IMG/VR virus record: IMGVR_UViG_3300033412_000498
Span: 1 to 27,595 of that record
Strand: one strand, 5' to 3'
DNA length: 27,595 nucleotides
Origin: a virus
Taxonomy: Duplodnaviria; Caudoviricetes
Shown piece after piece: positions 1 through 27,595 of this stretch. The position numbers and the translations under genes are program-made. Position 1 is the first letter of the stretch; every line of letters begins with the position of its first letter. The notes under the pieces are model-generated. The model made no database searches. It was not told the DNA's origin and was given only the letters and a program-made list of their open reading frames with translations.

Positions 1-24
1 CTCTTGAGGCCACGGACAGTGTGG

Positions 25-207
25 TCACCATCGAGGTTGCACAGTTCCGCTCGATGACGGCGCGAGGTGGAGTTGCGTCGGGTGCCTGCCCGGGCCGCCC
101 TCGGTGTGCAACTCATCAAGGCTGACGACGAGCGGCAACACGCGACGACGGGTCGCGTTCACCGAGGTGGCCCCCTCCCTCTTCCGGGCCATGGCCGTTG
201 AGCGCAC
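25..207 (-). CDS. Small hypothetical protein (start uncertain; ATG at 192 is an alternative)
   Basis: Continues the run of tightly packed minus-strand small ORFs; no recognisable motif. Confidence 0.35.
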   Translation of the reverse strand: MRSTAMARKREGATSVNATRRRVLPLVVSLDELHTEGGPGRHPTQLHLAPSSSGTVQPRW

Positions 208-216
208 CCCTCGGCC

Positions 217-351
217 TCACACGGTCGGTTCACCCGGCCCGCTCTCGTCGACCATAACGAGCCATGCGAGCTCCTCATCCACGGTGTACGGGTCGCCCTC
301 GGGCTCGTCGTCCCACACGACCGGCTCGTCGCCGTCGTAGTCGTAGGTCAT
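217..351 (-). CDS. 44-aa very acidic hypothetical protein
   Basis: Read manually (below ORF-track cutoff): MTYDYDGDEPVVWDDEPEGDPYTVDEELAWLVMVDESGPGEPTV; ATGA overlap with the upstream gene's stop. Confidence 0.65.
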   Translation of the reverse strand: MTYDYDGDEPVVWDDEPEGDPYTVDEELAWLVMVDESGPGEPTV

Positions 352-479
352 CGCAGGCCCCAGAAGATGAGGCCGATGATGACCACAGTGGTCACGACCA
401 CGGCGATCGGCGTCAAGGTGTATCGCCTGTCGAGGCGTCGTATACGCCGTTCGAGATCGGCCCTCGTGTCACGTGCCAT
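348..479 (-). CDS. 43-aa single-pass membrane protein
   Basis: MARDTRADLERRIRRLDRRYTLTPIAVVVTTVVIIGLIFWGLR; TGATG coupling to the upstream ORF; C-terminal hydrophobic helix. Confidence 0.7.
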   Translation of the reverse strand: MARDTRADLERRIRRLDRRYTLTPIAVVVTTVVIIGLIFWGLR

Positions 480-730
480 CACACCGACCCCTCGGCCCGT
501 CGACCCGCCCGGTTGATGATGTCGTGGATGCGGCCACACGTGCATTGCTTGTCAGCCCACACCTTGCCCCCGTAGAGGCGAACCCCCTCGACGGCGTGCC
601 GATCACACCACGCCACCGTGCCCCGTGCCACGCCGTCATCGTCGAACCGATGACCGACCACAGTGGCCTCGTCAAAACACCCGCGCATCGCGCAGAAGCG
701 TCGTATGCGTCGACGGTTGCTCATCGTCAC
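479..730 (-). CDS. Small Cys/His-rich putative Zn-binding protein
   Basis: C-x4-C-x3-ATV...WCxRH plus CxC; GAGGTG SD suggests a start at MSNRRR; paralogous pattern to 885..1106. Confidence 0.7.
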   Translation of the reverse strand: MTMSNRRRIRRFCAMRGCFDEATVVGHRFDDDGVARGTVAWCDRHAVEGVRLYGGKVWADKQCTCGRIHDIINRAGRRAEGSV

Positions 731-731
731 C

Positions 732-884
732 TCACGTCAACTTGATGAACGCCAACACGACCGACACGAGTTGTACGACGCCCAGGGCGGCGAAAACGAT
801 GACGAGGCGGTTGATTGCCCGTACATGTTTCTCGTGAACGGCGATGACGTTGTCGAGCATCTCGGGCGTCACCTGGTCATCCAC
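732..884 (-). CDS. 50-aa membrane protein
   Basis: Manual ORF (GTG start after GAGGTGG): MDDQVTPEMLDNVIAVHEKHVRAINRLVIVFAALGVVQLVSVVLAFIKLT; one C-terminal TM helix. Confidence 0.65.
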   Translation of the reverse strand: MDDQVTPEMLDNVIAVHEKHVRAINRLVIVFAALGVVQLVSVVLAFIKLT

Positions 885-1106
885 TTAGGTCCACCTCTTG
901 CCGTGCCGTCGCTTGTCGATGACGGGTACGTCGGGTCGCCGTTGCCGGGCCCGGATGAGGACGGTGCGGGAGTGGCGAGGACAGAACGGCCACGAGCGAG
1001 GCGCACCGTCCACAGTGAACGTGAGCCACACCGTGGCCCGCTCACGACAGTCGCCCTCGACACAGTGCCACACCGCCCCCGCCACCCCCTGAGCCGAATC
1101 GTTCAT
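885..1106 (-). CDS. Small putative Zn-binding protein
   Basis: C-x4-C-x3-ATV...FCxRH; AAGGGG SD upstream. Confidence 0.7.
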   Translation of the reverse strand: MNDSAQGVAGAVWHCVEGDCRERATVWLTFTVDGAPRSWPFCPRHSRTVLIRARQRRPDVPVIDKRRHGKRWT

Positions 1107-1144
1107 GCAGCCGATTCCCCTTGTTCAACGACCGAGGCCCGGCC

Positions 1145-2251
1145 CTAGTCGTGGGCCACCCACCACGCCGCGAGTCCGATGATGGCGAGGATGACCACGA
1201 GGACGATGAGGAGAGCGGCCCTCGTTGAGTCCGAGGTACGGGTCGACACCGTCCCGGTCGGATACTGCCCCCACACGCCATCGAACGAGCCCCACCCCGA
1301 TCGGTTGCCGTAGCGGTCGATGGACTGGCCCCACCACGAACCGGTGCCCGCCGGCGCACCCGAGGTGGCCGAGCCCAGGCCCGCCACGTAGAGGGCCCCG
1401 CCGTCGGGTGTCCACTGTGCGGTGAGGGTGCCCTGCACGATGCGACCACCGAGGTTCTCGGAGGCCCCCTCACCCGACCACATGGCCGACATGCCGCCGG
1501 CCCACCATGAATGCCACACCTCACCGCCGGGCCCGACATAGAGGAGGTCCTGACGGTTGATGTCGAACGGGCAGTTGAGTAACACGGCCCCGTCTCCTGT
1601 CTGTCGTACGCGACCCCGGTTGCGCCACTGCTCGACCGTCTCTCCCTTGAGGACGCTCAGGAGGGCCTCTTTGTTGTCGACACTCGTCGACTGGTCCCGG
1701 TTCTCGCTGAGGTGAATGTGCCACAGGTGCGAGGGGTCCGAGGTGGCCGGCACCCCGTACCGACAGTCCCAGCCCTCTACGTAGGTGTCGGTGTTGGCTT
1801 GCCCGTAGAACTCCCGCCACCCATCGAGCCTCTCGTCGTGCAGGTCCTGAGCCGAGGCGAGGAGACGCTTGGTGTACCGGGCGATGGTCGTGTAGTTGCC
1901 CGCCTGTGCGTCGGGGAACGTCCAATCGATGGCCCCGCACATGTCGCCCGGGCCGCCACCGTCGGGAGGTTGGTCGCACACCGAGTAGTCGTTGCGCGGG
2001 AGGGCGTTACGGTAGTTGTGATAGCCGGGTTTCGATGCGAACGTGCCACCGAGCTTAGTGGACGGTTCGAGCCTCTGTAGCTCGCCCCACAACCACCACA
2101 TAGCGTCGGTCGTGTGCGAGGGCTTACCACTGCCGTACGTGGCGGGTATCGGTAACCACCTCGACAACCACCGCAGCAACCGTCGCCACCACACGTCACG
2201 GGTGATGGCCGGGCATAACCCGACCACCCCGCGTCGGTCGATTGACTTCAT
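1145..2251 (-). CDS. Putative endolysin (M15-like Zn peptidase) with Trp/Gly-rich propeller/lectin-like repeats and C-terminal TM helix
   Basis: GYHN...AID...SHLWHIHLS resembles the His/Asp/HxH Zn ligands of M15-type peptidases in actinomycete phage lysins; DLLYVGPGGEVWHSWW-type blades; ends AALLIVLVVILAIIGLAAWW. Confidence 0.6.
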   Translation of the reverse strand: MKSIDRRGVVGLCPAITRDVWWRRLLRWLSRWLPIPATYGSGKPSHTTDAMWWLWGELQRLEPSTKLGGTFASKPGYHNYRNALPRNDYSVCDQPPDGGGPGDMCGAIDWTFPDAQAGNYTTIARYTKRLLASAQDLHDERLDGWREFYGQANTDTYVEGWDCRYGVPATSDPSHLWHIHLSENRDQSTSVDNKEALLSVLKGETVEQWRNRGRVRQTGDGAVLLNCPFDINRQDLLYVGPGGEVWHSWWAGGMSAMWSGEGASENLGGRIVQGTLTAQWTPDGGALYVAGLGSATSGAPAGTGSWWGQSIDRYGNRSGWGSFDGVWGQYPTGTVSTRTSDSTRAALLIVLVVILAIIGLAAWWVAHD

Positions 2252-2255
2252 GGGA

Positions 2256-2471
2256 CTAGCCCCGGGCGTGCCGGGCCCGTACCCAGGTCACGAGAGCGGC
2301 CCCCAGGACGACGAGGACAACGCCCACGCCGAGGACGCCCCACGTCTCGCCGCCCGGCCCCGTCACCGGGAGCTTGCCCGTGGGCGAGGGTGAGGGCGAC
2401 ACGCTCACCGAGGGCGTCACCCCGTCACTCGGTGTCGGCTCGGGTGACGGCGGTGCGTACGTATACATCAT
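2256..2471 (-). CDS. 71-aa LPXTG sortase-signal mini-protein
   Basis: Pro/Ser/Thr stalk, LPVTG, hydrophobic helix, basic tail RARHARG; strong GAGGAAAGG SD; no N-terminal signal peptide. Confidence 0.8.
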   Translation of the reverse strand: MMYTYAPPSPEPTPSDGVTPSVSVSPSPSPTGKLPVTGPGGETWGVLGVGVVLVVLGAALVTWVRARHARG

Positions 2472-2495
2472 GGTCGTTTCCTTTCCTCGCGGGGC

Positions 2496-2624
2496 CTACC
2501 CCCGTGGCTCATTCTCCCCACGTGCCGGCTCGGGCGTGCCTGGTGTCCGATGTTGACAGTCACACCAGGTGTCCCGGCGGCCGCAGTGGTCGCCCTCGGC
2601 GCACTTCTTGCACACGAACGTCAT
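2496..2624 (-). CDS. 42-aa Cys-rich protein
   Basis: MTFVCKKCAEGDHCGRRDTWCDCQH...; ATGA overlap with the upstream stop; GGAGG SD. Confidence 0.65.
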   Translation of the reverse strand: MTFVCKKCAEGDHCGRRDTWCDCQHRTPGTPEPARGENEPRG

Positions 2625-2860
2625 CGGTCCTGCCTCCTCTTGAGATAGCGCTGCCAGTCGACCTCGCCCCAGGCCGCCGTTCCGATGACGGCGACCATCC
2701 ACGTGAACCACCACGCCCACGCCGCCGGCACACAGACCACGACCACGGTGACCGTGACGAGGGTGGCGTAGAGGCCGAGTCGGATATAGGAACGAAACAC
2801 ATAGGACTCGATGGGATCGCCGTCGAGGTTCGCCGGGGGCGGGCGACGTCGGTTACTCAT
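2621..2860 (-). CDS. Two-TM membrane protein, holin candidate
   Basis: 79 aa from MSNRRR (ATGA coupled); two hydrophobic segments and a charged C-terminus; close to the lysin. Holin role is inference. Confidence 0.55.
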   Translation of the reverse strand: MSNRRRPPPANLDGDPIESYVFRSYIRLGLYATLVTVTVVVVCVPAAWAWWFTWMVAVIGTAAWGEVDWQRYLKRRQDR

Positions 2861-3345
2861 CGGGTGCCCTTCCATTCGGCGAGCATCACCTGAGTGACGC
2901 TGTAACCGTGTGTCCTTGAGCGGTGCCTCAGCATCGCCGTCCGGTCGTTGGTGGACAGTCCACAGTCGGGGCACGTGCCGGGCATCCTGGGTCGCTTGAC
3001 GCCATGGGTGATGGCGAGGTGGTTCGGCAACGAGCGGACATCGACCATGGCCCGACACTCGGGGCATCGCTTGTCCATGCGGCCACCCTGTCTCACGGGT
3101 CGCTTACGCGGGGCCTCATCGCGGATGAGGGGTCGCTCCCGCTCGTCGTACGCCCGGCCCGCCTCGGTGGCGAGGGTGAGGCACGCCGCCCACACCGGGA
3201 GGTGCAGTCCGCAGAGGTCGAGGGCGACGAGGTCCCCCGGCGTGTCCACACCGAGGCTCACCACGAGCGTCGTAATGGCGGGCCGCTCGACGCCCTTGAG
3301 GTGGCACGTGTCGCAATAGCCAACGACCCGGACGTCACGACTCAC
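2857..3345 (-). CDS. Lsr2-like N-terminal domain fused to two C2H2 zinc fingers (putative DNA-binding regulator)
   Basis: GTG start after GGAGAG; CDxC...TTLVVSLG...ALDLC..H...EAGR resembles the Lsr2 dimerisation domain; CPEC-x11-H-x4-H and CPDC-x12-H-x4-H fingers. Confidence 0.6.
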   Translation of the reverse strand: MSRDVRVVGYCDTCHLKGVERPAITTLVVSLGVDTPGDLVALDLCGLHLPVWAACLTLATEAGRAYDERERPLIRDEAPRKRPVRQGGRMDKRCPECRAMVDVRSLPNHLAITHGVKRPRMPGTCPDCGLSTNDRTAMLRHRSRTHGYSVTQVMLAEWKGTR

Positions 3346-3363
3346 ACTCTCTCCGTTCGTAAG

Positions 3364-3418
3364 CCGGGCCGTGTGTCCGAGGGTTGTGTGGGCCCTCTTG
3401 GATGGACACACGGCCCGG
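3364..3418. terminator. Intergenic stem-loop (terminator or processing site)
   Basis: Perfect 15-bp inverted repeat CCGGGCCGTGTGTCC / GGACACACGGCCCGG with an inner GAGGG/CCCTC stem. Confidence 0.6.
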
Positions 3419-3421
3419 TGC

Positions 3422-4012
3422 TCATGGTGCCGGTGCCCCGGTGCGCCGGGCCGCCTCGTCGAGCTCGCGTTGGTAGTCGACGGTCGCCACGGCGGTCACG
3501 AGGGCGTGGGCCACCGGCCCGGTCATCATGAGGGGCGCGTCGGTGATGAGGTGGTCGTCAAGTTGGTCCCGGTAGAACGTGACCGGGGAGAGCTCCTCGG
3601 CGAGGACGCCGACGACGACCCGCCCGGTGCGCCTCATCGGATTCTGGGAGGGCCTCGTGTTGAGCCACGAGGGGTCACGCGAGTCGGTGGCCCAGGACTC
3701 GAACGCGAGGGCGAGGCCGCACCACAGAGGGTCGGCCCGGGTGACCGCGACGGCGGTGTTACGCCGCTCGATGACGACCCGTAGGGCCGACAGGACGATG
3801 ACGGGCCCGGCCCGCCACGTGCTCGCCGCTACCGGCAGGCGGACGGACTCAATGGAGTGTCGCTTCACGGTCCGGTAGTGCAGGGCGTAGAGGGCCGGGT
3901 CGACGTCTTCGGTGCCGTGCCACCCGTCGCGGCCGTAATCCCACTCGACGAACCGTAGGGCGACCATGAGTGGCGTGTCCCTCACACCCATCGTCACCGC
4001 CTCACGCCGCAT
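3422..4012 (-). CDS. Hypothetical phage protein (alternative start 3991)
   Basis: 196-aa ORF with normal globular composition in operon orientation; no motif recognised. Confidence 0.75.
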   Translation of the reverse strand: MRREAVTMGVRDTPLMVALRFVEWDYGRDGWHGTEDVDPALYALHYRTVKRHSIESVRLPVAASTWRAGPVIVLSALRVVIERRNTAVAVTRADPLWCGLALAFESWATDSRDPSWLNTRPSQNPMRRTGRVVVGVLAEELSPVTFYRDQLDDHLITDAPLMMTGPVAHALVTAVATVDYQRELDEAARRTGAPAP

Positions 4013-4086
4013 CTCAGACCACCGTCATCCGTTAGGCGTAACGGTTGCAGCACAACGACGTTACGGGGGTCACGGCCATGAATCGC

Positions 4087-4554
4087 TTACCGAGAGGGCC
4101 TCATGTCTGCCGGAGCATAGTCAGCGACGTGGCGGCCATCCTCCTCATCGCCATCGCCATCGGCCTGCTCATCGTGGGCACTCTGTGGCTCATCAGGTGG
4201 TTCTACGGATAGCGGCGTGACCGCGACGTAGGCGTCGATGAACGGGCCCATGAGACGCAGAGGCAGGGACACATACCAGTCCTCGGCCCGGCCCCGGCCC
4301 ACTCGCTTGTGAACGAGGATGCCGGTACGCCACCTCGACCGCACGACCTGGTCGGCCATCTCGTCGACCGCCTCGGCGAGGTGGATGCGGGCGTGGTTCT
4401 TGATACTCACCACGAACGGCAACCCCCGTACGTCGCCCGTGTCGGTGCGCTGCCTCGACGTGGTCCTCGGCCGCCACACGTAGTACCCCCGGGCGGTGAG
4501 CCATGCCACGACCATCGCCTCGGCGACGTAGCCCTTGCGGGACGCCCGGCTCAC
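4087..4554 (-). CDS. Holliday junction resolvase-like PD-(D/E)XK nuclease
   Basis: GTGA-coupled start; KG-x3-E...D-x-GD-x2-G...SIKN...HKR..G..W pattern of actinophage resolvases; acidic tail overlaps an antisense ORF. Confidence 0.75.
   Translation of the reverse strand: MSRASRKGYVAEAMVVAWLTARGYYVWRPRTTSRQRTDTGDVRGLPFVVSIKNHARIHLAEAVDEMADQVVRSRWRTGILVHKRVGRGRAEDWYVSLPLRLMGPFIDAYVAVTPLSVEPPDEPQSAHDEQADGDGDEEDGRHVADYAPADMRPSR
4129..4212 (+). CDS. 27-aa antisense single-pass micropeptide (44 aa if started at ATG 4078)
   Basis: MAAILLIAIAIGLLIVGTLWLIRWFYG; -10-like CATAGT 7 nt before the GTG (leaderless geometry). Confidence 0.5.
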   Translation: MAAILLIAIAIGLLIVGTLWLIRWFYG

Positions 4555-4787
4555 GTCTTGCCCGCCCGTGCCTTGAGGAGGGCCGTGGACGCTTTGGCGT
4601 AGAGGGCGAGGCTGAGCATCGCCACCACGTGCCGACCGTCCTCCAGGCGGACGAGGAGGGCGACCGAGGGAACGCCGTCGACCGGGGCGACCAGGCCGAT
4701 CCTCTCCACGTCCCCGAACGGTGGATCGATGACGTCGGCCCACGGGTCGTCGAGGAGGTCGGCGGTGACGGTGAGGGTGTCGCTCAT
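4551..4787 (-). CDS. Hypothetical phage protein (78 aa)
   Basis: ATG after GGAGG SD; MSDTLTV...PSVALLVRLEDGRHVVA; stop overlaps the resolvase start. Confidence 0.7.
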   Translation of the reverse strand: MSDTLTVTADLLDDPWADVIDPPFGDVERIGLVAPVDGVPSVALLVRLEDGRHVVAMLSLALYAKASTALLKARAGKT

Positions 4788-4849
4788 GGGTGTCCTCCAC
4801 AGTGGAAACAGTGGTTGGTCCCCAGGGAGGGGGACGCTCTCGATGGTCC

Positions 4850-5173
4850 TCACCCGAGGTACCTCAGGGCGATGATGATGGCCCCGACGCCCGCCACCAT
4901 GAGGACGCTCACGATGGCGAGGACGGCGAGATGGTCGACCCGGTCGGCCGTGTCGTACGTGTCCCGCTCGATGGCGTCGAGACGCTCCTCGACGCTCTTG
5001 GTCCACTCCTCGGTGAGCCACCTCAGGTGGCCGTACACCGACCAGACGAGGTCGTCGGTGCTCAGGTCGAGGGGCGAGGCCGACACGGGCCGGTCGTCCT
5101 CGACGGGCACGACAGCTAGCCCCGGGACGAACTCCTCGGCCGGCGTCTCCACGGTGTAACGCTTGCGGGTCAT
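4850..5173 (-). CDS. Coiled-coil protein with C-terminal TM helix
   Basis: MTRKRYTV..., GAGGAGG SD, ATGA coupling; ends LAVLAIVSVLMVAGVGAIIIALRYLG. Confidence 0.75.
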   Translation of the reverse strand: MTRKRYTVETPAEEFVPGLAVVPVEDDRPVSASPLDLSTDDLVWSVYGHLRWLTEEWTKSVEERLDAIERDTYDTADRVDHLAVLAIVSVLMVAGVGAIIIALRYLG

Positions 5174-5502
5174 ACTTCCTCCTCGGATCGAGGGCCCCCA
5201 CACAGGCCACACAGGGTCGAGACGGCGTCGGGGCCGTACCGGACGACCGGGCCCCGGCACAGGGCGCAGGGACCGTTTGGGCGGGCGGGTGGGGCCTCGA
5301 AAACGCGGTCGACCCCCAGGGCCCGCACGATGAGGTGGACGGCCTCCCGCTCGGTCGGCACCGGGCCCCGCTCGAACGGGGTCGAGGCGTGACCGAGGCA
5401 CAGGCCCCGCGAGCTCGCGAGGTCGGCCTCGACGGCCCACACCGTGGCGGCCGAACACTTGCGGCACCGCCGGGTGGCCCGGGTGAGCACGAGGTGTTTC
5501 AC
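5170..5502 (-). CDS. Putative Zn-binding protein
   Basis: GTGA-coupled to the primase stop; CxxC, CxxH, CxxC, CxxC motifs. Confidence 0.7.
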   Translation of the reverse strand: MKHLVLTRATRRCRKCSAATVWAVEADLASSRGLCLGHASTPFERGPVPTEREAVHLIVRALGVDRVFEAPPARPNGPCALCRGPVVRYGPDAVSTLCGLCGGPRSEEEV

Positions 5503-7445
5503 GAGGCGACCCGCCCGTAGTAGTTCGGGTCGTGGGTAAGGCACCGGGTAACCCCGTGGGAGGCGAACTCGACCACGTCCACGGTGGACCCGCACACCTC
5601 GCACCGGTTGACCACTTGACCACTTGCCCCGGTGTTCTGTCCCCCCCTAGGGAACCCCCCAACTCGGGTGGTAAGTGGCTCGCTCGGTGGCAAGTGACTC
5701 GGGGCCTCTTGCCCCGCCTCGTCGAGCATGGCCGAGGGCCGCAGCATCCATCGGGCGGTCCGGTTGCCCTCCTCGCCGAATACCTTGACGAGGCCGACGT
5801 CGGCCCGGGCCCGCCTCAGCGAGTGCTCGGAGAACCCCTCGACCTTGCCAGCGGCGACGATCTCCACCCAGGACATCGGGCCGGCCCTGAGGAGGTCGAC
5901 GAGGAACGCCGATTCGTACTCCCGGGCCCGCCGGTCGGCCGCCCCGAGCTCCTCGTCCCCACGACCCCGTCGGGGCCCGTCGAGGAGGCCCTGTGCGTCC
6001 TCGGTGGATGCCCCCCGCCAGTCGAGTACGGGCAGGCCCTCGGCCCCGGCCACGATGCCGTACCGGAGGCTCGGCGGTGGCTCGGAGAGGTTGCCCTTGA
6101 CGCGGGCGAGGACCCGGGTGCCGGGGTCGTCGGGGTCGGGGGCGACGAGGAACCCCGCCCGGGCCGCCCCGCTGAACCCGATCGATCCGTTGCCCCGGTG
6201 CACCGCCTTGACACCCTGCCCGCCCTTGGTGAGATGTCTGATTCCGATGACGGCGGCCCGTAGCCGCGAGGCGAGGGCAGCGAGGGGGTAGAGGGCCTGC
6301 CTCACCTGCATGTCGTTGTGGCTGTCGAGAGTGGACGAGAGGAATGCCGCGAGGGGATCGAAGAAGATGACCCGGGCCCCGACCTCGACCGCCCGCCGTT
6401 CGAGCGAGGGGAGGTCGTCGGTGAACGAGAACGGCCGCTCGGGGGTCGCCCCGTGGGGGAAGAGGGTCACGTAGTCGAGCCGGGCCCCGGCGGCGACGAG
6501 ACGGGGCACAATCGTGTCCTCAAGGTCATCCTCAGCGCTGACCATGAACACCGGCCACGGTCCATCGTGGAGGGTGCCGTCGGGCATCGGGGCACCCGAG
6601 CTCCACCGGGCCGCGAGGTCGACCGTGAGGACGCTCTTGCCGTCGCCCGGGTCGCCCTCGATGAGGGACAGCTTGCCGAGCGGGACGTAGCCTCCCCAGG
6701 CCCACTCGACACGGCGCATACGGACGTTCGCGGCCACGTACGCCGCCACCTCCTCGACGTCGCTGAGCGGGTCGACGTCGTCGAGGGAATAGCCCGCGTC
6801 AAGGAGGTCACTGACATCCTTGCCGTGCCTCGGTACGACGAGCGTCACCGAGGCGGCGTAGGGCCGTAGCGAGGCGGCCACCGTGCGGGCGTGGGCCCGC
6901 CCCGGCGGGTCGTTGTCGGCGTAGACGATGACGTGACAGTCGACGAGTTGTTCGGCGTAGTGGCCGAGCCACGAGCCGGCCCCACCGACCGAAGTGGTAC
7001 CGAGGTGACCCTCGGCGATGAGCCGGTCGGCGTCCTTCTCCCCCTCGACATAGTGGACGGTGACCCCTGCCGAGCGTGCCCAGTGAAGGGCGGGTAGTTG
7101 GTAGAGGACACGCTCGGCAGGGGACGGCAGGCGGCCGCGTACCCGGAAGGTTTTAGGGTTACGCCACCGCTCGACCTCGTACGCGACGGTGCCGTCGACG
7201 TGGAGGTACTGATAGACGATCTCCGGCTCGCTCTTACCCATCAGGTCGCTTGTGGACAGACCCAGGGCGGTCATCACCGCCTCGGCCGTACACCCCGCGT
7301 GACAGTGGACGATGATGGGTTGCCGACGCCCCTGATTCACCATGAGCGAGGCCACGTGGTCATCGTGGGCGGGACACCGTGCGGCGTACCCGCTCGGGAG
7401 CTTGCGTACGCCGTCGAGCTTGCCGACGAGGTCGTCTAGGTTCAT
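5499..7445 (-). CDS. DNA primase-helicase (Zn-binding domain + TOPRIM + RepA/AAA_25-type helicase)
   Basis: CPAHDD...CHAGC; VEGEKD, ADNDPPG, GKDVSD (TOPRIM); Walker A EGDPGDGKS, FFDPL, IRHLTK, GS..FSGAARA; C-terminal CxxC...CxxH. Confidence 0.92.
   Translation of the reverse strand: MNLDDLVGKLDGVRKLPSGYAARCPAHDDHVASLMVNQGRRQPIIVHCHAGCTAEAVMTALGLSTSDLMGKSEPEIVYQYLHVDGTVAYEVERWRNPKTFRVRGRLPSPAERVLYQLPALHWARSAGVTVHYVEGEKDADRLIAEGHLGTTSVGGAGSWLGHYAEQLVDCHVIVYADNDPPGRAHARTVAASLRPYAASVTLVVPRHGKDVSDLLDAGYSLDDVDPLSDVEEVAAYVAANVRMRRVEWAWGGYVPLGKLSLIEGDPGDGKSVLTVDLAARWSSGAPMPDGTLHDGPWPVFMVSAEDDLEDTIVPRLVAAGARLDYVTLFPHGATPERPFSFTDDLPSLERRAVEVGARVIFFDPLAAFLSSTLDSHNDMQVRQALYPLAALASRLRAAVIGIRHLTKGGQGVKAVHRGNGSIGFSGAARAGFLVAPDPDDPGTRVLARVKGNLSEPPPSLRYGIVAGAEGLPVLDWRGASTEDAQGLLDGPRRGRGDEELGAADRRAREYESAFLVDLLRAGPMSWVEIVAAGKVEGFSEHSLRRARADVGLVKVFGEEGNRTARWMLRPSAMLDEAGQEAPSHLPPSEPLTTRVGGFPRGGQNTGASGQVVNRCEVCGSTVDVVEFASHGVTRCLTHDPNYYGRVAS
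5604..5696. repeat. Iteron-like putative replication origin, copy 1 (inside the primase-helicase C-terminal linker)
   Basis: TTG/CACTTG units at 8-bp period, central CCCTAGGG palindrome, then inverted GTAAGTGG and GCAAGTG units. Confidence 0.65.
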
Positions 7446-8045
7446 CTATGCCCCCGCGAACGATTCGCCCACGATGCGGGCGAGGATGTCAGCCGACCGA
7501 GGCGGCGCGCCCATCGAGTCGTACGCCTCGTCGCGGCGACGCTTGACGACGTCGAGGAGGGCCATGGCCGTCCACTGTGTGCGGAGATGTTCGGCGAGGG
7601 CACTACGCGTCACACCGTCCCTCCTGAGGAGAATCGTGAGGCCCTCGATGATGCGCCCGTCAACACCCGCCCGGTCCCAGCCCCACGCCGAGGTGACGGT
7701 CCACAGGGCCGCATCGAGGGCGACGCTGTCGAGCCGGTAGGCCCGTTCGAGGGCCTCGACGGCCATGATGCGGGCCCGGCCCCCGCTGCCACCGACCGAC
7801 CACCCGTGTGAGGCAACCATGTCGTTGATGGCCACGGCCACCGGCTCACCCTCGATGACCCGGGCCCGGAACCGGCCCAGTGTGGACAGTCGGGTAGCGA
7901 GGCCGACCCGGCGCAACTTCGTAGCCACCTCGGTCACCGCCTCGACGGGGGCCTCGTCCTCGATGAGGTCGGTGATGGCGTCGAGGAGTTGGTTGGTCAA
8001 CGCCCTCACCTGGTCGGAGAGCTTCACCGCCTCTTCTAACCGCAT
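7446..8045 (-). CDS. Hypothetical helical protein; C-terminal half resembles the helical region of phage ParB-like (DUF6551-type) proteins
   Basis: AVEALERAY...TVTSAWG...DGRIIEGL pattern (from recall); directly abuts both neighbours. Confidence 0.6.
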   Translation of the reverse strand: MRLEEAVKLSDQVRALTNQLLDAITDLIEDEAPVEAVTEVATKLRRVGLATRLSTLGRFRARVIEGEPVAVAINDMVASHGWSVGGSGGRARIMAVEALERAYRLDSVALDAALWTVTSAWGWDRAGVDGRIIEGLTILLRRDGVTRSALAEHLRTQWTAMALLDVVKRRRDEAYDSMGAPPRSADILARIVGESFAGA

Positions 8046-8046
8046 C

Positions 8047-8577
8047 TCAGTAACCCGCCTCGTCCTCAGTGGCCGGACCCGCCGGGTCGGTCAGTGACCG
8101 CCTCGTCGCGTCGGGGGTGTACTGGCGTGCCGTGGGCGTCGAGTCCGACCGCCTCGACGACTCGGCCATCTCCTGGTCCTTGTCCCGGAAGTTGCCGACC
8201 GTCTCGGCGAGGAGCTTGTCGAACAACGCCCGGTTGTCCTCGACCCACGCCGTCGCCTGCTTGCGGTCGTAATCACTGACGACGTCGAACGAGGCCCCCC
8301 GACCGGCGGCCATGATGCGGCACACGACCGCCTTGCCCTGTGGTTCGTCCCGGAACGTCTCGTGCTGCTTGCTCCACAGGAGGACGTCCTCGAACACCTC
8401 GCCCGCATCGCGTCCAGTGAGGACGATGACGGTGACCCGGGTCGCAGGCTTGACCCCGAAGTCCTGGGTCTTGATGGCCTCGTGCACGCCACCCTTGATG
8501 ACGATGACGACGTCACCGAGGTACTCAACCGCCTTGAACGAGCGGGGCGGAGCGGGGTTGCCGAACTCGTAACTCAT
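8047..8577 (-). CDS. Putative ssDNA-binding protein
   Basis: ATGA-coupled MSYEFGNP...; beta-rich N-terminal half, flexible tail ending in acidic-aromatic EDEAGY; lies between nuclease and primase. Confidence 0.6.
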   Translation of the reverse strand: MSYEFGNPAPPRSFKAVEYLGDVVIVIKGGVHEAIKTQDFGVKPATRVTVIVLTGRDAGEVFEDVLLWSKQHETFRDEPQGKAVVCRIMAAGRGASFDVVSDYDRKQATAWVEDNRALFDKLLAETVGNFRDKDQEMAESSRRSDSTPTARQYTPDATRRSLTDPAGPATEDEAGY

Positions 8578-9356
8578 CGTTGCACCTCCATGGATGACCC
8601 CGGGCACGTGTCTCGTGACGCGGGGACGTGGGGCCGGTAGTACGGGCACCACGGGCATAGGGGGCCGGGACTGGCGGCCACAGTGGACGGATGGTCGACC
8701 ATCCGGAGTGAGTCGAGGCGGGCGACGGCGGCGTCGGCCACGGCCCGGTCGTACCGGGCCCGCCACACCCAAAGGTCGGCGAGGGTGCCGTCAACCGGCA
8801 GGTAGGCGAGGGCGACCCAGGCCACCGACTCACCGGCCACGTCGAGGGCGGCCGCGTAGAGGTTCACCTGGGTGACGTACTCGACCCGGGGGCCGTCGTG
8901 ACGCACCCGCTTGAGCTTGCCGGCCGTGGTCGTCTTCCAGTCGACGACGGTGCCGGTCACCCGGTCGTACAGGTCGACCGTGCCGGGGACCCCCCGGTAA
9001 TTCACCCGACGCTCGACCTCGAACCGGCCCGAGCCACCGTCGAGGCGGCCGAACACCTCGGCGAGGGCGTGGTGGGTGCCGGTGCCGACGAGGGCCCGGC
9101 CCGGGTCGGTGAGGTTGACCGGGCGGGTGCCGGCGAGGCGGTGGGCGAGTTGACGGTCACAGGGCCGGCCCGCCTCACTCATGCCGACGGCCCCCTGTGT
9201 GGACCGTGGGGACGTCAACGCCCCGAGGTTGAGGTGAGACCTCAGGGCCGCCTCAAGGGCGTACGCCTCGGCGTCGTGGGCGGGCGTCGGTGGGCGGGGG
9301 TCGCCCAGGTCGACGGAGAGCGTCTCGATCGGCCGACGGGTGACGACCCGACTCAC
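8574..9356 (-). CDS. Cas4-like / RecB-type PD-(D/E)XK exonuclease
   Basis: SE...C.R, GTGTH, GTVDLYD..VVDWKT, QVNLY, CPWCPY...C (1+3 Cys Fe-S staple). Confidence 0.88.
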   Translation of the reverse strand: MSRVVTRRPIETLSVDLGDPRPPTPAHDAEAYALEAALRSHLNLGALTSPRSTQGAVGMSEAGRPCDRQLAHRLAGTRPVNLTDPGRALVGTGTHHALAEVFGRLDGGSGRFEVERRVNYRGVPGTVDLYDRVTGTVVDWKTTTAGKLKRVRHDGPRVEYVTQVNLYAAALDVAGESVAWVALAYLPVDGTLADLWVWRARYDRAVADAAVARLDSLRMVDHPSTVAASPGPLCPWCPYYRPHVPASRDTCPGSSMEVQR

Positions 9357-9667
9357 GACCGGCCCCGCCGGATGGCCCGCACCGAGTACACCGTCGAGAC
9401 CACGGCGTAGCGCCGGTAGGTGAGCGGTTCCTCGTCCCTCAGCCGGGAGACATCGAGCCGCTCGGGGTCGGTGCGGACGAGGCGGACGAACGGGGCCCCG
9501 TCAACGAGGCCGATGTCGGCGTCGTGGAGACGGAAGAACGAGAGGAGCTCATCGCGGGCCTTGACCCGCCGAGCCTCGGCCTCGTCCCGGGCCTCGGTGG
9601 CGGCGAGGTACTCCTGGGCGGCGTCGACGGCATACGAGTCGAGCTCGATGGGACGAGAGGTGTCCAC
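9353..9667 (-). CDS. Hypothetical protein, first gene of the replication operon
   Basis: GTG after GGAAGGA; coiled-coil then RLDVSRLRDEEPLTYRRY motif reminiscent of YqaJ-type recombinase C-termini. Confidence 0.75.
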   Translation of the reverse strand: MDTSRPIELDSYAVDAAQEYLAATEARDEAEARRVKARDELLSFFRLHDADIGLVDGAPFVRLVRTDPERLDVSRLRDEEPLTYRRYAVVSTVYSVRAIRRGRS

Positions 9668-10196
9668 GGCGTGAGTCCTTCCCCCGCGAGGACCCACACA
9701 GAGGAGAGGTTTACGCCCACGGGGCGAGGCCCGCAACTGGCCTCTACGACCACTACTGAGGCCCCAGGGACACCCGGTGACGGGTGAGGTGAGGGCACCG
9801 AACACGAGAGGCCGTCGCGTCCCCCAGGACCCCGAGACGTGGCAACGGTCGGAGGCTCGTCCACCGTGGACGCGACGGCCCCGTCATCGAGGGCGGTGAC
9901 CATCGACAAAGACTCATCGAGATTGTCGGCCGACCACCGGGGGCCCAGGGCAACGGTGGGTGACTCGTTTGCGGCGTGCCATGCCTCGGTTCCCCCGGCC
10001 CCCCGGTGGGGCCTCACCTCGGTCAACGAGGCCCCGACCCAGGTGGTCACGGGCCGCGTCGGGGCGACGGGCCGGTCGTTGGGCAGGGTGCCGGGGCCGT
10101 CAGTCAGACACCCCCGGCGGGGCCGCCGACGCGGCCCGGAGAGGGCGAGCGGGGAAGCGACACGCCCCGTGTCAGTGGTCCCCCCGCTCGCCCTCT
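9668..10196 (-). other. Apparently non-coding, highly structured leader or control region
   Basis: Stems 9671-9679/9689-9697 (covers the SD), 10008-10035, 10050-10062/10126-10138 (13 bp) and 10140-10154/10182-10196 (15 bp); 17/20 direct repeat at 9841-9860 and 9949-9968. Confidence 0.5.
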
Positions 10197-10286
10197 TGCC
10201 CTCGCTCGGACCCACTTACCACGTGAGTTGGTGCCTCCCCTTAGGGGGCCCACAAGGGGTGGGCAAGGGGGCAAGTGCGCAAGTGG
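10195..10286. repeat. Iteron-like putative origin, copy 2 (inverted relative to copy 1)
   Basis: Reverse complement of 10212-10286 aligns without gaps to 5604-5678 at 53/75 by hand count, including CCAACTC-NN-GTGGTAAGTGG. Confidence 0.7.
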
Positions 10287-10328
10287 GGGCCTAGGTCACA
10301 GGTCTGTAACGATGCCTTGCTCAGGGTC

Positions 10329-10358
10329 TTGACACGCTCATCGCCCATTAGCCAAAGT
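10329..10358 (+). promoter_or_regulatory. Candidate sigma-A promoter for the integrase operon
   Basis: TTGACA (10329-10334), 18-nt spacer, CAAAGT (10353-10358). Confidence 0.4.
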
Positions 10359-10400
10359 GCACATGCCCGTTCCGTTCACCCCACAAAAGCTAACGACCGA
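10341..10400. other. Candidate attP of the serine integrase
   Basis: Lower-GC imperfect inverted repeat just upstream of int: TCGCCCATTAGC-NNNN-GTG ... CAC-NNNN-GCTAACGACCGA; size fits serine-integrase attP sites. Confidence 0.4.
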
Positions 10401-10438
10401 GAGGACCATGAGATGAGCATCGTAAGCGAGGACGCCCG

Positions 10439-10579
10439 ATGACGACCACCTACCTCATCGCGGGCCTCTGTGCCACGGCGGTCCTCGGGGCCGTCGTGGC
10501 GGCCCTCGCCGCTCTCATGTTCGACCACCCCACCTCGACCACCCCGACCGACCCGACCGCCCAGGAGGACCCCTTATGA
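10439..10579 (+). CDS. 46-aa single-pass membrane peptide coupled to the integrase
   Basis: MTTTYLIAGLCATAVLGAVVAALAALMFDHPTS...; stop overlaps the integrase ATG (ATGA). Confidence 0.55.
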   Translation: MTTTYLIAGLCATAVLGAVVAALAALMFDHPTSTTPTDPTAQEDPL

Positions 10580-12150
10580 CCACCTCGACCGCCATCGACT
10601 ACACCGCCGACATCGCCGCCCTCGTCGCCGAGCTCCGGCTGAGGGACACCGACCCCGCCTACGCCGACGCCCCGGTGTTCGACGTCTACGCCCGCATCTC
10701 CCGCCTCGCCTCCTCCCACGACGAGGAGAAGACGCCCCGACAGGTGGCAGCGTGCCTCAAGAATCTCCTCGGCCGTCACGCCCGCCTCGGCGAGGTGCAG
10801 GTCGACAACAACCGCTCGGCGTGGAAACTCGTCGGCGGCAACCGGCCCGCGTTCGAGGCGATGCTCGTCCGCATCGAGTCGGGGGCGGTGCAGGGCGTCC
10901 TGTGCTGGCACGTCGACCGACTCGCCCGTCAACCGTGGGACCTCGAACGCCTCCTCCGTCTCGTCCTCCAGCGTCGCGAGCGGGAGGCGTTCCTGGTCGC
11001 CTCGTGCCACGGCGACCACCTCCTCTCGAACGTGTTCGAACTGAGGATGAAGATGATGTTCGCGGCCCAGGAGAGCGAGGCTAAGTCTCGTCGTATCCGT
11101 GACCTCAACGCCCGACGTCGTGAGGCGGGCGTCCTCGTCGGCGGGGCGTCAGCGTTCGGCCACCGCAACGAGGGTGAGCTCATCTCCGACACTCAGCTAG
11201 CGGCCGAGCGGGACGCGGTGGCGTGGGGTATCCGGGCCCTCATCGCGGGACGGTCCCTCGGGTACGTCGCCCGGGAGTTCAGCACCCGGGGCCTCCTCAC
11301 CCGGCGGGGGGTGGCGTTCAACGCCCTCAACGTCCGCTCGTGCCTCTACCTCGCCCGGCACGCGGGCCTCATCGAGCACGAGGACGAGGAGCTCCGGCCG
11401 ATGCGCAACGCCGACGAGGTGGCCATCGTGACCCGCGATGAGTTCCTCGGCCTACGCGCGATGTTCGCCGCCCGGGAGGGCACCAAGGGCCGTACCCCGG
11501 GCGACCGGGCCCACTTCCTCTCGAACCTCATCCGGTGCGACGGGTGTGGCCGGGGCATGAGCGGGTCGACCATCAACACGTGGCTCGACGCCGACGGTAA
11601 CGCCCGTCGGGTGTACCGGTGCCGGCCGCAGAACTGCCGGGGCGTGAGCGTCGACGCCGACGTGGCCGAGGAGTGGGCCCGGGTGGCCGTGGTGGGCATC
11701 CTCGCCTCCCCCGACCACGCCCGGACCATCGCCCGCAAGTCGCGTCGGGTGGCCGAACTGGAGGCCGACATCGAGCGGGCCGAGTCCCGGGTCGCCCGCC
11801 TCATGGGACTGGGCCGGGTCAACCCCGACCGGTTCGAGTTCTACGCCGAGCAGGCCGAGGTGTTCGAGGCCGACCGTCGCAAGGCGGTCGAGGAGCGTGA
11901 CGCCCTCGTCGCCGCCGGGGCGGGCCGCACCGCCCGGGCCCTCACCGAGGCCGACCTCGAACGCGAGTGGGCCGAGGCGACGCCGGCCGAGCGTCGGGCC
12001 CTCACCGCACAGGCCCTCCCGGAGGGGTTCCACGTGGCCCGTACGGGCCGGGCCGGGGCGAGGTGGGCCGACCCCACCCGACGGTTCGCCGTCCCCCGTG
12101 GCGTCGCCACCGCCCGCCTCGCCGAGGAGGCCCGCCCCGCCTGCCCGTAG
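10576..12150 (+). CDS. int: Large serine recombinase (phage integrase)
   Basis: YARIS catalytic motif, D...SAW..RPAFEAML, WHVDRLAR, recombinase domain, LSNLIRCDGCG...YRC..C Zn ribbon, coiled coil; AGGAGG SD. Confidence 0.95.
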   Translation: MTTSTAIDYTADIAALVAELRLRDTDPAYADAPVFDVYARISRLASSHDEEKTPRQVAACLKNLLGRHARLGEVQVDNNRSAWKLVGGNRPAFEAMLVRIESGAVQGVLCWHVDRLARQPWDLERLLRLVLQRREREAFLVASCHGDHLLSNVFELRMKMMFAAQESEAKSRRIRDLNARRREAGVLVGGASAFGHRNEGELISDTQLAAERDAVAWGIRALIAGRSLGYVAREFSTRGLLTRRGVAFNALNVRSCLYLARHAGLIEHEDEELRPMRNADEVAIVTRDEFLGLRAMFAAREGTKGRTPGDRAHFLSNLIRCDGCGRGMSGSTINTWLDADGNARRVYRCRPQNCRGVSVDADVAEEWARVAVVGILASPDHARTIARKSRRVAELEADIERAESRVARLMGLGRVNPDRFEFYAEQAEVFEADRRKAVEERDALVAAGAGRTARALTEADLEREWAEATPAERRALTAQALPEGFHVARTGRAGARWADPTRRFAVPRGVATARLAEEARPACP

Positions 12151-12164
12151 TCCCACCGACCGTT

Positions 12165-12209
12165 GACGACCGGGTCACCTCTCCCCCCTCGGGAGGTGGC
12201 CCGGTCGTC
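12165..12209 (+). terminator. Stem-loop downstream of the integrase
   Basis: GACGACCGGGTCACCTCTC pairs with GGGAGGTGGCCCGGTCGTC (19 bp, two G-U pairs). Confidence 0.7.
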
Positions 12210-12292
12210 CCGCGTGAGGGTAGCGGAAACGGCCCTGAGCGGCCCGTACGCGGCCGAGGATGGAGCGGGGTGGGTAGTGGACGGGGGAGACG

Positions 12293-12478
12293 ATGACGGC
12301 AGGGAAGACGGGCGACGAGAGGCGGCGACATGTCGACCTCGCCGACCACCTCGGGTGCGACCCCGGGGCGGTGCCCTTCACCGAGGCACAGGCGGCCGTG
12401 GTGGCCGAGGTCCTCGATGAGGTGCGGGCCCGACGGGCCCGACGTCGCACACCGTGTGCGACACCTGAGGCGGCCTAG
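12293..12478 (+). CDS. Small hypothetical protein, possible recombination directionality factor
   Basis: GGGGAG SD; 61 aa; co-oriented with and next to int; followed by a terminator. Function is inferred from position only. Confidence 0.5.
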   Translation: MTAGKTGDERRRHVDLADHLGCDPGAVPFTEAQAAVVAEVLDEVRARRARRRTPCATPEAA

Positions 12479-12501
12479 GCCCTAGCCTCGGACAGCAACG
12501 A

Positions 12502-12542
12502 ACGCCCCGACCGGGTGTCATCGAGGGCCCCGGTCGGGGCGT
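12502..12542. terminator. Bidirectional terminator between convergent operons
   Basis: Perfect 14-bp stem ACGCCCCGACCGGG / CCCGGTCGGGGCGT. Confidence 0.8.
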
Positions 12543-12556
12543 CGTCTTGCCCCGGC

Positions 12557-12931
12557 TCACTCGGCCGAGGACGTCTTGCCCCGCCTCGTCGAGGCCTCGG
12601 CCCCGGCGACCAGGGCGTCACCGGCCACCCACGCCGAGCCGGACCAGTGCGAGTGTTGTGTGTCGGCCGTGACCACGTATTGCCCGGTCGTCCACGCGGT
12701 GGCAGGCGAGGCCACCACCGAGGTGAGGGCGGCCCGGTTCGCCGGTACGACCGCCCCGGCGGGGGTGTAGCTACCGGGGGCACCGGCCGTCGCCCCGGTG
12801 GCGGCGATGGGTGCCGGGTCCCAACCTCCGTTAGCGTGGTCGGCCACCATTCGGGGCCGGGCCGCTTGTGCGGCCGCCGTACCCGCACCCACGTCGAGGT
12901 GGGTCGGGTCGGGTGAGAATGTGCTTGGCAT
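12557..12931 (-). CDS. Virion decoration-type protein
   Basis: AGGGAG SD; ATGATAGAPGSYTP...ASPATAWTTGQY...WSGSAWVAG; the same motif ends the major tail protein. Confidence 0.7.
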   Translation of the reverse strand: MPSTFSPDPTHLDVGAGTAAAQAARPRMVADHANGGWDPAPIAATGATAGAPGSYTPAGAVVPANRAALTSVVASPATAWTTGQYVVTADTQHSHWSGSAWVAGDALVAGAEASTRRGKTSSAE

Positions 12932-12967
12932 GGTTGTCTCCCTACTCAGTTGTCGTTGCACGCGCGT

Positions 12968-13585
12968 CTAGCCTGGCGCGGTTGCCGGGAGCATTTGCAC
13001 GGCCATCCAGTGAACAGTGACGCTCGTCGTACTAGACGTGGCGTCTATCTGGCGAACGTTGGCGGTGAATCCGGTCGTGCTGATAGAGGTCGGCGTAGCG
13101 ACATAGCTCGTGCTGGAAACGCTCGTGGTAACGACCATCGGTGGCTGTGTGAACCGTCCCCCGGTTAAGTTGACAGCGACTGAACCAGTAATGGACGCGG
13201 TCACCGCGACAACGGCGGTACCGACCTGCATAGCGAACGGCATCGGACGTACTGTGCCGTTGCCCGCAACCTCGACTGTTACCCGGCCGTCCTCCCAGAC
13301 GAGAAGTTCCGACATCGTGGCCCCGGCACTATACGTTGTCACGGCAGCGGCTTGACCCGCACAACGAAAAGCATCCTCTTTCGCCGTACCCGAAACAATT
13401 CGACGCACCTTAAACGCCCAACCGTTAGGCGTCGTCGGGTCACCGACCATCATGTGTCCATTAGGGACGGTAATGCCGTTCTTCCATAGCTCTAGTTTGT
13501 CGGCGAGTGCCTTGACGTCCCGGGGCACGTCGACAGTAGACGCCGCGTCGGGGTAGGGCAGACCGTAGAAACTCGTTGCTCCCAT
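12968..13585 (-). CDS. Minor tail / receptor-binding protein (lower GC)
   Basis: N-terminal T..YGLPYP...DVPRDVKALA typical of actinophage tail fibres; C-terminal beta-sandwich (H-lectin/gp53-like) RFTQPPMV...TGFT...WMAVQ. Confidence 0.8.
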   Translation of the reverse strand: MGATSFYGLPYPDAASTVDVPRDVKALADKLELWKNGITVPNGHMMVGDPTTPNGWAFKVRRIVSGTAKEDAFRCAGQAAAVTTYSAGATMSELLVWEDGRVTVEVAGNGTVRPMPFAMQVGTAVVAVTASITGSVAVNLTGGRFTQPPMVVTTSVSSTSYVATPTSISTTGFTANVRQIDATSSTTSVTVHWMAVQMLPATAPG

Positions 13586-13600
13586 TAGCTTTCCTTTCCT

Positions 13601-14650
13601 CTACCCGCCCGCTGTCGACGGTGTCATTTGCACGGCCGTCCACGTCAGGGACACGGCGGCCGCGAACGACCCGGTAGCCGTGGAACACACAAGGGTGCAC
13701 CCGGTCGGCGAGTTGGATTCGACCCGGGCCGCATAGACGCACCCGCCGTCTGTTGTGGACACCGACACGGTGACGACCGGTGCGACGCTGAACTTGCCGA
13801 CCGGATAGGTGACCGTCGCCGACACCGAAGCGGGTGTGTCGTACGTAGCCAACGTGGACGACGTCGGTAGGACCGCGACCCCGGCGGACATGGCGTAGGG
13901 CGGGCCGGGCGGGCCCTGGACACCTTGGGGGCCCTGCGCACCGGCCGTCCCCGGGTCACCCTTGAGACCTTGCGGCCCGGTCGTACCCGCCGGGCCCTGG
14001 GTACCGGTGTCGCCCTTGAGCCCCTGTGGACCTGTCGCCCCTTGTGGACCCTGCGCACCCGGGCTACCCGTCGCCCCCTGCACACCCGGGTCACCCTTGG
14101 GGCCTTGCGCCCCGGTCGTACCCGCCGGCCCCTGTGTGCCGGTCGCACCCGCCGGGCCTTGCGTGCCGATGTCGCCCTTGGGTCCCTGGGCACCGGTCGT
14201 GCCGGTGTCGCCCTTGAGGCCCTGGGCACCCTGCACACCGGGGTCACCCTTGGGGCCCTGCGCACCCGTGGCCCCGGCGGGCCCTTGCGGGCCGGTGTTG
14301 CCCGTAGGCCCCGGTGTCCCCTGTGGCCCTTGCGGACCCGTCGCCCCGGGCGGCCCCTGTGACCCGGTCGCCCCAGCGGGGCCCTGTGGACCCTCTGGGC
14401 CGGGAGGCCCGTCACCGCCTCCCGCCGACGTACCCACGAGGCCGATAGCTATCACACTGTCCCGGTCGAGGAGGACCGTAACCGTGGCACCGACGGTGGC
14501 GGTGAACCCACCCAGAGGCACCCCGTCCATCGGGCCGCCCGGGAGCATAACGTCGAGTGTGGACGCATGCACGGCGATGACGGTGCCTGTGCGCATGATG
14601 ACGGCCCGCTCGTTGCGGGCGTACGGGTAGACGTCCTCCGGTCGGGTCAC
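13601..14650 (-). CDS. Collagen-repeat tail fibre/spike
   Basis: N-terminal OB-like GTVIAV...IAIG, 57 uninterrupted G-X-Y triplets, C-terminal lectin-like domain KFSVAPVV...WTAVQ. Confidence 0.88.
13898..14410 (-). repeat. Collagen G-X-Y coding repeat
   Basis: 57 consecutive triplets ([12 protein letters not shown] and similar). Confidence 0.95.
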
Positions 14651-15705
14651 AGGGCCACCGCCCGGAGGGTGACGGCCGTGGCGAGGGAGGGGAACTCGAA
14701 CTCAACGGCCCGCACCGAGTACGGGCGACCGTAGAACGTCACCACGTCGGTCCCCGCCTCCAACCACGGGGCCGGGAGGATGGGCATCGAGGTCCACGTG
14801 TCGAGCTCGGACAATCTCGACCTGAGGAGTTGCTTGGCGAGGGCGTTCGCCTGTGCCTGGGTCGTGGTGACGTCGCCCTCGACCCGGTCGGTGATGACGT
14901 AGGGCAGGTACCACGGCGGGAGAGGCTCGCTCATAACGTCGCCCCACACCGCGACGCCGACGAGGCCGATAGTGTCACTGCCCCGGGTGACGAGGACGCG
15001 GGCCTCGGTCGGCGTCCGCACGTGGTGAGCGGTGCCGCCCTCAGTGAGCCGACGTTCGACCACGGCCGAGGGTGAGGGCGGGTCGGCATTGCGGTCGACG
15101 GCCGTCACGTCGCCCTCGTCGATGAACCTCAGGGCGTACCCGAGGGCGTCGCCCGTCTTGAGGCACACGTCCCACGAGCCGGCCCCGAACTCGGCCACCG
15201 TGCCGGCCGGCACAGGCACCGCAGGGACCGTCGAGACGTCGGTAGTCCTCTGGGTGAGGGCGTTGGCACACGCGGCCGCCACGAGGCCCCTGAGGGTGCC
15301 CGTGAGGATCGTGTCGGCAACGTAGGGACGCCCGTTGAGGACCTCGCCCGGGTCCCTCGCAGTGACGATGGCCCCACCCTGCCCGCTGAGGTCCTCGCTC
15401 ACGTCGGTGACGATGAGGACGGGCATGCGGTAGATGATGGGTTGCACCGTCTGAATACCGACCGTGCCACGTATCCACATACCGGCCCTCAGCCACGTCG
15501 GGAGACGACCGATGTTGACGGTCATACTCCGGGGCACCGGTTGCGAGGCGTCGTCGGTGAGCGAGGCGGTGACGGTGTCGAGGCGGCCGATGGATGCGGC
15601 CGAGGCGTTGACCGGTTGCGTCTCGTACGCCTCGACCTTGAACGCCACGGCCACCGAGGACACCTTGTGTCCGGCAGCGGGGAGAGGGTTGACCGGGGTC
15701 CTCAT
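14647..15705 (-). CDS. Minor tail protein (baseplate hub / Tal-like)
   Basis: ATGA-coupled MRTPVNP...; second gene after the tape measure; T.AQA.ALA..LL...P.PWLEAG.DVV pattern. Confidence 0.8.
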
Positions 15706-16544
15706 GGCTCGATGCCGGTCGGTGAGAGGTACATGTCGTTGTATGTCTCGCCGAGGAAGTTGAGGGACAGTCCACTCGGGGCCGGCACGCCCGGCGGGAG
15801 GCCACCGTAGAGGAGGCTCGTCGCGGCGGCGTTCTGGGTCTGCACCCCATACGTGACGGGCCGGAACGTGGCCACCTCGCTGAGGTCGACCTCGACAAAG
15901 TCCACTGTGAGCACACACGAGCCGGACGAGGCGAACCGTGACTCACTCACGTCGAGAGGAGTGAATACCATCTCGTCGAGGATGACCCGACACTCGCTCG
16001 GCACCCGGAGCGAGACGGGGTTGCCGGTCGAGAGGGCATAGAGGACGGTGTCCCGCTCGGCGTGGGAGTAGCACAGGAAGTGGATCTGCCCGGTCGACCC
16101 GGACCGTACGTCACCGGCCGTGACGGCCATCGACTGGCCGATGATGTAGTACGGGGTGACCCGGCCCGCCCGCACCCGGCCCGTGACGTCGATGACCCGC
16201 ACCGAGGCGTACCTCAGCCCGGGGAACACGACGTCGCGTATCCACGGTGTGCCTCCGCTCGACACGGCCGGCACGGTGGCCGAGGTGGCGAGGAGGACGG
16301 TGCCGGTCGAGTCGTACACGTAGTACGTCGTGGCCCGGTCGAGGGGGTACATGTAGTCGGCGTAGAGAACCGTCTCGGTGGCGTCGACCACGAACGACCC
16401 GGGTATGTTCGTCACCCCTTCGTCGCCCTCGTCGAACCGTCGGAGGGTGATGACGTCGACACCCGCGAGGCCGGTCACGGTGACGACGTTCGCCTCGCTC
16501 ATCGAGGTGGCCGGAGCGACGGTGATGGCGACGGCCATGGTCAC
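15702..16544 (-). CDS. Minor tail protein (distal-tail-like)
   Basis: First gene after the tape measure; DY.YPLDRATTYYV and LTVDFVEV patterns of actinophage minor tail proteins. Confidence 0.8.
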   Translation of the reverse strand: MTMAVAITVAPATSMSEANVVTVTGLAGVDVITLRRFDEGDEGVTNIPGSFVVDATETVLYADYMYPLDRATTYYVYDSTGTVLLATSATVPAVSSGGTPWIRDVVFPGLRYASVRVIDVTGRVRAGRVTPYYIIGQSMAVTAGDVRSGSTGQIHFLCYSHAERDTVLYALSTGNPVSLRVPSECRVILDEMVFTPLDVSESRFASSGSCVLTVDFVEVDLSEVATFRPVTYGVQTQNAAATSLLYGGLPPGVPAPSGLSLNFLGETYNDMYLSPTGIEP

Positions 16545-18469
16545 AACCTCCCTCGGTGGCTCGTGGCGGCCACAGTGGACGACACGACCGACTCGACATC
16601 GCCCTTCAGGGCCGCCCGGATGGGACGCGAGTCGAGGTAGAGGCGGGGCGAGAGGAACACCGACGGAACGACCGAGGGGGCCGGGGCGACCGGGGCCGAC
16701 GAGGCGGCGTTGACGTTGAGGTTGATACTGCCGTTGCCCGAGATAGCGTCCTGCACCCTCTTGGGTAGACGGTTGAACCGGGCGTAATTGGTGTTGAGGT
16801 TGACCTCGACATCGATGGCGGCCTCGCGGTCCCGGGCCACGTGGTTGATCGCCGACTCGGCGGCGTTGATGCCCGTCACCTTGACCTGTGACTCGATGTC
16901 CTCGGGGGTGGCGAGGAGGGTATCCACGTAGTCCTGTGCGAACTTCGTATTACCCCCGAGCTTGGTGGCCGTGTCATCGAGGCTCTTACGTTGCTTGCCG
17001 TAGTCGGCGATGATGTCGTCGGTGGACTCTCCCGACGCGGCCGCGTCCTTGAGGCGGGCGTCACGCACCTTGACGATGTTCGCGGCCTGCTCCCGGATGA
17101 GGGCGTCGTTGGTGCGACCCGCGTCGGTGGCGAGGTCGAGGGTGTGCTTGTTCTCTTTGAGGGCCTTGTTGAGGTCCTCAGTAGTCCTGGCCTGTGCCGC
17201 CTGTGCGGCCCGGGTGTCACCGAGGGCGGCGTTGAGTCCGTCGAGGGAATTGACGAGGGCGTCGAGATTGGACTGTGCCGCATCGAGCTCGGTGTTGAAG
17301 TGTTGCCACACGCCGGTCGTCTGATTCATCGCGGCACCCTGGGCATCGGTGGCATCGTTCACCGAGAGGAGCGCTCGACCCAACTGGAGTTGCGAATACT
17401 CAGCCTTCCCGACCTCGGTTGTCGTCGTGCCGATGGCGTTGACGAGAGTGGACACCGAATCGGCCGCGTCGGTGTTCTTGTCGTGGAAAAGGTCCTGTTG
17501 CGCCGAAGCGAACGTCGACGACTGGGCGAGGAGGTCGGTGGCGTCCTTCTGTTGCAGGATGCGGGTCACCAACTCATCGATATTGACGCCGAACTTCTCG
17601 GCCACGTCGAGGGCCCCGGCCTCCTGTAGTTGCTTGACGACGAGGGCCCGGTTGTTGCGGTCGAACGCCCCGGCTTGCAGGTCGAGGGCCTCCCGGAACT
17701 GTTTGGTAGCCTCCTCGGCCTCGTCCTGTTTGGATGCGAACGCCGCGAGGAGCGAGGCCCCGGCCACGAGGGCGAGGCCCCACGGGCCACCGATGAACGA
17801 GGTGACCGCCGACGTCGACCTCAGCAACCGTCCGGACTCACGGCCCGCCTCGGCGTTGCGCGTCTTCATGTCGTCGAGCGTCTCGTTGAGGTCGGCGAGG
17901 GCAGGGATGGCGGCGAGGGCGAGGATGCTCATGCCGGTGAGGCCGGTGCCCAACTGGGTGACCGAGGTGGACGTCTCGCGTACGCCCTCACGGAGGGCCT
18001 CGACGCCCTTCACGCCCTCCTTGTTGACGTCGACGTTGACCTCGACCTTGCGGTCGTGCAGACCCTTGAGGTCGGCGTCGAGCTCCTCGACGTTCGCCTC
18101 GGCCCGCTCGGTGTCGACATTGACCTCGGCGGGAGGGAACGCGAGGACCGTCTTGATGGTCCTCTCCAATGTGGAGAGCTCTCGCTGGGCGGCCCGGGTG
18201 TCGACGTCGAGGACGATGCCCTCGGCTATCTCGTCCCGGAGGGCGTCCACCCGGGCCCGCGCCTTGTCGATAGCCTCCTGCCTCACGTCGATATCGACCC
18301 GCTTGTGACCGAGGTCGTCCACCTCGGCCTCGAGACGTTCGAGGCCCTTGGTGGCTGAGGTGGCCTCGGCCTCGATGGCGTCGAGGGCGGTGGTCATCGG
18401 TTTGAGGCCCGCTGCCACGGTCGAGGTGTCGGCCGACACCTTGAGGACGAGGTCGTCACCGCGTGCCAT
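16541..18469 (-). CDS. Tape measure protein (~642 aa)
   Basis: Longest tail gene; Ala-rich helical; GGPWGLAL hydrophobic segment; TLDLATDAGRTN motif; GGGAGG SD. Confidence 0.88.
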   Translation of the reverse strand: MARGDDLVLKVSADTSTVAAGLKPMTTALDAIEAEATSATKGLERLEAEVDDLGHKRVDIDVRQEAIDKARARVDALRDEIAEGIVLDVDTRAAQRELSTLERTIKTVLAFPPAEVNVDTERAEANVEELDADLKGLHDRKVEVNVDVNKEGVKGVEALREGVRETSTSVTQLGTGLTGMSILALAAIPALADLNETLDDMKTRNAEAGRESGRLLRSTSAVTSFIGGPWGLALVAGASLLAAFASKQDEAEEATKQFREALDLQAGAFDRNNRALVVKQLQEAGALDVAEKFGVNIDELVTRILQQKDATDLLAQSSTFASAQQDLFHDKNTDAADSVSTLVNAIGTTTTEVGKAEYSQLQLGRALLSVNDATDAQGAAMNQTTGVWQHFNTELDAAQSNLDALVNSLDGLNAALGDTRAAQAAQARTTEDLNKALKENKHTLDLATDAGRTNDALIREQAANIVKVRDARLKDAAASGESTDDIIADYGKQRKSLDDTATKLGGNTKFAQDYVDTLLATPEDIESQVKVTGINAAESAINHVARDREAAIDVEVNLNTNYARFNRLPKRVQDAISGNGSINLNVNAASSAPVAPAPSVVPSVFLSPRLYLDSRPIRAALKGDVESVVSSTVAATSHRGRL

Positions 18470-18929
18470 CGGCAACCTCCCTCAGGAGGGCCCCGACCCG
18501 TTGGTTGATGCCCTTGAGGTCGGTGCGGGCGGTGGGCCAGAAGAAATACCCCCGGGTGCCGAGGAAGGGCTTGAACTGTTGCGTGGTACGTCGCCGCACG
18601 AGGTACCCGTGACCCTTCCGCGAGCGGGTGACGTACGAACGCTTGCCCCGACGACGGCCGCCATACTCGGCCCCCTTGCTGAGGACGGCCGCTAGCCCGC
18701 TGAGGCCCACGGTGACGGCCATGCCGGTCGAGGTGGTACTCACCGCCACCGTCGGCCCCACGATGCGGCACGCTCCGCCCACGGCCGAGGCCCGGCTCTT
18801 CATATGGGTGGCCATCGGCTCGACGATGTCGCGTATCTCGTCGGCCACGGCGTCGTCAATCTCCCTGGGCCACAGGGACACCCGGCGGGTGAGGGGGTCG
18901 AGGCCGAGGACCTCGATGGAAGCGCTCAT
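18456..18929 (-). CDS. HK97 gp10-like tail completion/neck protein
   Basis: IEVLGLDPL...AEYG...YFFWPT; ATGA-coupled. Confidence 0.7.
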   Translation of the reverse strand: MSASIEVLGLDPLTRRVSLWPREIDDAVADEIRDIVEPMATHMKSRASAVGGACRIVGPTVAVSTTSTGMAVTVGLSGLAAVLSKGAEYGGRRRGKRSYVTRSRKGHGYLVRRRTTQQFKPFLGTRGYFFWPTARTDLKGINQRVGALLREVADGTR

Positions 18930-19096
18930 GCCCTCACCTCCTCGGGCCACGTCTCCTCGACCACCGGGGTCGGGGCGAGGAGGTCGAGATAGGTGGCGAT
19001 CACTTGCGGGCCCTCCTGTTCGAGGGCCGAGGGGAGGACACCGAGTCGGCGGGCGAGGGCGACGAGGAGACGGCCGTACGACCCGCTCGGGTAGGG
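18926..19096 (-). CDS. Tail assembly chaperone frameshifted extension (gpT-like), no own start
   Basis: -1 frame PYPSGSYGRLLVALARRLGVLPSAL...IATYLDLL; its stop overlaps the next ATG. Confidence 0.65.
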   Translation of the reverse strand, partial: PYPSGSYGRLLVALARRLGVLPSALEQEGPQVIATYLDLLAPTPVVEETWPEEVRA

Positions 19097-19353
19097 CGGT
19101 CGACCACGGGTGCGGTACGACCCCTCGCGTCGACACAGTGGGCGTCGAACTCCTGATAGGACGGATAGGCCCCGTTGAGCGTCCCGGTGCGCCGGCCGGC
19201 GATGTAGGCGAGTTGGGCGAGCGTGGTGAACGAGGTCGGCGTGGTGAACCACGACCGGTCGTGTTCGGCCTCCCATGCCCGAATGTCGCGGGCGTCGGCC
19301 TCAATCTGGACGAGGGTGCCGTCGTCCATCTCGCAAACGAAGGACTGTCGCAT
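19000..19353 (-). CDS. Tail assembly chaperone (gpG-like)
   Basis: AGGAG SD; lies between major tail and tape measure; DIRAWE motif; becomes Ser-rich after DRPT, as expected past a frameshift point. Confidence 0.75.
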   Translation of the reverse strand: MRQSFVCEMDDGTLVQIEADARDIRAWEAEHDRSWFTTPTSFTTLAQLAYIAGRRTGTLNGAYPSYQEFDAHCVDARGRTAPVVDRPTRAGRTAVSSSPSPADSVSSPRPSNRRARK

Positions 19354-19374
19354 GGTCACTCCTATGTGGGCGGT

Positions 19375-19425
19375 GACGGGGGCCGTCCCGAACTGTCCGC
19401 CCGGTCACCCGGGAGGGCCCCCGTC
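19375..19425. terminator. Stem-loop upstream of the tail chaperone
   Basis: GACGGGGGCC-G-TCCCG / CGGGA-G-GGCCCCCGTC. Confidence 0.55.
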
Positions 19426-19428
19426 GGG

Positions 19429-19638
19429 CTAGTCGTCGTACTCGAACCGGGTCCGACCGTCGTGGCCGTGGACGCGACGGGCCGCCTCCATGCCGTCCCA
19501 TACCACGGTTGACCGGTCGGGGCCCCGCCACCGGATGACGGTCACGCCGTCGTCGAACTCGACGCCCTCGGCGACGTCACCAGTACCGGATACGCCGCTG
19601 ATGTCCTCGTCCCGTTCGAGGTGGAACCGCCGGCTCAT
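19429..19638 (-). CDS. Conserved-type actinophage small protein (69 aa)
   Basis: RRFHLERDEDISGVSGTGDVAEGVEFDDG...HGHDGRT, a pattern recalled from actinobacteriophage hypotheticals; ATGA-coupled to the major tail gene. Confidence 0.8.
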   Translation of the reverse strand: MSRRFHLERDEDISGVSGTGDVAEGVEFDDGVTVIRWRGPDRSTVVWDGMEAARRVHGHDGRTRFEYDD

Positions 19639-20330
19639 GACGATGCCTTGCTCGTGGCGAGGGCATGGGTACCGGCGGCCCAGGCGAGGCCGGACCAGTT
19701 GAAGTCGTACGTACCCACCGTCATCTTCTGTCCGGTCGTCCACGCGGTGGCCCCGCTCGCGGCGACGTAGCCCAGGCCCGCGAGCTTGGCGGCGTTCGTG
19801 GCGTCTGACGCGGTGACGGTCGGCTCGGCGGGGAACACGTCGCCCGGCTTAGTGGCCGCCTTGTTGGGCAGGACGTTGCCGACCTCGTCCACCATGGCGT
19901 ACTTGCCCTTGAGGGGGAGCGTCGCGGTGAACGTGGCGAACGACCCGGAGGTCGTGTTGCCGACGTTGTCCGGCGGGGCGAGGGTCACGGTGCCGGTGAA
20001 CCCCCGGCCCAGCGGTACCCCGTTCTTATCCGTCTTGGGGTAGTAGAGGAACGTGGCCTCCTCGCCATCGTGTTCGAGGAGGAATAGTTGCAACGAGTCG
20101 GCCGACTCGACGTCCTGTACGCCGGTCAACGAGAAGTTCCACACCCGCTCGGTCGGCTCGGAGAACGTCCCCGATGGACACAGGGTGTTGAGCGAGACGG
20201 CGTCGCCGCCGGTCGACGTGAGGCCCGCCTGAGTGACGGAACACTCGAACGTGTGCGTGACGCCCTGGGCGTCCTCGACCTCTAGCTTGACCCACCGCAC
20301 GAACAGCGGCGAGATAGTGGGTGCGGTCAT
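19635..20330 (-). CDS. Major tail (tube) protein with C-terminal decoration domain
   Basis: FECSVT...TLC...WNFSLTG.QD...FTGTV...; position after the neck genes; C-terminal AWTTGQ...WSGLAWAAG. Confidence 0.85.
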   Translation of the reverse strand: MTAPTISPLFVRWVKLEVEDAQGVTHTFECSVTQAGLTSTGGDAVSLNTLCPSGTFSEPTERVWNFSLTGVQDVESADSLQLFLLEHDGEEATFLYYPKTDKNGVPLGRGFTGTVTLAPPDNVGNTTSGSFATFTATLPLKGKYAMVDEVGNVLPNKAATKPGDVFPAEPTVTASDATNAAKLAGLGYVAASGATAWTTGQKMTVGTYDFNWSGLAWAAGTHALATSKASS

Positions 20331-20695
20331 TGTGTGTCTCCCATGCATGCGACCACGCCGGCCGTGACGGTCACGCGGTAGGCGGGGTAGGTGAGTTCGG
20401 CGACCGTGGACACGGCCGGCTCGACCCGGACAATGGCGAGGTCGGGTCCCGCGAGGGCGGCGAGGACGACATCGACGGCGTCGTCGAGCTCGACCTGTGC
20501 CTCCTCGGTGCCGTCCCGGCGGCCGATGATGACCACCGGGACGGCGAGGGTGACGAGTTGCACGTCGAGGCTCAGCGTCGGCCGGTCGACCACAATGGCC
20601 GGTGGCCCCTCGATGTCGTCGGGCTTGAACGTGTAGACGCGCCACGGCACCCCGCTCAGGTGCGAGGCGATGAACCGCCGGGCCGAGGAGATCAC
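20327..20695 (-). CDS. Tail terminator-like protein
   Basis: GTGA-coupled; PDDIEGPPAIVV...AQVELDD...YPAYRVTV; immediately before the major tail gene. Confidence 0.7.
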   Translation of the reverse strand: MISSARRFIASHLSGVPWRVYTFKPDDIEGPPAIVVDRPTLSLDVQLVTLAVPVVIIGRRDGTEEAQVELDDAVDVVLAALAGPDLAIVRVEPAVSTVAELTYPAYRVTVTAGVVACMGDTQ

Positions 20696-21012
20696 GCGAC
20701 CCCCCAGACCCACGCCGCGTCAATGTGTTGTTCGAGGAGACGCTCGACGTCCGGGTCCCGACTGAGGACGCGGATGACGCCGAGGTCGTCCCACGACGCC
20801 ACACCCTCGGGAGAGAGGCGACGCTTGAACAATCGCGAGGCGAGCAGGAGCACCGCCTGGGCCACCTCGGGGCGATGCACGGCCGAGAGGTTCACCCGGT
20901 CGTACACCCACGCCCCGGCCGCCTCAAGGCAGGCGGCGAGGATGGCCTCGTTGGCGGTGCCCTTCATGTCGACCATCGCCTTGAGGGCGTCGAGATCGGC
21001 TCGTACGGCCAT
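20692..21012 (-). CDS. Head-to-tail adaptor (gp6/gp15-like)
   Basis: AAGGA SD; EVAQAVLLLASRLFKRRLSPEGV...DPDVERLL motif; follows the capsid gene. Confidence 0.85.
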   Translation of the reverse strand: MAVRADLDALKAMVDMKGTANEAILAACLEAAGAWVYDRVNLSAVHRPEVAQAVLLLASRLFKRRLSPEGVASWDDLGVIRVLSRDPDVERLLEQHIDAAWVWGVA

Positions 21013-21023
21013 GATGGCCGTCC

Positions 21024-22238
21024 TTACGGTCCGACGTGGACAGCACCGTTGGGGGCCGGTCGGTAGTACCCGACATAGCCCGCGTAGGCGACCTGAATAC
21101 CCAGGACGCTCGGCTCCACCACGGACAGTTGCCCGACGACCTGCTCGTAGATTTCGAGACCAAGTCCATTGAGGACCCAGAAGGTGTCGTCGGTGATACC
21201 CGGGGTGACCACGAGGTTGAGGCCGACCGGGTTGCCCGCGAACGAGGTGACGCTCATCCCTCCACCCGAGGCGTTCACCGGGTTGAGGAAGGGGAACGTC
21301 GGGGTGCCGGTCGACGAGGACAGGGACCCGAGGCGGGCCCACCCCAGCGGCCCGGCGGCCATATGCGTCGGCAGTGCCCCCGTCTGGGTAAACACCATGC
21401 CGGCCGCCTCATAGATAGCGGCGATGGTCGTCTCGGCGTCGGCCCCGGCGGCGAGGGTCACGTGTGACGTGGACGCCGACATGGCCGAGATGGCCGCCCG
21501 CTCGGTGGCGTAGGAGTACCTCGCCGCGAGTTGGTTGACAATGACGTCCATCGAGGCGGTGCCCCAGTCGAGGACCTGCCGGGCCACGTTGACGTAACCG
21601 CCCAGTGTGGACAGGTCGACGTTGTCCGAGGACAGGGTGAACGGCTGAGATACGAGCTCGTCCTTCTGGTTGGTCTGAGTGCCGACGCCCGTGGCGATGT
21701 TCGGATCGTTCAACCGGGGCCGTCGGAAGCTAGGGCCGCCCGGAATAGGGATCGTCCCCAGGGCACCGACGAGGGGCCGCGAGGAGTTGATGAGGTTGAT
21801 GAGCGGGCCGACGATCGGCTCGGGGAACACGCCGGTGAAATTGCCCGTGGTGATATGCGCGGCGGCCCGCACGTACCGACGGATACGGTCCTCGGCGGCC
21901 GCTTTCTTGCTCGCGTCCTCGCCGATGATGGTGGTGAGGTAGTCGGCGAGGTAGGCCCCGGCCGACCGGTACTCGACCGCCCCGGCCGTGCCGCCGATGG
22001 TGGCCCCGGCAAGTTGGGCGAGTCGGTTCTGGGCCGCCTCGTCGAGAGTGGACTCACGAGCGAGGACGGTGAGTTGCCCGTCGATATCGCCAACGCGGTC
22101 CTTAGCCCGGGTGATGATCTCTAGTTCGTTGGTAGAGAGGTCGCGGTTCTCAGAGGCCGCCGTGTTGCCGAGGTCCTCGATGAACGAGAGCTTGGCGTCG
22201 CGTTCCTCTTTGAGCTTGGCGAGCATGGCATCAGGCAT
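21024..22238 (-). CDS. Major capsid protein, HK97 fold with N-terminal delta (scaffold) domain
   Basis: Coiled-coil N-terminus ENRDLSTNE; P.IVGPLINLINSSRP; QKDEL; GGYVNVARQVLDW; PSVLG.QVAYAGY. Confidence 0.92.
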   Translation of the reverse strand: MPDAMLAKLKEERDAKLSFIEDLGNTAASENRDLSTNELEIITRAKDRVGDIDGQLTVLARESTLDEAAQNRLAQLAGATIGGTAGAVEYRSAGAYLADYLTTIIGEDASKKAAAEDRIRRYVRAAAHITTGNFTGVFPEPIVGPLINLINSSRPLVGALGTIPIPGGPSFRRPRLNDPNIATGVGTQTNQKDELVSQPFTLSSDNVDLSTLGGYVNVARQVLDWGTASMDVIVNQLAARYSYATERAAISAMSASTSHVTLAAGADAETTIAAIYEAAGMVFTQTGALPTHMAAGPLGWARLGSLSSSTGTPTFPFLNPVNASGGGMSVTSFAGNPVGLNLVVTPGITDDTFWVLNGLGLEIYEQVVGQLSVVEPSVLGIQVAYAGYVGYYRPAPNGAVHVGP

Positions 22239-22287
22239 GGCCGCCGCCTTTCAGGTCGAGAGTGGATAGTTCTCGACGTCCTGAGAG

Positions 22288-22341
22288 GGTGGCCTCGCGG
22301 CGGTGGCCCGTACGGGCGGTGGCCTCGACGGCGGTGGTCCG
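22288..22341. repeat. Four GGTGG (CCACC on the mRNA) units upstream of the capsid gene
   Basis: Units at 22288, 22302, 22318 and 22333; GGTGGCCTCG(A)CGGCGGTGG is duplicated around a CCCGTACGGG palindrome. Confidence 0.6.
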
Positions 22342-22379
22342 GCCGTCTCTTGTGGTGCGTTGTGGACGATGCTACGCCG

Positions 22380-22901
22380 CTAGCGGGCGTCGCCCCGGAC
22401 GATCGTAAGCGTCCCCTCCAGGGCCCGCTGCCAGTCGGCGTCGGCCGTCCGGACGTAGAGGTCCCAGGAGTGGGCCCCCTCGTCGGGGGCGAGGAGGGCC
22501 GTCTCATCGGCGTCCATGGACAACGTCACGGTCACCCCGTCCGGCTCGACCGTGGTGGGTATCTCCACCGTCACCGGCTCGGTGTAGGGGTTGATGATGG
22601 GGAACGTCTCCCACGCCGCCACCGCCTCGGTGATCGGCACCGGCTCGGCCGGCGAGACGAGGGCGTCGGCGACGAGGGTGAGCCGGTAGTCGTCGTAGAG
22701 GCCCTCGCCGAACGTGAGGACGACCCGCACCCCCTCGGGCCGTACCGAGGCGACCCGCATCGGCACCCCGTCCACATACACCCGGTCGCCCGCTGAGATG
22801 GTCGAGGCGGCCACCGGGGTCCCGGGGGTGTACCGGACGTAGGTGGCCGACCACGCCGCCCCGGTGGCCACGGTGACGTCGTACCGGTCGGGCCTGGTCA
22901 C
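22380..22901 (-). CDS. Beta-rich structural/adaptor-like protein
   Basis: YDVTVATGAAWS...WDLYV...ALEGTLTI resembles BppU-N-like Ig-fold adaptors; GTGA-coupled to the protease. Confidence 0.65.
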   Translation of the reverse strand: MTRPDRYDVTVATGAAWSATYVRYTPGTPVAASTISAGDRVYVDGVPMRVASVRPEGVRVVLTFGEGLYDDYRLTLVADALVSPAEPVPITEAVAAWETFPIINPYTEPVTVEIPTTVEPDGVTVTLSMDADETALLAPDEGAHSWDLYVRTADADWQRALEGTLTIVRGDAR

Positions 22902-23527
22902 AGGGACCGCCTCAGCCGGTCGAGGGCCCCCCGACGGAGCTCGGCGAGGTCGGCCCGCACCGCGTCGAGGTGGGGCGTGCCGACCAGGAGCTCGGGGCCG
23001 GCCGACTCGGACGCCTCGGCCTCGTGGTCGGCCTCCCGGACCGCGAGGACCTCCGCCCCCCGGTAGGCCCCCTCGGGCACGATGCCGACCCGTCGCAAAT
23101 GGACACGTTGCCGGAGGATGATGCCCTCGTCGTCGAGGGCCGAGCGCATCGGCTCGAACTCCACGCTGAGGCCCTTGTGCGACTCACGAATCATCTCGCG
23201 GGCTTTGTCGGCGTCGGCTTTGTAGAGGCGGAACGAACCGTAGGCCCCGTCCGCCTCCTCGAACACCTGACGACCGAACCCGATTGTGTTCACGAATCCG
23301 TTCTCGTGCTCGAACGAGAGGAGCACACGGTTGAACGCGTTGACCTGAGGGCCGAGCATGCCCCGGACGAACCGCTCACGCTTGACCTTGTGGCCGTCGT
23401 ACTGGTCGACGAACGTGGCCACCTCTCCATAGGGGACGATGCGGCCGTACACCGTCCGTCCGTCGCCATCATCGGTGACGTCGCGTACCTCGAACGTGGT
23501 CGTGAATTGTCTAACGTGGACAGCCAT
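22898..23527 (-). CDS. HK97-family prohead protease
   Basis: VYGRIVPYG, H...IG, GLSVEF, VGIVPEGAY; follows the portal gene. Confidence 0.9.
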   Translation of the reverse strand: MAVHVRQFTTTFEVRDVTDDGDGRTVYGRIVPYGEVATFVDQYDGHKVKRERFVRGMLGPQVNAFNRVLLSFEHENGFVNTIGFGRQVFEEADGAYGSFRLYKADADKAREMIRESHKGLSVEFEPMRSALDDEGIILRQRVHLRRVGIVPEGAYRGAEVLAVREADHEAEASESAGPELLVGTPHLDAVRADLAELRRGALDRLRRSL

Positions 23528-23530
23528 GGC

Positions 23531-24910
23531 TCACACTCCCGGGTTGCGGTACTCGCCGACGAGGGCGATGTCGTCGATGGGTGCCGGGGGCAGGTGTTCC
23601 ATCACCCTCGCCTCGGCCGGCGTGATGACCCCCGCCGCGATGAGGGTCGAGTAGATGTTCGCCCGTTGCGCGACACTCGGCTCGACGAGTTGTTCCGAGG
23701 CGAACCGCACGTACGTCCCCCGGGCAAGGGCCCAGTTGCCGAGGGCACACGCGAGGTTGTACGCGATGGGGCGCAGGGTGGCGCGCCAGAAGTAGTCGAA
23801 CGTATCCTCCACCGTGGAGTACGTGAGGCCGTCGTTGACCGGCAGGCCTACCAACCACAGTGGAACGCCGAAGCACGAGGCGATGCGCTGCTCATCGAAC
23901 ATCCTCAGGTCGAGCAGGCCCACATCAGCCGGCGAGAGGTTGAGCGGGGTGAACGTCAGCCCTCCACTGAGGACGGCAGGGAGGGCCCCCCTCGTGGCCG
24001 ACGCCTCGGCCCATGATTCCTTGACCGCCTGTGCCTGCTCCTTGGTGAGCTTGGCCTCCGACTGAAGGACGGCGATCGGAATTCCATTCTGGACGGCGAG
24101 CATGGTGCCCCACCGTTGCATCGCCTCGGCCGAGAGGAGGTTGCGCCAACACGCCTCCATCGGACCGACCCCGCGCACCGTGCCGGGCCACGTCTGGTAC
24201 TTCACGTGGAGGATGTCCTCCCGGGCGATGTCGAGGCCCCCCACCGAGTACAGGGGCAGGCCCCCGACGCCCGCCTCGACCTCGACATAGTCCGGGTTGA
24301 GGACGACCCACCGGGCCACAGTGCCGTCGGCGTACCGGGCGGTGGGGACGATGAACGTCTCGCCCCGGTGCAGGAGCGAGTTGACCGCACACTGCATCGC
24401 GTCCACAAGCGACGTATAGATCTCCGGCTCGGGGTTCTCCACCCACGGTGGCGGGGCGATGGGTACGCCGCCCTGGGTCACCTTGAGTCCCATGGTGGCC
24501 AGTGACCGCGAAATGAGGTCGGTGCAGGCGAACACAGTGGACACCCGACCGGCGAGGGAGGCACCGCCCATGAACGGTTGCGGTCCCCCACCGGCCGAGA
24601 GGGTACCCGCCTCGAAGAACGGTGGTTGCCACCCGCCGGGCCACCCCGGCCACCGGGTGGCGTGGGGGAATCCGTTGTCCGGAGTGGACGGTATCCCGCC
24701 GACGGGGAAGTCGCCGGGCCCACCGATGACAGTCTGTGTGTCGAGGCCCTTGTTGCTACCGACGAACGACTTGGGTCCGGCACCCCAGGTGTACCCGCCA
24801 CCGGGCCCGACCTTGCCCGTGGTCGTGTCACGGAACACCGTCGAGAGGACGCGGGGGTCGGGCGGGACCATCGGCCCGCTCGCTCGTCGCATGAGTTGTC
24901 TGAGTCCCAT
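23531..24910 (-). CDS. HK97-family portal protein
   Basis: GGGAGG SD; STVFACTDLISRSLA, NPEP, EDILHVK, RGVGP, IASCFGVP, TYSTVE, ITPAEARVMEHLPP. Confidence 0.92.
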   Translation of the reverse strand: MGLRQLMRRASGPMVPPDPRVLSTVFRDTTTGKVGPGGGYTWGAGPKSFVGSNKGLDTQTVIGGPGDFPVGGIPSTPDNGFPHATRWPGWPGGWQPPFFEAGTLSAGGGPQPFMGGASLAGRVSTVFACTDLISRSLATMGLKVTQGGVPIAPPPWVENPEPEIYTSLVDAMQCAVNSLLHRGETFIVPTARYADGTVARWVVLNPDYVEVEAGVGGLPLYSVGGLDIAREDILHVKYQTWPGTVRGVGPMEACWRNLLSAEAMQRWGTMLAVQNGIPIAVLQSEAKLTKEQAQAVKESWAEASATRGALPAVLSGGLTFTPLNLSPADVGLLDLRMFDEQRIASCFGVPLWLVGLPVNDGLTYSTVEDTFDYFWRATLRPIAYNLACALGNWALARGTYVRFASEQLVEPSVAQRANIYSTLIAAGVITPAEARVMEHLPPAPIDDIALVGEYRNPGV

Positions 24911-24921
24911 CGTGACCCTCC

Positions 24922-26316
24922 CTAGTAGACGGCGACCCCGGCCCCGTCGTCGTGTTCGAGCGACCAGAGGGCGGCCGTGGCGGCGATGAGTTGGGTGGGC
25001 GGGGTGGCCGTCTTCCTCGACCACACCCAGCCCGAGCCGGTCGGGGCCGAGGTGGCCGCCACGGCGTCGGCGACGAGGGCCGGCACGGCCGCGAACGTGA
25101 CGGTGCCCTCGGCCACCCGCTGGGCGAGGTTGGCGCAGGCCGAGGGATAGTCCCCGTACTTCATCGGGAGGAGCTCGACGTCGTGGTCACGGGCGGCCCG
25201 CTCCATCAGGTCGAGGATGTTGCCCCGGGCGTCGTAGGCCACCCCCCTTGGCTCGTAGGCGGACGAGATCTCACCGAGGCGGTCCGGGAGCCACCCGGCC
25301 CCCGGGCGGGCGTCGACGGGTACCAGGACGGCCCGACCGTCGTCGCCGTGGTAGGCCGCACACAGGGCGGCCCCCGAGCGATCCCACGCCGCGTCCACTC
25401 CCCACCCGATCGGCCGGCCGTCGGTGGGCGGGGGTGGCACCGGCACGGTGAGCCGGTTCACCGCCTCCTCGTCGAGCACCGTCTCGGCCGCCGTCTCCGA
25501 CCACACGCCGAGTCGCTCCCGCATGAACGAGCGTCGGCTCATCGAGACCAACTCCCGCTCGACCCCGTCAGCGAACAACCGACGGCCATAGGCGGGGTTG
25601 GTCGCGGCGTGGATGCGCGGGTCGCGGTGGTCGACCGTCTCGTCGGCGTGCCACTCCCAGTACGCCATCCGATCGGCCCGTCCACTGTGGCCACGGCGAC
25701 GCAGGCCGAGGAGTACCTCAGATTCGTACGTGCCGGCCGAGGAGAGGTACCACACCTGAGGGTTAGGCCGGGCCGCCACCGAGGGAATGAGGGCGGCCAT
25801 AACGTCGGCCGAGAGGGCGAACGCCTCGTCGAGGAGGATGCAGTCGGGCGAGAAACCACGGCCCGAGGTGCGGGTGCGGGCCATCATTTTGAACCGGGCC
25901 CCGTTGTGGAACTCGATCACCTCGCCGCCGGCCATCGTCCTGATGCGACGGACGTGGCGGGCCATCGCGTCGGACTCGCACACGTCGCGCATGAGACGCC
26001 ACGTCTCCTGGGCGGTGCGGTACTCGTGGGCCGAGTAGATGACCAACTGCTCGCCCCAGAGGAGGATGCCGGCGAGGGCCCGGATGACGACGAGGTAGCT
26101 CTTGCCGTTCTGCCGGGGCACGATGGCGCACACCTCGAACGCCGACCACTTGGAACCCCGGGTGCGGGCCGCCTCGGTGACGACCTCGCCCTGCCACGGG
26201 TCGAGGGGGAACGAGAGGGCGTCGGCGAGGACCAGGGCGTCACGGTCGACCCGCCCCGAGGGGAGGACTCTCGTGGTGGCCCGTTGCGAGCCGAGGAGCT
26301 CAACCGTGCCGGGCAC
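24922..26316 (-). CDS. terL: Terminase large subunit (start approximate)
   Basis: LDPWQ, IVPRQNGKS (Walker A), ILLDEA (Walker B), YLSSAG, ATNPA, RERLG, WGVD nuclease domain. Confidence 0.95.
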   Translation of the reverse strand: MPGTVELLGSQRATTRVLPSGRVDRDALVLADALSFPLDPWQGEVVTEAARTRGSKWSAFEVCAIVPRQNGKSYLVVIRALAGILLWGEQLVIYSAHEYRTAQETWRLMRDVCESDAMARHVRRIRTMAGGEVIEFHNGARFKMMARTRTSGRGFSPDCILLDEAFALSADVMAALIPSVAARPNPQVWYLSSAGTYESEVLLGLRRRGHSGRADRMAYWEWHADETVDHRDPRIHAATNPAYGRRLFADGVERELVSMSRRSFMRERLGVWSETAAETVLDEEAVNRLTVPVPPPPTDGRPIGWGVDAAWDRSGAALCAAYHGDDGRAVLVPVDARPGAGWLPDRLGEISSAYEPRGVAYDARGNILDLMERAARDHDVELLPMKYGDYPSACANLAQRVAEGTVTFAAVPALVADAVAATSAPTGSGWVWSRKTATPPTQLIAATAALWSLEHDDGAGVAVY

Positions 26317-26560
26317 GGCGTCGCCGCCGGTCGAGGAGCTCATCGACGGCCCCAGGGGGCGGCCCAGAATCCACGCTCGCGGCCGAACGGGCCACCCGCC
26401 GTGCCTCGGCCCGGGCCGACTCGTCGAGGGCCTCCAGGCGGGCCACGGCGGCGAGGTAGGCCCGCACGAGCGGGAGGCGGTCCCTGAGGCGGGTCGCCTC
26501 GTTCACCTCGTGGCTCAACCGCCCCACGAGCCTCGCGAGCTCCTCGCGGTTACCGCTCAC
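26300..26560 (-). CDS. terS: Terminase small subunit
   Basis: Between HNH and terL; helical; ends VDELLDRRRRR as in actinophage small terminases; GTGA-coupled. Confidence 0.7.
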   Translation of the reverse strand: MSGNREELARLVGRLSHEVNEATRLRDRLPLVRAYLAAVARLEALDESARAEARRVARSAASVDSGPPPGAVDELLDRRRRRARHG

Positions 26561-26820
26561 CACGAGTCGGCCCGCCACGTCGAGGGCACCGGGCCGGCAC
26601 CCCGCTCGGAGTTGCACGACCGGTGGGCCGGCCGGCCGTTGCCGACCTCCCACCGCCTCGACGGGTCCACCGAGGTCGGGGTGAGGTGGTCGACGGTGTC
26701 GGCCCCGGGCCGCCCGCACAGGTGGCAGGTGCGGCCGTACGCCTCGAACACCGCCGCGTCGTAGGCGGCGACGTTGGGCCCGTTGACCGGGCGACCCTGA
26801 GGGGTGGCGGTGCGTCCCAT
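26557..26820 (-). CDS. HNH endonuclease (packaging-associated)
   Basis: CHLCG...DTVDH..P...N..PAHRSCNSERG; directly upstream of the terminase genes. Confidence 0.92.
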   Translation of the reverse strand: MGRTATPQGRPVNGPNVAAYDAAVFEAYGRTCHLCGRPGADTVDHLTPTSVDPSRRWEVGNGRPAHRSCNSERGAGPVPSTWRADSW

Positions 26821-26827
26821 GAGGACA

Positions 26828-26862
26828 AGGGTAGGCCCGCTGACTGGTCGACCAGTCAGACT
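26828..26862. promoter_or_regulatory. Divergent leaderless promoters around a perfect 20-bp palindrome
   Basis: CTGACTGGTCGACCAGTCAG (26840-26859); minus-strand TACCCT 7 nt before the HNH ATG; plus-strand CAGACT 6 nt before ATG 26869. Confidence 0.6.
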
Positions 26863-26868
26863 CTGAGG

Positions 26869-26964
26869 ATGGAGCTTCTACAGTGGGCGGTCATCCTCGT
26901 GGTGAGCCTCGCCGTCCTCATCGTCTGGGCGGACTCGGACGACCGGCGGCCGCCCCGGTCGTGA
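26869..26964 (+). CDS. 31-aa single-pass micropeptide
   Basis: MELLQWAVILVVSLAVLIVWADSDDRRPPRS. Confidence 0.55.
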   Translation: MELLQWAVILVVSLAVLIVWADSDDRRPPRS

Positions 26965-27039
26965 GTGAACCGTCCATTCACGTTCTTCACGCTCAGACTG
27001 ACGGTGGCTCGTTGGTCGCGGGCCACCCCCACCACACAA

Positions 27040-27110
27040 GGGCGGGGCCGGGGCGGGTGTCTTGGCAGATGCAACCCCGCGCGTGCCCCTCACGGGCCCC
27101 GGCCCCGCCC
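27040..27110. terminator. GC-rich inverted repeat (terminator or packaging-region structure)
   Basis: Perfect 15-bp GGGCGGGGCCGGGGC / GCCCCGGCCCCGCCC between convergent genes. Confidence 0.55.
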
Positions 27111-27168
27111 CCGGTAAGGGGAGGTGTCACCTCACGGTACGACCACAGAGGACGAGGCCACACCGGTA

Positions 27169-27188
27169 ACCCGCATTACGGTGCGTCG
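27169..27188. repeat. Direct repeat copy A (dif-like site)
   Basis: ACCCGCATTACGGTGCGTCG; 19/20 identical to 27418-27437. Confidence 0.8.
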
Positions 27189-27379
27189 GCTGGTCCGTCG
27201 TAGTACAGGTCCGGTCGCCTCACATTGCCAAGCTGATCACGCCCACACGCGGGGCAATACGGTGGCCCGCCATCTCGGTGTTGAACCAGTCGATGCTGGC
27301 CAGGGCACAGTTCATCGATGATGGCGTTCAGGTGATCCCGCGCGGCCTCGTAGCGCTGCTGGGCTTTGGCTAGGTCCAT
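27176..27379 (-). CDS. Small Cys/His protein in a repeat-flanked, lower-GC cassette
   Basis: MDLAKAQQRYEAARDHL...CPGQHRLVQHRDG.PPYCPACG...DAP; TAGTCT -10-like hexamer 5 nt before the ATG. Confidence 0.7.
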   Translation of the reverse strand: MDLAKAQQRYEAARDHLNAIIDELCPGQHRLVQHRDGGPPYCPACGRDQLGNVRRPDLYYDGPADAP

Positions 27380-27389
27380 ACCCAAGACT

Positions 27390-27439
27390 AACGACCGAGC
27401 ACATAAGCGGGCGTATGACCCGCATTATGGTGCGTCGTT
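27390..27439. repeat. Bulged hairpin containing direct repeat copy B (attC/dif-like)
   Basis: AACGAC-cga-GCAC-ATAA-GCGGG-loop-CCCGC-a-TTAT-g-GTGC-GTCGTT. Confidence 0.7.
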
Positions 27440-27586
27440 GAAAAGCCAGTCCATTACGTCGCGCTGCCACTCCGTGACCTTGACGTTCATGGCGGCTAAG
27501 AGCGCTTCAATCGTGTCCGACCTGGAAGGCGACCACCGCGCGGCGTCATCGTCGCGCTCCCAGTCATCATCATCGTCGTCATCCAT
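27425..27586 (-). CDS. 53-aa acidic hypothetical protein (may extend beyond the window)
   Basis: Manual ORF MDDDDDDDWERDDDAARWSPSRSDTIEALLAAMNVKVTEWQRDVMDWLFNDAP; its stop lies in repeat B. Confidence 0.55.
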   Translation of the reverse strand: MDDDDDDDWERDDDAARWSPSRSDTIEALLAAMNVKVTEWQRDVMDWLFNDAP

Positions 27587-27595
27587 GCGCTGATC

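Follow-up and report, generated by a model that had tools for sequence, protein, structure and literature searches.

An actinomycete tyrosine recombinase that has its own site on a mobile element is exemplified by MrpA and mrpS of the Streptomyces plasmid SCP2*. The comparison with the system described here is one of role; the pair receives mention in PMC4685060. Single-recombinase Xer systems are a second point of comparison. As treated in the relevant portion of PMC5357621, XerS/difSL, XerH/difH and XerA/dif share with a family of Micromonosporaceae host sites, reported below, an 11-6-11 near-palindrome (two 11-bp arms around a 6-bp centre) near the terminus and one Xer-like gene. Unlike those systems as portrayed there, the Micromonosporaceae unit adjoins a canonical dif, and the phage copies are incomplete and lie on a record without a recombinase. 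The chromosomal dif of Actinomycetota has the TAA-N6-TTA core and the 28-bp layout that are also found in phage site A, to judge from the sections of PMC3025954 used here. In the rows taken from its dif supplement, CGATAA...TTATGTCA is in register in six of seven and shifted in the seventh. Site A agrees with the Frankia alni dif at 10/28 positions, counted by eye.

The pdif/dif modules of Acinetobacter plasmids, in the excerpts available, hold accessory DNA between dif-like sites while the recombinase is encoded elsewhere. The phage locus is similar in this respect, but it comprises a single unit, its sites are in direct orientation with the same centre, the arms are not of the XerC/XerD kind, and the carrier is a tailed actinophage. 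IMEX (CTXphi attP(+), TLCphi and the GGI) likewise combine one simple junction with one that is self-complementary or degenerate, according to the passages cited from PMC3089051 and PMC5357621. There, the sites of TLCphi and the GGI are conserved in the centre and one arm and have diverged in the other arm (PMC3089051, PMC5357621); in CTXphi, two complete dif-like sites about 90 bp apart fold into a 150-bp hairpin (PMC3089051). Measured against the CTXphi fold as given in that part of PMC3089051, phage site B is different, being 50 nt long and folding into a single arm duplex with 5-6 further bp and a loop. In contrast to IMEX, the cargo here is a 249-bp gene unit rather than a replicon.

Integron attC sites are imperfect palindromes with extra-helical bases that lie downstream of small genes (10.1101/030866 and PMC8946536, both in part), and site B shares these features. 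Compared with integrons as described there, however, the phage locus has no IntI and no array, site A is not a hairpin of this kind, and the boxes are not spaced as in attC. In the cited portion of one genome survey, complete integrons are reported absent from the Actinobacteria genomes surveyed (10.1101/030866).

The Phage Genome

The window, by which we mean the whole stretch of DNA analysed, is the complete 27,595-bp record IMGVR_UViG_3300033412_000498 and holds a temperate tailed phage of 69% GC. It is a soil actinophage. The record encodes a serine integrase (10576-12150), a primase, a Cas4-like exonuclease and head and tail genes, and has HNH and terminase genes at its right end on the minus strand. 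The HNH endonuclease gene (26557..26820, minus strand) is the first conserved gene past a variable slot, and is followed by the probable small terminase gene and then the large terminase gene (24922-26343). By terminase, the GenBank relatives are actinophages at 30-35% identity; one relative with terminal repeats is 28,653 bp long.

In two relatives (L015 and L083), a lysin gene and small genes equivalent to the set at 200-2600 of the window run on to the HNH gene; for L015 the search was made without composition filters and was mostly noise, so that the lysin and small-gene matches alone were kept, and the lysin was confirmed. Given this gene order, the record is probably nearly complete and broken within the variable small-gene slot. 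Contigs from metagenome runs extend 25-153 bp beyond position 27595, and there is an assembly of 27,697 bp. Two relative contigs start with GCTGAGA, and a third starts with TGAGA behind adapter-like sequence, in each case just upstream of the slot; these starts may mark the physical left end of the genome.

Prophage relatives in GTDB have terminases that are 25-32% identical at best, therefore host assignment is not possible by this route. The phage integrase found one match, at 29%, in 201 Micromonosporaceae genomes, and the lysin found none among GenBank phages. A profile search of the record for tyrosine recombinases (PF00589) gave no match, in keeping with the original prediction. A 400-aa tyrosine recombinase is present in one of five relatives.

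Two other features of the genome may be recorded here. A 205-aa gene at 12968-13642, of lower GC and with a weak H-type lectin match, follows a collagen-like fibre gene. The two genes end in a similar 43-nt stretch (12967-13009 and 13600-13642), which suggests from the sequence a swappable C-terminal module. At 26843-26862, a perfect 20-bp palindrome closely precedes the -10-like box of the HNH gene; other inverted repeats take its place in relatives.

A Direct Repeat around a 249-bp Unit

Near the right end of the window, a 20-bp direct repeat is found on the minus strand at 27418-27437 (the upstream copy, consisting of an arm and the 6-bp centre) and at 27169-27188 (the downstream copy). The copies are 19/20 identical and 249 bp apart and, as had been reported before, two minus-strand ORFs end in DAP* inside them. 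When the collagen-like gene is excluded, this is the genome's only repeat of such quality at a distance of 120-700 bp, and Markov simulations produced one in 0/25 genomes. No third copy with up to four mismatches was found in the phage. The inserted DNA starts with the reverse complement of the repeat. The 249-bp unit has 61% GC compared with 69% for the genome, placing it in the lowest 4% of 249-bp windows; the small genes at 348-479 and 732-884 are equally low (58-61%). 

The upstream copy overlaps gene B (27425..27595, minus strand), which encodes a small phage-type protein and has its stop codon inside site B. Gene B is 61 aa in a longer assembly (P0152), with its start 15 nt outside the window, and its Atlas neighbours, at 0.95-0.96, are all hypothetical proteins and, if assigned to a taxon, viral. 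The unit itself contains a 67-aa gene (27176..27379, minus strand) of the widespread CPGxH..QHRDxxPPWCxxC family. There are 147 matches to this family, in which the Cys and His residues are invariant, and the protein is likely to bind zinc. Neither Pfam nor PHROG gave a match for it, and its Atlas matches are all below 0.9. The two closest homologues (77-79%) diverge ahead of the repeat-encoded end. In 34 viral loci that encode the family, repeat-like flanks were found in none (best 20-mer match 13-15/20), and many of the viral homologues overlap the start or stop codons of their neighbours.

A TANNNT hexamer, TAGTCT (27385..27390, minus strand), stands 5 nt ahead of the 67-aa gene's ATG, where the gene had been proposed to carry its own -10 box; it is a predicted leaderless promoter. 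The HNH gene of this phage, like that of three relatives, also has a TANNNT 6-7 nt before its start. Downstream of site A, a G+C-rich inverted repeat (27036..27112, minus strand) is a possible terminator, and its folding was not significant in the part examined.

Each copy of the 20-bp repeat is followed, after 27-29 nt, by a TANNNT hexamer with GGTCG in front of it. This arrangement favours a reading of the repeat as a protein-binding control motif, such as an operator or part of a promoter, next to accessory genes and not as a crossover point. Near-identical GTAA-N6-TTAC sequences between divergent genes in two host genomes (L374 and L376) would fit such a role, although the L376 match is estimated to be about what chance gives in 251 genomes. 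At up to four mismatches the motif is also confined to these two copies in the phage; it was not found in relatives and has no evident gene downstream of its copy in site A. We consider a control motif improbable.

Two Unlike Sites

Each copy of the repeat overlaps a larger site. Site A (27159..27186, minus strand) has the 11-6-11 layout with the core GTAA-N6-TTAC, and its right arm is degenerate relative to the host family. It reads as originally described, with inverted arms around the 6-bp spacer TGCGGG, and is the only TAA-N6-TTA in the window, where about 0.06 would be expected from the TAA and TTA counts. Its folding is at the level of shuffled sequence (z 0 to 0.5), and its arms pair through 4+4 bases only, with a one-base offset.

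Site B (27390..27439, minus strand) is a 50-nt bulged hairpin. Its left arm (27435-27425) is followed by the centre TGCGGG (27424-27419) and, further on, by the distal arm (27406-27396), so that the arms are 18 bp apart. The 18-bp centre holds an inverted copy of five bases of the spacer. Site B has TCA at the place of TTA and hence no 11-6-11 with TAA-N6-TTA, the layout that is found in site A. The fold agrees with the earlier description of three bulges (C, T and TCG) and closing AAC...GTT, and gives z -4.85, with 0/200 shuffles as good. Three further hairpins in the genome are about as strong or stronger, namely 3361-3420, 10141-10200 and 12151-12210 (z -7.5, -5.3 and -4.5). The arm that pairs with the repeat in hairpin B is provided by the insert. 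A modelled junction of the left flank of A with B still folds, with z -3.3 or -1.8 depending on the choice of crossover. A sigma-70 scan marks CATAAT within B as a possible -10 box.

The Slot in Related Phages

Has the 249-bp unit entered by a route that is also seen in relatives? In seven relative loci with terminases 67-72% identical, similarity is lost upstream of the HNH promoter and the site is absent; no close relative carries it. The gene content of the slot differs between lineages. A precise empty site, of the kind that a cassette would leave, was sought in these relatives and not found, the slot being too diverged there to show one.

Direct repeats of at least 18/19 identity and 120-700 bp apart were surveyed at 99 terminase loci, some of them on the same record, over 157 kb upstream and 344 kb downstream; they occur upstream in five loci and downstream in one. 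L083 has a 19/20 direct repeat (4769-4788 and 4902-4921) around a 133-bp non-coding unit with a strong hairpin. In L085/L013, from a related phage, the slot contains a 61-aa gene on a 261-bp unit, on either side of which lies a 41-nt repeat (L013:810-850 and 1071-1111; 83% identity, with 18/19 in a 19-nt core). The L083 and L085 repeats are unrelated in sequence to that of the window and do not fold. Separately, a 1.3-kb two-gene insert is present in L015/L016 (L015 ~4075-5385) and absent in L017 (~740); one of its genes matches phrog_4899, and CTGAC stands at both borders.

Because unrelated short repeats occur in the same slot of close relatives, gene capture by short homology stays a strong rival. 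Under this explanation the 67-aa gene is an ordinary moron, which entered a slot near the left end together with its leaderless promoter via short homology and left the 20-bp repeat behind; hairpin B would be a terminator-type stem-loop, and its likeness to a host arm chance. The 1.3-kb insert and the lineage-specific slot genes agree with this, as do the position of hairpin B over a stop codon, the presence of comparably strong hairpins elsewhere in the genome, the possible -10 box within B, and the 34 viral loci of the gene family without such flanks. We regard moron capture as a serious possibility, with roughly one chance in three of being correct. It leaves two features unexplained, however: the repeat consists of a recombinase arm and a family-like centre, with TTA correctly spaced in A, and its reverse complement stands at the start of the inserted DNA.

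An 11-6-11 Site Family in Micromonosporaceae

Do bacterial genomes contain sites with the same arms? A scan with the two arms of B returned 47 mostly AT-rich matches, among which there is one intergenic 11-6-11 site, in a prophage record of 72% GC (L209). It is the only TAA-N6-TTA of that record, which has no PF00589 match. This lone site (L209:1499-1526, genome G711), with family-type arms, lies between accessory ORFs and a head protease gene. L440 has a lone intergenic site with the same arm pair in an accessory region.

Applied to 251 Micromonosporaceae genomes, a search pattern derived from the phage sites (GCACCRTAA-N6-TTA) found 42 matches, distributed over 32 genomes; its reversed control found 26. 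Unpublished genomes (G475 and G623) account for two of the 42 rows and are used for no other claim. An ATAA/TTAT core is common to 20 of the 29 loci examined, with centres that are mostly TGACAG, TGACCG or TGACGG, and several of these sites are perfect palindromes. The resulting family, GCACCATAA-N6-TTATG, numbers 23 sites in 22 of the 251 genomes (20 loci and three rows without a locus). In L397-L416 and L447 (G557, G528, G426, G438, G647 and others), the single-copy palindrome GCACCATAA-N6-TTATGGTGC and its variants lie opposite dnaA. All five complete chromosomes have one exact site, at a distance from dnaA of 48-52% of the chromosome length; the canonical dif is 27-87 kb away. Five further genomes have the family site 34-57 kb from dif in three cases, and on a separate contig in the other two.

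A Xer-like recombinase gene is present within the fetched region at 8 of the 20 family loci. In L411, a 332-aa Xer-like ORF starts about 166 bp from the family site; six other copies, 70-83% identical to it, lie 3-9 kb from their sites. The partial recombinase proteins are fitted best by XerC/XerD models, below the cut-offs. A Streptomyces plasmid homologue of the L411 ORF, 42% identical, has its own palindrome with the centre TGACTG directly upstream; among three plasmids such a palindrome is present in one and absent in the other two. Judged by sequence and position, the palindrome and the 332-aa Xer-like gene are a candidate second, single-enzyme Xer system beside dif, which may resolve dimers or receive insertions. 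In the wider phylum, 12 of 301 genomes gave family matches versus one in the control; since most of these are low-GC or coding-like, the family is not shown beyond Micromonosporaceae chromosomes. The literature searched, to which subscription papers contributed little, holds no account of such sites in actinophages or of a second Xer unit in Micromonosporaceae.

Other sites of similar form were seen in the same genomes. All five complete genomes (L433, L436 and L437, with G426 and G557) have another ATAA-N6-TTAT site 200-920 bp from the canonical dif, with the centre GGAATA, GGTATA or CGGATA; the three that were viewed are a near-perfect palindrome, TGCATAA-N6-TTATGCA. A recurrent ATAA-GTCCGG-TTAT (L445) lies ~30-34 kb from dnaA in three of the five (G557, G528 and G438). 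At the host site in L403, two TAA-N6-TTA sites (9088 and 9300) share a GCGGCATAA arm and are 212 bp apart. They are possibly transposon ends; those of RIT transposons were considered for L368 and L403. A match in L434 lies inside a transposase-like reading frame and was treated as chance.

Fit of the Phage Sites to the Host Family

The left arm of B is identical at 11/11 positions to arms in L447 and L381, and that of A differs by one change, a match that is partly circular and post hoc in that the search pattern was derived from the phage sites. Taken together, the left arm, the first six centre bases and the distal arm of B are identical to L390 at 23/28. The centre TGCGGG, which was outside the search pattern, scores P 0.03-0.04 when one orientation is allowed and 0.06-0.08 when both are, and agrees with L390 at 5/6. 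In the 15 loci viewed, the arm of B matches this kind of site (and L440) at best at 9-11/11; for the other three kinds the figure is 4-7/11. As the five complete genomes contain only 23 ATAA-N6-TTAT sites in total, of about four recurrent kinds, a chance match of the five outer bases is estimated to be of the order of 2%.

The second arm does not follow the family. Neither the right arm of A (P 0.9) nor the proximal right arm of B (P 0.69) fits, and the distal arm of B, with P 0.12, is 18 bp away. No TTATG.. stands exactly 6 bp from the first arm; A has TTAC and then no fit, and in its inner arm the A of the family is replaced by G. Both phage sites are incomplete: the right arm of A is off-family, and the arms of B are 18 bp apart.

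These comparisons support the view that the repeat is part of a tyrosine-recombinase site. The original description of the sites as Xer/dif-like holds to this extent, by way of the Micromonosporaceae family, but not for the arms of XerCD/dif: canonical actinobacterial dif arms (..CGATAA / TTATGTCAA..) are not matched, with the left arm of B agreeing at 5-7/11 and site A at 9-13/28.

Cassettes and Arrays

The original prediction went further and proposed an integron-like system in which the folded single strand of site B is the substrate and a host tyrosine recombinase collects cassettes in arrays. The strong bulged hairpin closing in AAC...GTT is in favour of this proposal, as is the modelled A-B junction, which still folds and to which the insert supplies the pairing arm. 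Site B alone folds as an imperfect palindrome in which extra bases stand out of the helix and the spacer is unpaired; the window has this one hairpin and no array of like ones, site A not being such a hairpin, and the record has neither an IntI-type integrase with attI nor any PF00589 match. Moreover, the Xer-type arm in folded B faces the loop, with no partner arm there. The outer boxes of attC have the consensus RYYYAAC/GTTRRRY, with spacers of about 5 and 6 nt. Those of B agree with it at 6/7 and have spacers of 4 and 7 nt; the caution expressed earlier that the R boxes are not canonical attC was justified.

Further copies or arrays, anticipated under the cassette proposal, were not found in the collections scanned. 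An 18-mer scan of the viral collection gave one match, inside an unrelated ORF, and a metagenome scan gave the window and 16 single unrelated matches without the B fold. Another scan for exact or gapped copies gave 10 unrelated loci of 39-47% GC. With two mismatches allowed, 7 of 401 Actinomycetota genomes matched, once each, versus five control matches, and a copy scan of 301 phylum genomes gave none. A blastn search against phages and plasmids returned nothing meaningful. Contigs assembled from four runs of near-identical DNA, a form in which rare variants are dropped, contain no empty site, circle junction or joint across the unit.

The hairpin was also searched for as a covariance model (R1), a weak one built from site B alone as two identical rows; it found nothing beyond chance. 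In 151 family genomes there were six matches at E<=0.05 per genome, which equals the chance expectation; 98 other sources gave none better than E 0.19, five relative records gave nothing, and Rfam had no match. The best host match to R1 (L185/L190), in 1 of 151 genomes, resembles the distal half of B at 24/29 nt (E 0.0045) and was judged to be chance. Among the 116 loci (61 distinct sites) of a copy scan, only L293, which is the same as L209, exceeds 65% GC. Hybrid-like sites with the left arm of B and the right arm of A (L279, L283 and L305) are about what 61 tries give; L283 has 54% GC and lacks a second copy. Another match, L176, falls where an unrelated host gene begins.

The analysis found neither a third copy nor an array, and neither an empty site nor the geometry of attC; the integron reading fails on every point that could be tested, and an integron-like cassette system is very doubtful.

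A Proposed Single Capture by a Borrowed Recombinase

How, then, did the 67-aa gene enter the phage? Because the repeat matches a host half-site, the gene is likely to have been inserted once by a borrowed host enzyme. We infer that this type of recombinase has worked on the phage, that the host is a member of the Micromonosporaceae or has DNA in common with them, and that the repeat marks a crossover. Our preferred reading, tentative and at slightly less than even confidence, is that the repeats are the worn remains of a Xer-type site at which an enzyme of the host, not encoded in the phage record, inserted the 249-bp unit once.

In this scheme, a tyrosine recombinase supplied in trans would have acted once at a family-type site. 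A 249-bp circle would have been inserted, leaving the arm and centre on both sides, and the sites would later have decayed or have been imperfect from the start. Hairpin B would most likely now serve as the 3' stem-loop of gene B, ahead of the leaderless promoter. Such a capture would be like that of a single dif module of the pdif type and unlike that of an integron. What is seen so far amounts to one degenerate event, not to a system.

A more general version of borrowed-enzyme capture can be imagined, in which phages take up single genes via the second Xer-like system near dif and a circle with a self-complementary site is captured as a folded single strand, as in CTXphi and integrons. We think this unlikely.

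Implications

To our knowledge, the way in which phage genomes acquire small accessory genes has for the most part not been explained. Insertion of the 67-aa gene by a Xer-type enzyme of the host, if it took place, would be capture resembling that of dif modules in a tailed actinophage. As a candidate enzyme, of the L411 type, and its site can be named, the idea is directly testable. If folded-strand capture were true, it would provide a cassette route in a phylum that is reported to be without complete integrons. The conserved unit of recombinase and palindrome beside dif in Micromonosporaceae may matter as much.
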